Below are positions 1 through 64,000 of a stretch of DNA of 64,000 nucleotides, one piece after another. Origin of the DNA: Acidimicrobiia bacterium (GTDB lineage Bacteria > Actinomycetota > Acidimicrobiia > Spongiisociales > ZC4RG35); assembly GCA_965203555.1 (NCBI GenBank), contig CBDBCY010000002.1:32001-96000 (forward strand), given 5' to 3'. Within the stretch, counting starts at the first letter, position 1. Each line of letters begins with the position of its first letter. The notes under the pieces are model-generated. The model saw only the letters and a program-made list of their open reading frames with translations. It did no database searches and was not told the origin of the DNA. The translations under genes and the position numbers were made by a program.

Positions 1-618
1 GGTGGCTGGTCGAGCATGGCGGGTACCGGCGGGTCAAGACCGGCAATGTCGGCGGCGAGTCCGACTTCGATCGGGCCGCAGGGGTGGACACAGTGGACCT
101 ATTCGAGTTCATCACTGCGACCCAGCGAAAGGAGTGGGATCGGCTGGTCGACTCCGGGTACGGCGGAGATCCGGTTCTGGCCCGAGCCAAGTTCGTGCAG
201 CGGCTGGCTTCGCAACTCGACCGGCGGGGGGACGGTGGATGTGCTGCGACGGGGAGTGGTGGATCGCAACGTGAAGGTCCAGTTGGCATTCTTCAAGCTG
301 GCACACGGGCTCACGCCCGAATTGATGGAGCGCTACGAGGCCAATATCCTCTCGGTGACACGCCAGCTTCGCTACGAGCCGACCAGCAACAAGACCGTCG
401 ACCTGGGTTTGTTGATGAACGGTATCCGGGTAGCGACGGCCGAGTTGAAGAACCCGCTGACGGGCCAGGGTGTCGAGCACGCCATCCTCCAGTACCGCAA
501 GAACCGCGATCCGGCCAACCGCACCCTGGTCCGGGTGGGGATGGTCCATTTCGCAGTCGATCCGCACCTGGTGTCGATGACCACCCATCTGGTCGGCGAT
601 CAAACCCATTTCAACTAG
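1..618 (+). pseudogene. hsdR: Type I restriction enzyme R subunit, N-terminal part; frameshifted and truncated; 5' end outside window
   Basis: Frame 3 reads WLVEHGGY...DLFEFITATQRKEWDRL...RLASQLDRRG. After a G6 run at 226-231 it continues in the 16..618 frame as TVDVLRRGV...VTRQLRY...DLGLLMNGIRVATAELKNPLTGQ...QYR...VHFAVD, typical of HSDR_N. Stop at 616-618, long before the helicase domain. Confidence 0.85.
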
Positions 619-632
619 TATCGAATTGGTCG

Positions 633-2390
633 ATGAACATCACTGATGGGGGCACTGTTAGGCCGGGTATCCCGCCAAGGGTCGAACGTCGAGAGACCAT
701 ATCTGAGGTCCTTGATTCATTAGATGGCGAGTTCACGGAGTTCGCCGCTGCTGTAGCACGTGGTGAGTACGTGCTGTGGCTCGGATCCGGTTTGTCAAGA
801 TCGGTTGTTCCGGATGTCAAGTCGTTGCTTCGTATGATCTTGTCATACCTGCAACGTAGGTTCAACCCCGAGAACGACGGCTGCGCGTTCCGGCAGGCTC
901 TGTCGGATATTCTCATGATCGCTGGTATTTCGGTTGAGGCCCGAAAGGCCATCGACTTAAGAGAGCCAGTCGAACAGTGGGTTGGTGTAGATGACCTTGT
1001 CGATCGACTGACGGACAAGTACTCGACTGTACTCGATGTCTCGGTCGAAGGTGAGGAGGATGACTTTCTGCTTTGGAAGGCTGTAGATGTACGGACCACC
1101 TATGGCGATGACTGTCTCAAGCCCGACGCAGAGCATCTTTGCCTAGGGATCTTGATCCTTGAGGGGGCGGTTCCAACAGCTGCTACAGCAAATTGGGATG
1201 GCCTCATAGAGTCTGCTGTTTCGCGCCTTGCTGGTGGTGCCAATTCGATTCTACGGGTAATAGTGGCAAGCCGGGAGTTTCGACAAACCAAAGCACGCAG
1301 TGACTTGATCAAGTTTCACGGGTGTGCTGTTAAAGCGGCTCGGGATCCTGATACTTATCGGCCTCTGTTGGTAGCGAGCCAGACTCAGATTTCGCGATGG
1401 GCGAGTCTTTCCCAGAATAGGCTGATACGGGATCGCCTCATAGCCTTGTTCGCGACACAGCCTGCTCTAGTGATTGGGTTGTCGGCCCAGGATGCGAACA
1501 TCCGCGCGGTTCTTAGCGAAGCCGGAGGCAACCTGTCGTGGACATGGCCAGCCTCACCACCGGCGGTGGCCTTTGCGGTCGAGTCTCTCGATTACCACCA
1601 AACTCTGGTTCTCAAACTCATCTACGGTAATAGCTACACAGCCCACCAAACTGCGATCGAGACATCTGCCCGACTCGGAGCGTACGCCAAACCCTTGCTG
1701 CTGGCTTTGGTTTTATTCACCTTGGCGGAGAAGCTCTGTGTTCTGCTCTATTCGTTGCCAGCTTGGAGCGACGCAGATATTGAACGCATGCGGCTGGACA
1801 TTCTCGCGATTCGCAATGCTATCGCCGCTGCTTCAGGCGATGACTTCTTGGGGTTCACTGACCGTCTTAGAGAGGCGGTGAGGTTTCTTCTGTCGACGTT
1901 TCGAACTGGGTCGGCATCGGGGCTTGCCTCAGGGGGCTACGAGGCCTTGACAGCCCAACCTATCCACCGCGCGGAGGATGACCCGAACGTCGACACGGAT
2001 GTCCTTAGGTTTTTCGCAGTCGCCGTGTCTTTGCTAGGCCGCGGTCTAGTCGACAGGGTTTGGGATCTCACAATGGGCAGGAGCGACCGGATAAGTGAGG
2101 GTGTCTGCACTCTTTCGACATCAGATGCCGAACCTTCCCACGTCTTTGTCGTTCAAGACGTTGGAGTATGGTCTAGGTTGGTAGCGTCCGGGGCAGTCTC
2201 TATGAATGACCCGAAGGTGCTGGCCATTCATGCCAAGGAGATCCCACCGAGACAATCACGATCTCCCAGGGTTAGGTACGGCCGGACCGGGAGAACCGAA
2301 AGCCGGGAGGTGTCGATCGAGACTCTTGTGATGTCGACACAGGCGGCAGACGATCTCTTCTCGTCCTTCCGTCGTGAGGCGGCCGTGTGA
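633..2390 (+). CDS. SIR2-like domain protein (putative NADase defence effector)
   Basis: Motifs VLWLGSGLS, ATANWDGLIE, LIKFHGC and LVIGLSAQDANI match SIR2_2. ATG 633 taken as start. Confidence 0.8.
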   Translation: MNITDGGTVRPGIPPRVERRETISEVLDSLDGEFTEFAAAVARGEYVLWLGSGLSRSVVPDVKSLLRMILSYLQRRFNPENDGCAFRQALSDILMIAGISVEARKAIDLREPVEQWVGVDDLVDRLTDKYSTVLDVSVEGEEDDFLLWKAVDVRTTYGDDCLKPDAEHLCLGILILEGAVPTAATANWDGLIESAVSRLAGGANSILRVIVASREFRQTKARSDLIKFHGCAVKAARDPDTYRPLLVASQTQISRWASLSQNRLIRDRLIALFATQPALVIGLSAQDANIRAVLSEAGGNLSWTWPASPPAVAFAVESLDYHQTLVLKLIYGNSYTAHQTAIETSARLGAYAKPLLLALVLFTLAEKLCVLLYSLPAWSDADIERMRLDILAIRNAIAAASGDDFLGFTDRLREAVRFLLSTFRTGSASGLASGGYEALTAQPIHRAEDDPNVDTDVLRFFAVAVSLLGRGLVDRVWDLTMGRSDRISEGVCTLSTSDAEPSHVFVVQDVGVWSRLVASGAVSMNDPKVLAIHAKEIPPRQSRSPRVRYGRTGRTESREVSIETLVMSTQAADDLFSSFRREAAV

Positions 2391-2941
2391 TGGCCTCCGG
2401 TGTGGAGACAGTACTTGCCATCCTCGTTTCGGTCGGGTTCGAACCCTTGCCGAAACCACTCGTGGTGGCAGGGACGACCTTCGAGTTCGATGCCGCGGTC
2501 ACAGGGACGGGGGTATCTCATGACCTGGTTGTGGTTGGCGGTAAAGATGCTGAAGCAGACAGACTGACCCATTTGCTCTCGGGGCTGAGCCTGAGCCTGG
2601 ATCGTTTGGGGTCGTGCCGTCCAGTGAGTCTCGTTCTGCTCGGACCGCGTCCCGACCCCACCCTACTCTCGCACCTTGAAGATCACGCCCGCGTCATGTT
2701 GATCGAGAGCGAGCAGCCAACGGCTGAGGAGGCGAGGGAGGCCGTCGCTGTCTTGCTGCCTCTTCACTTGCCCTCTGCTCGACAGGTCAGCGTTGATCCC
2801 GTGGAAGAGTTGGTAGGGAATCTGGGTGAGAGTGCGTCTGATGAGCACCGCCGAATAATCGGCTTTGCGAACTCTGGATCTGAGGCGGTCCGTAAGGCGC
2901 TCCGCCGATATGTCAACATGTCGTTCGAGGACCTGGGGTAA
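2387..2941 (+). CDS. Small hypothetical protein, putative middle component of a three-gene defence system
   Basis: 184-aa ORF overlapping the SIR2 stop (GTGA) and lying 13 bp before the ATPase. Confidence 0.7.
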   Translation: MMASGVETVLAILVSVGFEPLPKPLVVAGTTFEFDAAVTGTGVSHDLVVVGGKDAEADRLTHLLSGLSLSLDRLGSCRPVSLVLLGPRPDPTLLSHLEDHARVMLIESEQPTAEEAREAVAVLLPLHLPSARQVSVDPVEELVGNLGESASDEHRRIIGFANSGSEAVRKALRRYVNMSFEDLG

Positions 2942-2954
2942 CAGGAACCCATCG

Positions 2955-5372
2955 ATGTTTGAGCCGATTCTTCGCAGCGTCACGATTTCCAACTTCCGTC
3001 GACTGCGAGGCATGCACAAGATGCCGCTCGACGCCCCGATAGTGCTTATCTTTGGTCGGAACGGAACCGGGAAGACCAGCATCCTGTCAGCGATCGAGCT
3101 GGCCTTAACCGGCGAGATCAAGAGTATGCGGCGCTTGGACAACCGCTACACAGCCCACCTCCCGCGGTACGGTGAGGCGTTCGCTACCCTGAGTGTCGAA
3201 GTCGGTGACCGGAACGGTGCATTGCGGCCTCAGATCGTGATGACGGTTGGGGGCAACGAAATCAAGGGTCCACCGGCACTCTCTCCGGAGGAAGCACAGT
3301 TCTACACAGAACGCGCGTATCTCGACCAGGTTTCGCTCGGACAGCTTCTTGAGCTGTACCAATACACCGAAAGGAACGAGGAGTCCTCCCTCGCTCGGTT
3401 CGTCAATGAGCTTCTTGGTCTTTACCAGCTAGATGCTCTTCGGAGTGGTCTGCTTGACGCTACGCACTTGACCAAGTTCAAGAAGCTTTCTGAGTCTTAC
3501 AAAAATGCCCTAGAAACAGCGAAGGTAACAGAGGGGAAACGGGACGAGGCGAGCGCAGAGCTGGAGGGGAAAAACGCAGAACTGACAGGACTTCGGAGCG
3601 TTCTCCGGCGACTATTGCCAGGAGCGGGCTATGAGATCGAGACCAATGACTGGACAGCCAGCGAAAGACAGGTCAGGGCTTGGTTGGCTAATAACCAGTC
3701 CATGGAAGAGATGGAGGAGGCACAGGAACGAATTCGTTCACTCACAGAACTTGGAGGTCTCATCAAGGGTCTTTCCACCCGAACCGGATTAATACGCCTC
3801 GAAGAGGCAAAAGTGGCTGTTGCTATGGCCGAATCACAGTATGAGTGCTGGCGCAAGGAGTATGAGGGCCCCTTGGCTGACGTCAAGCGAGAGGCCACAA
3901 AGCTCGGTTTCGAATCCGGTATTCCGTCTCAATCCTCCCTTGAGACGGAAATCAAGAGGTGGGATCTCCAACTGGCTCGGCAGCAGGTCAATGCTGACAA
4001 AAGCGCAGAAATGACCGCACGCGTCGCCGATCTTGCCTCGGCGCTCAAAGTACTCGACGGCGAGATCGCTCAGAGAGAGGTCCGCGCCGGCTCCCTAGCC
4101 AGCGGACTCTCTCTGCTTCGAGACGAGGTCACTGATGACCTCTGTCCTTTATGTGACCGCGACTATTCCGAACTCGGAAAGGGCTACCTCCGTGCACACA
4201 TCGAACGGAAGATTAACGAGATCACGACGAAGGGTCGAGAACTCATGGAGTTTAAAGAGCAACATGACTTGGTCCGTATAGAACTCAGGTCAACTCAACA
4301 GGAATTGGCGGCCCTAGAGGGCAAGGACCTCCCTGAGGAGGCGTTGAAGGGCATCGCAAGCCGCATAGCCAAGGCAAAAGCGCTTCGGAGCCGCTTGGAG
4401 TCTCTGGCAGGCGTGATCGAAACCGGAGCCGCGCTTCGCCGCAGAATGCAACAGGCTCGGGCAGATGCCGAAGACATCAAGGGTCTTGAACACCAAACTG
4501 GAGTGGTGATGTCGATGCTCCGGGAACATGCTTCGGCGCTCGGGACAACGACCACACAATCTGACGAGACTATGGAGGAACGGTGGCGGCGTGTGAGCGA
4601 CCTCGCCGCTAAGAGGATGGCTCAGACCAGAAACCGCAAAGAAGCTCGTGATCAAGCCCGCGCAACACTGGCCCGCATCGACGAACTAGAGGAGTTGGCT
4701 AAGCAACTGACCGTGGATATAACACACAGAACACAGGAAAAGCGGAGATGGGACCGGCAAATCGCTGAGGCCGACCGGCGTCGCAGCGTAGCGCTTCAGA
4801 TCCATAAAGCAGCATCCACGACGAGAGAGGCCATTGTCAAGAGAGTCTTCACGGAGTCACTCAACAAAGTTTGGCACGACGTGTTTGTGCGACTTGCTCC
4901 GTCGGAGCCATTCGTACCTGCTTTCGGTATACCGACTTCGACCAAGACGGCGTTGCAGTTGCGACTTGAGACGATTCACCGCTCAGGCGGGAAGGCGGGC
5001 ACCCCAGCGACCATGCTTAGCTCCGGGAATCTTAACACGGCGGCGCTGTCGCTATTTATCGCTCTCCACCTTGCTGTGGAGCCATTGGTGCCATGCTTGG
5101 TATTCGACGACCCCGTTCAGTCGATGGATGAAGTCCATGTTGCTCAGTTAGCTGGACTGCTGAGGGTCTTGTCAAAGCATCACCATCGCCAGATCGTGGT
5201 GGCAGTCCATGAGCGAGAACTGTTCGAGTATCTTGCGCTTGAGTTGAGTCCCGCCTACGAAGGAGATGAATTGATCACAATCGAATTGGGTCACGATGAC
5301 TCCAGTAGGGGTGCAGTCGTGAAGCGGCGGACCTGGACCCCAGATGAAGCCGTGGCTGTCATAGTTCAATGA
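2955..5372 (+). CDS. SMC/Rad50(SbcC)-like coiled-coil ABC ATPase (LmuB-like)
   Basis: ISNFR start, Walker A GRNGTGKTS, long coiled coils, central CPLC zinc hook, LSSGN signature, LVFDDPVQSMD Walker B, AVHER H-loop. Confidence 0.85.
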   Translation: MFEPILRSVTISNFRRLRGMHKMPLDAPIVLIFGRNGTGKTSILSAIELALTGEIKSMRRLDNRYTAHLPRYGEAFATLSVEVGDRNGALRPQIVMTVGGNEIKGPPALSPEEAQFYTERAYLDQVSLGQLLELYQYTERNEESSLARFVNELLGLYQLDALRSGLLDATHLTKFKKLSESYKNALETAKVTEGKRDEASAELEGKNAELTGLRSVLRRLLPGAGYEIETNDWTASERQVRAWLANNQSMEEMEEAQERIRSLTELGGLIKGLSTRTGLIRLEEAKVAVAMAESQYECWRKEYEGPLADVKREATKLGFESGIPSQSSLETEIKRWDLQLARQQVNADKSAEMTARVADLASALKVLDGEIAQREVRAGSLASGLSLLRDEVTDDLCPLCDRDYSELGKGYLRAHIERKINEITTKGRELMEFKEQHDLVRIELRSTQQELAALEGKDLPEEALKGIASRIAKAKALRSRLESLAGVIETGAALRRRMQQARADAEDIKGLEHQTGVVMSMLREHASALGTTTTQSDETMEERWRRVSDLAAKRMAQTRNRKEARDQARATLARIDELEELAKQLTVDITHRTQEKRRWDRQIAEADRRRSVALQIHKAASTTREAIVKRVFTESLNKVWHDVFVRLAPSEPFVPAFGIPTSTKTALQLRLETIHRSGGKAGTPATMLSSGNLNTAALSLFIALHLAVEPLVPCLVFDDPVQSMDEVHVAQLAGLLRVLSKHHHRQIVVAVHERELFEYLALELSPAYEGDELITIELGHDDSSRGAVVKRRTWTPDEAVAVIVQ

Positions 5373-5715
5373 TTAGTCAAGGCTAAGGAGAACCGCAGCA
5401 CCAGCGGTCTGTCAGCTGTAGGGTAGCTGGGGGCAAACACGGCGACAACCGGCGTGGAGGACATTACTGAGCAGCACTCGCCCGTTGCTACGCAATCGAA
5501 TTTCATGATCTCCAATCATTTAGGACGCACTGCAGGGGCCGGATGCTAACGTAGCAGAGTACGCCGAAGCAGGCTGGTAGCTGACGTGAGATCACTACCG
5601 TGGTGAAACAGAAGATTGCTGAAAGTATCGACTTAATTACCAGGAGTAATCCAGATCCGAATGGGCAATCGTTCGCATCGCAGGTGATTCCCAAGGGGCC
5701 AAGTTAACGTCCTGA

Positions 5716-7293
5716 CCGGAATTTGGCGGGTCGGGGGGTTTGGTGGGGGGTCATTGGTGTGTTGACCTGGGGTTTTGTGTTGTGAGGGGCTGGTTCCGTA
5801 GGATGTTGTAGTGGCGACATTGTGTTGGTGGGATAGGGTGCAGTCTGCTGGTATTGTGGGATATGTTCGTAAAGACCACCCGCCGTCGAAGGGGCGACAA
5901 GGTATACGAGTACCTGTCGTTGGTGGAATCGGTCCGCAAAGGAACAAAAACCGGTCACCGGACCCTTCTTCGCCTGGGAGAAGTCACCGCTCTGCGCGAA
6001 ACCGGACAACTGGGACGCATCATTTCGGCGTTGGAACGCCACCTGCACAAACAACGCGTCGATATCGACGGGATAGCGGCCGAGCAGGCACCGGCAGCAG
6101 GAGGGGTAGCAGCCGCAGCCGCGGTGTGGGACCACCTGGGTCTCGGCGGGTTCTTCGCCCAAATAGGCAAAAAACGCGGCGCCGAAGCTTTGGAGCATGC
6201 AGTCTTCGCGATGGTGGCCAACCGACTGGTGGATCCCTGTTCCAAACGTCGCCTGCCCGAATGGACAACCGATGACGTGGTCATGCCGGCCGACTGGTCG
6301 GCGCCGTCGCTTGACCAGTACTACCGCGCACTGAACGCCATAGCCGATGTCAAAGCAGAGACCGAGGAGCATCTGTATCGACGGTTGTGCAATTTGACCA
6401 ACCTCAACCTACGGCTGGTGTGCTATGACCTGACGTCCACCTATTTCGAAGGTTCCACCCACAAATCCGACGGGTTTCCGTCGCGAATGTTCGGGTACTC
6501 TCGGGATCATCGCCCGGACCGACCCCAGATCGTGATCGGTCTGTTGTGCACAACCGACGGTATTCCGATAGCCCATCATGTGTTCGCGGGCAACACCAAC
6601 GACGCGTCCACCCTGGCCGAGGTGTTGGGTGATTTGGCCAAGTGGTTCGCGGTGGGCCGGATCTGCGTGGTAGCGGACCGGGGTCTCGATCTGGAGATCG
6701 GCCCAGGCCGTTTCTCTACCACTACAACGAAGACAACCATGACTATGAGAAGCTGCTGGCCGGTCGCTACGTGCTCACCACCAGTCTCACCACCGCCCAA
6801 GCCGACACCACCCAAATCGTGGCCGCCTACCGGCAGTTGCAAACAGTCGAGACCAGGTTCTGGGTCCTCAAAGACTTCCTACGACTGCGACCGGTAAGAC
6901 ACTGGACCGAACAACGGGTCCGCGGGCACGAAGGCAGTCTGTGTTTACGCCGCTCTCATGCAAAACGCTTATCACCCGCGCTCTCACCACAGGCGATGTA
7001 CGGGATCCCGACCTCGACCACCAGCACCTTACCGCCGCCCGGGCACTGAGGATGCTCAATCGTATCCGCCGGGTGAACCTGACCACCAACAAGCACCGGA
7101 TCACGCTCACCACCCGACGCACCCCCCTCCAATCCCGGACCCTCGCCGCTATCGGAGTCGATACCCGCACCTGGGACAAAGCCACCATCACCCAACCCTA
7201 AAAAGGGGTCCAAACCCCCGAATGTAGTGGAAACACCCTTTACGCGTATGCCCCCTGACCTGGGAAAACACCAAACCACCCGCCAAATTCGGG
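5716..7293 (+). mobile_element. IS1634-family insertion sequence (defective)
   Basis: Left end CCGGAATTTGGCGGGT versus reverse complement of right end CCCGAATTTGGCGGGT. 5-bp direct repeat CCTGA at 5711-5715 and 7294-7298. Confidence 0.85.
5863..7201 (+). pseudogene. IS1634-family DDE transposase, frameshifted and internally deleted
   Basis: MFVKTTRRRRGDKVYEYLSLVES...YDLTSTYFEG...GYSRDHRPDRPQI...VVADRG. The C-terminal parts (AGRYVLTTSL...VETRFWVLK...LRPVRHW, then ...RRTPLQ) lie in other frames, with shifts near 6714 and 6930-6965. Confidence 0.85.
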
Positions 7294-7577
7294 CCTGACC
7301 GAATGTCGGTTACTAACGGAGGCGCTCGGGACTCTCCGCGGAATGTGGGTCCTTCACCCACATGTGCCGATGCCGTTATATCAAATGCCGGGAGGGATGG
7401 TGGCCTGAATGGCATGTGCGGCGGCTTTGCTTTGAGATGGTTCCTCCAGGAACGCCGAATCTCCCTCAAGTCACACAGTCCGATGACCAGTCGGAGGGTC
7501 AAGACCTCAATCCGACAACAGGAGTGACACTGCATTTTGCTACCCGTATGGTGACCTGGGAGAACACCCCCTATATC

Positions 7578-7672
7578 TGGCGGAGGCGGACGGGAATCGA
7601 ACCCGCCGGGGGCCTTTTGGCCCCCCACCGGTTTTGAAGACCGGGGAGCCCACCAGGCGCTCGCTCGCCTCC
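7578..7672 (-). tRNA. selC: tRNA-Sec (anticodon UCA)
   Basis: Reverse complement GGAGGCGA...CCGGT-CTTCAAA-ACCGG...GGGGGCC-AAAA-GGCCCCC...GCGGG-TTCGATT-CCCGT-CCGCCTCC-G-CCA: 95 nt, long variable arm, TCA anticodon, encoded CCA. Confidence 0.95.
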
Positions 7673-7705
7673 AATGCGCAAGGGTACCGGAAGGAGGCTG
7701 GTACC

Positions 7706-8137
7706 GTGGATGGGGACATGGATAGACCCTTGAAGAAGCCCGATCAGGTGGCCCTGCGAATCACCGGACTCGTGGACAGGCCCCGGCGGTGGGACTTGGA
7801 GGCAATCGCTGGCCTTTCGGGGCAGGTTGTCGAGGCCGGTGGACGGGGAGTCTCGGCCGGTTCTCTCTTGGAGGCCTGTGGTCCGCGGGGTGGGTATGTG
7901 TCGGTGGAAAGCGAAGACGGGGCATATCGAGCCTCTATCCCGATCGAGGAGTTGTCCGCCAAAGGAGTGGTGATCTACGGGTTGGGTGACGGTCAACTTC
8001 CCCGGGAGAGAGGCGGTCCGTTCCGTATGCTGGTGCCGGGCGGACATACCCTGTGCTGGAATGTGAAGGGGGTGGGGGAGATGCGGGTGACCGCTGAACC
8101 GGAGCCTGACAGCGTACCTGCCAACCCGACTCACTAG
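7706..8137 (+). CDS. Molybdopterin-binding (sulfite oxidase-like) domain small protein
   Basis: AAGGAGG at 7691-7697 then GTG at 7706. LRITGLVDRP...ESEDGAYRASIP...GQLPRERGGPFRMLVPG...WNVKGV resembles Oxidored_molyb. Confidence 0.7.
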   Translation: MDGDMDRPLKKPDQVALRITGLVDRPRRWDLEAIAGLSGQVVEAGGRGVSAGSLLEACGPRGGYVSVESEDGAYRASIPIEELSAKGVVIYGLGDGQLPRERGGPFRMLVPGGHTLCWNVKGVGEMRVTAEPEPDSVPANPTH

Positions 8138-8228
8138 GGAGGATCCACGTTTCGGAGAGTGTTGAGGGGTGGGTACTTGCGGATTTTTTAGTGTTTGTTT
8201 TCACAACTTAGCAATATGCGGGATGTTT

Positions 8229-8250
8229 TGTCACACCCCCTGTGCATACT
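8229..8250 (+). promoter_or_regulatory. Putative PafBC/RecA-NDp-like leaderless promoter
   Basis: TGTCAC-N10-CATACT, 6 nt before ATG 8257, no RBS. Confidence 0.5.
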
Positions 8251-8256
8251 GTAGAC

Positions 8257-9471
8257 ATGAAACAAGCAGTCAACAGCCAGCGGTCCGCCAACCTGGCCAA
8301 GTTGCTGGCGCCCACCATGCCGGTCGTGGAGGCGTCGGTTGAAGAACTGAAACAGCGTATACAGTCCACTATCTGTGTCCAGAACCAAGTGGCGGCGGTC
8401 CGCGCCCAAGCGGTGTCGGAGTTGCGCCGCCGGCAGGGGGCGGAGAAGGTGGAAACGATATTGCGGGAGGACGGTCTGTTGGGCCGTCGGAAGGCCCGGT
8501 CGGAGGTGGAGACCGCCAAAGAATTGGAGGAACTGCCCAAGACGCGGGAGGGTTTCCAAAAGGGAGAGATCTCTGCTGACAACGCGCGTATTTTGGCGGG
8601 CGCCAACCAGAGGGGAACCATTGTCGAGGACGAATTGTTGGACGGTGCCCGTTCCCAGTCTCCTGACAAGTTCGCCCGCATGGTCCGCAAACACGAACAG
8701 CAACGTTCAGAGGATGATGGTGTTTCGAAGTTGGAGCATCAGCGTTCCCGCCGGTTCGCGAAGATCACCACCGACCAAGACGACGGGATGACCGTCCTTT
8801 ATGGGAGGTTCGACCCCGTGACCGGTGCTCGGGTCGAGACCGCGGTGTCTCATATGATGAAACAACTATGGCACAAGGAAGATCCCAGCAATCGGGCTAC
8901 TGCGGGTCAGCGGATGGCCGACGCCATAGCCAAGCTCCTTACTCGGGAAGGAGAAGACGGTGGTTCCCAGGGCGTGCGATTGTTGGTGATCGCCGACTAC
9001 GACGCGGTCAGCCAACAGTTGGGCAACCCTCGCCTGGAGAACGGAACCCTCCTCCCCGCCAAGACGCTACGACAGTTGGCGTGCGACGCGCAGGTCCTCC
9101 CGGCGATCTTTTCGGGTTCGTCGGTGCCGTTGGATTTGGGACGGGCCCGGCGTACGGCGAGCGGTTCTCAACGGGCCGCGCTGGTCGCCCGCGACAAACA
9201 CTGCATCGGTTGCGGCGCCAAAGCTTCCTGGTGCCAGGCGCATCACATCGTCCACTGGGCCGATGAGGGTCCCACCAACCTGGACAACATGTGTCTTCTG
9301 TGCAGCAGATGCCACCACAAAGTCCACGACAATGACTGGCAGGTCGAACGCACTACAACCGGCGCCTACCGGCTCCGTCCACCACCCACCCAATGGGGAC
9401 GCCCACCCCGACCTAAGTACCGGAACCTCCGACGCCGCAAACGCCGACCCACCGTCAAGCAACGAAAATAA
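8257..9471 (+). CDS. DUF222 domain HNH endonuclease (13E12-repeat-like), copy 1
   Basis: QRMADA and LACDA...PLDLGRARR...QRAALVARDKHCIGCG...CQAHHIVHW...GPTNLDNMCLLCSRCHHKVH. Confidence 0.9.
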   Translation: MKQAVNSQRSANLAKLLAPTMPVVEASVEELKQRIQSTICVQNQVAAVRAQAVSELRRRQGAEKVETILREDGLLGRRKARSEVETAKELEELPKTREGFQKGEISADNARILAGANQRGTIVEDELLDGARSQSPDKFARMVRKHEQQRSEDDGVSKLEHQRSRRFAKITTDQDDGMTVLYGRFDPVTGARVETAVSHMMKQLWHKEDPSNRATAGQRMADAIAKLLTREGEDGGSQGVRLLVIADYDAVSQQLGNPRLENGTLLPAKTLRQLACDAQVLPAIFSGSSVPLDLGRARRTASGSQRAALVARDKHCIGCGAKASWCQAHHIVHWADEGPTNLDNMCLLCSRCHHKVHDNDWQVERTTTGAYRLRPPPTQWGRPPRPKYRNLRRRKRRPTVKQRK

Positions 9472-9552
9472 AACAGCCCACCACCCAAAGGGTCAACACC
9501 GCCTTGGACAGGTCACTCGCGAAAAGCCCGCATTGGCGTATCCTTTGCCACT

Positions 9553-10119
9553 ATGACGCAGCGCATGAGCCGTCGGCCCAGTGCCGGCCCCACTTTCGGG
9601 GAGATTCTGGAGAGTTTCAGGCGTCGGCGGGGATTCAAGAGAAGACAGATCGCCCGGCAGTTGGGAGTAACCCAGGGCCAGGTCAGAGATTGGGAACGGG
9701 GAACGGAGATCCCCATTCATCCGGGCCTGTTGCGATCTCTGGAGGCCATGCTGGATACACCGGAGGGGATTCTGGTGCGCGCCGCAGGGTTCTCGGCGCC
9801 GGTTCCGGAGGGGCCGAAGATGACTGTCCAGCAGTCGATGGCTACCCTGGCCCAGACCGAAGAGGATCCGCCGGTACATCCTCTCGATTTCCAACCGGAA
9901 ACCACTCCGTCGCTACAGCCTGTTCCATCCGAATCTGCGGAAGGGCCGTCAGGGTCCTTCTCCTACCGGTACAACCCTCCGGAGGAGCGCTGGGTGTACC
10001 GGATGCGCTTTTTGCTCACCGGCGCGGGGATGGCACTTCTGGGACTGTTGCTGATCTGGGCGATGGGGAGGGTGAGGGAGGAGTTGGGCAGTCTGTGGGA
10101 TGCTGTCTTCGGCCAGTGA
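9553..10119 (+). CDS. XRE-family HTH protein with C-terminal transmembrane helix
   Basis: FGEILESFRRRRG...IARQLGVTQGQVRDWERG, Pro-rich linker, hydrophobic FLLTGAGMALLGLLLIWAM. Confidence 0.7.
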   Translation: MTQRMSRRPSAGPTFGEILESFRRRRGFKRRQIARQLGVTQGQVRDWERGTEIPIHPGLLRSLEAMLDTPEGILVRAAGFSAPVPEGPKMTVQQSMATLAQTEEDPPVHPLDFQPETTPSLQPVPSESAEGPSGSFSYRYNPPEERWVYRMRFLLTGAGMALLGLLLIWAMGRVREELGSLWDAVFGQ

Positions 10120-10132
10120 TTCCCGCTCGGCC

Positions 10133-11065
10133 ATGAGCGAAAGCCACCGGGTGGTGGTGCATCCCTGTCACCCGAGGGGGGTCCCGCAGAGCCTGGCGAA
10201 AGTGCCGGGAGTGGAGGTGGTCTCACCTCCGGATCTGGCCGGCCTGTCGGAGTGTCTGGCCGATCCCCGGGCGGAGATCCTGGTGAGTTTCATCTGGACC
10301 GACGAGTGCCTTGCCCTGGGCCTGCGGTGGATACAGTCGATCTCTTCTGGTCTGGACCATTATCCGGTGCAGGAACTGGCCGCGGCGGGGATTCGTTTGA
10401 CATCGGGCCGGGGCGCCAACGCCCCGGCGGTGGCGGAGCACGCTTTTGCCTTGCTGCTGGCCGTCACCCGGCGGATCGGCAAATCGGTGAGATACTCGGA
10501 GCGAGCCCTGTGGCGGCAGGGGATGGGATTCGAACTGGTTGGCAAGACACTGGGAGTGTTGGGTCTGGGCAGCGTTGGCGAAGAGATCGCCTGGCGGGCC
10601 AAGGCGTGGGGGATGGAGGTGATCGGCACCAAGCGGAATCCCGACACATATCAGGGGTGCGCCGCCCGTGTCTACCCGCCCGGGGAGACCGTGGAAGTAT
10701 TCCGCCGGTCATATGCGGTGATAAGCGCCCTTCCCCACCGGAGGGGTGCGCCGCCGCAGGTGGGAGCCGCCGAACTGGCCGCGTTGAGGGACGGGTGGTT
10801 CGTGAATGTGGGCAGGGGTTCGGTAGTGGACACCGAGGCCTTGTTGGATGCTTTGGATTCGGGACAACTGCGGGGCGCCGGCTTGGATGTCACCTATCCC
10901 GAGCCCCCTGCGAAGGACTCCCCCCTGTGGCGTCACCCCAAAGTGGTGCTCACCCCCCACCTGGGAGGGTTCTCGCCGGAGTACGCCGATCGCCTGGCCG
11001 AGATTTTCGCCGCCAACCTGCAAGCCTTCCGCGGGGAGGGCGAGTGGGTTAATCTGGTGGTATGA
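10133..11065 (+). CDS. D-2-hydroxyacid dehydrogenase family protein
   Basis: AVAEHAFALLL, GVLGLGSVG, FVNVGRG, GAGLDV..PEP, LTPHLGG. Confidence 0.9.
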   Translation: MSESHRVVVHPCHPRGVPQSLAKVPGVEVVSPPDLAGLSECLADPRAEILVSFIWTDECLALGLRWIQSISSGLDHYPVQELAAAGIRLTSGRGANAPAVAEHAFALLLAVTRRIGKSVRYSERALWRQGMGFELVGKTLGVLGLGSVGEEIAWRAKAWGMEVIGTKRNPDTYQGCAARVYPPGETVEVFRRSYAVISALPHRRGAPPQVGAAELAALRDGWFVNVGRGSVVDTEALLDALDSGQLRGAGLDVTYPEPPAKDSPLWRHPKVVLTPHLGGFSPEYADRLAEIFAANLQAFRGEGEWVNLVV

Positions 11066-11123
11066 GTCCCCATCTCCCCGCGGTGGGGCGGACCGTTTCA
11101 TCTCTTAGAAAACCGTCTGTCAT

Positions 11124-11843
11124 ATGAGCAAGATCAGCCACCAGGAGGGGGTGGTGCTTCGCAGCTACCCGTTCGGCGAGGCGGACCGGGTCGTGGTGCT
11201 GCTGAGTCCCGGACGGGGGAAGCTGCGGACCGTGGCGCGTGGGGTTCGGCGGGTAAAGAGCCGGTTGAGGGGACGGCTGGAACCTTTCTGCCGGGTGGAA
11301 TTGGTGCTGTACCGAGGTCGGGAACTCGATTTGATCACCTCGGTGACCGTGGTTGCCGCCCATCCCGCCCTCCGGTCCGATCTGGATCGTCTCCTCTCCG
11401 CCTCCATGATGGTGAACGGGGTGGATGCGGTGGCCCAGCCCGAACAGCGTTCAGGCTCGCTGTACCGGTTGTTGACCGAAGGCCTGGAGGTTCTCACCGA
11501 CGCCGAGGACGTGGCAGGTCTGACCACCGCTTTTTTGCTCCGGTTGGCCGAGGTGGTGGGAGTGGCGCCGGCGCTGGAGTGGTGCGCCACCTGCGGCGGA
11601 GAGCAGACCCTGACCAGGTTCCATTTCGAGGGAGGGGGGGTAGTATGCGGGCGATGCCGTACGCAAGGCTCGGTCCGGCTGGTGGGGGGAGTAACCGAGC
11701 ACCTGCGGGATCTGGCGCGGGCCGAGTTGAATGATCTGCCTCCCACCACCGCCGATATATCCCGACAGGCCATGAGCGTGGTCTGCCGGTTTCTGGAATT
11801 CCACCTGGACCACAGCTTTCGCTCGGTGGCGGCGCTGTCATGA
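11124..11843 (+). CDS. recO: DNA repair protein RecO
   Basis: EGVVLRSYPFGEADRVVVLLS...GKLRTVARGVRRVKSR and a CxxC..CxxC zinc motif. Confidence 0.93.
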   Translation: MSKISHQEGVVLRSYPFGEADRVVVLLSPGRGKLRTVARGVRRVKSRLRGRLEPFCRVELVLYRGRELDLITSVTVVAAHPALRSDLDRLLSASMMVNGVDAVAQPEQRSGSLYRLLTEGLEVLTDAEDVAGLTTAFLLRLAEVVGVAPALEWCATCGGEQTLTRFHFEGGGVVCGRCRTQGSVRLVGGVTEHLRDLARAELNDLPPTTADISRQAMSVVCRFLEFHLDHSFRSVAALS

Positions 11844-12562
11844 CCGGCGGCGTTCCCCGCCATGTGGGGGTGATACTGGACGGCAACGGCCGGTGGGCCC
11901 AGAGCCGCGGGTTACCCCGGGTGGCCGGGCACGTGGCCGGCGAGGACGCCCTTTTGGATGTGCTGGAAGGGGCACTGGAGGTGGGAATCGAGTGGTTCAC
12001 CATCTTCGTCTTTTCCACCGAGAACTGGCGCCGCTCCGCTTCGGAAGTGAAGTTTCTGATGGAGTTCTGCGACGAAATGCTGCTACGGAGGGGCCGGGAA
12101 CTGGCCGAGCGCGGCGCCCGTCTCCACTTTGCGGGCAACATCTGCGATCCCCGGATACCGGAGGCGGTCCGCCGGCACATCCGGGAGACCTTGGATCTGA
12201 CCGCGGCAAACACCGGGTTGAATCTGGTTGTGGCCTTCAACTACGGGGGCCGGCGGGAGATCGTGGAGGCCGCCCGGGCACTGGCGGCGGAGGCGGCGTC
12301 GGGAAGCATTCGACCCGAGGATGTGAACGAAGAGGCCTTGGCGGCGCGGCTGCACGTTCCCCAGATGCCCGATGCCGACCTGATAATCCGCACCTCCGGC
12401 GAAAACCGCCTGTCCAACTTCCTGTTGTGGCAGGGCGCCTATGCCGAACTCTACTTCACCGAGGTGCTGTGGCCCGACTTCAACCGCCGCCAATTCGAGA
12501 AAGCGCTGGAGGAGTACCGGCGCAGGGAGCGGCGATTCGGCCGAATACAGGACCCGTCCTAG
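11840..12562 (+). CDS. uppS: Polyprenyl diphosphate synthase (isoprenyl transferase)
   Basis: HVGVILDGNGRWA, FSTENWRR, NYGGRREI, IRTSGENRLSNFLLWQ. Confidence 0.95.
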   Translation: MTGGVPRHVGVILDGNGRWAQSRGLPRVAGHVAGEDALLDVLEGALEVGIEWFTIFVFSTENWRRSASEVKFLMEFCDEMLLRRGRELAERGARLHFAGNICDPRIPEAVRRHIRETLDLTAANTGLNLVVAFNYGGRREIVEAARALAAEAASGSIRPEDVNEEALAARLHVPQMPDADLIIRTSGENRLSNFLLWQGAYAELYFTEVLWPDFNRRQFEKALEEYRRRERRFGRIQDPS

Positions 12563-12596
12563 AGCCGGGGTTCGGTTAGCCTTCCCTTTGTCCCAC

Positions 12597-13901
12597 ATGA
12601 CCAGCCTGGAAACCATCGTCAATCTTTCCCGCCGCCGGGGGTTTGCCTTCCCCTCCTCGGAGATCTACGGCGGGCTCCGCTCGGCCTACGACTACGGGCC
12701 GCTGGGGGTGGAACTGCTCCGCAACGTGAAGAACGAATGGTGGCGTTCGATGGTGAACACTCGGCGGGACGTGGTGGGCATCGACTCGGCGGTGATCCAG
12801 TCACGGCGGGTGTGGCAGGCGTCCGGCCACGAGTCGGTGTTCACCGATCCGCTGGTGGAGTGTCGCGACTGTCATCAGCGATTCCGCCAGGACAAGCTGG
12901 CCCGCCCCGACCAATGCCCGGCATGCGGCAGGCGGGATACCTTCACCGATCCCCGGCACTTCAACCTGATGCTTCGCACCCACATGGGACCGGTGGAGAC
13001 CGATGAGAATCTGGTGTATCTGCGCCCCGAGACCGCCCAGGGAATTTTCATCAACTTCGCCAATGTGCTGCGGGTCTCCCGTCGCAAGCTCCCGTTCGGG
13101 GTGGCGCAGATCGGCAAGTCGTTTCGCAACGAGATAACCCCCGGCCAGTTCGTCTTTCGCACCCGGGAATTCGAGCAGATGGAGATGGAGTGGTTCTGCC
13201 TGCCCGCCGAGGCTTCGCAATGGTTCGAGTACTGGGTGGACGCCCGGCGTCGCTGGTACCTGGATCTGGGCATGGACCCGCAGAACCTGCGGATCCGGCC
13301 CCACGGCGCCGACGAACTGTCCCACTATTCAAAGGAGACCGTGGACGTGGAGTACCGGTTCTCCTGGGGATGGGACGAGTTGGAGGGGATCGCCAACCGC
13401 ACCAACTTCGATCTGAGACAACACTCGGAGCACTCCGGGCAGGACTTGAGCTACTTCGACCAGGCGACCGGCGTCCGGGTGATTCCCTACGTCATCGAAC
13501 CGGCGGCGGGCGCCACTCGCACCACTTTCGCCTTTTTGATCGACTCCTACCGGACCGAGGAGGTCCGGGGCGCCGAGCGGGTGGTGCTGGGGCTGCATCC
13601 TCGTCTGGCGCCTTACAAGGTGGCGGTGTTGCCCCTTTCCCGAAAGCCGGCGTTGGTGGAAGCTTCGGCGGCGATCGCGGACGATTTGGGGGAACGGTTC
13701 TCGGTTGAGTTCGACATCACCCAGTCGATCGGAAAGCGTTACCGTCGCCAGGACGAGATCGGCACGCCCCTGTGCGTCACCTTCGATTTCGCTTCGTTGG
13801 AAGACCAGGCGGTTACCGTCCGGGACCGCGACACCATGCAGCAGGATCGGGTGGGAGTCGACCGGCTGCGGGCTTACCTGGATGAACGGTTGGGAATGTG
13901 A
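12597..13901 (+). CDS. glyQS: Glycine--tRNA ligase (single-subunit type)
   Basis: SEIYGG...YDYGPLG, YLRPETAQGIF, GKSFRNEITPG...FRTREFEQME, IGKRYRRQDEIGTP. Confidence 0.95.
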   Translation: MTSLETIVNLSRRRGFAFPSSEIYGGLRSAYDYGPLGVELLRNVKNEWWRSMVNTRRDVVGIDSAVIQSRRVWQASGHESVFTDPLVECRDCHQRFRQDKLARPDQCPACGRRDTFTDPRHFNLMLRTHMGPVETDENLVYLRPETAQGIFINFANVLRVSRRKLPFGVAQIGKSFRNEITPGQFVFRTREFEQMEMEWFCLPAEASQWFEYWVDARRRWYLDLGMDPQNLRIRPHGADELSHYSKETVDVEYRFSWGWDELEGIANRTNFDLRQHSEHSGQDLSYFDQATGVRVIPYVIEPAAGATRTTFAFLIDSYRTEEVRGAERVVLGLHPRLAPYKVAVLPLSRKPALVEASAAIADDLGERFSVEFDITQSIGKRYRRQDEIGTPLCVTFDFASLEDQAVTVRDRDTMQQDRVGVDRLRAYLDERLGM

Positions 13902-14773
13902 CCCGCAGAATCCTGATCGCGATATGGGCGGTGCTGGCGCTGGCGGCCGCCACCGGGGTGATCTGGTTCTATGTGGCCGGGAACGTGGGCGATCCCACCG
14001 AAGTGACCGCTCCGCCCATCACCGCCGAATCGGTGACCGCAACGGAGGCGGCAGCGGTTTCGCCGACTACTTCGGATGGCGAGGCGGCGTCGGTGACCAC
14101 CGCCGGGAGTTCGGCGGAGCCAACCACTTCCACCTCTTCGGCGGCAGGGGAAGCGCCCGCCGAGACCACTGCCCCCGAGAGTCCCCGGGCCGAGCCGGAG
14201 GACTCTGCCGCGACGGGGGAGGAGTCCCCGCTGACATTGGAATTGCAACTCGTCGAAGGCACGCAGGCGCGGTTCCTCATATACGAGGATCTTCGAGGGG
14301 AACCGTTCACAGTGCTGGGTATGACAGCCGAAGTGGTGGGACGGATAAACGTGAACCGCGCCGACCTGGCCTCCTCGCAGATGGGAGACATCCTCATCAA
14401 CGCTCGGACTTTCGCCACCGATTCCGGGAACCGGGATCGGGCCATCCGGGGTCCGATCCTCAACGCCGAGCAGTTCGAGTTCATTACTTTCCGTCCACTT
14501 GTGCTCAGCGGCCTGTCGGGCGCCGCCGAACCGGGGGGTGAGTGGAGCTTTGTCGTGGAAGGGGAACTCACGGTGCGGGACGTCACTCGGCCTGTGACAT
14601 TTGAGGTGACCGCCCGCCTGGGCGACGGTGACGTGCTGGAGGGAGAGGCGTCGGCCACCGTGTTACGGTCCGATTTCAACCTCTCCGTTCCTTCGGTGCC
14701 CTTCGTGGCCAACGTCGCCGATGAGATTGGCCTGGAATTGGACTTCATTGCCGCACCGGCCGGGCTAGGATGA
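13898..14773 (+). CDS. YceI-family protein with N-terminal membrane anchor
   Basis: N-terminal TM, Ala/Thr/Ser/Glu-rich linker, TDSGNRDRAIR...GELTVRDVTRPVTF...RSDFNL. Confidence 0.85.
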   Translation: MTRRILIAIWAVLALAAATGVIWFYVAGNVGDPTEVTAPPITAESVTATEAAAVSPTTSDGEAASVTTAGSSAEPTTSTSSAAGEAPAETTAPESPRAEPEDSAATGEESPLTLELQLVEGTQARFLIYEDLRGEPFTVLGMTAEVVGRINVNRADLASSQMGDILINARTFATDSGNRDRAIRGPILNAEQFEFITFRPLVLSGLSGAAEPGGEWSFVVEGELTVRDVTRPVTFEVTARLGDGDVLEGEASATVLRSDFNLSVPSVPFVANVADEIGLELDFIAAPAGLG

Positions 14774-14841
14774 CGGTCACCTGAATGTATTGCTCAAGAC
14801 GGTCATGGGATTAGAGACGGTCTGTAATCGGGGGTGGTGAA

Positions 14842-16647
14842 ATGATCAGGGGGGATGAAGACCGAGAGCGGGTTCGTGCCGCGGTCAACCTGGTGGAACA
14901 GTTCGCAACTGTCACCAAGGTGAAGAAATCGGGACGCAGTCACATGGCCCTGTGCCCCTTTCACCAGGAGAAGACCCCGTCGCTCTCCATCGACGCCGCC
15001 AGAGGGTTGTTCTACTGTCACGGGTGTCACAAGGGAGGGGATGTATTCACCTTGGTCCAGGAGACCCAAGGAATGTCTTTCCCCGAAGCGTTGGAGACCC
15101 TGGCCAGACAGACCGGGATTGCCCTTACCCGCAGGCGGGGCGACGGCCGGAAAGCGGCGGAGCGGGCCCGGCTGGTGGCGGCGATGCGCCGGGCGGTGGA
15201 TTTCTACACCCGGAGGCTGCTGTCGGGGCCGGACGCCGGGCCAGCCCGGGCCTATCTTCGGTCCCGGGGTTACGATCGCCCGCTGATCGAGAAATTCGGT
15301 CTGGGTTTCTCGCCTTCCGGTGAGCCGTCGCTGAGCGCCGAATTGCGGTCGGCGGGGTTTTCGGATGCGGAGATGGAACGGGCCGGCCTGGCCATCAACC
15401 GCGGACGGGACAGGTCTCGCGATCGCTTTTGGGGTCGCATCATGTTTCCCATTCATGACCTGAAGGGTGATCCGGTGGGATTCGGAGCGCGCCTTCTGAG
15501 CGGAGCGGGCCCCAAATACCTCAACTCACCGGAGACCGCGCTCTATCGCAAGTCCCGTTTGTTGTACGGGCTGCACATGGCGCGCCGGGAAATCAGCCGG
15601 GACGACCGGGCAGTGGTGGTGGAGGGATACACCGATGTCATCGCCCTTCACCGGGCAGGGATGGAATCGGCGGTCGCCACATGCGGCACCGCCCTGGGAG
15701 AGGAGCATCTGGAAGTGCTGGGAAGACTGGGAGAGCGGATCGTGCTTGCCTTCGACGCCGACCGGGCCGGCGCCGATGCGGTGTTGCGCGGGGAGCGAGT
15801 CAGCCGCCGAAGCGGGCGCCGATTGGATCTGCGGGTGGCCGAATTGCCCGATGGGAAGGATCCGGCCGATCTATTGCAGGACGGCCGCTTGGAGGAGCTT
15901 CGTCAGGCGGTGGAGGAATCCCGGTCGGCGCTTGCATTCCGGATAGAGCGTCGCCTGCAGGGAGTGGATCTCACCGATCCCGAGTCCCGGGCGCGGGCGG
16001 TGAACGAGTTGGGCGCCCTGGTGGGGGCGGTCAGCGATCAGACCACCCGGGCCGATTACGAGCAGGCTCTGTCGCGGAGAACGGGAGTTGGCATGGCAGA
16101 GATACGGGCGGCGGTTTCCAGGGGGAAGGGGCGGCCGCCGCCGGCTCGCTCCGAGAAACGGGAGAGGCCGACCCGACGAGTCCGGCGGCCTGTCCATCGA
16201 GGATCGCCGGTGGAACGGGAACTGTTGCGGGCCGTACTGTTCAATCATCCGGCGTTGCGGGAACTGGAGGTGGACCGGACCTTGTTCTCGGAGGGCCTCT
16301 ATCGCCGGGCTTTCGAAACCATCGAAGCCGACTGGAGAGGCACTCCCCCGGGCCGGCCCACTCCCATCGCGTTGGGGAAGAAAGGGAACGAAGAGTATCC
16401 GGGCCGGTCTTCCCCGTCTGACGAGGTAACCATGGCCTTGCTGGAGATCTCCGCCGATACGTCCGAGCCGGGCGATCCCCGGCCCGTGGTCATCAGATGC
16501 CGCCGGGAGGCGCTCGGCCGGGAGCGAAGCGTGATCGACGCCCGGATGAGAGCGCTGGCTGCCGACGATCCCGATCGACCGCAGCTTCTGAAGCAGATCG
16601 TCCAGTTGGACCGCCGTCGCCAGGAACTGGCCGGAGACTTGCCATGA
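14842..16647 (+). CDS. dnaG: DNA primase
   Basis: CPFHQEKTPS..CHGC zinc finger, RIMFPI, PKYLNSPET, VVEGYTDV, AFDADRAG, DGKDPAD. Confidence 0.95.
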   Translation: MIRGDEDRERVRAAVNLVEQFATVTKVKKSGRSHMALCPFHQEKTPSLSIDAARGLFYCHGCHKGGDVFTLVQETQGMSFPEALETLARQTGIALTRRRGDGRKAAERARLVAAMRRAVDFYTRRLLSGPDAGPARAYLRSRGYDRPLIEKFGLGFSPSGEPSLSAELRSAGFSDAEMERAGLAINRGRDRSRDRFWGRIMFPIHDLKGDPVGFGARLLSGAGPKYLNSPETALYRKSRLLYGLHMARREISRDDRAVVVEGYTDVIALHRAGMESAVATCGTALGEEHLEVLGRLGERIVLAFDADRAGADAVLRGERVSRRSGRRLDLRVAELPDGKDPADLLQDGRLEELRQAVEESRSALAFRIERRLQGVDLTDPESRARAVNELGALVGAVSDQTTRADYEQALSRRTGVGMAEIRAAVSRGKGRPPPARSEKRERPTRRVRRPVHRGSPVERELLRAVLFNHPALRELEVDRTLFSEGLYRRAFETIEADWRGTPPGRPTPIALGKKGNEEYPGRSSPSDEVTMALLEISADTSEPGDPRPVVIRCRREALGRERSVIDARMRALAADDPDRPQLLKQIVQLDRRRQELAGDLP

Positions 16648-17807
16648 CCGGCGGAGGAGGGGGTTTCGACCAGCGGGTGGGGATGATCCTGCGCCGAGGC
16701 CGCCAGCGAGGATTCGTCACCTCGTCGGAGATTATGGCGGATCTGGACGGTCTGGAGGACTCCCAGGCCGAAGCAGAGAAGAGATGGGACGAGCTGATGA
16801 GTCGGCTGGCCGAGGAGGGAATAGCGGTGATCGAGGAAGTGGAGGAGGTGGAGGAGAGAATCGGTCGTTCAGCTTCAGGGAGATCCTCGCCGGTGTCCGA
16901 TCCGGTCAGCCTCTATCTGAAGGAGATCGGACGCTATCCGTTGCTGAAGCCCGAGCAGGAGGTGGAGTTGGCGGTGCAGATTGAAAGCGGTGTCCTGGCC
17001 CGGGAGGGTCTGCGGGCAGAAGGGCTGTCACGGGCGGAACGAAGGAAACTGGCCGGCCGGGTGGCGCAGGGCGAAAAGGCCTACAACACGCTGGTCGAGT
17101 CGAATCTGCGATTGGTGGTGTCCATTGCCCGTAAGACCTTCGGATCGCTGAACGGGGCGACTCTGCTGGACCTGGTCCAAGAGGGCAACATGGGCCTGAT
17201 GAAGGCTGCGGAGCGTTTCGATCACCGCAGAGGTTTTCGTTTCTCGACCTATGCGGTGTGGTGGATCCGCCAGCCCATGATCAAGATGTTCGCCGAGCAG
17301 TCCCGGGCTATCCGGCTACCGGCCCACCTGGCCGCTCTGATCCCGGTCCTCAACGAGACTAAGAGAGAACTCACCCAGCAACAGGGACGGCCACCCACCA
17401 ATGCCGAGTTGGCCGCCCGGCTGGAACTCGATCCCACCCAGGTGGAGCGGATGGTGAGGATCACCCAGCGTCCGGTCTCTCTGCAGGCGCCGGTGGGATC
17501 CGAGGAGGAGGGGACCACGGTGGGGGACCTGGTGCAGGACCGGACCGCCCAGGACCCGTTCGATGCGGCCACCCTGGCTTTCCTGCAGACGCACCTGGCT
17601 CATGTCCTGAAGAATCTGCGCGGCCGGGAGCAGGAGATCCTGCGTCTGCGATTCGGATTGGAGGACGGTCGGGTTTGGACTCTCAGAGAACTGTCCCGCA
17701 GGTTCAGGGTGACCAAGGAGAGGATACGGCAGATGGAGCGCAAGGCCCTCTCCAAGATACGCCACCAGCGCTTCACCAGCGGCCTGCTGGAGTTCCTGGA
17801 GGACTAG
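16644..17807 (+). CDS. Group 1/2 sigma-70 factor (RpoD-like, divergent)
   Basis: DPVSLYLKEIG, NLRLVVSIA, LDLVQEGNMGLMKAAERFDHRRGFRFSTYAVWWIRQ, region-4 HTH. Translationally coupled to dnaG. Confidence 0.9.
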   Translation: MTGGGGGFDQRVGMILRRGRQRGFVTSSEIMADLDGLEDSQAEAEKRWDELMSRLAEEGIAVIEEVEEVEERIGRSASGRSSPVSDPVSLYLKEIGRYPLLKPEQEVELAVQIESGVLAREGLRAEGLSRAERRKLAGRVAQGEKAYNTLVESNLRLVVSIARKTFGSLNGATLLDLVQEGNMGLMKAAERFDHRRGFRFSTYAVWWIRQPMIKMFAEQSRAIRLPAHLAALIPVLNETKRELTQQQGRPPTNAELAARLELDPTQVERMVRITQRPVSLQAPVGSEEEGTTVGDLVQDRTAQDPFDAATLAFLQTHLAHVLKNLRGREQEILRLRFGLEDGRVWTLRELSRRFRVTKERIRQMERKALSKIRHQRFTSGLLEFLED

Positions 17808-18020
17808 CGCCGCTATTCCAACCGGCGCTTACGCCATGGTCCCGTCGATCGCGTACCACCGAAACACATAGTCCCTCTCGGTCTGGGGGACAATTCCGGG
17901 GGACACTCTCCTTGTCCTGGCTTCGACCCGCGCCGGGGAAAGGACACGAAGGCCTGAAATCTCGACACGGAACTCACCGGGTCGATCAGGTCGTGAGGTT
18001 TATGTAGTTGTGAGTGCCTG

Positions 18021-19211
18021 CTAGCGGATCCAGTAGGCGTCCTCGCCGTGCTGGGCGATGTCCAGGCCGATGATCTCATCCTCGGCGCTGGCTCGCAGGC
18101 CGATGGTCCTGTCCAGGATCTTGGCAAGCACCCAGGTGGCGCAGAAACTGAAAGCGATCACGGCCAGCACCGCCACTATCTGCTTGCCGAAGAAGGCGGC
18201 CCCGCCGTAGATAAGTCCGTTGAACTCACCGTAGGCGGTGGATGAGAACACCCCGGTGAGGATTGAGCCGATGATTCCACCGACCATGTGAATCCCCACC
18301 ACGTCCAGCGAATCGTCGTAACCGAACTTCTCCTTGAGGCTAACGACCAGCGAGCAGACGTACCCGCCCACCACGCCGATGACGATGGCGGCGGAAGGGC
18401 TCACGAACCCGGCTGCCGGGGTGATGGCGACCAGTCCCGCCACCGCTCCCGACACCAACCCCAGCAGGGTGGGGCGGCGATGGCGAACCCAGTCGGAGAC
18501 CATCCAGCCGAATGCTCCCAGGGCCGCGCCGAGTTGGGTGTTGAGCAGGGCCGTGACGGCTGCTCCGTCGGCGGCGAGGGCCGAACCGGCGTTGAATCCG
18601 AACCATCCGAACCACAGCATCCCGGTTCCGATCAGCGTGATGGGAAGCGAATGCGGAGGATGTTCGAGGCCGAAATCCTGCCGGGGACCCAGCACCCTGA
18701 TCAACGCCAGGGCGGCGATCCCCGAGTTGATGTGGATCACGTAACCACCGGCGAAGTCGCGGGCTCCCCAGGAGAAAAGCAGTCCGTCACCGGCAAATCC
18801 CCAATGGGCGACCACCGGATAGATCAGAAGGGACCACAGGGCTGCGAAGATCACCCAGGATGCGAACTTCATTCTTCCGGCCACCGCGCCGGCGATCAGG
18901 GCGGGAGTGATGATGGCGAACATCATCTGGAAGGATGCGAACAGGGTCTCGTCGCTGCTCAGGCCGTCCAATCCCATTTTGCTGAGATCTCCGATGAGAC
19001 CAAGACCGCCCGCCGAGGCGCCGAAGGCCAGGGAGAAGCCGACGATAACCCAGATCACGGTGGCGATAGGGATGGTGACGATGTTCATCATCAGCATGTT
19101 GACCACGTTCTTGGTGTTCACCATTCCGCCGTAGAAGAGCGCCAGTCCCGGCACCATGAACAGCACCAAAGCGGAGGCGGTGACCATCCATGCAATATCT
19201 CCAGTACCCAA
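18021..19211 (-). CDS. amt: Ammonium transporter
   Basis: TGDIAW...LFMVPGLALFYGG, DFAGG..IH, LWFGWFGFNAGS, DDSLDVVGIH. TTG start after AGGAGAAAGGA. Confidence 0.95.
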   Translation of the reverse strand: MGTGDIAWMVTASALVLFMVPGLALFYGGMVNTKNVVNMLMMNIVTIPIATVIWVIVGFSLAFGASAGGLGLIGDLSKMGLDGLSSDETLFASFQMMFAIITPALIAGAVAGRMKFASWVIFAALWSLLIYPVVAHWGFAGDGLLFSWGARDFAGGYVIHINSGIAALALIRVLGPRQDFGLEHPPHSLPITLIGTGMLWFGWFGFNAGSALAADGAAVTALLNTQLGAALGAFGWMVSDWVRHRRPTLLGLVSGAVAGLVAITPAAGFVSPSAAIVIGVVGGYVCSLVVSLKEKFGYDDSLDVVGIHMVGGIIGSILTGVFSSTAYGEFNGLIYGGAAFFGKQIVAVLAVIAFSFCATWVLAKILDRTIGLRASAEDEIIGLDIAQHGEDAYWIR

Positions 19212-19258
19212 AACGAATCCTTTCTCCTGCAATATGGTGACGCTGTCGGCGAAAGAAA

Positions 19259-19292
19259 CCGGTCACTCCACCGGGCCGGTCACTCCACCGGG
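19259..19292. repeat. Perfect 17-bp tandem repeat of palindromic units upstream of amt
   Basis: CCGGTCACTCCACCGGG twice; each unit is CCGGT-N6-ACCGG. Confidence 0.9.
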
Positions 19293-19396
19293 ACTATTCA
19301 CCTGACATGTGATGATACCTGTCGAGTGGCCGGCCACACGGACAAGGAGCCTCTGCGGGCTGGGTGAATAGTCGGTTCGGCCCGGAGCGCGGGGAT

Positions 19397-20350
19397 TCAG
19401 CCGTCGGCGAGTTCTTCGATCAGTTTGGGCATCACCTTGTGGACGTCGCCCACGATCCCCAGGTCGGCGATGGTGAAAATGGGAGCATCGGGATCCTTGT
19501 TGATGGCGATGATGGTCTTGGCGTCCTTCATGCCGACCAGGTGCTGCATGGCGCCCGATATCCCGCATGCGATGTAGACATCGGGCTTGACCGTCTTGCC
19601 GGTCTGTCCCACCTGCTTCGCGTAGGGCACCCACCCCGCGTCCACGATGGCGCGGGTGGCGCCGGTGGCGGCGCCCAGTGGACCGGCCACACCCTCCACC
19701 AAGGAGTAGTGTTCCGCCGCTCCCAGTCCCCGGCCGCCGGAGACGATCACCGCCGCTTCCTCCAGGTCCGGTCCTTTCCTCTCCCTCATGTGGCGTTCGG
19801 TGACCACCGCGTTGGATCCACCCACGTCGGGCAGGTCCACTCCCACCACTTCCGGCGTGGATCCGCCTACCGGCTCGGCCGGAAAAGACTTGGGCCGGGC
19901 GATCACCAGATGGGGCCCCGAAGATGAGAAGACAGCCTCCGCGATCTCGGAGCCTCCTGATATTTCGTGACGGGAGCCGACCCTCCCGGCCGGATCCAGG
20001 GTCACGTCCACTGCATTGGAAAGGACCGGCAGACCCATCCGCGCCGCCAGGCGGCCCGCCACGTCGCGGTCGGTGTAGGCCTGGCCGAAGAGAATCAGAT
20101 CGGGCGCATGGTCGGAGGCCAATGAAGCCGTGGCCGCTGCCACCGGCGCGGCGGCCAGGAGATCGCCGTGGTCGAAATGAAAGGCCCGGGCGGCGCCGTG
20201 CTCGCCGAGAGTCTCCCAGGCCTGGGCGGACCCGGCGCCGGCATACAGCACCGTGGCGGCGCCCAGTTGGCGGGCCTTGGCCAACAGTTCCAGTCCGAGG
20301 GTGGAAGGACCGCCGTCGGTCTCCTCGCAGAAAGTCCAGACTTGCGCCAC
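19397..20350 (-). CDS. etfA: Electron transfer flavoprotein alpha subunit
   Basis: [46 protein letters not shown]. Confidence 0.95.
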
Positions 20351-20352
20351 GG

Positions 20353-21111
20353 CTAGATCACCTTCACTTCCTGCAGTTTCTCCAAGATCAACAGGTGCCC
20401 CTCTCCCTCGTCCTCCGCTATCACTCCGGCTTCCCTCTCCGGCGCCGGTGAAACCGAGACGACCTCCTGTTCGATAGAGATCGTCACTCCCAGGTCGGCG
20501 GCCGAAAACGTCTCGGTCGGCTTGCGCTTGGCCTGCATGATCCCCCTAAAGGTCGGATAGCGGGGTTCGACCACTCCGGCCGTCACCGACAACACCGCCG
20601 GAAGCCCGGAGACCACCACGTCGTAACCGGCGCTGGTCTGGCGGTGGATGGTCACCTGGTCATCCGCCACCTCCACGCGGGTGGCGTAGGTCATCGCCGC
20701 CACTGCGAGCAGTTCGGCCATCATCTGGGGAACCACCCCCGAGTATCCGTCGGTGGACTCGGTGCCGCAGATGATCAGGTCGAATCCGGTCTGCTCGGCG
20801 GCGGCCGCCAGGATGCGGGCCGTGGTCAGGGCGTCGGCGCCTTCCAACGCATCGTCTTCGATTATCACCGCCTGGTCGGCGCCCATCGCCAGGGCCTGAC
20901 GAATGCCCTGGGCGCGGCCCACCGGGCCCATCGACAGCAGGGTGACGGTGCCTCCGCTCGACTCGGCGAGGCGCAACCCCATCTCGACGCCGTAGCGGTC
21001 GGTGTCGTCGAGGATCTGGTCCTCGGTCCGGACCAACCGGTGGGTATCCGGATCGAATCGCGACGGATTCGCCGGATCAGGAATCTGCTTGACGCACACC
21101 ATTATTCGCAT
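20353..21111 (-). CDS. etfB: Electron transfer flavoprotein beta subunit
   Basis: [42 protein letters not shown]. Confidence 0.95.
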
Positions 21112-21144
21112 GAGCGAACCTAAGGTTACTAGCTCCCGACCCGC

Positions 21145-21969
21145 TCAAATCCGCGGCAGGAGAGCAGTGAGCAGTCTCCTGAAGTCCCCTTTCACCAGTT
21201 CCGCCGTGGCCGTCACGTCCTCGTGGGTGAGACGGTGGTCGGCGATCCCGGCGGCCAGGTTGGTCACCACCGACAGCCCTATCACCCGCCGCCGCATGTG
21301 GCGTGCGCAGATGACCTCGGGCACGGTGGACATCCCCACCAGGTCGGCGCCCAGGCGGCGGGCCATCTGCACCTCGGCGGGCGTCTCGAAGGTGGGGCCC
21401 AGGAACCAGGCGTACACCCCTTCCGACATGGGGATGTTCTGTTCGGCCGCCACCTCGCGGACCAGGCGCCGCAGCCGGGGGGTGTAGGTGTCCGACATGT
21501 CGGGAAACCGGGTCCCCAGGCGGGAGTCGTTGGGACCCACCAGTGGATTGATGCCCGCCAGATTGATGTGATCTGAGATCAACACTATCGACCCGGCAGT
21601 CAAGCCGTCTCCACATCCTCCCGCGGCGTTGGTCACCACCAGAGTGTGACATCCGGCGGTCAGCGAAGCTCTTACCGCAAAGGTCAACACGTCAGGGCTG
21701 TAGCCCTCGTAGGCGTGGACCCTCCCCGAGAGCAGGAGAACACGGTTGTCACCGAACGAGGTCGAGTGAAGGGTCCCGGCGTGGCCTGTGACGGCAGGGA
21801 CCGGGAAGCCGGGTATGTCCGGGTAGGGGACCGCAATGGCCTCCGGCAGATGCTCGGGGAAGTCTCCCGACGCCGAGCCGAGCACCGCCACCACGTCATG
21901 GCGAGGGTGGCCGGTGGCATCGGCAATGGCCTTCGCGGCGATTTCCAGTCTTTCGTAAAGCTCGGTCAT
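21145..21969 (-). CDS. punA: Purine-nucleoside phosphorylase
   Basis: VLGS, GHAG, GRVHAYEG, TNAAGG, GPTFETPAE, VGMSTVPE, VTNLAAG. Confidence 0.93.
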   Translation of the reverse strand: MTELYERLEIAAKAIADATGHPRHDVVAVLGSASGDFPEHLPEAIAVPYPDIPGFPVPAVTGHAGTLHSTSFGDNRVLLLSGRVHAYEGYSPDVLTFAVRASLTAGCHTLVVTNAAGGCGDGLTAGSIVLISDHINLAGINPLVGPNDSRLGTRFPDMSDTYTPRLRRLVREVAAEQNIPMSEGVYAWFLGPTFETPAEVQMARRLGADLVGMSTVPEVICARHMRRRVIGLSVVTNLAAGIADHRLTHEDVTATAELVKGDFRRLLTALLPRI

Positions 21970-22080
21970 GGGAGGGTCAGCAGGCAGGTACCGGTCACAT
22001 GGTTCATGGTAGTTGCGGGCTTGGGAGAGGCCAGATGTGCTATCGTTGGAAAAGGGGTCGGGTTGAGAGGAGGATCTGTC

Positions 22081-22452
22081 GTGCCAACCGGCGAGGCTCC
22101 CGTCTTGGTGGAACACCCACCTCCCACCGAGAAGGCGGTGGACCAGGCCATAAAACAGGCCGTCGAGGGCTACAAACAAGTCTTCGGCGACCGCTTGGCC
22201 CAGGTGTGGCTGTTCGGATCGCGGGCGTTGGGAACTCATCAGCCCCACTCCGATGTCGATTTGCTGGTTGTTCTGCACGAGGAAGAAGACCTCCTCTCCG
22301 AGTTGAGGCGCATCTGTTCGGTGGCGGAACCCATTCGTCTCTCCAGCAGAGTTTTCATAGACGGCCACCCCACCACCCTGCAGGAACTTGACAACAGCAA
22401 CGACGACTACCACCATTTCATAAGACGCGAGGGAAGACGAATCGATGCCTGA
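22081..22452 (+). CDS. Minimal nucleotidyltransferase (MNT) domain protein
   Basis: LFGSRALG...SDVDLLVVL; GAGGAGG upstream. Confidence 0.85.
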   Translation: MPTGEAPVLVEHPPPTEKAVDQAIKQAVEGYKQVFGDRLAQVWLFGSRALGTHQPHSDVDLLVVLHEEEDLLSELRRICSVAEPIRLSSRVFIDGHPTTLQELDNSNDDYHHFIRREGRRIDA

Positions 22453-22767
22453 GCAGGACATCGACTTGTTGATGGATTACAGCCTCCGCGAGCAGCTCAC
22501 CGGTGGAGTTTCCCCTCCTTCTCCGGGTCAATCACACCACCAATTCGAATGTCCCGATTCCATCAAACTGGGGTAACACCTGGGGGGCTTCGGTAATGGG
22601 TCAGGTTGAGGGGCAGATGTGCAGGTTAGAGAGTCCGCGTAGGTGATACCTAGCCGTTGTCCCTGCTCGGAGGCAGTTTCCCCTTGCCCCGACCACCCCA
22701 ACTATTGGCCTCCGGTCGAGGAAAATGCGCCTGCGCAATAGCTGAGCGGTCGCGAACGTAATACCAA

Positions 22768-24093
22768 TCAATCCATCTCGCTGCTTCGGATTCTTTCACC
22801 TACCAGGGCAGGAGGCTCGGGTTGATCTTCGGTAATCGACCATGCGCCGGCCAGCATGGCCCGCACCGACCGCCATCGGGCCTCCTCCCGGTAGGCGACC
22901 TCGGCCAGGGGCTGACCCTTTTCCACCCGATCACCCGGTTTGGCCAGCATGGTGATGCCCACCCCCGGATCTATGGAGTCCTCCTTGCGCTCCCGGCCCG
23001 CTCCCAGCCGGGTGGCGGCGACACCCACGGTCAGGGCGTGGCAGGAGTCGACCCATCCCGATGCGGAAGCAACCACCTCGGCTCGCTTTCCGGCCTTTGG
23101 CAGCATGGAGGGATCGTCCACCACCGCCGGATCGCCGCCCTGGGCTTCCACCACCCGCCTGAAGACCTCGAGGGCCGCGCCGGACTTCACGGCGGCGGTC
23201 AGCAACTGCTCGGCGGCGGCCTCGTCGGCGGCTCTCCCGGCCAGGAGCAACATCTCCGACCCCAGAGCCAGGGTCAACTCCCACAGGTCTTCGGGGCCCT
23301 CACCGCGAAGGGTCTGAATCGACTCTGCGATCTCCGAGGCGTTACCGATCTCTCTGCCCAGGGGAGATCCCATGCTGGTCAGAAAGGCAGTGGTGCTCAC
23401 ACCATGCGCTTTTCCCAGGCCCACCATGGTGGTGGCCAGTGCCCGGGCGCGGGCCGGGTCGGGCATGAACGCCCCGGCGCCGGTCTTGACGTCCAGGACC
23501 AGGCCGTCCAGGTCTTCGGCCAATTTCTTGGACATGATCGAGGAGGCGATCAGGGGAAGCGATGGAACCGTGCCGGTAGCGTCTCGGAGGGCGTAGAGCT
23601 TGGCGTCGGCGGGCGCAAGATTCTCCGACTGGCCGCCGTAGACCATGCCGTGGGTACGGAGCACCTCCATGAATTGATCGGAACTCAAAGAGGTGCTCAG
23701 ACCCGGGATCGCTTCAAGCTTGTCCCTGGTGCCGCCGGTGTGACCCAGACCTCGACCGGTCAGGGTGGGCGCCAACACCCCGCAGGCCCTGACCATGGGA
23801 AGAAGGGGGATGGTCACCTTGTCACCCACCCCTCCCGTGGAGTGCTTGTCCACCTTGGGGCCGTCCAGCCCCGACAAGTCGAGAGTCTCGCCCGAGTACA
23901 GCATGGCCTCGGTCCAAGTCGCCAGTTCCGCAGGGTCAAGACCCCGCAGGTACACGGCCATGGCCATGGCCGCCATCTGGTAGTCGGTCACCTCGCCGGA
24001 GGTGAAGGCGGAGATGAGCCACCGGATCTGTTCCGACGACAGCGGCAGGCCGTCCCGTTTGAGTTCGATCAATTCAACAGCGGTGTATTTCAT
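22768..24093 (-). CDS. deoA: Thymidine/pyrimidine-nucleoside phosphorylase
   Basis: DYQMAA, VDKHSTGGVGDK, GRGLGHTGGTRDKLE, SIMSKK, LDVKTGAGAFM. Confidence 0.93.
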   Translation of the reverse strand: MKYTAVELIELKRDGLPLSSEQIRWLISAFTSGEVTDYQMAAMAMAVYLRGLDPAELATWTEAMLYSGETLDLSGLDGPKVDKHSTGGVGDKVTIPLLPMVRACGVLAPTLTGRGLGHTGGTRDKLEAIPGLSTSLSSDQFMEVLRTHGMVYGGQSENLAPADAKLYALRDATGTVPSLPLIASSIMSKKLAEDLDGLVLDVKTGAGAFMPDPARARALATTMVGLGKAHGVSTTAFLTSMGSPLGREIGNASEIAESIQTLRGEGPEDLWELTLALGSEMLLLAGRAADEAAAEQLLTAAVKSGAALEVFRRVVEAQGGDPAVVDDPSMLPKAGKRAEVVASASGWVDSCHALTVGVAATRLGAGRERKEDSIDPGVGITMLAKPGDRVEKGQPLAEVAYREEARWRSVRAMLAGAWSITEDQPEPPALVGERIRSSEMD

Positions 24094-25277
24094 GCCACTT
24101 CCTTCCAAAACGATGAGCCGCTGTCGGGCGCCGGAAGGCCGAAACCTTCGGCGATGGTAGCCGCCACATCCGAGAATTGCCCGCGAACCCCGAGATCGAC
24201 GCCCGCCGCGTTGCGGCCCGCCACCAGCAACGGGACGAACTCACGGGTGTGATCGGTGGAGTCACCGGTGGGATCGGTGCCGTGGTCGGCGGTTATGAAC
24301 AGCAGATCCCGATCCCCCAACTCATCCACCAGTCCCCGAATCGCCGCGTCGATCACAGCCAGAGCCTCGGCATATCCGTGGGGGTCCTGGCGATGACCGT
24401 ACCTCATGTCCAGGTCCACCAGGTTGGTGAAGATCAACCCGGCCCGGTCTTCGGCCACCATCCTGCAGATGGCCTCCACCGTTCTGTCCAGTCCGTCTCG
24501 GTCCCCTTCGGTGTGGTCGGCGCGGGTCATGCCCCTTCCGCAGAACAGGTCTTCGGTCTTGCCGATCCCCCACACCGCCAGGCCGGCGTCGAACACCCGG
24601 TCCAAAAGCGTGGGAGCGGGGGGAGGCATGGAGAAGTCCTTGCGGTCGTAGGTACGATGAAAGCTACCCGGTTCGCCGATGAAGGGCCGGGCAATCACCC
24701 TCCCGATCCGATACCGGTTGCAGTGCCGCCGGGCTATCTCGCACAGGCGGTACAACTCCGAAATGGTGAGAACCCTGGTGTGACAGGCGATCTGGAACAC
24801 CGAATCGGCCGATGTGTAGAGAATCGGATGTCCGGTGGCCAGATGCTCGGCGCCCAGTTCTTCGATGATCACCGTTCCCGAGGCTGCAACATTTCCCAGA
24901 AAGTGTCGTCCGGATTCGGCTTCTATGGGACGGGTCAGTTCAGAGGGAAACCCCCGCGGAAAGAGGCTGTGAGGTCGGGTGGTCCGCAGTCCGGCTATCT
25001 CCCAATGGCCGGTGGTGGAATCCTTTCCCACCGAACTCGGAGTCATTCGGCCGAAGGCCATGGTTGGCCGCCGGGCCGGGGGCACTCCGGGCAGGCTGTG
25101 CAGGTTGCCCAGTCCGGCGGCGCCGAGGCTGGGTAGCCGCAGGCCCCCGACCGCCCGGGCGACGTTGCCCAAGGTGTCCGCTCCGGCGTCTCCGTATTGA
25201 TCGGCGTCGGGCGCTTCGCCCGCCCCGCAAGAGTCGAGCACCATCACCACCGCTCGCTCCAGGGGCGGCAGGCTCAC
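24090..25277 (-). CDS. deoB: Phosphopentomutase
   Basis: VLDSCGAG, GKDSTTGHWE, YTSADSVFQ, RVIARPF, NLVDLD..YGHR, TADHGTDP...DHTRE. Confidence 0.95.
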   Translation of the reverse strand: MSLPPLERAVVMVLDSCGAGEAPDADQYGDAGADTLGNVARAVGGLRLPSLGAAGLGNLHSLPGVPPARRPTMAFGRMTPSSVGKDSTTGHWEIAGLRTTRPHSLFPRGFPSELTRPIEAESGRHFLGNVAASGTVIIEELGAEHLATGHPILYTSADSVFQIACHTRVLTISELYRLCEIARRHCNRYRIGRVIARPFIGEPGSFHRTYDRKDFSMPPPAPTLLDRVFDAGLAVWGIGKTEDLFCGRGMTRADHTEGDRDGLDRTVEAICRMVAEDRAGLIFTNLVDLDMRYGHRQDPHGYAEALAVIDAAIRGLVDELGDRDLLFITADHGTDPTGDSTDHTREFVPLLVAGRNAAGVDLGVRGQFSDVAATIAEGFGLPAPDSGSSFWKEVA

Positions 25278-25564
25278 GGTGACTTACCCCCATGGACGAC
25301 TCTGCCATTGCGCACCGTCACCCCTTCCCGGCGAAGCTTGCGGGCCTGTGCCGCCCGGTCGGGCGCCACCAGTCGGCCATCGGCTCTGACCACCCTCCAC
25401 CACGGGACGGGCTCGGCGGTGGCTTTCAGGAGATTGCCGACCGCCCGGGCCGCTCCCCGGTGCCCGGCGGCGGAGGCCACTTCGCCGTAGCTGATCACCT
25501 GTCCCTCACCCAAGGCGCCCAGGACTTCCAACACCGCCCCCTCAAAGTCCACCTCCTCCGGCAT
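25274..25564 (-). CDS. MGMT-family alkyltransferase-like DNA-binding protein
   Basis: SYGEVA...AARAVG...VPWWRVVRADG. PWWRV in place of PCHRV indicates ATL type. Confidence 0.85.
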   Translation of the reverse strand: MPEEVDFEGAVLEVLGALGEGQVISYGEVASAAGHRGAARAVGNLLKATAEPVPWWRVVRADGRLVAPDRAAQARKLRREGVTVRNGRVVHGGKSP

Positions 25565-25572
25565 CTTCCGGC

Positions 25573-26223
25573 TCAGTGGGGCGTTCCGAACAGCCGGTCT
25601 CCCATGTCGCCCAGCCCGGGGAGGATGTAGCTGTTGCGATCGAGGCCGCGGTCGTGACCGGCTGTCAGCACCGGTGTGTCGGGATGTCGCCGGGACATGG
25701 TTTCCGCCCCCGGGGGACAGGTGACCATGCACAGGCAGATGATGTCCTCACCCCCTTCGGCCTTGACCAGGTCGACGGCTTCGGCCAGGGATCCCCCCGT
25801 GGCCAACATGGGTTCGAGCACCAGCACCCGGGCGCCGGACAGGGAAGGGAACTTGGTGTAGTAGCCCACCGGCCGAACGGTCTCGGGGTCCCGCTGCAGT
25901 CCGACATAGCCCACCGACGAGTCCCCGAGCACGTCCAGAGCGCCGTCCAGCATACCGACTCCCGCTCGCAGCACCGGCGCCAGCACGGTGGGTTTCCCGA
26001 GCCGACCACCCACGAATCCGCCTTCCATGGGGGTTTCGATCTCAACGGGCGCCAAGGGCAGGTCTGCCACCGCTTCGGCGACCAGCAATCTGGTCAGTCG
26101 GCGGCTTGCCTCCCGGTACTCCCGGATCTCGGTCCTCCGGTCCCGGAGGATGGTCAGATAGTGGACGACCAGGGGGTGTTCAACCACTTTGAGGGTGGAT
26201 GGCGCCGCATCGGAGACTGTCAT
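25573..26223 (-). CDS. upp: Uracil phosphoribosyltransferase
   Basis: HPLV...LRD, PVLRAG, EPMLATGGS, YILPGLGDMGDRLFGT. Confidence 0.95.
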   Translation of the reverse strand: MTVSDAAPSTLKVVEHPLVVHYLTILRDRRTEIREYREASRRLTRLLVAEAVADLPLAPVEIETPMEGGFVGGRLGKPTVLAPVLRAGVGMLDGALDVLGDSSVGYVGLQRDPETVRPVGYYTKFPSLSGARVLVLEPMLATGGSLAEAVDLVKAEGGEDIICLCMVTCPPGAETMSRRHPDTPVLTAGHDRGLDRNSYILPGLGDMGDRLFGTPH

Positions 26224-26233
26224 GTCATATACC

Positions 26234-28993
26234 CTATCCGGTATTTCGCATCCCCGCGGCGATTCCATTGACGGTTATCAGCAAAGCGCGCTGCAGCAGG
26301 GGGTCGAACGAGTCCTTGGAGCGGGACCTTTTCAGAAGCGAGACCTGCAGGAAGTTGAGGGGATCCAGGTAGATGTCACGGACTTCCAGGGTGCGCCGCA
26401 GCACCGGGCTGGAGTCGAGCAACGGCCCACCGGTGAGCCGCGACACTTCTTCGCAGGTCCGGCGGTACTCGTCGCGGATAGTGTCGAAGATGTGATGGTG
26501 GCGGGGATCCACCAGTTCGGACACATACCGGGTCGCTACGTCCAGGTCGGTCTTGAAAAGGGTCATCTCCACGTTGGAGACGAACATGTCGAGAAAGGAC
26601 CATTTGCGGAAGGCCTCTTTCAGGGTCCCGCCAAGTCCGGCCTGCCGGGCGGCTGCCAGACCTGATCCGAGCCCGTACCAACCGGGGATCACCTGGCGGG
26701 ACTGCGTCCATCCGAACACCCAGGGAATGGCCCTCATACTCTCCAATTCCGCCTTCTGCCCACCGGGCCGGCGGGCCGGCCGGGAACCGATGTTCAGGTA
26801 GGCCAACTCCTCCACCGGAGTGGAGGAGACAAAGTACTCCACCAGTCCGTCGGTCTGCATCAGTTGGCGGTAGGAGTCGAAACTCGCCTGCGACACCACG
26901 TCCATGGCCTGATACCACATCCGGCGTTCGGCGTCGCGGTGTTGATGAACGCGGTGGAGAAGCGATGACTCCAACACCGAGGACAGACCCAATTCGAGGT
27001 TGCGATCCGCCAGGGCCGGCAGCCCGTATTTGTCGGAGATGACCTCTCCCTGCTCGGTGACCTTTACGGACCCGTTCACGGTGCCGGCGGGCTGGGCAAG
27101 TATCGCCCTGTGAGTGGGACCTCCGCCGCGTCCCACCGTTCCTCCCCGGCCGTGGAACAGCAAGAGCCGTACGCCATGTCGCTGCGTGACATTCAACAAC
27201 TCTGTCTGCGCCTGGTATATCTCCCACTGCGAGGTGGTGATGCCCCCGTGCTTGCTGGAATCGGAGTATCCCAGCATCACCTCCTGGGAGTCGCCCCGCA
27301 GGCGCACCAACCGCCGGTACCCCTCGTCGGAGAGAAGCCGGTCCAGGATCCGGGGGGCGGCCCGCAACTCGGTGATGGTCTCCAGCAGCGGGACGAAACC
27401 GAGCCGGGCGACGCCCCGGTGCAGGTCCACCAGGCCCGCCTCCCGGGCGAGAGCGGCGGCGGCCAGGATGTCGTCGGGTCCCCGGGTCATGGAGACGATG
27501 TAGCTCTCGATCACCTCCGGTCCGAACCGGTCCAAGGCCCGGCGAACGGTGTGGAAGGTCTCCAGGACCGCATCTTCCCGGTTGCCCAGCTTGGTGGTCG
27601 GGGTGGCCAACGGCCTGGGACTGGCCAGTTCCTCCGACAGGAGGCGGGTTCTCGAGTCGGGGTCCAGGGATGCGTACTCGATGGAGAGGGGCTCGTAGAG
27701 CTTGGCCAGTGCCATGTGGTGATGCCCGGCGTGTTCCCGGATGTCCATCACCGCCATGCAGAAACCGAAGATCAGCACATTGCGGATCAGACGGGCCAGG
27801 GCGCCTTCCGCGATCAATTCCCCGGCGTTGTCCCGCAATGAGGACTCCATCAGCAAGAGTTCTCGCAAGAGCTCCCGGGGATGTGAGTAGTCGGCGCCGG
27901 GGACGTGCCGGGAACCGTCTTCCAGGCGCTTCAGGGTGTTTCGGAGCCGTTGGTGTATGAACGCCAGCTTCAGCCGGTACGGCTCGGTGGCGTTGAGTCG
28001 CTTCCATCGCTTCCAGACATGGGGCAGGATGAGCTTGTCGCCTTCAAGTTCGGTCACCAGTTCTGCGGAGACACCCTGGATGAGGCTGGAAACGGAGAGT
28101 TCGGCCGCCAGGTGTTCGACGGCGGTCACCAGGTTGCGCAGACCCTGGCGGTGTTGCCGCTCCAGCACCTCCATGGTCACGTCTGCGGTGATGTTGGGGT
28201 TCCCGTCGCGGTCGCCGCCCACCCAGGTCCCGAATCGGATGGGCGGGCGCCGGTCGTGCGCTATTCCCAGGCGAGAAAACTGGTGACGGATCTTCTCGCC
28301 CAGGTCCGGCATTACTTCCGTGAACAGATCGTTGAGATAGAAAAGAACCGCTCCCGCCTCGTCCTGGGGTAGAGGCCTGACTCCTCGCAACTCGTCGGTC
28401 TGCCACATCTGGTCGATCAACTCGGCGGTGCGGCGGTCCACCAGGGTGTGCTGGAAGGCGGTTGCCCGCGGATCGTTGCGCTCCACCAGCAGTTCGGAGA
28501 GAGCCTTCTGCTTGTTGAGCAGACTCCTGCGAGCCGCTTCGGTGGGGTGTGCGGTGAACACCGGTCGCCATTCCAGACGCCCGGCCACCTCCCGGATCGA
28601 TGCAGGGTCGCAGTCGCTTTCCAGGATCCGGTCTATGGTTCTCTCCAGTAGCCGATCATCGTCTTGGGAAGTCAGGTCGTCCACCCGATGCACTTGCTCG
28701 GCGACGTTGGCCAGGTAGAAGTAGATGCTGAAGGCGCGGGCCAGATTGATGGCTTGGTGCAGATCCAGACCGGCGAGCAGTCGATCGAGTTGTTGAACTG
28801 CCTGGATCTCCTCCCGGTACCGGATTGCCTTGGCCACCGCCCTGACGCTTTCGACCATGTCCAGGAGCGCCTCGCCCTGCTGACGTACCAGGGTGTCTCC
28901 CAGTTGATGGCCCAATCGACGGATGTCCTTTCGGAGTAACCTGCTGCGTTCGTCCCGCTCCGAATAGGGGGAATTTGAAGCCCGACGAGCCAT
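26234..28993 (-). CDS. ppc: Phosphoenolpyruvate carboxylase
   Basis: VFTAHPTE, WVGGDRDGNP, MLGYSDSSK, FHGRGGTVGRGGGP, TEQGE, RAIPWVFGWTQ, MRNTG. Confidence 0.97.
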   Translation of the reverse strand: MARRASNSPYSERDERSRLLRKDIRRLGHQLGDTLVRQQGEALLDMVESVRAVAKAIRYREEIQAVQQLDRLLAGLDLHQAINLARAFSIYFYLANVAEQVHRVDDLTSQDDDRLLERTIDRILESDCDPASIREVAGRLEWRPVFTAHPTEAARRSLLNKQKALSELLVERNDPRATAFQHTLVDRRTAELIDQMWQTDELRGVRPLPQDEAGAVLFYLNDLFTEVMPDLGEKIRHQFSRLGIAHDRRPPIRFGTWVGGDRDGNPNITADVTMEVLERQHRQGLRNLVTAVEHLAAELSVSSLIQGVSAELVTELEGDKLILPHVWKRWKRLNATEPYRLKLAFIHQRLRNTLKRLEDGSRHVPGADYSHPRELLRELLLMESSLRDNAGELIAEGALARLIRNVLIFGFCMAVMDIREHAGHHHMALAKLYEPLSIEYASLDPDSRTRLLSEELASPRPLATPTTKLGNREDAVLETFHTVRRALDRFGPEVIESYIVSMTRGPDDILAAAALAREAGLVDLHRGVARLGFVPLLETITELRAAPRILDRLLSDEGYRRLVRLRGDSQEVMLGYSDSSKHGGITTSQWEIYQAQTELLNVTQRHGVRLLLFHGRGGTVGRGGGPTHRAILAQPAGTVNGSVKVTEQGEVISDKYGLPALADRNLELGLSSVLESSLLHRVHQHRDAERRMWYQAMDVVSQASFDSYRQLMQTDGLVEYFVSSTPVEELAYLNIGSRPARRPGGQKAELESMRAIPWVFGWTQSRQVIPGWYGLGSGLAAARQAGLGGTLKEAFRKWSFLDMFVSNVEMTLFKTDLDVATRYVSELVDPRHHHIFDTIRDEYRRTCEEVSRLTGGPLLDSSPVLRRTLEVRDIYLDPLNFLQVSLLKRSRSKDSFDPLLQRALLITVNGIAAGMRNTG

Positions 28994-29014
28994 ATTGGGT
29001 TCAGGAACGGTTGG

Positions 29015-29248
29015 TTACAGTCGTACCACCGGGCAGGTGAGAGTGCGGGTGATCCCTCGTAACATCTGGATTTCGGAAACTACCAGTCTTCCCAACGCGT
29101 CCACGTCGGGTGCCTGCACCTTGACCATCACGTCGTAAGGGCCGGTTACGTTTTCGGCTTCCTCCACCCCCGTGATCAACCGTACGTTCTCCGCTACCTG
29201 CTGGGCTTTGCCGACTTCGGTCTGAATCAATATGTAAGCGGTAGCCAC
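29015..29248 (-). CDS. Lrp/AsnC ligand-binding domain protein
   Basis: AYILIQTEVGKA...VTGPYDV...GITRTLTCPVV; GGAGGA RBS. Confidence 0.85.
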   Translation of the reverse strand: MATAYILIQTEVGKAQQVAENVRLITGVEEAENVTGPYDVMVKVQAPDVDALGRLVVSEIQMLRGITRTLTCPVVRL

Positions 29249-29264
29249 TGTTTTTCCTCCGAGT

Positions 29265-29477
29265 TCAATAGCCGTCCTGGCCCATCCTGACGGAGTGGGC
29301 GAATGACTGCTCTCCGTCCCTTTCGGTTTCAAATACGATCCGCTGTCCCTGCCTGAGAAAGCGAAAGATGGACCCTTGCAGAGAGCCCGGTCTGAGAAGT
29401 ACCGCACTCCGGTCATCGTCTCGTATGATCACTCCGATCCCGGTCTGGGGATCGTAGGTCTTGACGACTCCCTGCAC
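29265..29477 (-). CDS. Cold-shock-like OB-fold small protein
   Basis: MQGVVKTYDPQTGIG...LRQGQRIVFE. Confidence 0.7.
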   Translation of the reverse strand: MQGVVKTYDPQTGIGVIIRDDDRSAVLLRPGSLQGSIFRFLRQGQRIVFETERDGEQSFAHSVRMGQDGY

Positions 29478-29480
29478 TAC

Positions 29481-29669
29481 CTAGACCTTCTCCACCTTGC
29501 CTGCTTTGATGCAAGACGTGCAGACCCGGGCCCGGCGGGTATTGGACCCCCGGCGGACCCGGATACGCTGTATGTTGGGACGCCACCGGCGGTTGTTTCT
29601 TTTGTGAGAGAAGGTCACGGTCTTTCCGAAAGACGGCTTACGCCCGCAGACCTCGCATTGGTACGCCAT
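29481..29669 (-). CDS. rpmB: 50S ribosomal protein L28
   Basis: [15 protein letters not shown]...[14 protein letters not shown]...[11 protein letters not shown]. Confidence 0.95.
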
Positions 29670-29731
29670 GGATTTCCTCCTGACCGAGAGAATAGCAAGC
29701 TTAAATAACAGATAACCAACCGAACTGAACA

Positions 29732-32011
29732 ATGAGCGCACCCGGATCCCCCACCCCATCCTTGCCCGGTTCACCCACTGCGACCAGGGGTCGCAGCTTG
29801 GCCTATCTGCATACGGTCGGTGTGGAAAGAGTCCGTTACATCGGGTCGGGACGGGCCGGGATACTGGGAAAGGGCGGTATCGAATCGGTGGCCGACCTTC
29901 TGCAGCACTTTCCCCACCGATACGTGGATCGCACCCTGGTGGCGCCGATCGCCGAACTTCCGGTCGGTGAGGAGGCGACCCTCCTTGCGGAGGTGGTCAG
30001 GACTTATCGGCCCCCTTCGGCGGGTCGAAGGGGGCGAAGACAGATGCTGAAAGTCACCGTTGCGGACCCCGATCGGCCGGATGGCGGGCAGGGCCAGGCG
30101 CTGATCGGAAGATCCAGGATGGAGATCACCTTCTTCAACCAACCCTTCCGCAGCCGTCAACTTCAGCCCGGAACGATCGCCGCCTTCTCGGGAAAGGTGA
30201 GTCTTTTCAGGGGTCGGCCCCAGATGACCAATCCCGACGTGGAGGTGATGGCTGCCGGTGAGGAGGAGTTCTCCGGAAAGGTGGTTCCGGTCCATTCGGC
30301 GGTGGGAGAGTTGCCGCCCACGAGAATTCGGCTCGCCATGCGCAATGCTCTGGACCGGGCCAGGCCCATTCATGATCCCGTTCCCCGCTCGGTGCTGAGG
30401 AGGAACAAGCTGATGGACCGGGATCAGGCTTTTGCCAACATCCATTTCCCCGAGAACCTGGATCTGGCCGAGGAGGCGCGCAGACGCCTGGTGTTCGATG
30501 AACTGTTCAGGATCCAGATGGCCCTGGCGCTGAGCCGTCACCGGTTGGTCGAAGAGCAGGAGGGGGTGTCCCAGCAGGTGGATTGCCCGCTGGTGGACAC
30601 TTTCCTGGGGGGCCTCCCCTACGACCTGACGGGCGCCCAGAAGCGGGTGATCGAAGAGATAGCCCGGGACATGGCGGGGTCTTGTCCCATGCACCGGATG
30701 CTGCAGGGCGAGGTGGGGTCGGGCAAGACAGTGGTGGCCCTGGTCACGTTGCTGGCGGCGGTGGGATCGGGGAACCAGGCCGCCATCATGGCGCCCACCG
30801 AAGTGCTGGCCGAGCAACTTTACATGGTCCTTCGGGAGATGCTCAGTCATGCGGGTCTGTCTCCTCCCGTTGCCCGTCCGCAGGGAGAGGGTCATCGGAT
30901 GGGATCTCTGTTTCAAGCCGGATCCGAGGTCACCGTCCGAGTCGCCCTTCTCACCTCCTCCCGCGCATCGGCCAACTATCTGCAGGAGCCCCGCCGTCCG
31001 CAGGTCAAAGAAGCGGTGGCGACGGGACATGCCCAGATCGTGGTGGGTACCCACTCCCTGATCCAAGAGGGGATCCGCTTTCGTCGGCTGGGGGTGGCAG
31101 TGGTGGACGAGCAGCATCGATTCGGGGTGTCACAGCGTAACACTCTCAAGTACAAGACGACCCGATGGCAGCCGGATCTGCTCATAATGACCGCCACTCC
31201 CATTCCCAGGACGTTGTCGATGACTCTTTACGGGGACCTGGCGCTCTCCTACATAGACGAGATGCCGCCGGGGCGTTCTCCGGTGAGAACCCGGGTTGTG
31301 AAAAACACTCCCGAAGGCCTGGGCAGGGCGTATGGGGTGATCAGGGAAGAGGTCCGCAAAGGCAGGCAGGCGTTTGTGATATGCCCGCTGATCGACGACA
31401 GCGAGAAACTGGAGGTCAGTTCGGTTGCTTCCCAGTATCAGCAGGTACGGTCCGTGTTTCCCCGTCTGTCGGTCGACCGTATGCACGGACAACTCTCCAG
31501 CATCGAAAAGGAAGAGGTGATGACCCGATTCCGGGCGGGGGAGACCGACATTTTGGTCAGCACCACCGTGATAGAGGTCGGGATCGACATCCCCAACGCC
31601 ACGGTGATGTTGATCACCGACGCCCAGCGCTTCGGACTTTCCCAGCTCCACCAATTGCGAGGCAGGGTGGGTCGTGGAAAACACTCGGGGCACTGCCTGT
31701 TGGTGGCCGAACCCGCCACTGCCGCCTCCGAGAGGAGGATGCGGGCGATGGCCCGCACCACCAACGGTTTGAAATTGGCGGAAGAAGATCTGAGGATCAG
31801 GGGTCAGGGCACCGTGTTCGGGGCCAGACAGTCGGGGATGGGGGACCTGAAACTGGCTGACATTCTGCGGGACCACCGGGCCTTGAGGCGGGCCAGGGAG
31901 GCCGCCGCCGACCTGATCCGGTCGGATCCCGAACTGAATAGGCACCGGGACTTGGAAGAGGAACTTCTCACCATCCTGGGTGAAGATGTGAAGTGGCTGT
32001 TCGACTCATGA
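29732..32011 (+). CDS. recG: ATP-dependent DNA helicase RecG
   Basis: [50 protein letters not shown]. Confidence 0.95.
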
Positions 32012-32553
32012 GAGTTATAGCCGGCAGGTATCGAGGATTGCGCCTCCGGGTTCCCCGCGGTCCGGGTACCCGACCCGCCACCGGACGGGTACGCGAGTCG
32101 GTATTCTCGGCGCTGGGTCCCACCGTGGTGGGGGCCGCAGTCCTGGATCTCTTCGCCGGTTCGGGAAGTCTGGGAATCGAGGCGCTGAGCAGGGGAGGAC
32201 GGTCGGCGGTGTTCGTGGAGCGGTCGCGACCTGCAGTGTCCGCCCTGCGGTCCAACCTCGAGTCCACGGGGGCCACCGATCATGCCGAGGTGGTATCCAG
32301 GAGTGTGGAGAGGTTTGTGGAAGAGGACCGGGCGGGACTTCGTTTCGATATAGTCTTCGCCGACCCCCCTTGGGATATATCATCAGGGAGACTGGCTGGG
32401 ATACTGGCGCGAGTTACCCGCCGGATGACCCCCGGCGCCGTAGCTGTCGTCACTCGCCGGGCGGGTGACGGTGTGCCGGTGGTCGACGGGTTGGAGGTTG
32501 CCGACCAGCGACGTCACGGTGACGCCGAAATTATCAGATATCGCAAGGAGTGA
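32008..32553 (+). CDS. rsmD: 16S rRNA m2G966 methyltransferase
   Basis: MRVIAG...TRPATGRVRESVF, LDLFAGSGSLGIEALSRG, FADPPW. Confidence 0.92.
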   Translation: MRVIAGRYRGLRLRVPRGPGTRPATGRVRESVFSALGPTVVGAAVLDLFAGSGSLGIEALSRGGRSAVFVERSRPAVSALRSNLESTGATDHAEVVSRSVERFVEEDRAGLRFDIVFADPPWDISSGRLAGILARVTRRMTPGAVAVVTRRAGDGVPVVDGLEVADQRRHGDAEIIRYRKE

Positions 32554-32556
32554 AGG

Positions 32557-33033
32557 ATGACCGTCGCTCTCTGTCCGGGGAGTTTCGATCCGCCTACCAG
32601 CGGACATCTGGATGTGATCCGCCGGTGCACCCGTCTGTTCGACCGGGTGGTGGTGGGCGTGGTGATCAACCCGTCCAAGCAATCGCTGTTCACCCTCCAT
32701 GAGCGCGTGGGTTTTCTGGAGTCGGCTCTTTCCGACCTTCCCCAGGTGGTGGTCCGTCACCACCAGGGCCTTCTGGTGGACTTCGCCCGCCGGGAGGGCG
32801 CCCAGGTGATGGTGAAGGGTTTGCGGGCGGTGAGCGACTTCGACAGCGAGTTGCAAATGGCCCAGATGAACCAGACGGTGGGAGGCATCGAGACCATGTT
32901 CATGCCGACCAGCCCCACGTGGAGTTTTCTCTCGTCTTCCCTGATCCGGGAAGTTGCCTCGCTGGGAGGATCAGTGGCAGGCTTGGTGCCCGACAATGTC
33001 GCCGAAGCAATGAAGGAGCGTTTCCATGAGTGA
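32557..33033 (+). CDS. coaD: Pantetheine-phosphate adenylyltransferase
   Basis: PGSFDPPTSGHLD, KGLRAVSDF, SSSLIREVA. Confidence 0.95.
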   Translation: MTVALCPGSFDPPTSGHLDVIRRCTRLFDRVVVGVVINPSKQSLFTLHERVGFLESALSDLPQVVVRHHQGLLVDFARREGAQVMVKGLRAVSDFDSELQMAQMNQTVGGIETMFMPTSPTWSFLSSSLIREVASLGGSVAGLVPDNVAEAMKERFHE

Positions 33034-33559
33034 TGAGCAGATCCCTCACCTCCAACAATCAGAGGTTGTCCCAGTTCGTTCCTCGGTTGGTTACCTGCTC
33101 GGGCTGGTGGAGGAGTTGATCGACGAGGTGCGCAATGCCCGCTCCCTTCCTCTGTCGCAAAACGCCCTGGTGGACCGGGAGAAGATGCTTTCTCGGCTCG
33201 ACGATCTCCTCAGGGGCCTTCCCGACGAATTGCGGGCCGCCCGGTGGATGGTCCGAGAGCGAGAAAACTTCATGCGACGAGCCCAGGACCAGTCCGACGA
33301 AATCGTCAACCGGGCCAGATCGGAGGCACGGCGCCTGGTCAGCCAGTCTCACATTCTGGAAGAGGCCGTTGCGGAGGCCAACGCGCTGGTGCGCAGGGCA
33401 GAAGGCGAGGCCAGGCGTACCCGGCTGGAGGCCGAGGACATGGCGGACGCGGTCATGGAGTCATTGGAGACCCTGATCGGCGATCTGGCGGCCAGAGTGA
33501 GTTCCACGCGGTCTGAACTCCACAGGGCCCGGCCGGTTGATCCGGCCCCTCCCGTCTGA
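33026..33559 (+). CDS. Conserved coiled-coil (DivIVA/SepIVA-like) protein
   Basis: ARSLPLS...LPDELRAARW; usual position between coaD and yceD in Actinomycetota. Confidence 0.7.
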   Translation: MSDEQIPHLQQSEVVPVRSSVGYLLGLVEELIDEVRNARSLPLSQNALVDREKMLSRLDDLLRGLPDELRAARWMVRERENFMRRAQDQSDEIVNRARSEARRLVSQSHILEEAVAEANALVRRAEGEARRTRLEAEDMADAVMESLETLIGDLAARVSSTRSELHRARPVDPAPPV

Positions 33560-34044
33560 TGCGATCCCCGATGAAGGTGGACGTCGCCCACTTCATGAAC
33601 GGTGCGGGCCGAAGCGACCGGCGCAGTTTTCTTTTGCCCATCGGGGTGCAGATGCCGTTGGTCGAAGCCCAAGAAGCCAACGTGGATATTCTTTTGGAGG
33701 GAGACGATGAGGGGATCCGCCTCAGGGGAACCATTGCCGCCGACGTCACATTGAACTGCTACCGCTGTCTGGAGGAATGGCGAACCGGGAGAGTGATTCA
33801 GTTTGACCGAACGGTGCGGCGCCTACCCGATGCCGACGGATACATCCTTCCGGAGGACGGGTGTCTGGAGTTGGATGGGATTGTCATCGACGAGGTGGTA
33901 CTCTCTTTGCCGACTGCGCCACTGTGCGAAGAGGACTGTCCCGGAATCTGCTCCGGATGCGGAGTCCACTTGAATGCAGGGGTATGCAAATGTGTTGACG
34001 AAGATCGGCATTCTCCGTTTTCTGTCTTGTCCGAATTGCTATAG
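33559..34044 (+). CDS. DUF177/YceD family protein
   Basis: CYRCL and PLCEEDCPGICSGCG; lies upstream of rpmF. Confidence 0.85.
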   Translation: MRSPMKVDVAHFMNGAGRSDRRSFLLPIGVQMPLVEAQEANVDILLEGDDEGIRLRGTIAADVTLNCYRCLEEWRTGRVIQFDRTVRRLPDADGYILPEDGCLELDGIVIDEVVLSLPTAPLCEEDCPGICSGCGVHLNAGVCKCVDEDRHSPFSVLSELL

Positions 34045-34055
34045 GAGAGTCAACA

Positions 34056-34232
34056 ATGGCTGTTCCCAAGAAAAAGAGTTCCAAGATGCGCACCAGGCAA
34101 AGAAAAGCGGCTTGGAAGGTCAGTCCGCCCACCCTTTCCAAGTGCCCGCGATGTCATGCTTTCCGACTTTCCCATCGGGCCTGTTCGGAGTGCGGTAACT
34201 ATCGAGGACGTGAAATAGTCGAACTCGAGTAG
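34056..34232 (+). CDS. rpmF: 50S ribosomal protein L32 (missed by ORF track)
   Basis: Manual translation: MAVPKKKSSKMRTRQRKAAWK...CPRC...HRACSECGNYRGREIVELE*; AGGAG RBS. Confidence 0.95.
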   Translation: MAVPKKKSSKMRTRQRKAAWKVSPPTLSKCPRCHAFRLSHRACSECGNYRGREIVELE

Positions 34233-35206
34233 TGCCGATCATTGCTCTGGATGCCGGTGGGGGCGATTTCGCCCCGCAGGAGACGGTTGCTGGTGCGGTG
34301 GCGGCGGCCGCCGACGGGGTCGATGTGCTGTTGGTGGGAGACCGCCCGGTGTTGGAGACCGAATTGGCAAGTCACGGGGTGGAACTACCCATCGTCCACG
34401 CTCCTTCGGTGGTGGGGATGGGGGACTTCCCGATCAGGGCGATCAGGGAAGTGCCGGACTCCTCGGTGGTGGTCTGCGGGCGATTGGTCTCCTCCGGCGA
34501 GGCGGCGGGTTTTGTTTCGGCCGGCTCCACCGGAGCCTCGATGGCGGTGGCCGCGGTCGGGATGGGCCGGTTGCCGGGAGTCTCCAGGCCCGCCATAGCC
34601 AGCCTCATGCCCATCCCGTGGAACCCGACCGTTCTATGCGATGCCGGGGCCAACCTGGCGGTGCGTCCCAGCCAACTGGTGGAGTTCGCGGTGATGGGAT
34701 CGGTGGTGGCGGAGACCACTGCCGGTATCACATCTCCGAGGGTGGGATTGCTGAACAACGGCTCGGAGGATTCGAAAGGAAGGGAGATGGAGAGGGAAGG
34801 CCTGGAGCTCTTGCGTAAGGCCCCGGTCAACTTCGTAGGGAATATCGAGGGAAGCGACTTTGCCACAGGGGTGGTGGATGTGATCGTCACCGATGGATTC
34901 ACCGGAAATGTCTTCCTGAAAACGGTGGAGGCCTCGGTGGTGATGGTCGCCAAGGCGTTCTTCTCGATGCTGGCCGAGAATGACCCGGAGGCCGAAGAAA
35001 AGGTGCGACCCCGGTTCTCGGCCCAGGGTCGCCAACTCATGGAGGATCGCCACGCCGGTGCCCACTTGGTCGGCGCCCGGGGGATAGCGGTCATAGCCCA
35101 TGGGCACGCCCGGAGCGCGGCCGTCTCCAAGGCGCTGCATATGGCGCATGAGGGTTCCGAGACCCGGCTGGCTGAACGGATCGAGGAGAGTTTTCACTGT
35201 CTGTAA
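34232..35206 (+). CDS. plsX: Phosphate acyltransferase
   Basis: IALDAGGGDFAP, SAGSTGA, RPAIA, DAGAN, GNIEG, VTDGFTGNVFLK. Confidence 0.93.
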   Translation: MPIIALDAGGGDFAPQETVAGAVAAAADGVDVLLVGDRPVLETELASHGVELPIVHAPSVVGMGDFPIRAIREVPDSSVVVCGRLVSSGEAAGFVSAGSTGASMAVAAVGMGRLPGVSRPAIASLMPIPWNPTVLCDAGANLAVRPSQLVEFAVMGSVVAETTAGITSPRVGLLNNGSEDSKGREMEREGLELLRKAPVNFVGNIEGSDFATGVVDVIVTDGFTGNVFLKTVEASVVMVAKAFFSMLAENDPEAEEKVRPRFSAQGRQLMEDRHAGAHLVGARGIAVIAHGHARSAAVSKALHMAHEGSETRLAERIEESFHCL

Positions 35207-36024
35207 CCCGTCTGCAGAACCGCCTGGGTTATCGTTTCAGCTCCCGGGAACTGTTGTTGACTGCCCTCACTCATCCATCGTACGCCAATGAGAAGGGGAT
35301 TGCCGATTACGAGAGGTTGGAGTTTTTGGGAGACACCGTTCTGCAACTGGTGGTGACTCGGCATCTATTCAGGGAGTATTCCCACCTTCGGGAGGGCCAG
35401 ATGACCCGGGTTAGGGCGGCGGTGGTGAGAAAGGAGACATTGGCAGAGGTGGCGAACGCTTTGGGGATGGGCGAGGCGCTTCGGTTGGGAAAGGGAGAAA
35501 TCCAATCGGGGGGAAGGGAAAAGACCAGCATCCTGGCCGATGCCATGGAGGCGGTTGTCGGAGCGGTGTATGAAGACGGAGGTTGGAAGTCGGTCCGGAG
35601 ACTGGTCATGAATCACTGGCGGACGATGATCGCCGACCAGGCGGCCATGCCCGACGCTCGTGACGCCAAAACACGCTTGCAGGAGGTGTTGGCTTCCGAG
35701 GACAAGGCGCCCGAATACCGTAGGAGCGAAGCGGGACCGGGCCACGCCCGGCGTTTTAGAGTGGAAGTGTGGATAGTGGCTGCTGTTTGGGCGGAACCGG
35801 CGACTTCGCAGCCTGAGACCTGCCAGGGGATAGGAGAGGGGTCCTCTCGGCGCTTGGCCGAACAGCGAGCGGCGGCCGACGCCTTGAGCAATCTCTATCC
35901 CGACTCGACTGAGACGCGAACGAGGCCGGCGTCCTCTGTTTCATCCCTTTCTCCGCCAAAACCGCATCCGATAATGCAGCGTATCAGGGACTGGGGAAAC
36001 AGGAGAGCGGCAGAGGGGTCCTGA
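35197..36024 (+). CDS. rnc: Ribonuclease III (probable CTG start)
   Basis: ALTHPSY, ERLEFLGD, ADAMEAVVGA and a dsRBD (KTRLQE...AEQRAA). Upstream frame reads SVTRLQNRLGYRF from CTG 35197. Confidence 0.9.
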   Translation: MSVTRLQNRLGYRFSSRELLLTALTHPSYANEKGIADYERLEFLGDTVLQLVVTRHLFREYSHLREGQMTRVRAAVVRKETLAEVANALGMGEALRLGKGEIQSGGREKTSILADAMEAVVGAVYEDGGWKSVRRLVMNHWRTMIADQAAMPDARDAKTRLQEVLASEDKAPEYRRSEAGPGHARRFRVEVWIVAAVWAEPATSQPETCQGIGEGSSRRLAEQRAAADALSNLYPDSTETRTRPASSVSSLSPPKPHPIMQRIRDWGNRRAAEGS

Positions 36025-36034
36025 CCGCGCAGTT

Positions 36035-36880
36035 ATGCCCGAACTGCCCGAAGTGGAGACGGTGCGGCGGGCCATCCACCCGCAGTTGGTGGGTAAAGAG
36101 GTGGAAGCCGCCCGGATTTGCCACCCCCGGACCGCCCGCCGCCACGCCCGTCCCACCGACGTGGAGGATCGCCTGCTCGGCCGCCGGGTTGTGGGGACGG
36201 ACCGGATTGGAAAGTTCCTGATGGTGCGATTGGATTCCGATCTGACTTGGGTGATGCATCTGGGAATGTCGGGCCGTATCCGTCTGGTCCCGGCGGGGGA
36301 TCCCATGGAACTGCACACCCGCTTTTGGGCGGATACCGCTTCGGGGCCCGCTCTCCGGTTTGTCGATGCCAGGACCTTTGGATTCGTGGCGGTGTTCACC
36401 TCCGCAGAGTTCAGCGTATCCAGCCTGGCCAAGCTGGGCCCCGACGCCTGGAATCAATTGCCCGCCGCCGGTCGTCTCTTGGAACGGATGAAGTCTCGGT
36501 CCATCGCCGTGAAGAGCCTGCTGTTGGATCAGCGATTCCTGGCGGGCCTGGGGAACATCTATGCCGACGAGGTGTTGCACCGGGCGGGGATACACCCGGC
36601 CCGCCCGGCCGGAAGCCTCACCGAGTCGGAGGCGGCGATGCTCCATGCCCAGGTGAAGCCGGTGCTGGCGGACGGAATCAGGCGGGGAGGCACCAGTCTG
36701 GACGACCTGGCCTACCTCTTGCCGGACGGTAGGGCGGGAGGCTTTCTCCAATACCTGCGGGCCTACGGGCGGGAGGGGCGCCCTTGCCGGTCTTGTGACA
36801 CCCCCATCCGCCGGATGGTGATCGGGGCGCGGTCATGTTTCTTCTGCCCATCTTGCCAGGCGCCTCCCGGAGACGGATAA
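36035..36880 (+). CDS. mutM: Formamidopyrimidine-DNA glycosylase
   Basis: MPELPEVE, HLGMSG, GLGNIYADE, C-terminal zinc finger. Confidence 0.95.
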   Translation: MPELPEVETVRRAIHPQLVGKEVEAARICHPRTARRHARPTDVEDRLLGRRVVGTDRIGKFLMVRLDSDLTWVMHLGMSGRIRLVPAGDPMELHTRFWADTASGPALRFVDARTFGFVAVFTSAEFSVSSLAKLGPDAWNQLPAAGRLLERMKSRSIAVKSLLLDQRFLAGLGNIYADEVLHRAGIHPARPAGSLTESEAAMLHAQVKPVLADGIRRGGTSLDDLAYLLPDGRAGGFLQYLRAYGREGRPCRSCDTPIRRMVIGARSCFFCPSCQAPPGDG

Positions 36881-36923
36881 ACCGTTGTTTGGGGTACCCG
36901 GCGGTTAGGTTGGGTATTTCCCC

Positions 36924-39900
36924 ATGTTCTTGAAGTCCATTGCTTTGACCGGGTTCAAATCCTTTGGCGGACGTACCACGCTGGAGTTGGATCCGGGGAT
37001 CACGGTGATGGTGGGCCCCAACGGTTCGGGGAAGTCAAACATCGTGGATGCGGTGGCCTGGGCGACCGGCGGGCAGTCCACCCGCGGCCTGCGAGCTGAT
37101 CGATCCGATGAGTTGCTCTTCTGTGGCGCCGCCGGCCTCCCGCCCGCTTCCCGGGCCGAGGTCACCCTGGTTTTTGACAACGGTTCCGGCCTGCTGCCCG
37201 TAGATCGTCCGGAGGTCTCCGTCACCCGGCGTTTCCACCGGTCGGGGGTGTCGGAGTTCGAGATCAACCGTGCTCCCTGTCGCCTGATGGACATAACGGA
37301 ACTGCTGGCTGAGGCGGGACTGCGCCGCAGCCGCTACGCCCTGCTGGGACAGGGTCAGGTGGAGCAGGTACTCAACGCCTCTTCCACCGAGCACCGCAAG
37401 GTCCTGGAGGAGGCGGCGGGGGTGGGCAAACACCTGTGGCGGCGGGACCGGGCGGTTCGGAGGCTCGAGTCCACGCGGTTGGACTTGGATCGAATCGAGG
37501 ACTTGATTGCCGAGAAGAAACGCCGTATGCGGCCGCTGCGCCGGCAGGCCGAAGCCTTGGGGCGTTATACCCAACTGGTCGAGGAGATCAAGTCTCTCCG
37601 TCTCTACCTGGAGGGGGAGAAGCTGGCCGAAATCGATGGGCGACTCGAGGCCGCGGTTGGAAACCGGACACTACTGGAGGAGGCTCGCTCGGGAGCGGCG
37701 GTCGAGCGGGAGCGGTGTCTTGTTGCGTTGGCCGAGGTCGAGGCCACCCGGGAGTCGCTGCGCTCCGCGTCGGCTGCGGACAGGTTGCGGGACTGGGAGA
37801 TGGTTTATGAAAGGATGCGACGTCTATCGGAGGTGGCCGCATTGCGGGCGAAGGAGCGGGAACATCGACTGCAGGCCCAACAGAGGCGACTTGCCCTGGA
37901 CCGGGAGCGGCTCGGGCTGGAGGAAAGTGTGGCGGAGATGGATGGATTGCTGGAGGCCGCCCGGGCGGATGTCGAGGAGTCTCGGATCGGGGCGGCCCGG
38001 TTGGTCGAGGAGGAGCAGAGGCTTTCTGCCATGCGGGGTATGGACGCCGAGGGGGAGATTGGAGGGCTGCTGAGCGAAAAATCTGCTTTGGAAGCCTCCG
38101 TCGATCGGGATCGCAAGGAGTTGAGGATCGTGGAATCCCGGCTTGCGGAGTTGTCGTCCGCCGCAGAGAAGACTCAAGCCGAACAGGCGCAGATACAAAC
38201 GCGGATGGCCGGGGACGAGATGGAACTGCGAAAAGCGGAAGATGAGGTCGAGGAGGCCAAGAAGAGGCTTGCTGATGGCCGGCTCGGCCTGCGCGCCGCC
38301 GAAACCCGGGCTGCGGAGGCCGGAAACGTAAAGGGTGAGGCTTTGGGCAGACTGGAGGCTGCCCGGCGCACCTTGATGCTGGAGGATCCCCGCCGAAGAA
38401 AGACGGTGGAGAATCTGACGGGATGGACGGGATGGGTTTCGCAGTTGCTGGAGGTCCCTCGTGAGTTGGCGGCGGCGGTGGAGGCGGGACTCGGGAAGTG
38501 GGCCGAGGCGGCGGCTTTCGAGGGTCCGGTGGCGTTGGGAAACGCGGTGGAGCGGGTGGGATGTACATCCGGCGTGGAAGGTCCGGTCTTGATGGTGAGC
38601 TCCCGCTTTCCCGGCGGAGGCCAAAGCCCGGCTCGCACGGTGGCCGGTTCCCGCAGCAAAGTGACGCCCCTGGTCGATCTGCTGACCGGGGATGAACCGT
38701 CCGCCCTGGCCGCTCGCCTCCTGGGTGATGTGGTGCTGGTGGAGGATTGGCAGAGCGGTTGGGAGGTGGTGGGCAGTCATCCGCATCTGCGGGCCGTCAC
38801 TCGTCAGGGAGACCTGATCACAGGACGCGGGGTAGCTCTGGGTGGCGGAAATCGTCTACCCGACTTGACGGCGGCGAACAGCAGGGCCGAGGAGGCGACC
38901 GCGGCTTGTCGGGTCCTGGAGAAAGAGGCGGAGCGTTTACGTTCCGAAGCTGAGTTGCTGGAAGCGTCCCAGGAGCGAATGTATATGAATCTCAATCAGC
39001 GGCGCCAGCGGTTGCTGGAGACCAGGCGGGATTCCGAACGGCGCCTTGCCCGTCTGCAGGAGATCTCACGGGAGAAGAAGCGTCTGGTAATGCGCCGCGA
39101 CGCCATTGTGGATGGAAATTCTGCATTCAGTGCTCGGGTAGCCGAGTTGGAGAATCGGATCCGGCGTCTGCGAAGGGGAGGGCATGAGGCTGCGGGGGAG
39201 GCGGAGCGTGCGTCTTTGCGCCTGGAAGAGGTGTCCCGCGCCCGGGTGGTGGCCGAGGAGGAATACCGATCCAAAACCGTGGCTCTTACCAGGCTGGGAG
39301 AACGACGTCGGCTGGAACAGGCCCGGTTTGAGCGGACGATGGTGGAATTGTCTCGGGTGGCTCGCCTGCCTCAGGAGGACGAGGGTTCCGACGACCTGGC
39401 CGAGGAAGTAGCGGAGATTGCCTCCGACGCCTTGCAGATCCTGGCTGCCCGCCGGGAGGGCATCGCCGAGTCGGACCGGGCTGCCAGGCAGCGGATGAGA
39501 GAGTTGGAGTCGGACGCGGCGAGGGCAAAAGCAGCCATTGACCGCGCTGATCGGACCGAACGCCTGGCAACCCGGGAGATGGAGGAGGTGATCGCGGAGA
39601 TTTCCCGGCTGGAGGCGCGTCGTCAAACCACCATTGAGGGCCTTTGGGAAATGGGCGCCGACCCGCAGCAGGCCCTCGAGGCGCCGAAGCCCGAACGGGA
39701 GAACCCTGCCGCCGCTTTGGTGGCTCTGGTGGCAGAGTTGGATCGCACCCGGCCCATCAACCACTACGCCGCCGCAGACTTGGCGGTCCTGGACGAAGAG
39801 TTATCGCAGTTGTGTGATCAACACGGCGACATCGTCGAATCGGATCGGCGGTTGGGCAAGGTCATTTCAGAGTTGGAAAAGGAAGCCGGTGAACGGTATA

Positions 39901-40388
39901 TGGCCACCTTCCGGGAGACCGCTGCGGCATTCGAGCAGACATTCGGGCAGGTCTTCCCCGGCGGCCGCGGACGTCTTCGCATCTGCGATCCGGCCGACCC
40001 CCTGGGTTCGGGAGTGGAGATCCACGCCCGGCCGCAGGGCAAGAGAGTGTCGCGCCTGAGCCTCTTGTCGGGAGGGGAGAGGGCGCTGGGGGCCCTGGCG
40101 TTTCTCTTCGCCTTGATGAAGACCCGCCCATCTCCGTTTTATCTGCTGGATGAGATGGACGCCACCTTGGACGCCGCCAACCTCCACCGGGTGTTGGGCA
40201 TTGTGCGGGAATTGCGATCCCAGGCGCAGATCCTGATCATCACTCACCAACCCCAGACCGCCGAGTTCGCCGAGGTCCTCTATGGGGTGACCATGCCTCC
40301 CGGAGGGACCACCCAGGTGGTTTCCCGCCGCATGGACCGAGCCGGGACCGATATCGGGAAGTTGAGCCCCCAGGCCCGATCGGCCTAG
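36924..40388 (+). CDS. smc: Chromosome segregation protein SMC
   Basis: GFKSF, GPNGSGKSN, hinge region, LSGGER, LLDEMDATLD, ITHQ. Confidence 0.95.
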   Translation: MFLKSIALTGFKSFGGRTTLELDPGITVMVGPNGSGKSNIVDAVAWATGGQSTRGLRADRSDELLFCGAAGLPPASRAEVTLVFDNGSGLLPVDRPEVSVTRRFHRSGVSEFEINRAPCRLMDITELLAEAGLRRSRYALLGQGQVEQVLNASSTEHRKVLEEAAGVGKHLWRRDRAVRRLESTRLDLDRIEDLIAEKKRRMRPLRRQAEALGRYTQLVEEIKSLRLYLEGEKLAEIDGRLEAAVGNRTLLEEARSGAAVERERCLVALAEVEATRESLRSASAADRLRDWEMVYERMRRLSEVAALRAKEREHRLQAQQRRLALDRERLGLEESVAEMDGLLEAARADVEESRIGAARLVEEEQRLSAMRGMDAEGEIGGLLSEKSALEASVDRDRKELRIVESRLAELSSAAEKTQAEQAQIQTRMAGDEMELRKAEDEVEEAKKRLADGRLGLRAAETRAAEAGNVKGEALGRLEAARRTLMLEDPRRRKTVENLTGWTGWVSQLLEVPRELAAAVEAGLGKWAEAAAFEGPVALGNAVERVGCTSGVEGPVLMVSSRFPGGGQSPARTVAGSRSKVTPLVDLLTGDEPSALAARLLGDVVLVEDWQSGWEVVGSHPHLRAVTRQGDLITGRGVALGGGNRLPDLTAANSRAEEATAACRVLEKEAERLRSEAELLEASQERMYMNLNQRRQRLLETRRDSERRLARLQEISREKKRLVMRRDAIVDGNSAFSARVAELENRIRRLRRGGHEAAGEAERASLRLEEVSRARVVAEEEYRSKTVALTRLGERRRLEQARFERTMVELSRVARLPQEDEGSDDLAEEVAEIASDALQILAARREGIAESDRAARQRMRELESDAARAKAAIDRADRTERLATREMEEVIAEISRLEARRQTTIEGLWEMGADPQQALEAPKPERENPAAALVALVAELDRTRPINHYAAADLAVLDEELSQLCDQHGDIVESDRRLGKVISELEKEAGERYMATFRETAAAFEQTFGQVFPGGRGRLRICDPADPLGSGVEIHARPQGKRVSRLSLLSGGERALGALAFLFALMKTRPSPFYLLDEMDATLDAANLHRVLGIVRELRSQAQILIITHQPQTAEFAEVLYGVTMPPGGTTQVVSRRMDRAGTDIGKLSPQARSA

Positions 40389-40501
40389 CTAGCTAGCGCT
40401 GAGCATCTGACGGAGTTTGCAGGTACATTGAGTGGATAGGCGACTAGGCCCCTGATTGCGTTCTCAGATAACGGAAGAAACCCTCAAAGGGATGGTGAAA
40501 A

Positions 40502-41113
40502 GTGACCGAGGATGACATGGTTGGGAGCGACGATTCCCGATTGTTCTCGATCGGCCACTCCAATCAACCGTTCAAGGGCCTGGTGAGGTTGTTGCAACAG
40601 CACCGGGTGGAGGTGGTGGCGGACGTGCGAACGTCGCCCTACTCGAGGTACAACCCGCAATTCAACAGCCGTGACTTACGATTCGGTTTGAAAGAATCGG
40701 GTATTCGGTATGTCTTTCTTGGAAAGGAACTGGGGGGACGTCCCGAGGAGGCCAGGTTCTACGACTCTGATGGACATGTTCACTACGGACGGGTGGCGAA
40801 GACGGATTGGTTCCAGACCGGCCTGGATCGGCTCTGTCACGGGACGACGCAGTTCAGGACAGCCATTCTGTGCAGCGAGGAGGATCCGGCTGAGTGTCAC
40901 CGCTTCCTTCTCATTACGCGCGCTCTGAGCGACCGGGGGGTTGCGGTCGCCCACATTCGGGGTGACGGTTCTCTCCAGAGCACGAAGGAGATTTCCGCAT
41001 TTGATCCTGAACACAAGGTTGTTTCTCTATTCGGAGAGGAGGTGAGGAGTTCATGGAGATCTACACGATCGGTTTTACCAAGAAATCGGCAGAAGAGTTC
41101 TTCGAGACATTGA
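40502..41113 (+). CDS. DUF488 family protein (long)
   Basis: LFSIGHSN, VADVRTSPYSR..PQF, ELGGRP, LCSEEDPAECHR. Confidence 0.88.
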   Translation: MTEDDMVGSDDSRLFSIGHSNQPFKGLVRLLQQHRVEVVADVRTSPYSRYNPQFNSRDLRFGLKESGIRYVFLGKELGGRPEEARFYDSDGHVHYGRVAKTDWFQTGLDRLCHGTTQFRTAILCSEEDPAECHRFLLITRALSDRGVAVAHIRGDGSLQSTKEISAFDPEHKVVSLFGEEVRSSWRSTRSVLPRNRQKSSSRH

Positions 41114-41490
41114 GACAGAACAGCATCGAGCAGCTGGTCGATGTGCGACGCCACAACACCTCGCAGTTGGCCGGGTTCGCCAAGAAGCGCGATCTTGTCT
41201 ATTTTCTCCGGGAGCTGCTGGGAGCGGACTACCGTCATGAGGAGGATCTCGCCCCTACCCAGGAGCTTCTCAAGGCCTTTCGAGCGAAAGAGTACACCTG
41301 GGACGAGTACCAGGAGATCTTCTTGGAACAGTTGTCGGAGCGCAGGGTCGAGGAGGAGGTGGCACGGGAAATGTTCTCGCCGAAGACCGTGCTTCTGTGC
41401 AGCGAACCGACTGCCGATTTCTGCCATCGGCGACTGGTGGTCGAGTATCTGGACGCCTCTTGGGGCAGCGTCCGGGCCGTCCACCTGTAG
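41053..41490 (+). CDS. DUF488 family protein (short)
   Basis: IYTIGFTKKSAEEFF, VDVRRHNTSQLAGFAK, LAPT, LLCSE...CHRRLV. Confidence 0.88.
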   Translation: MEIYTIGFTKKSAEEFFETLRQNSIEQLVDVRRHNTSQLAGFAKKRDLVYFLRELLGADYRHEEDLAPTQELLKAFRAKEYTWDEYQEIFLEQLSERRVEEEVAREMFSPKTVLLCSEPTADFCHRRLVVEYLDASWGSVRAVHL

Positions 41491-41501
41491 GAGGCTCGCC
41501 G

Positions 41502-42194
41502 ATGCGTGTCCTGATCAACCATCTGACCCGAATGAAGCGCCCCTACGTGTGCGTGGCGGGGGTCGGCACCGACGGTTCTCATGTCCGACCGGTGCTTGAG
41601 AGTGGTCAACTGGGGAGGGACCTGCTGCGCAGTGAGGGCGGACCCTTCACGCTGGGAGCGGTAGTGGACCTTGGCAATACCCGTCACCGTCCGGGTCATC
41701 CCGAAGAAGAGGACTTGGTGTTCCGCCCGGAGTTGATAAAAACGGAAAAGATGCTGACGCCGGCCGAGTTCGCAAAAGTCATGGACCGGTTCGCCAAGTC
41801 CTCTCTGGGAGAGATATTCGGTGACGACCTAGTCCAACTGGGCCGTACCGCGGCAGTTCCCAAGGGCGCGGGAATTGCTTCCTTGGGCGTGTTCCGGGTA
41901 GAGGGCACCAAGCTCTCGCCAGAGGAATTGGAAGATGGCAGAATCAGGCTGATCGTTGCAGATCCCGATCTGGGGGAAATGTCTTTGCCGGTGACCGACA
42001 TCCGATTGTGGGAGCCCGATCACAAGACACCCGTGTGGTCCAGAATCGAGGCAATCCGGCCTGTTCTGGAAAAGAGATGCCTGTTGGCCGTAGGACTCAG
42101 CAGGGCTTTCCCGCCCGACTCTCCTGATTCCCGGCACTGGCTGCAGGTGAACAACATCTTCCCGATCGATGATCCACTCTGGGCGAGGGAGTAG
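41502..42194 (+). CDS. Dual OB-fold domain-like protein
   Basis: LTRM...CVAG...HVRP, HPEE.D, SLG, LPVTD, VGLSRAF...HWLQVNNI; AGGAGG RBS. Confidence 0.65.
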   Translation: MRVLINHLTRMKRPYVCVAGVGTDGSHVRPVLESGQLGRDLLRSEGGPFTLGAVVDLGNTRHRPGHPEEEDLVFRPELIKTEKMLTPAEFAKVMDRFAKSSLGEIFGDDLVQLGRTAAVPKGAGIASLGVFRVEGTKLSPEELEDGRIRLIVADPDLGEMSLPVTDIRLWEPDHKTPVWSRIEAIRPVLEKRCLLAVGLSRAFPPDSPDSRHWLQVNNIFPIDDPLWARE

Positions 42195-42436
42195 AGGCCG
42201 GCCAGTGGTGCGGACCGCCGGAGGGAAGAGAAGCCCTCTTCGGCCAAGCGGGATTGGCAAAAACCTTCAGACAGATGGTGATTTTTGTCCCAAGGCCATG
42301 TCGAAGTGATGCTGGATGGGTTCGTTCCAGGGTTGGGGCCCGGCCGTAGTGGCCGAGTTGGAAGATGGCGGGAGGTAACCGTCGGTGATGAGCGGCATGG
42401 ACAGCAGGTCGGGTAGGCGTCTTGGCTCCGTTTGAT

Positions 42437-42920
42437 ACGGAGTTGTAATCACAACCCCCAACTGGTGGAGGACTCTAAATTATGCGTGCGCTTGATCCTA
42501 AAAGTGGTGGAGACGGTGGGAAGCGGTGGAAGGCCGGTTACCGGAACGGGACACACCCATCCCCTGAGATGCCACAACTCCCGCATTCGGGCTCGTGTTT
42601 TGAAGGGATCCTGATCGGGTTGGTGACCGGTTGTTCCCGGGATGACCACCGAACGCCTGTTGGGCGGACGGGTGTCGGACACTACCTTGCGGGGCCGCCG
42701 GGACGAATGGATCAAAGCGGGAGTGTTCGACGGGCTGGTCACCGAAGCGATCGAGGCCTATGAGCGGATCGTGGGTTTGGATCTGAGCGAAACCGCGGTC
42801 GATGGGGTGCCGGCAAAAGCCCCACTGACCGGGGGAAACTGGGCTGGAAGTGGTCTCCTTTTTTGACCGATCGCAACGGCATACCGGTCAGATGGGCGAT
42901 CGGTGGCGCCAACCGACTCT
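42437..42920 (+). pseudogene. IS5-family transposase remnant
   Basis: Fragments in several frames: MRALDP.., HPLRCH..RI, LVTGCS, VSDTTLRGRRDEWI.AGVF, IVGLDLSETAVDG, GKLGWKWS, TDRNGIP..W...GANR. Truncated; boundaries approximate. Confidence 0.75.
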
Positions 42921-43091
42921 CTATGAAACCCGGGGGATTCATTGGGCTTCCCTCAGATCGTAGAGGGTTGTTTAGGTTGTTTGGTATCGGCCTGCGATGA
43001 GCCTAGCCGAAGTCGGGCGATCCATCCAACCGCCAAGCTGATCTTCCTATTTAGTGTTTGTTTTGACAACTTGGTGTTATGTGGCATTGTT

Positions 43092-43113
43092 TGTCACACC
43101 CCTGGTGCATACT
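43092..43113 (+). promoter_or_regulatory. Putative PafBC/RecA-NDp-like leaderless promoter
   Basis: TGTCAC-N10-CATACT, 7 nt before ATG 43121. Confidence 0.5.
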
Positions 43114-43120
43114 GGTATGC

Positions 43121-44371
43121 ATGAACAGAAAAGACATGAACGGAACATCGGTGGCCAACCGGGTGCGCCTGTTGGTGCCTTCTTTGCCGGTTTCGGAGGC
43201 TTCGTTGGAGCAGTTGCGCAAGCGGTTAAAGTCGACTGTCCGTGTTCAGAATCAGGCGGCGGCGATCCGCGCCGAGATCGTGTCGGAGTTGCGCCGCCGG
43301 GAAGGCACCGAGGTGGTAGAAACGGTGTTACAAACCGACGGTCTGCTGGGCCGTCGGAAAGCACGGTCAGAAGTAGAAACCGCCAAAGCATTGGAGGAAC
43401 TACCAAAAACGCGAAAAGGGTTACGCAAAGGTGAGATCTCCCACGACAACGCGCGGATCATCGCCGGCGCCAACCAGCGGGGAGAGATCGACGAGGACGA
43501 ACTGTTGGACGATGCCCGTTCCCAGTCTCCTGACAAGTTCGCGGCGACGGTCCGCAAACACGAACAGGCCCGTGCCCGAGATGATGGTGTTTCGAAGTTG
43601 GAGCATCAGCGTTCGCGGAGGTTCGCCAGGATCACCACCGACCAAGACGACGGGATGACCGTCCTTTACGGCCGGTTCGATCCGGTCACCGGTGCTCGGG
43701 TGGAAACGGCCGTGTCACACATGATGAAACAACTATGGCACAAAGAAGACCCCCGGAACCGGGCCACATCAGGACAGAGAATGGCCGACGCCTTGGCCGA
43801 ACTGGTGACCCGGGAAGGAAAAGACGGCCGGTCCCAGGATGTGCGCCTGTTGCTGATCGCCGACTACGACACCATCAATCAACAACTGAAAGATGCCCGC
43901 CTGGGGGACGGGACTCCCATTCCCGCCCGGGCGTTTCGTCAACTGGCCTGTGACGCTCAGATCCTGCCCGCCATCTTCTCAGGGTCTTCGATACCCCTGG
44001 ATCTGGGACGGGCCAGACGCAAAGCCAGCCCGGCCCAACGCTCCGCGCTCATCGCCCGCGATCAACACTGTGTCGGCTGCGGAGCCAAAGCCGCCTGGTG
44101 CCAGGCGCATCACATCGTCCACTGGGCCGACGGAGGCCCCACCGACCTGGACAACATGTGTCTGCTGTGCAGCAGATGCCACCACAAAGTACACGACCAA
44201 AACTGGACAGTACACCAGTCACCGGCAGGAACCTACAGCCTCCGCCGACCACCCACCCAATGGGGACGCCCACCCCGCCAACCCACCTCTTACCGCCGCT
44301 ACCCCCGCAAACGCCGACCCAACCGCCGCTACCCTCGCAAACGCCGACCCACCATAAAACAACGAAAATAA
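43121..44371 (+). CDS. DUF222 domain HNH endonuclease, copy 2
   Basis: Close paralogue of 8257..9471 with long identical stretches; HNH and CxxC motifs intact. Confidence 0.9.
   Translation: MNRKDMNGTSVANRVRLLVPSLPVSEASLEQLRKRLKSTVRVQNQAAAIRAEIVSELRRREGTEVVETVLQTDGLLGRRKARSEVETAKALEELPKTRKGLRKGEISHDNARIIAGANQRGEIDEDELLDDARSQSPDKFAATVRKHEQARARDDGVSKLEHQRSRRFARITTDQDDGMTVLYGRFDPVTGARVETAVSHMMKQLWHKEDPRNRATSGQRMADALAELVTREGKDGRSQDVRLLLIADYDTINQQLKDARLGDGTPIPARAFRQLACDAQILPAIFSGSSIPLDLGRARRKASPAQRSALIARDQHCVGCGAKAAWCQAHHIVHWADGGPTDLDNMCLLCSRCHHKVHDQNWTVHQSPAGTYSLRRPPTQWGRPPRQPTSYRRYPRKRRPNRRYPRKRRPTIKQRK
44292..44351 (+). repeat. 30-bp tandem duplication in HNH tail
   Basis: ACCGCCGCTACCC(C/T)CGCAAACGCCGACCCA twice, encoding RRYPRKRRP twice. 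Confidence 0.9.
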
Positions 44372-44824
44372 ACAGACCACTTCCCCCGACTCTCCACCCC
44401 CTCCGACACAGCCGTAGAATCCCCCCGGTTTTCCCACTCTTGCCCCGCGGCATCACCCTCCTATTTGGGTTTCCCCTCCCGACCCGCCGCCTCCTGACCG
44501 TCACAAAAATTCGGATAGGCGCAGGCCTGCCCGAACCCGAAACAAACCAGTATTCGGCTAGATAGTCCACTCTCGGGGACACTGTCAAACCAGCGTCTCG
44601 ACCGAGAACAAGACCGATCTGATGACCGCGGTCCGGACCGCACATTCATGTTTGTCCATTCAATATGCAACAGACCTGAGACAAAATACAAGCATTACAC
44701 AGCGAATTCTCAAAGAAAATATCGCGAATCTCAACAGAATTTCCGCACTTTAGTGTCAGATTTCGCGATTCTGTCCACATAGGAAGGTTTCCGACCTACC
44801 AAAGGGGAATTAAACTGAAGGAGA

Positions 44825-45790
44825 GTGGGTTGGCTGACAGGCTGGCGGAGGAGACGCGGGTCTTCTGAACGGGGGAAATCTCGTACCCGGGTGGATCCGA
44901 CCGTCTCCGCCCTGGCCAAGACACGGCAGGCTTTGTGGGGGGTGTTCCGGTCGATAGCTGGTGGTGACCGACTGGACGGGGACTTTTGGAACGGATTGGA
45001 AGATGCGCTGGTGGCGGCCGACATCGGCGTGGAGCTCTCCGTCGAATTGGTGGAGGCGGTGCGTAGGGGAAAGCCGTCGGATCGCGCCGGCGTCCGGGCC
45101 CTGCTGGCCGAACGGATGCTGGCGCTGTTCAGCGAACAGGACCGTAGCCTGGACTGCTCCGGTAACGGTTCTCCGGGGGTGGTGATGGTGGTGGGGGTGA
45201 ACGGCGCCGGCAAGACCACCACCGCGGCAAAGATCGTTCATCTGCTGACCTCCCAGGACAAGGAGTGTCTGCTGGGAGCGGCCGACACCTACCGTCCGGC
45301 GGCCCAGCAGCAATTGGGCGCCTGGGCGCGGTCACTGGGAGTGGATATGGTGGGAGGTAGGGAAGGAGCGGATCCGGCGGCGGTGGCCCGCGACGCCTGG
45401 TGGGCTGCAAAAAACCGGGGTCGGGAGGTGGTCGTGATCGACACGGCCGGGCGCCTTCATTCCAAGACCCATCTGATGGACCAACTGGAGAAGATGAAGC
45501 GAGTGCTGGTGAAGGCGGCCGGAAAGGTGGACGAGGTGCTGCTGGTTCTGGATGCCTCCACCGGTCAGAACGGTCTGGCCCAGGCGCGGGAGTTCTGCGA
45601 CCGGGTGGGTGTGACCGGGGTGGTTCTGACCAAACTGGACGGTACCGCCCGGGGAGGGGTGGCTGTGGCGGTGGAGCGTCGGCTGGGCGCACCGGTCAAG
45701 ATGGTGGGTACCGGTGAGGGCCTTTCAGATCTTGCCCCGTTCTCGGCCGACACTTTCGTGCGCGCCCTGTTGGAGGAGGATTCCCGATGA
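44825..45790 (+). CDS. ftsY: Signal recognition particle receptor FtsY
   Basis: GVNGAGKTTT, AADTYRPAA, DTAGRL, DASTGQN, TKLDGTARGG. Confidence 0.95.
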   Translation: MGWLTGWRRRRGSSERGKSRTRVDPTVSALAKTRQALWGVFRSIAGGDRLDGDFWNGLEDALVAADIGVELSVELVEAVRRGKPSDRAGVRALLAERMLALFSEQDRSLDCSGNGSPGVVMVVGVNGAGKTTTAAKIVHLLTSQDKECLLGAADTYRPAAQQQLGAWARSLGVDMVGGREGADPAAVARDAWWAAKNRGREVVVIDTAGRLHSKTHLMDQLEKMKRVLVKAAGKVDEVLLVLDASTGQNGLAQAREFCDRVGVTGVVLTKLDGTARGGVAVAVERRLGAPVKMVGTGEGLSDLAPFSADTFVRALLEEDSR

Positions 45791-46209
45791 CAGACCCCGG
45801 ATTCTTGGTCGAGAAGGCCCGCCAGGCCGGCCTCAACTCCTACTCTCCGTATTCGGGGTTCAGGGTGGGATCCGCCCTGTTGGCAGAGGACGGCGCGGTT
45901 TACACCGGTACCAATGTGGAGAACGCAGCCTATCCGGTCTCCAACTGCGCGGAGGTGACTGCGGTCAACACGGCGGTGGCAGCCGGGGTAAGGAGGATCG
46001 AGACGGTGGCAGTGGTGTGCCTCGACGCGGGGTCGATCGACGATGCCTACCCGTGCGGAGGGTGCCGGCAGGTGATGAACGAGTTCGGCGTGCAGACGGT
46101 GCTGGTGGCCGCCGGCGACGGTCCTCATCGTGCACATGCCCTCTCCGAGTTGTTGCCGTATGGATTCTCGGGTGAGACCCTTTTGACACAGGCGCCGGCC
46201 TGCAAGTGA
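45787..46209 (+). CDS. cdd: Cytidine deaminase
   Basis: YSPYSGFRVG, NVENAAY...CAE, PCGGCRQ. Confidence 0.93.
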   Translation: MTDPGFLVEKARQAGLNSYSPYSGFRVGSALLAEDGAVYTGTNVENAAYPVSNCAEVTAVNTAVAAGVRRIETVAVVCLDAGSIDDAYPCGGCRQVMNEFGVQTVLVAAGDGPHRAHALSELLPYGFSGETLLTQAPACK

Positions 46210-46294
46210 GGAATCCGACCAGCGGGACGCAGGTAGAATTCCGGGAGTCGTCACCCCCCTCTACGGGGTCGAAAATCGGGCGGAAGGAATCCCC

Positions 46295-47575
46295 ATGATC
46301 GATATGCGTCCCCTCTCGGAGGTGGATCCCCGCGCTGCCGTTTTGATCCGGCGTGACGTGGAGCGCCAGAACAGCCATATTCATCTGATCGCATCCGAGA
46401 ACTTCGCCTCCCCGGCGGTCATGGCCGCCTCCGGCTCGATCTTCACCAACAAATACGCGGAGGGATACCCCGGACGCCGTTACTACGAGGGTTGCCAGGT
46501 GGTGGACGAGATCGAAACGCTGGCTATAGAGCGAGCCAAGGAGTTGTTCGGCGCCGAGGCCGCCAACGTTCAGCCCCATTCAGGCGCCCAGGCCAACATG
46601 AGCGTCTACTTCTCCCTTTTGAAACCGGGAGACAGGGTGTTGGGGATGAGGCTCGATCAGGGTGGGCACCTTACCCACGGGTCGCCGGCCAATTTCTCGG
46701 GTCTGTACTACGACTTCGTTGCCTACGGAGTCGATCCGGACACCGAACAGATCGACATGGATCAGGTGAGGTCCCTGGCTCACCGGCACCGTCCCCGGAT
46801 ACTGCTGGCGGGATACTCCGCCTATTCCCGGCACCTCGACTACCAGGGATTCCGGGAGATCGCCGACGAGGTGGGCGCCATTTTCATGGTCGACGCCGCC
46901 CACTTCATCGGGCTGGTGGCCGGCAGGGCCTATCCCAATCCGGTTCCCCACGCCGATATCGTCACCGGCACCACCCACAAGGCCCTCCGCGGTCCCCGCG
47001 GCGGCTTGGCTCTGGCCAGGGACGAGTATTCCGGTGCGATCAACAAGGCGGTGTTTCCCAATGCCCAGGGCGGGCCGCTCATCAATCAGGTAGCGGCCAA
47101 GGCGGTGTGTTTTCTGGAGGCCTCCACGCCCCAATTCCACTCCTACGTCACCCAGATCATCCGCAACGCCTCCGCCATGGCCACCGCGGTGCAGGAAGCC
47201 GGCGCCCGGGTGGTGTCGGGAGGCACGGACAATCATCTGTTCCTGATCGACCTCAGATCGGTTGATCCCGATCTGACCGGTCGGGCCGCGGCCCGCCTGC
47301 TGGACGGGTTGGGAATAACCCTCAACTTCAACACCATTCCCTTCGATCCGCGCCCTCCCTACCGGGCCTCGGGTCTGCGGATCGGGACTCCTGCCATGAC
47401 CTCGCAGGGCATGACCGAGGCGGAGGCTGCCCGGGTGGGTTCCCTCATAGTGAAGGCCCTCCAGGAACGCCGCCAAGATGGGGTGTTACAGGACATATCG
47501 GGCCAGGTTTCGGAGTTGGCTTCCTCCTTCCCGCCCTATCCGTCCGGTTTTCGAGGATACGGCGAATCCGTATAA
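46295..47575 (+). CDS. glyA: Serine hydroxymethyltransferase
   Basis: LIASENF, NKYAEGYPGRRYY, GGHLTHG, TTHKALRGPRGG. Confidence 0.96.
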   Translation: MIDMRPLSEVDPRAAVLIRRDVERQNSHIHLIASENFASPAVMAASGSIFTNKYAEGYPGRRYYEGCQVVDEIETLAIERAKELFGAEAANVQPHSGAQANMSVYFSLLKPGDRVLGMRLDQGGHLTHGSPANFSGLYYDFVAYGVDPDTEQIDMDQVRSLAHRHRPRILLAGYSAYSRHLDYQGFREIADEVGAIFMVDAAHFIGLVAGRAYPNPVPHADIVTGTTHKALRGPRGGLALARDEYSGAINKAVFPNAQGGPLINQVAAKAVCFLEASTPQFHSYVTQIIRNASAMATAVQEAGARVVSGGTDNHLFLIDLRSVDPDLTGRAAARLLDGLGITLNFNTIPFDPRPPYRASGLRIGTPAMTSQGMTEAEAARVGSLIVKALQERRQDGVLQDISGQVSELASSFPPYPSGFRGYGESV

Positions 47576-47610
47576 CCTTTGGCTTTGGTACTCGTAGCGC
47601 AGGAGAGATC

Positions 47611-47978
47611 TTGGACGTAGAGGCAATAATCGGGCGCCGCCTGGCGGGGCGAGCGCTCCTGATAGCGCCCCTGGCAGGGGTGGTTTCGTGGGCGCTGTGG
47701 ACCGGTGCGGCCGGGGTTTGGGCAGTAGTCGGCGCCCTTGCGGCGGCCGGTTCGTTCGCAGCCACCGGCTGGGTGCTTTCCCTGGCGGCTCGCCGTTCCT
47801 TCTTTACCCTGGGTGCGGTGGCTTTCGGCGGTTTCGTGATCCGGTTGGCGATGATCACCCTGCTGGTTTGGGCGGCCGTAGCCGTCTGGGAGGCCCACCT
47901 GTACGGGATGTTCCTGGGGGTGGGAGCGTCCTGGTTGGGATCCCTCACCATCGAGGCTCGTAGACAGGTGGCCACCGG

Positions 47979-47982
<4 letters not shown>
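47611..47982 (+). CDS. ATP synthase protein I-like membrane protein
   Basis: Hydrophobic ORF with about four TM segments, overlapping the atpB start. Confidence 0.7.
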
Positions 47983-49012
<1,030 letters not shown>

Positions 49013-49014
49013 GA

Positions 49015-49563
49015 ATGTCGCCGGATCTCCTCATACTGGCCGCCTCGGAAGAAAAATCGGGCCTGTTCCTGATTCTTCCCGACCCGGCCGAACTGGTTTG
49101 GGGAGCGGTGAGCTTTGTGGTGATCGTCTTCCTGATCTGGAAGTTCGCCATGCCGGCTCTCGACCGCACGCTGGAGGCTCGCCGTTCGGCGGTGGTCTCC
49201 CAGTTGGAAGAGGCCGAGCAGGCCAAGGGAGCGGCGGAACGGTTGCGCGAAACCCGCCAACGTGAACTGGACGAAGCCGCCCGGGAAGCGGACCGGATCT
49301 TGGAATCGGCCCGGTCGGACGCCGACAGCCTTCGCCAGGAGGCGATCGACCGCGCTGCCGCCGAAGCCGCCCAGATAACCGAGCGGGCTCGCGCCGAGGC
49401 GGCGAACGAGCATGCCCGGGTCCGTGAAGAGGCCCGCCGGGAAATAACCGTCCTCTCTTTGGACATCGCCGAAAAGGTGGTGGGGTCCCAGATCGACTCT
49501 TCCGCCCACCAGATGCTGGTGGATGATTACATCCGGGAACTGGAGAGAGAAACGGCAGAATGA
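49015..49563 (+). CDS. atpF: ATP synthase Fo subunit b
   Basis: N-terminal TM plus coiled coil, AEKVVG; operon position. Confidence 0.92.
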   Translation: MSPDLLILAASEEKSGLFLILPDPAELVWGAVSFVVIVFLIWKFAMPALDRTLEARRSAVVSQLEEAEQAKGAAERLRETRQRELDEAAREADRILESARSDADSLRQEAIDRAAAEAAQITERARAEAANEHARVREEARREITVLSLDIAEKVVGSQIDSSAHQMLVDDYIRELERETAE

Positions 49564-50093
49564 GCGAAGTCACCGACGGCTACGCTGACGCTCTGTTCGG
49601 GCTGGCTTCGGCGGAGTCGCAACTCGAACGGGTGGAGAGCGAGCTGTACTCGTTGGCTCGGGCGGTGGAGGGCTCTGCGAAGTTGACCGATGCCCTGTCC
49701 GATCCGCACCTGCCCTCCGATCGACTGCAAAACCTGATGTCGGAAATCCTGGCTGATCAGGCCGCCCCGGTAACCCGGGAGGCGGTCAGCCTTCTGATCC
49801 GCATGAACCGGCTTTCGGATCTGGTGGCGATCGCCGATCGGCTGGCCGAGAAGGCGGCGCTTTCCCGGGGCCGCAAGATTGCCGAGGTGCGGTCCGCCGT
49901 TGCGTTGTCGCCGGACACCGTCGCCCGGCTGGAGGATGTTCTCTCCAAGGTGGTGGGGCATCCGGTGGAGGCCAGAGTGGTGGTCGACGCCGAAGTACTG
50001 GGCGGGTTGGTGGCCCGGGTGGGGGATCTGGTGGTGGACGGGACCGTCCGCTCGCGGATGAACCAGGTGCGCGCCCTGCTGGCCGATGTTTGA
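49560..50093 (+). CDS. atpH: ATP synthase F1 delta
   Basis: YADALF...VRSAVAL...VLGGLVARVGDLVVDG. Confidence 0.92.
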   Translation: MSEVTDGYADALFGLASAESQLERVESELYSLARAVEGSAKLTDALSDPHLPSDRLQNLMSEILADQAAPVTREAVSLLIRMNRLSDLVAIADRLAEKAALSRGRKIAEVRSAVALSPDTVARLEDVLSKVVGHPVEARVVVDAEVLGGLVARVGDLVVDGTVRSRMNQVRALLADV

Positions 50094-50109
50094 ATCTAAG
50101 GAGTAGCCA

Positions 50110-51627
50110 ATGGCCCAGATGACAATCACCGCCCACGACATAACCGAGGCGCTCCGAAAGTCCCTGGAAGACTGGAGGCCCTCCATCTCGCGGGAGACGG
50201 TGGGTTACGTGTCTTCCATCGCTGACGGAGTTGCCAAGGTCAAGGGCCTTCCCCAGGCCATGTCCTCGGAACTCCTAGAATTCGATGCAGGACTGCTCGG
50301 AGTGGTGCTCGACCTGGACGAGGACTCGATCGGTGTGGTCATGATGGGAGAATCAAACCATGTGGAGGAGGGAGACCCGGTCCGCCAGACCAGCCGGGTG
50401 CTGGAGATCGGGGTGGGAGACGAACTCCTGGGCAGGGTGATCGATCCTTTGGGCAATCCGATCGACGGCAAGGGCCCGATCAACACCACTGCCCGTCGTC
50501 GCCTGGAGGTCCAGGCGCCCACCGTGGTGGAGCGCCAGCCGGTCCACGAGCCGCTGCAGACCGGCATCAAGGCGATAGACGCCATGACCCCGGTGGGGCG
50601 AGGACAGCGGGAGTTGATAATCGGTGACCGCCAGACCGGAAAGACGGCGGTGGTGGTGGACACGATCATCAATCAGCGGGAGGCGGGAGTCAAGTGCGTG
50701 TACGTTGCGGTAGGTCAGAAGGCCTCCACCGTGGCCGAGGTGGTCGCCTCCCTCGAAGAGCACGGCGCCATGGAGTACACGGTGGTGGTGAACGCCTCCG
50801 CTGCCGCGCCCCCGGCGCTGCAGATGTATGCGCCTTATGCGGGGTCGGCCATCGGTCAGTACTGGATGTACAACGGCGAACATGCACTGGTCATCTTCGA
50901 CGATCTCTCCAAGCAGGCGGTGGCCTACAGGGAGATTGCGCTGCTGTTGCGCCGTCCTCCCGGCAGGGAAGCCTATCCGGGAGACGTGTTCTACCTGCAC
51001 AGCCGGTTGCTGGAGCGGTGTGCGAAGCTCTCCGACGAACTGGGAGGAGGTTCCATGACGGGACTTCCCATCGTGGAGACGAAAGCCGGAGATGTCTCGG
51101 CTTTTATTCCCACCAACGTGATCTCCATCACCGACGGACAGATCTACCTGGAGACCGACCTCTTCTATTCGGGAGTCCGTCCCGCCATCAATGCGGGAAT
51201 CTCGGTTTCCAGGGTGGGTGGCGCCGCCCAGTTGAGCGCCATGAAGAAAGTGGCCGGACCTATCCGGATCAACCTGGCCCAGTACCGGGAACTGGAGGCG
51301 TTCGCCCAGTTCGGTTCGGAACTGGATGCAGTTTCGCAATCGCAGTTGGAGAGGGGCGCCAGGGTGGTCGAGGTTCTCAAGCAGCCGCAGTTCCGTCCTG
51401 CTGCCGTGGAGGAGCAGGTCGTTTCCCTCTACGCGGTGACCAATGGATACATGGACGACGTTGCGGTATCGCAGATCCAGCGGTTCGAGAGAGAACTGAA
51501 CGCTCACATGCGCCGCCGTCACGGGCACCTGTTGCGTGGTATCGTCGAAACCGGGAAGCTCCCGGACCTCACGGCCCTGGACGCCGCTTTGAGGGAGTTC
51601 GCCGACAGCTTCCGTTCGGGAGACTGA
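50110..51627 (+). CDS. atpA: ATP synthase F1 alpha
   Basis: [32 protein letters not shown]. Confidence 0.97.
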
Positions 51628-51637
51628 GAGTCCGCCT

Positions 51638-53975
<2,338 letters not shown>

Positions 53976-53978
53976 CTC

Positions 53979-54308
53979 ATGGCCCGTCCCTTCAGTGTCG
54001 ACGTGGTGTCGCCGGAGGGGACGCTCTGGTCCGGCGACGCCCAGTTCCTGGTGGCTCGCACCACCGAGGGCGAGATCGGGATCCTGGCAGGTCACGAGCC
54101 GTTGATGGCCGCATTGACGGCCGGAGCGGTGCTGATCGACCATGACGACGACCAGCGAACCACCATCGCCGTTCACGGCGGGTTCATGCAGGTGGTGGAG
54201 AACCGCGTCACCCTGCTGACCGACCGCGCCCGGATCACCGCCGGCGACCGGGCCGAGGCCATCGAGGAGGCGCGCCGACTGGCCGAAGGCGAGTCACCGG
54301 ACTTCTAA
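53979..54308 (+). CDS. atpC: ATP synthase F1 epsilon
   Basis: VVSPE...GEIGILAGHEP...GGFMQV. Confidence 0.93.
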   Translation: MARPFSVDVVSPEGTLWSGDAQFLVARTTEGEIGILAGHEPLMAALTAGAVLIDHDDDQRTTIAVHGGFMQVVENRVTLLTDRARITAGDRAEAIEEARRLAEGESPDF

Positions 54309-54581
54309 CAGAGCCGGTTCCCAGGCGCCGAGTGCCTTCAGGTGGCCTTCGGGAGACATCGAAGCGTGAATGCTCCGGTCCGGCGGCAAGCGCCGGAACC
54401 AAGTGCGGAGGCGCCTGCGGCTCGGGTCCTTACCTGTTCGATGCTCCCTGAGGCTGCGCGTATTTGTGGGGAGCAGGGTTAGGGAGGGGGTCCTTGGTTA
54501 GGGGTCGAGGCTTCGCTGAAATAGGGTGGTGAAAACAAAGGGACTTAGATACATGGGTAGACAGACCCCGACTGTCCTTTT

Positions 54582-54603
54582 TGTCACACCTCCCTCGTAA
54601 CCT
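54582..54603 (+). promoter_or_regulatory. Putative PafBC/RecA-NDp-like leaderless promoter of tnpB
   Basis: TGTCAC-N10-TAACCT, 7 nt before ATG 54611. Confidence 0.5.
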
Positions 54604-54610
54604 TTCCTGT

Positions 54611-55918
54611 ATGCCCCGGATGACGCAGACCTTCCGCTTTCCGGCCAAGTGCTCGCCGTCTGCGCACCGTCGGCTGACGGAGATATTCGGCATGTGCTCA
54701 GAGCTCTACAACGCGGTCCTGGAGTCCTGGAAGGGCACCTACGCGTGGTGGAGAGAGCACAATCTGGAGACGCAGAAGTTCCCCAAAGAGCTCAACCAAT
54801 CCCTCTATGACCGGATGAAGATGTTCACCGATGTGCGCCGGGACCACCCCGAGTGGGGGCACCTCTCTGTCAAGGTCGGCCGGGGTGTTCTGTGCCGCTT
54901 CGACCGCACCGTCCAGGCCTTCTACAAACGCTGTGCGGAGGGGAAGAAGCCGGGGTACCCGAGGTTCAAGTCCCGCCGCCGCTGGCGCACCATCGAGGTA
55001 CCTGACGCCTCCCCGTCCATGATTATCCAGCCGAGGAGTCCCAGGAACCAGAGCGCTGTGTGGTGGCGTCTCCAGGTGAAGGGCGTTCCCCGCCTAAGGT
55101 TCCGGGACAAAGGCGACCGCCTGGCAACGGCTCTGGCAGCGGGGGCCAAACTGGCGGAGTTGCGGGTGGTTCGCACGCCCCTCCGCACGGAGATCCACGC
55201 GGTGGTGAGGCACCCTCCATGCGAGATACCCGTGAAAGAGCCCGCCAACCCGGCGGGGATCGACAGGGGGTTGAAGGTGCGCCTGGCTCTCTCGGATGGA
55301 ACCTTCATCCCTGCCCGTGAGCCCGACAGGACGGCCATCAAGCGGTCCCAGAGGAGGCTCTCCCGAGCGCAGAAGGGATCCAATGCCCGAAGGAAGAAAG
55401 CCCTCGCCCTGGCCAAGGCGCACCGCAGGGAGAAGGAACGGGCCGTCCAGGCCGACTTCCGCCTCGCCCACCACCTGGTGATCACCTACGACGGGATCGC
55501 CGTGGAGCGCCTGAACGTGGCGGCGATGCTCAGGGCCAAGAGATTCTCAAGAAAATTGTCCGACCAGCGGTGGTCGGCCCTCGACTCCATACTGGGATAC
55601 AAAGCCTGGAAAGCTGGTATCCCCTATGAGAGGGTCGACCCGAGTTACACATCCACCGACTGCTCTATCTGTGGCCATCGCCAGGCCATGCCCCTGCACC
55701 TCAGGGTGTTCTCCTGCGAGAGGTGCGGGCTGGAGTTGGACAGGGATGTGAACGCCGCACGAAACACAGGCGCCCGGGGCTTCCCGGGGTCGGGAGGGAC
55801 TTTTCCCGATGCGATGCGCAGAACAAGTCTCCGTCGTAAGACGCCCGCCCCCTCCGGGCGGCGCGGCGCAAGCGGACATCGCAGAACAGTATCCCCCGGG
55901 TCGACTCTGTCTACCTAG
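54611..55918 (+). CDS. tnpB: RNA-guided endonuclease TnpB
   Basis: LYNAVLE, GYPRFK, RuvC-I GIDRG, RuvC-II IAVERL, TSTDCSICG...CERCG zinc ribbon, RuvC-III DRDVNAARN. Confidence 0.93.
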   Translation: MPRMTQTFRFPAKCSPSAHRRLTEIFGMCSELYNAVLESWKGTYAWWREHNLETQKFPKELNQSLYDRMKMFTDVRRDHPEWGHLSVKVGRGVLCRFDRTVQAFYKRCAEGKKPGYPRFKSRRRWRTIEVPDASPSMIIQPRSPRNQSAVWWRLQVKGVPRLRFRDKGDRLATALAAGAKLAELRVVRTPLRTEIHAVVRHPPCEIPVKEPANPAGIDRGLKVRLALSDGTFIPAREPDRTAIKRSQRRLSRAQKGSNARRKKALALAKAHRREKERAVQADFRLAHHLVITYDGIAVERLNVAAMLRAKRFSRKLSDQRWSALDSILGYKAWKAGIPYERVDPSYTSTDCSICGHRQAMPLHLRVFSCERCGLELDRDVNAARNTGARGFPGSGGTFPDAMRRTSLRRKTPAPSGRRGASGHRRTVSPGSTLST

Positions 55919-55931
55919 GTATATAAGTCCC
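55790..55931 (+). ncRNA. Putative TnpB omega-RNA scaffold overlapping the tnpB 3' end
   Basis: Expected position. Stems TCGGGA/TCCCGA (55790-55809) and TGCGATG/CATCGCA (55810-55883), the latter enclosing GTCT/AGAC and CGCCCG/CGGGCG hairpins. Boundaries uncertain. Confidence 0.5.
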
Positions 55932-56391
55932 AAAACAAACGCCTATCCAGGAGGCCTCAATGCTCCCTGAGTCGGCTTTGCCCGGCGACACGATTCTGGT
56001 GGGTTGTGAAAAAACACCGCCCGCTTGGGATGGACATTGTCCCACCCCCGACGCATACTGTTCTCAGCCAAGTCGAATAAAGCGGTCCGGGTTCCCGAGC
56101 TCGCCCGGGATCGGAAGATAGCCAGATCCGTCCGGTCCTCACCGAGGCGCGGATCAAGCGAACCTGCAATGGTAAGGAGGAGGCGGGGGAGGGCACACGG
56201 TGGGGGGTTCGTAGGGTTCCACCAGTTTTCATAGTGTTGCTGTATGCTCAGCTAGTGCCGCATTTAGGGCCCATTTGGCGTTTCTCGAAGTTTCATTTGG
56301 ACCCGTGTAATCCCGCCCAAGAAATCATCACCAAAAGTCCAACGAGGACGAGCAGCCCTCCACCCAACCAAAACCGCGACGCACCACTAGG

Positions 56392-58467
56392 ATGATGCCG
56401 GTGCCTGGTCGGATCACTTACGGAGAACATACGGTGCCTGACTGTCTATTCCCGCTCGGGCGGAGGGGTGATCGACCGAAAGCGGGTGGCCGGCTGATCG
56501 GGTCCGTGGTCGCGGTGGTAATGGTATTGCTGGCGTCCGGTCTGCCCGCGGCGGCCCAGGTGGGTGGCTATCCCGATGTTGAGGGAGGGGTTCATGCCAG
56601 GTCGATCGCTGCCCTGGCTTCTGATGGTCGGGGCATCCTTGCCGGCACCGACTGTGACGGGGGTTTGTTCTGTCCTGACGATCCGCTGCTGAGATGGGTG
56701 ATGGCCGTGTGGCTGGTGCGAGCCGTTGACGGGGCGGACCCTGATCCGTCCGGGGTGTCGAGCTTCACCGATGTGAGTCCCGTTCGATGGTGGGCGCCTT
56801 ACACGAACCGGCTGGCCGATCTCGAAGTAACGAGAGGGTGCTCTGAGGACCCTCCGCGTTACTGCCCGGACCAGTCGGTGACCCGCGCTCAGATGGCAAG
56901 TTTCTTGGCCCGGGCGTTCGAGTTGCCCGGCGGGGCGCCCGGTCGGTTCTCCGACACTGCCAACAACCCACACGCGGAGAACATCGACAAGCTCGCCGCG
57001 GCAGGGATCACCGCCGGATGCGGTCAGGGGCGCTACTGTCCCGACCGGCCGGTGACCCGGGCCCAGATGGCGACGTTCCTGGCTCGTGCTCTGAAGCTCG
57101 TTCCGCTTCCCGGTGCCACGTCGCTGGCCGACGGCTACCGCCTTGCCTACTCCACGGCAGACCCCGACTACGTGGACAGCTATGGATTTGGGAACCAGAT
57201 ATGGATGGCCGGGCTGCAAGGCGGCAGGGAAGCCATAGGATCGTACAGCGGTCATGGCGGTGCTCATCCGATATTCTCACCGGACGGCAGGTGGGTCGCC
57301 TACGGGGCAAGGGACAAGGCCTATGTCATGGGCACGGATGGCCAAAACGTTCGCGAGGTCCGTTCCCGGGGCCGATGGTCCTTCAATTTCCGGTGGTCGC
57401 CCGACTCGAGATACCTGGTGTACAACACTGCTGGAGGTGCCGGAGGTTCGAACTGGATCGAGAGAAGTGATGGGCAGGACAAACGGTCCATCGGTCTTCT
57501 CTGGCGGTTCTCTCCCGATGGGAGGCTCGCTCTCTACAGTGTCTTCGATGAGGTCGACGGAGAACGGGTTTATGTCCATACTGTTGTCGAGGACCTTGAG
57601 AGTGGTGGCCAGGTCACGATCGATGTTGATGAATCCAATGCCCGATACGTGGAGTTCACGCCGGATGGCCGGAGGGTGTCCTGGATAGCGGAGAACCCCA
57701 ACGGTGTTCACCAGGATCTCTGGATAATGGACATCGACGGTAGCAACAGGGTCAAGTTACTGACGGCAGGCTTGGGTAACCTTCCAGGCTCGGCCAAGCT
57801 ACGCTGGTCGCCCGACGGTAGCCGATTCGCCTACGTTAAGGGTTATGGTATCGGAACCCAGTTCATCGTGGCGGACGCCGCCAACGGTGAGACGATCATG
57901 AACCTAGGTATCAGCAAGTGCAACTACCTTGACTGGGCACCGGATAGCGCACATCTGGTTTCTGACAACCGTGAAGGGTTCGTGTTCAACACGCTCACCG
58001 GGGACACGATAAGGCAGCGGGATCTCTACACGGGAGACCCGAGATACGGTCGGATTCTGAATGTCCGATGGTCGCCGGACAATCAGTCCTTTGCCTACAT
58101 TCTGGAAGAAGAAGACCCCAACAGTCCCGTCCTACCCTCCGATATCTTTGAAGAAGTATCCGACATTTCCAGAGAGTTATGGACCGATCCATATTTCCCC
58201 GTTTCTACACAACTATGGATTGCGGACGCTGATGGAAAGAACAAGAGGAAACTGGTCGACAATGTAGGATACGACTTTCGTTGGTCACCCGACGGCAAAC
58301 GTATAGCCTACTCGACTCTGTCCCCCATCAGATTCGACGAAGCCGGACCCCTACCGCGCTCTGCATCCGCGCTATGGATCACGGATAGCGACGGCAGTAA
58401 CCAATGGAGTGTTGTTGCCCAACCTGAATACGGCCGAATCACCCTCTTAGGTTGGCTACCAAGCTGA
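56392..58467 (+). CDS. Secreted S-layer homology (SLH) domain protein with TolB/PD40-like beta-propeller
   Basis: Signal peptide ending ...LPAAAQ, three SLH-like units (FCPDD, YCPDQSVTRAQMASFL, YCPDRPVTRAQMATFL), eight (W/F)(S/T/A)PD(G/S/N) blades. True start may lie downstream. Confidence 0.85.
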   Translation: MMPVPGRITYGEHTVPDCLFPLGRRGDRPKAGGRLIGSVVAVVMVLLASGLPAAAQVGGYPDVEGGVHARSIAALASDGRGILAGTDCDGGLFCPDDPLLRWVMAVWLVRAVDGADPDPSGVSSFTDVSPVRWWAPYTNRLADLEVTRGCSEDPPRYCPDQSVTRAQMASFLARAFELPGGAPGRFSDTANNPHAENIDKLAAAGITAGCGQGRYCPDRPVTRAQMATFLARALKLVPLPGATSLADGYRLAYSTADPDYVDSYGFGNQIWMAGLQGGREAIGSYSGHGGAHPIFSPDGRWVAYGARDKAYVMGTDGQNVREVRSRGRWSFNFRWSPDSRYLVYNTAGGAGGSNWIERSDGQDKRSIGLLWRFSPDGRLALYSVFDEVDGERVYVHTVVEDLESGGQVTIDVDESNARYVEFTPDGRRVSWIAENPNGVHQDLWIMDIDGSNRVKLLTAGLGNLPGSAKLRWSPDGSRFAYVKGYGIGTQFIVADAANGETIMNLGISKCNYLDWAPDSAHLVSDNREGFVFNTLTGDTIRQRDLYTGDPRYGRILNVRWSPDNQSFAYILEEEDPNSPVLPSDIFEEVSDISRELWTDPYFPVSTQLWIADADGKNKRKLVDNVGYDFRWSPDGKRIAYSTLSPIRFDEAGPLPRSASALWITDSDGSNQWSVVAQPEYGRITLLGWLPS

Positions 58468-58761
58468 AGGAGCCACAGCAAACTACCACCGGCCTATCCG
58501 ACTCTCGTCCAAAGTCGAGGTTGACTCCTGCCGGGCGGAAAACGAGAGGCGCGATTGCCGGGTAGCGACCCCACAGCCTCGCTCTAACCTTAGTACCCGG
58601 CTAATACCATGCGGACAACCCCCAGCCTCAACCGGATCATCCTCGCCGAAAAGCACCGAGTCAGATAACGTGGGGTGCTCCAACTCCTGGTTTCGACAAG
58701 AACGGAGGGAGGTACATCGGGGTAATCCCAGCGGCCCCAACCTCGGCTCCCATGTAGTAGT

Positions 58762-59021
58762 TCACTGGACCTTATTGATTGTGTGACGGTACTTCTTCGG
58801 TACCATCGCCTTCCCGCGTTCACCTTCTTCTGTTACTTCGCCAGTGACCACGTTGATTCTCGTGCTGTTGTTTGAGGGTGGGTTCTTGTCTGGACAATGG
58901 CTTGCAATGATCGCGTAGGTCGAGTACCGGTAGACCAAGTCGAACCAGGAAAGGAACTGCCTGAGTTTTGTTCTGTCATCCACAACATCCGGTGTCCCAT
59001 GGAGCATCTGATACATGCGGC
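58762..59021 (-). pseudogene. 3' part of a hypothetical gene interrupted by IS21
   Basis: Removing the IS21 and one TSD copy restores the frame ...FEHTAG|RMYQMLHG...NKVQ*. Confidence 0.55.
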
Positions 59022-59162
59022 TGTTGGCGATCACTGAAAGTTCCCAGTCTCGATCACTGAAAGTTCCCACCTCCTGGGGGTAAATGCCCGTTGTTGGGTA
59101 GGGCTCTCTCCAAGCTAAGGGATTGTCACATTTCCTAGCTGTGGAGAGGAGCCCTGCCCTTT

Positions 59163-60461
59163 ATGTTGGTACTGGAGGAGTGCGTGGAAGTTCATGCTTT
59201 GAGGAGGCGGGGGTGGTCGATCTCGGCTATCGCCCGTCATGTTGGTAAGAGCCGCCGTACCGTGCGAGCGTATCTGTCGGGCGATCGGGTGCCCGGTCAG
59301 CGTGCCCGGGCGGGGGCGGATCTGTTTGATGAGTTCGAGGCGTATGTGCGGCAGCGGTTGTCTGATGATCCGCATGTGTGGGGGTCGGCGTTGTTCGACG
59401 AGGTGGTGGCTTTGGGCTATGAGCAGAGCTACCCGACGTTCGTGCGGAAGGTCCGTCTTCGGGGCCTGCGGCCGTTGTGTGGCGCCTGTGCGGGTACCAG
59501 GGGCCGGGCCACGGCGATCATCGATCATCCACCGGGTGAGGAGTGCCAGTGGGACTGGGTGGAGTTACGTGACACGCCGTGGGGAGCCACCGCTCATGTG
59601 CTGGTGGGTGTGCTGTCGCACTCGGGCGCTTTTCGGGCGTGGATCACGTCCCGCCAGGACCAACCCCATTTGGTGGAGGGTCTTGACCAGGTGTTGAGAC
59701 GACTGGAGGGTACCCCGCGGCGGTGGAGGGTGGATCGGATGGCGACCGTGGTCGCCGCCACCGGTCGTATCCAGCCGTCGTTCGTTGGGGTAGCCAAACA
59801 TTATGGGGTGGTTGTTGACCCGTGCCCACCGCGCCGTCCTCAACGGAAAGGCGTGGTGGAAAAGGCCATCCACTATGTCTCTCAGCGGTGGTGGCGCACC
59901 GCAGCGGTGACCAGCATCGCCGAAGCACAGCACAGTCTGGACAGATTCTGCCAGACCGTGGGCGATCTTCGCCCACGGGGTGAGAGCACGGTGGGTGAGC
60001 TGGCCAAGACCGAGCCTCTCCTCGAGCTGCCCCTGGTGGCTTACCCGGCAGAAGGGACTTTGGAGCGCAGGGTGACATCCAACGGGCTGGTATCGGTACG
60101 CGGTAACCGATACTCGGTGCCACCAGGGGTGATAGGAACCCAGGTCACCGTCCGATGGAGGCTCGGTGACCCCACTATCAGCATGTTCTCGGCCAGTGGC
60201 CGGCTGGTCGCCACCCACCAGCAGGCACCCCGCGGTATGGGACGGGTGGTTCGGCTACCCGAACACACCGCCGCTTTGGAGAACGTGGTCCTAGCCGAGT
60301 TCACCACCAAACCACCCTGCAAACCCAAACCCAACCGTCCGCCATCAGACGCGGCTTTGGCTATCGCCGCCGGTATCGGAGACCTGTACACCGAAACGGT
60401 GATCGATCTGGAGGTGTACCAGCGGCACATCGACCAACAAAACCGAAAAGCGGGGCTGTGA
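59163..60461 (+). CDS. istA: IS21 transposase IstA
   Basis: HTH GWSISAIARHVG, PGEECQWDW, VDRM, KGVVE, NRYSVP. Confidence 0.93.
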   Translation: MLVLEECVEVHALRRRGWSISAIARHVGKSRRTVRAYLSGDRVPGQRARAGADLFDEFEAYVRQRLSDDPHVWGSALFDEVVALGYEQSYPTFVRKVRLRGLRPLCGACAGTRGRATAIIDHPPGEECQWDWVELRDTPWGATAHVLVGVLSHSGAFRAWITSRQDQPHLVEGLDQVLRRLEGTPRRWRVDRMATVVAATGRIQPSFVGVAKHYGVVVDPCPPRRPQRKGVVEKAIHYVSQRWWRTAAVTSIAEAQHSLDRFCQTVGDLRPRGESTVGELAKTEPLLELPLVAYPAEGTLERRVTSNGLVSVRGNRYSVPPGVIGTQVTVRWRLGDPTISMFSASGRLVATHQQAPRGMGRVVRLPEHTAALENVVLAEFTTKPPCKPKPNRPPSDAALAIAAGIGDLYTETVIDLEVYQRHIDQQNRKAGL

Positions 60462-61243
60462 TGAACCAATCGGTGTACCAACAGCTGCGAGGCCATCTGG
60501 CCTACCTCAACCTACCCGCCGCCGCCGAGGCGCTCCCCACCCACCTCGAACAGGCACGAACCAACCGTGAAAGCCACACCGAGTTCCTTGAAGGTCTACT
60601 TCGAGTAGAAGTCGAGACCACCGAACAACGGCGATGGGAAACCCGTCTCAAACTGGCGAACTTCCCCACCAGATGGCAACTGGAAGACTTCGACTTCACC
60701 GCCCAACCCAGCGTCGACGAGAAACTGGTAAGAGAGCTGGTTACCGGGGCCTACCTGGCCGATGCCTCCAACGTTTTGTTCATCGGACCGCCCGGCGTGG
60801 GCAAAACCATGCTGGCGGTCATCCTCGGCCGCGCCGCGGTAGACACCGGTCACAAGGTGTACTACACCACCGCTGCGGACCTGGCGGCGCGGTGCCGCAA
60901 AGCCGCCCTACAAGGACGATGGGCCCAAACGTTGCGGTTCTTCAACACCCCCAAAGTGTTGATCATCGACGAACTGGGCTATCTGCCCATGCCGGCAGAA
61001 GACGCCGCCACCCTGTTCCAAGTCATCTCCAGACGGTACGGAAAAGGATCGATCATTCTCACCACCAACCTCGGTGTCGCGTCGTGGGGAGAGATCTTCT
61101 CCGACCACACCATCGCCGCCGCCATGCTCGACCGGCTGCTCCACAAAAGCGTGGTGTTCACCATCACCGGCGACAGCTACCGCCTGAGAAGCTACCAAGC
61201 CCAAGCCCGAAAACACCGACCGAAAGGAGACCTGCTAGCCTAA
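60458..61243 (+). CDS. istB: IS21 ATPase IstB
   Basis: GPPGVGKT, LIIDELGY, LTTN, AMLDRLLH, GDSYR. Confidence 0.95.
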   Translation: MMNQSVYQQLRGHLAYLNLPAAAEALPTHLEQARTNRESHTEFLEGLLRVEVETTEQRRWETRLKLANFPTRWQLEDFDFTAQPSVDEKLVRELVTGAYLADASNVLFIGPPGVGKTMLAVILGRAAVDTGHKVYYTTAADLAARCRKAALQGRWAQTLRFFNTPKVLIIDELGYLPMPAEDAATLFQVISRRYGKGSIILTTNLGVASWGEIFSDHTIAAAMLDRLLHKSVVFTITGDSYRLRSYQAQARKHRPKGDLLA

Positions 61244-61371
61244 AACCACCCAACCCAGGGTGGGAACTTTCGCTGATCGACTCTGGGTACTTTCGATGAT
61301 CGTCATCACGGCCAGCGGTGTGCTCAAAGCTGTGGATGAATTCGCGAAGCGCTGTGGACAGACCCGGCCTG

Positions 61372-61971
61372 TCAATCCGGCCTAGTGCGTTGATGTGGCT
61401 CTGCAGGTTTAGGCAACCCTCGTGCCAGCGTTCCACCTGTGCTGATCCGTCCCCGAGCAGCAAAGCCCCTTCCGGCTCGTTTGCTCTGTACGTCTGCCAG
61501 TAACTCCCTGGCGTCTCCTTCGCCGTCTTCGATCACCCGGCGTGTGGGGCCTATCTCGTCTACCAGCGACACCGCGATTCTCTTCCACGCATCACTATCG
61601 GTAGTGTGAAACCGGCTGACCCCTGCGGAAGACAGCACCTCCCGAAACTCCGACACCCGCATGAGCGCCACTTCGGTGGGTTCAAACAGATCAGGACGCG
61701 ATCCGTAGAGATCCGCAGCGGCCTTCCATAGGCGGTTGGCGTCGCGCATCCGATCCACCGCCGACACGAAAGTCAAAAAGAGGCGCATCTCTCTATCTGA
61801 AGCGTGCAACTCACGCAGGAAACGGATTGCTCCAACCTCTGGCATTTGGTACCAAATGCCAGCCGTTGCCTTCTCCCCGCCCAGCAAATCCAACCCCTCG
61901 CCGTAGAAGCTGTCTGCGATCAGTTCCGCCAATCGGGCCGTCTTCTGTACCCGCGGATCGCTCATAACCAT
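61372..61971 (-). pseudogene. HhH/N-glycosylase-DNA lyase-like protein, probably C-terminally truncated
   Basis: LFLTFVSAVDRMRDANRLW...LFEP.EV...GVSRFH..D..AW..IA resembles the N-terminal half of N-glycosylase-like proteins; the expected RGPK-type HhH motif is absent. Recognition from memory only. Confidence 0.45.
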
Positions 61972-61976
61972 CACTA

Positions 61977-62426
61977 TCACCCCGGCGGGTGACCGGATGC
62001 CAAATGCGCCTTGTACCACGCGATTTGTGAACCGATGCCCGGTACATGGGCCAACGGTCTATGCACCTCCGCTCCGGCCTCACGCAACTTCAGTTCCAAG
62101 CCAAACTCGACATACAACTTACCTGCATGAACCTCTACAGTCTTTCTCTCAAGACCGGCAGTCACATCCTGCAATTGGTTCAGGACATGCCGTGACCAGG
62201 CCCTTCGTTCCGTAGGCGAGAGATCGGCCAGCGCCAGATCGTAAGGTTCGATGTGGGTGTCGGGAGCCAAAAGCCCGTGCTTGGCGCTAAGAACAAACCA
62301 CGGGACAGCAAGTCGCTCTGCATACTCCCGCCGGTACTTCCAAAGCGGTGATACATAGACATCGCGGGCCGGCCCGGCCCAGCCCGACTTCCGCTTCACA
62401 CACCCCACCAGAAGAAAGTCCGCCAT
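61977..62426 (-). CDS. DUF6884-like protein
   Basis: LVGCVKRK...PARDVYVSPLW...WFVLSAKHGLL.P...IEPYD..L...HAGKLY...GIGSQIAW. Confidence 0.75.
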   Translation of the reverse strand: MADFLLVGCVKRKSGWAGPARDVYVSPLWKYRREYAERLAVPWFVLSAKHGLLAPDTHIEPYDLALADLSPTERRAWSRHVLNQLQDVTAGLERKTVEVHAGKLYVEFGLELKLREAGAEVHRPLAHVPGIGSQIAWYKAHLASGHPPG

Positions 62427-62718
62427 CCTCAGGGGCGCTGCCTAACCCGAATCACTTTCGATCCGAAGCCTACCCCGGTGCAGAGAGAGATAGCAGGGTC
62501 GCGGACACCCCGCCGCACCCACACCCGACCAAAGTGCCAACCTTCCACGCTAAACCAAAGGTCCCAAGGCAAAGCCACAGAGCGTGATAACCGCCGCTTG
62601 GCTGGTATGGAACGAACCGGGAAACCAGTACGTCCCCAAACTGACAAATAAGGGTCCCCGGTTCCTGTTATCTTGGAAGAACGTGAGCGGTTTCTCGGTG
62701 AATTCTTCGGGTTTGACT

Positions 62719-63459
62719 GTGCCGAACGGTGGCACGCAACCTCCGCAGCCGATCCTCTTCCTCGTCAAGTTCGTCCACAAAGAAGAGCACGTTAAGAGCC
62801 TGCTGAGAGGAAGGCTGTACGCTCAACGGCTCTCCTGTTTCAAACGGCGGGAAAGTGGCGCCGCACCTGGTCTTGTCGACCTGCACGAGGGAACAAGCAG
62901 CTGGATGCAGCCGGGAAGGGTCTCTTTGCAGATCAATGGTTGGGACCTGACGCCGGATCTCGCAGGTCCTGTCCAGACGCAACCGACCTGGTGCGACCAT
63001 CTGAACGTATTCTGCGTGCATGCCGCACTTACCAATAGACGGAGTCTGGAACGGGCCAGGAGCGGGGACATCGAAGGCCTGCGGCGAAAAATCCGGATTC
63101 CACAGAAATGCTTCGAACTGGGCAAACACGCCATCGTGATCAGAGACATTCCCGAGTTCATGCGTAGGTTCGACGCGGCGATAGCATCACACCGCTACAG
63201 GGCTTGCAAGAAGCTCGTCAGGTACTACGACCCGTCTACCTTCCACGGGCACTTCGATGGCCTCGACCCTGTGTTCAGGAAACGCAGCGAGTACGGCTAC
63301 CAACGAGAGTACAGGTTCGCGATAGACACTGGTACCACCGGTGACGAACCCCTTAAACTGAACATCGGCGACATTAGAGATATCACTCTGCGCTTCAGGT
63401 CCAAAGACCTCAACGGGGAGCAATTCCTTGGCGGAAGCATAGAAGTCGAGCAGTACTGA
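62719..63459 (+). CDS. Hypothetical protein (possible DUF2971-like/ART-fold motif); start uncertain (62584-62719)
   Basis: Open frame with LVKF...GRLY...F...E...D.HEG, VFC, V.YYD and FRKRSEYGYQREYRF. Confidence 0.65.
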   Translation: MPNGGTQPPQPILFLVKFVHKEEHVKSLLRGRLYAQRLSCFKRRESGAAPGLVDLHEGTSSWMQPGRVSLQINGWDLTPDLAGPVQTQPTWCDHLNVFCVHAALTNRRSLERARSGDIEGLRRKIRIPQKCFELGKHAIVIRDIPEFMRRFDAAIASHRYRACKKLVRYYDPSTFHGHFDGLDPVFRKRSEYGYQREYRFAIDTGTTGDEPLKLNIGDIRDITLRFRSKDLNGEQFLGGSIEVEQY

Positions 63460-63808
63460 CAGATCCTGCTGTTGTCCAGTCAACTTGCTAGCTGTAACCT
63501 GACCTCGGACAACAACCCATCATCTACTGGAGGGAGACGCCTCGTACACCGACGGGAGGCATCACCCCACCGCCGAGAGCCGCCATCGGACCACCTCCAA
63601 TGCGGCCCAACTTTCCTGAGGCGAAAAGGCATCCTGATACTAAACCTGGTACTGACAAAGTCAGATACTCCATTGACCTGGGGTTTAAAGCCCTAGCAAG
63701 GTGTTGGGGGAGGGATCCCAAGTCGGGAGTGGGGTGGTTGGTTTTTCGCGACTCAAGGTTGGGTTTTCGCGGGAAACGGCGGTCGCGGGTTTGGTTCGGA
63801 TGTGGCGT

Positions 63809-64000
63809 TTACGGCGCCAGACACACCCGGCCCATCACTCGGCGGTCCGCCAGGTAGGCGAGGCCGGCCGGGGCTTCTTCGAAGGGATAGATCCGGTCGA
63901 CGTGGGGATGGATGAGACCCTGCTCGACCCATTGCTGCAGATGGGCGAGATTGGCCCGGTTGTGGTCGGGAAAGCGCTCCACCAGGTCGCCCCAGAACAC
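63809..64000 (-). CDS. Zinc-binding alcohol dehydrogenase/NADPH:quinone oxidoreductase, C-terminal part (5' end outside window)
   Basis: VFWG...GLIHPHVDRIYPFEEAPAGL..LADRRVMGRVCL. Confidence 0.8.
   Translation of the reverse strand: MFWGDLVERFPDHNRANLAHLQQWVEQGLIHPHVDRIYPFEEAPAGLAYLADRRVMGRVCLAP

Follow-up and report, generated by a model that had tools for sequence, protein, structure and literature searches.

A probable IS1595-lineage transposon of Acidimicrobiia carrying tnpB in place of a transposase gene

INTRODUCTION

Prokaryotic TnpB is currently explained almost wholly through IS605 and IS607 elements, in which the target motif of the transposase doubles as the TAM of the nuclease, and the presumed role of the solo TnpBs of IS200/IS605 and IS607 elements is that of a homing nuclease preserving the element. 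IS200/IS605 and IS607 elements are described as lacking TIRs and TSDs and as requiring a Y1 or serine TnpA (PMC3627910; PMC13565253). Altae-Tran et al. (2023, PMC10691335) reported six branches of DDE-associated TnpBs, DDE-1 to DDE-6, whose elements have inverted terminal repeats; in their account, the 3' end of these TnpBs lies at most 250 bp from an element end, and solo TnpBs sharing such ends are presumed to move in trans; for the DDE-5 branch, the SI appendix mentions a "TA motif 8 bp upstream of the transposon end." The DDE families named are IS630 in the main text of that study and ISL2, IS630, and IS1031 in a review (PMC13565253), and IS1595 appears in the SI appendix of PMC10691335 only among the listed comparison profiles. 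The IS1595 family is defined by an 8-bp duplication (PMC8101967) and comprises elements with passenger genes, termed "transporter IS" (Siguier et al. 2009, via PMC3129680 and PMC8101967). A full-text literature search for both terms gave no IS1595-TnpB link, as judged by titles and abstract openings. In eukaryotes and their viruses, Fanzor1 is found in TIR/TSD transposons (Bao and Jurka 2013, PMC3627910; Yoon et al. 2023, PMC10711439), and Fanzor reRNAs are reported to hold the TIR and the TSD within their scaffold, with the guide located beyond the TSD (PMC10711439).

The current study deals with a tnpB element in a window of 64,000 nucleotides, i.e., the whole stretch of DNA that was analyzed and to which all coordinates refer. 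The element resembles IS1595 in its GG(G) start, TIRs of about 25 nt, and an 8-bp duplication, but whereas the IS1595 relatives encode a transposase plus passengers, it lacks a transposase and its cargo consists of tnpB and a predicted ωRNA only. With the DDE branches of Altae-Tran et al. it shares a prokaryotic TnpB inside inverted-repeat ends, and with DDE-5 a short motif 8 bp outside the element end; their association was, however, defined by a DDE gene within 1 kb (PMC10691335), whereas the tnpB loci of this study had none within 1.5 to 6 kb. The tnpB family with IS1595 ends may already be contained in one of these branches, with DDE-5 as the candidate. The "undescribed class" of the original prediction, put forward as a possibility, was too strong a term, because DDE-associated and solo, trans-moved TnpBs are included in PMC10691335; the DDE-linked class has been described since 2023, and the new observation is the one-sided G described below.

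The likeness to Fanzor1 elements lies in a TnpB-type passenger that frequently has no other gene beside it in a non-autonomous DDE-type TIR/TSD element and in a guide RNA that would run out through the TIR. The differences are that the window element is bacterial, its nuclease a canonical compact TnpB, and its likely partner IS1595. The family links bacterial IS1595 to the eukaryotic Fanzors on TIR/TSD transposons. Merlin is the eukaryotic relative of IS1595; its name has no occurrence in the text of Bao and Jurka (PMC3627910). A solo tnpB with a 3' ωRNA is also characteristic of the tnpB-only elements of the IS1341 group and of IS607, but in contrast to IS200/IS605 and IS607 elements, which have subterminal hairpins or GG ends, TIRs and 8-bp duplications were present throughout the family described here. 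This family is set apart from IS605/IS607 by target sites that are AT-rich but otherwise loosely defined and are duplicated over 8 bp, since a transposase with such target sites cannot share its motif with the nuclease.

RESULTS AND DISCUSSION

Structure of the element and its tnpB gene

The element has a length of 1392 bp (positions 54540-55931) and is bounded by 26-nt TIRs that are complementary at 23/26 positions (88%). The left arm, GGGACTTAGATACATGGGTAGACAGA (54540..54565, plus strand), and the right arm, which reads GGGACTTATATACCTAGGTAGACAGA inward (55906..55931, minus strand), form the longest inverted repeat within positions 54300-56200, and several sister copies match the right TIR perfectly over 19 nt at their own right ends. 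A perfect 8-bp target-site duplication, AAAACAAA, flanks the element at 54532..54539 and 55932..55939. The inverted-repeat search and the flanks hence confirmed the unit, its ends, and its TSD as originally proposed. Within the element no transposase ORF was found, again as predicted: the sole long ORF (54581/54620-55918, plus strand) is tnpB, and no product combines the N-terminal Zn ribbon with the DDE_Tnp_IS1595 domain of an IS1595 transposase. Without a transposase, the element is non-autonomous.

The tnpB gene (54620..55918, plus strand) encodes 432 aa from the ATG at 54620, with ATG 54611 and TTG 54581 as other starts, and its stop codon (TAG, 55916-55918) lies within the right TIR, as had been noted at the outset. 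The product scored 181.1 bits against the NCBIfam model guided_TnpB (cut-off, 100) and remained under the cut-offs of IS200_TnpB (117.5; cut-off, 425) and IS607_TnpB (90.7; cut-off, 350), while the Pfam scores were 50.3 bits for OrfB_IS605 and 78.8 bits for Cas12f1-like_TNB. It carries the D, E, D residues of the OrfB_IS605/RuvC domain and the C4 zinc ribbon of a TnpB, and their predicted intactness was corroborated by an alignment of 10 intact homologues, in which D215 and E296 are invariant and D376 and the zinc-ribbon residues C348, C351, C366, and C369 show a conservation of at least 90%, up to invariance. The RuvC half matched ISDra2 TnpB (8BF8/8EXA; E = 1e-28). Between tnpB copies, dN/dS amounts to 0.16 to 0.32, and the gene is under purifying selection.

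A promoter had been proposed 16 bp after the left TIR. The corresponding leader block TTGTCACACC..GTAACCT (54581..54604, plus strand) is kept in most copies of the left-end alignment, a conservation that stands behind this part of the claim and makes the block a possible promoter or regulatory site; its two hexamers are spaced by 11 nt, and a consensus sigma-70 scan of the left end revealed no canonical promoter at this position; the promoter assignment itself is only partly supported.

The 3' portion of about 175 nt (55756..55931, plus strand) is a conserved, covarying ωRNA-like structure that extends over the weakly conserved final part of the ORF and stops at the right TIR; its location over the gene's 3' end, reaching the right end of the element, is that of a TnpB ωRNA. 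RNAalifold predicted 24 pairs from an alignment of 22 copies, in which the motif CAGAACAGTA is invariant. For 21 of these pairs, 96.3% of the cells pair, and compensatory changes are present in 7 pairs, a number reached by 3/500 shuffles; the covariation score was 0.270, compared with 0.171 for the shuffles (0/500) and at most 0.088 for slid controls. A single-sequence fold was no better than shuffles (z = -0.57), a measure that is uninformative at this G+C content, and a comparison with Rfam yielded no ωRNA family, with a NiCo match at chance level (E = 0.61) as the only hit. In the metatranscriptome run X20, a single contig spans no more of the element than 55776-55934 (depth, 2.8); this is weak evidence, with DNA carry-over possible and RNA ends not readable from contigs. 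By analogy with TnpB ωRNAs, in which the scaffold stops where the element does, and from the ωRNA anatomy and the position of the G discussed below, the adjoining flank (55932..55951, plus strand) would be the putative guide-encoding sequence.

Sister copies and IS1595-family partners

The search for further copies called for by the original prediction recovered TIR-bounded tnpB insertions at 39 distinct sites in Acidimicrobiia genomes, all of them MAGs, and metagenomes. An AT-rich 8-bp duplication with at most one mismatch was present at 25 sites (19 perfect, 6 with one mismatch), and the other 14 of 39 sites, with two or more mismatches, have no clean duplication. Each of the 25 clean duplications is different from all others, and because the duplications and flanks all differ, the insertions are independent. 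Copies from other orders of Acidimicrobiia are included, with the duplications ATTACAGT (L065), TATTCAGT (L066), and TAGATTAA (G441). The TIR pattern occurred 6 to 31 times per genome versus 0 to 4 times for a reversed control pattern. TIRs were present in every close tnpB homologue examined, and homologues down to 54% identity had common TIRs with differing 8-bp duplications; in most copies, 5 to 13 nt separate the tnpB stop codon from the right end. Neither a Y1 nor a serine recombinase was seen, and the more distant TnpBs of the class (≤130 bits) lack these TIRs. The window's genome contains only one intact copy. Since TIRs and 8-bp duplications recur around the homologues, the repeat in the window is beyond chance, and the tnpB element is confirmed as a real mobile element.

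Matches to PF12762 were detected in 11/101 related genomes. Complete autonomous elements, the partners anticipated with matching ends, were found in L109 (2746 bp; duplication ATAACTAA), L110 (TTACGTTT), L112 (CAAACATT), L113 (CAACGAAA), and L159 (AAACATTG). Such autonomous IS1595-family elements, present in sister genomes and within the same genus, have 8-bp duplications like the tnpB element and encode both Zn_ribbon_IS1595 (PF12760; 29 to 36 bits) and DDE_Tnp_IS1595 (PF12762; 120 to 132 bits). The TIRs of L109 equal those of the window element at 19 to 21 of 26 positions (20 to 21 for the left TIR), including the inner GGGTAGAC block, and the ends are of the IS1595 type, with a GGG start, a length of about 25 nt, and an inner GTAGACA/GTTGACA block. 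Both family traits, the 8-bp duplication and TIRs in common with transposase-encoding elements, are thus present, and IS1595, one of the families originally considered, is the likely transposase partner. The proposal of a non-autonomous, DDE-mobilized element is supported by the sister copies and by these autonomous elements with their matching ends. An IS1595-derived, trans-mobilized architecture is highly probable, and we regard it as probable, with good confidence, that positions 54540-55931 represent a non-autonomous IS1595-lineage transposon in which tnpB and the ωRNA replace the transposase gene.

The autonomous relatives have passenger genes of their own, namely, a methyltransferase-HNH fusion and a DUF2513 protein. 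The likeness of the TIRs to those of the IS1595 partners, 19 to 21 of 26 positions, is short of identity. The tnpB elements and IS1595 transposases occur together in genomes G008, G441, and G452. No element with both genes in cis was found at the tnpB loci with their flanks of 1.5 to 6 kb, and no transposase was among the 52 ORFs that adjoin lone TIRs at 6 loci. In the genomes richest in tnpB (G012, G003, and G004), IS1595 transposases are absent or present as fragments only, none of them intact, and G000 has a subthreshold match of 21.7 bits. As the window's genome is without an intact IS1595 transposase, the copy in the window probably has no means of moving at present and is stranded.

A one-sided G outside the duplication

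The base directly 5' of the left duplication, G54531 (plus strand), might act as a TAM. Of the 25 insertions whose duplication has no more than one mismatch, 24 have G in front of the duplication on the side upstream of tnpB, and a further copy in run X6 (duplication AAACCTAT) is likewise preceded by G. The mirror position beyond the other duplication is C in only 6/25, and tnpB-less relatives with the same ends have G at 5/16 ends (binomial P = 1e-11; Fisher P = 1.4e-5). At the occupied right junction, the last base of the TIR is C in every case, compared with the G at position -1 in 24/25 sites, a pattern that would fit a TAM.

A retention model would connect these observations. An IS1595-type transposase acting in trans would bind the TIRs and insert the element via an 8-bp staggered cut, and an ωRNA whose transcription continues across the right TIR into flanking DNA would provide each copy with a guide matching its own insertion site, i.e., the duplication and downstream DNA. 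The TnpB-ωRNA complex would then cut element-free alleles, in which the guide-matching sequence follows G, while the occupied allele would be immune, as the same sequence there follows the C that ends the TIR (..GTCCC), and repair from the occupied copy would restore the element. The transposase would be indifferent to the G, and only insertions that happen to have it would persist: because sites would be picked regardless of G, only G-flanked insertions would be maintained, and such selective maintenance would explain the G in 24/25 copies. For the part of this model that involves a one-base TAM and homing, we see an even chance of being correct. The wider proposal, under which the TAM of this TnpB lineage was reduced to one G just outside the 8-bp duplication as an adaptation to a DDE transposon that duplicates its target and chooses AT-rich sites loosely, is tentative and stands somewhat below that. 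The TAMs of studied TnpBs comprise 4 to 5 nt, and one base would be much shorter. The mode of IS1595 transposition, cut-and-paste or copy-paste, is to our knowledge not established, and the benefit of homing is therefore conjectural.

Alternatively, the G might reflect a target preference, either of the transposase itself or of a transpososome that is asymmetric, a need of tnpB expression, or a shared ancestry of the sites, with the real TAM and guide located elsewhere, e.g., with the duplication inside the scaffold as proposed for Fanzor1. This explanation is unlikely, although it gains from the small size of the tnpB-less control (16 ends) and from the reported inclusion of TIR and TSD in the Fanzor reRNA scaffold (PMC10711439). 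It is opposed by the restriction of the G to the tnpB-upstream side (24/25, versus 6/25 for the mirror C and 5/16 in tnpB-less elements) and by the 25 different duplications and flanks, which are indicative of independent insertions. Moreover, a variable 8-nt duplication is unable to serve as part of a fixed scaffold, and if the TAM were contained entirely in the duplication, the occupied allele would be open to cleavage, too. Whereas the Fanzor reRNA scaffold is proposed to absorb the TSD, the target in the window seems to begin at the duplication, with the G before it.

If this wider proposal of a TAM reduced to one G is true, the near-universal G in extant copies would be a natural survivorship record, RNA-guided homing rather than the transposase would decide on persistence, and the family would point to a compact TnpB whose TAM hardly restricts its targets. 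The one-sided G (24/25) would represent a field signature of homing or retention that makes the benefit of TnpB for a DDE transposon directly testable, and the protein is a candidate for a small nuclease that needs only a minimal TAM.

ISL3 host context and other elements with the same ends

The tnpB element is inserted into the stub of an ISL3 element, whose 5' end (left TIR and leader) occupies 54449..54531 on the plus strand and continues at 55940-55962, with 91 to 95% identity to 8 ISL3 left ends, all from the window's own genome. Paralogous ISL3 copies have a single A-rich 9-mer at the insertion point and represent uninterrupted targets without the repeats. The insertion is hence evident from paralogous empty sites, which favors the original prediction. 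A direct empty site was not obtained at orthologous loci, where the homology between genomes stops at atpC because the tnpB element sits in the ISL3 stub. A contig of run X2 skips 54441-55959, i.e., the stub and the tnpB element jointly, and is therefore not an empty site of the tnpB element alone.

ISL3 had also been named as a candidate family, and it is an example, abundant in these genomes, of another 8-bp-duplicating DDE family that might move the elements, the IS1595 likeness then being coincidental. ISL3 likewise makes 8-bp duplications, and its transposase genes are present in 5/5 genomes examined (3 to 18 matches each), including tnpB-rich ones without an intact IS1595 transposase. 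The ends of the resident ISL3 elements (GGAGGCTGCGCGTATTTGTGGGG.., GGCCCTTCGCGAATT.., and GGATCTTCGGAAATTAG..) are, however, unlike those of the window element (GGGACTTATATACC..), whereas the IS1595 ends equal the latter at 19 to 21 of 26 positions. ISL3 was excluded as a partner on account of its unrelated ends, and a mover from any such other family is very unlikely.

Ends of the same IS1595 type also bound MITEs of 275 to 711 bp, a 572-bp MITE in the window's genome (C1:55018; duplication AAAAAAAG), and a 3513-bp element, L038, with three unknown genes and the duplication ACAGAAAA. These elements bear on the idea that TnpB, with its RuvC/RNase H fold, is itself the transposase and the TIR elements are autonomous, a notion encouraged by tnpB being the only gene of the element, by the absence of intact IS1595 transposases from the copy-richest genomes, and by the purifying selection on tnpB. 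Yet tnpB-less elements with the same ends (IS1595, MITEs, and the cargo element) have perfect 8-bp duplications, the autonomous relatives possess a bona fide DDE transposase, and the known role of TnpB as a nuclease accords with the predicted ωRNA and the TAM-like G. We know of no TnpB that transposes DNA, and we consider this idea highly improbable. That an IS605/IS607-type tnpB landed just once in an unrelated MITE, or that the inverted repeat arose by chance, is compatible with the single intact copy in the window's genome but can be practically dismissed, since every close homologue has the common TIRs, mostly with 5 to 13 nt between the stop codon and the right end, neither a Y1 nor a serine recombinase was seen, distant TnpBs (≤130 bits) lack the TIRs, and the objection of IS605/IS607 ends on homologues, raised in advance as a possible refutation, fails with common TIRs and differing duplications down to 54% identity.

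The 640-aa protein of L038 was considered as a novel transposase and rejected: it has no Pfam or NCBIfam match and occurs in only 1/61 genomes (G004), where a 69% identical paralogue is present, and it was treated as cargo because of the missing domain match and the single genome. In L080, 52 bp separate the remnant of a DDE gene from a GGGACCTATATAC end, and the MITE C1:55018 and the autonomous element L110 have GGGA.TTATATACCTAAGTGGCGAAA in common.

Ends and gene of the tnpB element

The tnpB element (window positions 54540-55931, 1392 bp) is delimited by 26-nt terminal inverted repeats (TIRs; 54540-54565 and 55906-55931) that match at 23/26 positions and constitute the longest inverted repeat found in the region, with the octamer AAAACAAA on either side; the original observation of both features was confirmed. 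The sole long ORF between the arms (54620 or 54581 to 55918) has Pfam matches to OrfB_IS605 and Cas12f1-like_TNB, exceeds the cut-off of the NCBIfam model guided_TnpB (181 bits; cut-off, 100), and scores under the cut-offs of both IS200_TnpB and IS607_TnpB. Its RuvC half matches ISDra2 TnpB (E = 1e-28), and ten aligned intact homologues show conservation of the proposed RuvC residues D, E, and D and of all four cysteines of the zinc ribbon. The element indeed contains no transposase gene, and the stop codon of tnpB falls within the right TIR. Regarding the promoter postulated next to the left TIR, a conserved block is present at 54581-54604, but it does not represent a canonical sigma-70 site.

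Copies and distribution of the family

The source genome is a 3.4-Mb Acidimicrobiia MAG, and the window sequence is present in runs from sponge, coral, and marine metagenomes. This genome contains one intact tnpB copy and two fragments. Homologues (E ≤ 1e-20) were detected in 7 of 61 related genomes, among them the source genome; these genomes belong to a single genus, and the positive ones other than the source have 3-20 matches each. More copies occur in two other Acidimicrobiia lineages and on metagenome contigs, and one copy stems from the Acidimicrobiia family Ca. Spongiisociaceae. A TIR pair with tnpB inside was found at 39 distinct insertion sites, whose 8-bp target-site duplications are perfect in 19 cases, contain one mismatch in 6 cases, and two or more mismatches in 14 cases; among the last group, locus L048 has ATTAAGAT shifted in register by one base. 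The duplications are all different; they are AT-rich, with A or T at positions 1-3 in 17-19 of the 19 sites tabulated first. Single genomes contain 6-31 occurrences of the TIR pattern and 0-4 of a reversed control pattern. The alternative that close homologues have IS605 or IS607 ends fails, because they carry TIRs and 8-bp duplications, and such ends are absent from TnpBs outside the clade (130 bits or less). The tnpB elements represent a genuine, well-defined family.

Outside the window, the source genome also harbors an internally deleted tnpB element at C4:~375236-375603, which consists of two TIR-like ends and the 3' third of tnpB (76% identity to the window tnpB) and directly follows a tRNA-like sequence at its 3' end. 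At C4:2043367-2043543, there is a separate fragment of the 5' part of tnpB.

Insertion into an ISL3 element

The tnpB element lies in the 5'-terminal part of an ISL3 element, of which 83 bp are found to its left and 23 bp past the right duplication; eight other copies of the host ISL3 are present in the source genome. Uninterrupted copies read GGTGGTG-, then TAAGCGAAT, AAACAAAAA, or TAAACAAAA, and then -CGCCTA, and the window reads GGTGGTG-AAAACAAA-element-AAAACAAA-CGCCTATCC. The uninterrupted copies are paralogous empty sites with one A-rich segment and no TIRs.

The ISL3 stub of roughly 113 bp (54441-54531 and 55940-55971) comprises the left TIR and the leader as far as the start codon of the transposase gene, and a 12-nt direct repeat, ATGCTCCCTGAG, brackets the stub together with the tnpB element. 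A contig from public run X2 joins 54440 to 55960, and since it lacks all 1519 bp, an allele without the stub and the tnpB element exists in nature. Contig depth in public runs climbs sharply at an 80-nt repeat (56313-56392) with four more copies on contig C4 (90-95% identity).

One-sided G and ωRNA-like region

With all sites oriented by tnpB, G occupies the position immediately 5' of the left duplication (-1) in 24 of the 25 sites with clean duplications (binomial test versus 31% G, p = 1e-11) and in 10 of 14 unclean ones. At the mirror position after the right duplication, the clean sites show 9 A, 7 G, 6 C, and 3 T. The control, eight elements that lack tnpB but have ends of this kind, showed G at 5/16 ends (Fisher's test versus tnpB sites, p = 1.4e-5). 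An extra copy in run X6 with the duplication AAACCTAT also has the G. The ωRNA scaffold of studied TnpBs ends at the element boundary; if the scaffold stops there and the guide begins with the duplication, the one-sided G would be as expected of a TAM. The right TIR ends in C in every aligned copy; hence, a G stands before the duplication and its downstream flank in the unoccupied allele only. Empty alleles might be cut by TnpB-ωRNA, repair after the cut would put the element back, and G-flanked insertions alone would persist.

For the right ends of twenty-two copies (the terminal 260 nt and 20 nt of flank), RNAalifold predicted a consensus structure, and on 21 of its pairs standard pairing is seen in 96.3% of cells. 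Compensatory changes affect 7 of these 21 pairs, which was equalled by 3/500 shuffles, and the covariation score was 0.270, compared to 0.171 for the shuffles (0/500 reached the observed value) and at most 0.088 for slid controls. The strongest helix is formed by GCGATGC and its partner immediately before the invariant CAGAACAGTA; downstream of it come a variable linker and then the right TIR, and sequence conservation ends exactly at the TIR end. The last ~50 codons of the ORF overlap this ωRNA-like structure and are poorly conserved; dN/dS is 0.16-0.32 for the remainder of TnpB. Rfam yielded no match for the region, and its single-sequence fold was uninformative. Of the element, one metatranscriptome contig contains only 55776-55934, from where it continues into flanking sequence of its own locus; this weakly hints at the 3' end as the abundant RNA. 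In several subfamilies, the variable linker that adjoins the inner edge of the right TIR forms a short palindrome with inner TIR bases (right-end alignment A1, columns ~285-312; e.g., GACAGCG-C-CGCTGTC), possibly a binding site of the transposase or a portion of the 3' stem of the ωRNA.

Likely IS1595-type partner transposase

Matches to PF12762 (DDE_Tnp_IS1595) were found in 11 of 101 related genomes. Complete IS1595-family elements have sizes of 2.3-3.5 kb, ends such as GGGAATTACATACTTGGGTAGACG and GGGAATTATATACCTAAGTGGCGAAA, perfect 8-bp duplications (ATAACTAA, TTACGTTT, CAAACATT, CAACGAAA, and AAACATTG), and proteins of 318-324 aa with Zn_ribbon_IS1595 and DDE_Tnp_IS1595 domains. The first end type agrees with the window TIRs at 19-21/26 positions, including the inner GGGTAGAC block. 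The second is that of a 572-bp MITE in the source genome (C1:55018-55589, outside the window; IS1595-type ends, GGGATTTATATACCTAAGTGGCG..), which is flanked on both sides by AAAAAAAG, unlike AAAACAAA, and whose ends agree with those of L110, an autonomous element from a sister genome. Genome G004 contains a DDE fragment at a distance of 52 bp from a GGGACCTATATAC end. Matching ends, 8-bp duplications, and transposases in related genomes favor IS1595, one of the families initially considered, as the likely partner. The autonomous elements fit published features of this family, which are given as an 8-bp duplication, a transposase with Zn-finger and DDE_Tnp_IS1595 domains, and passenger genes in some members (PMC8101967, PMC3129680). 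ISL3, also initially considered, was rejected as the mobilizer: its transposases are abundant, but its ends are unrelated to the window TIRs.

No IS1595 transposase was found within the 1.5-6-kb flanks of the tnpB loci examined, no intact one in the genomes with most tnpB copies (G012, G003, and G004), and only a sub-threshold match in the source genome; both components occur together in three genomes (G008, G441, and G452). The window copy is probably currently stranded, and mobilization in the loci examined would be strictly in trans.

Bacterial elements with tnpB alone are stated to have neither TIRs nor target-site duplications (Bao & Jurka 2013, PMC3627910), and the DDE partners of TnpB given in a review from 2026 are ISL2, IS630, and IS1031 (PMC13565253). 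In the SI appendix of Altae-Tran et al., IS1595 appears only among listed comparison profiles (PMC10691335), and the present family may already be catalogued in their Additional Files or tables. A full-text literature search for IS1595 and TnpB revealed no described link, as far as titles and abstract beginnings show. The distinguishing features are the IS1595-type partner, the apparent trans mobilization in the loci seen, the 8-bp duplication, and the TAM-like single G.

A 3513-bp element of G004 (locus L038, 2509-6021; G004:C1:952908-956420) shares the TIRs of the tnpB elements, is flanked by the perfect duplication ACAGAAAA, and contains three ORFs (640, 170, and 253 aa) for which neither Pfam nor NCBIfam provides a family. 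A paralogue of the 640-aa protein (69% identity) is encoded at another site of G004, beside TIR debris; the 640-aa protein was rejected as the mobilizer and treated as cargo because it is present in only 1 of 61 genomes (G004). Autonomous IS1595-family elements with passenger genes (L109, 4041-6786; L110, 4123-7046; L112; and L113) are 'transporter IS' elements. L109 carries an N6/N4 DNA methyltransferase-HNH nuclease fusion (450 aa) and a DUF2513 protein, and a methyltransferase-like fragment adjoins the transposase in L110; a restriction-modification-like or addiction role of this cargo is possible.
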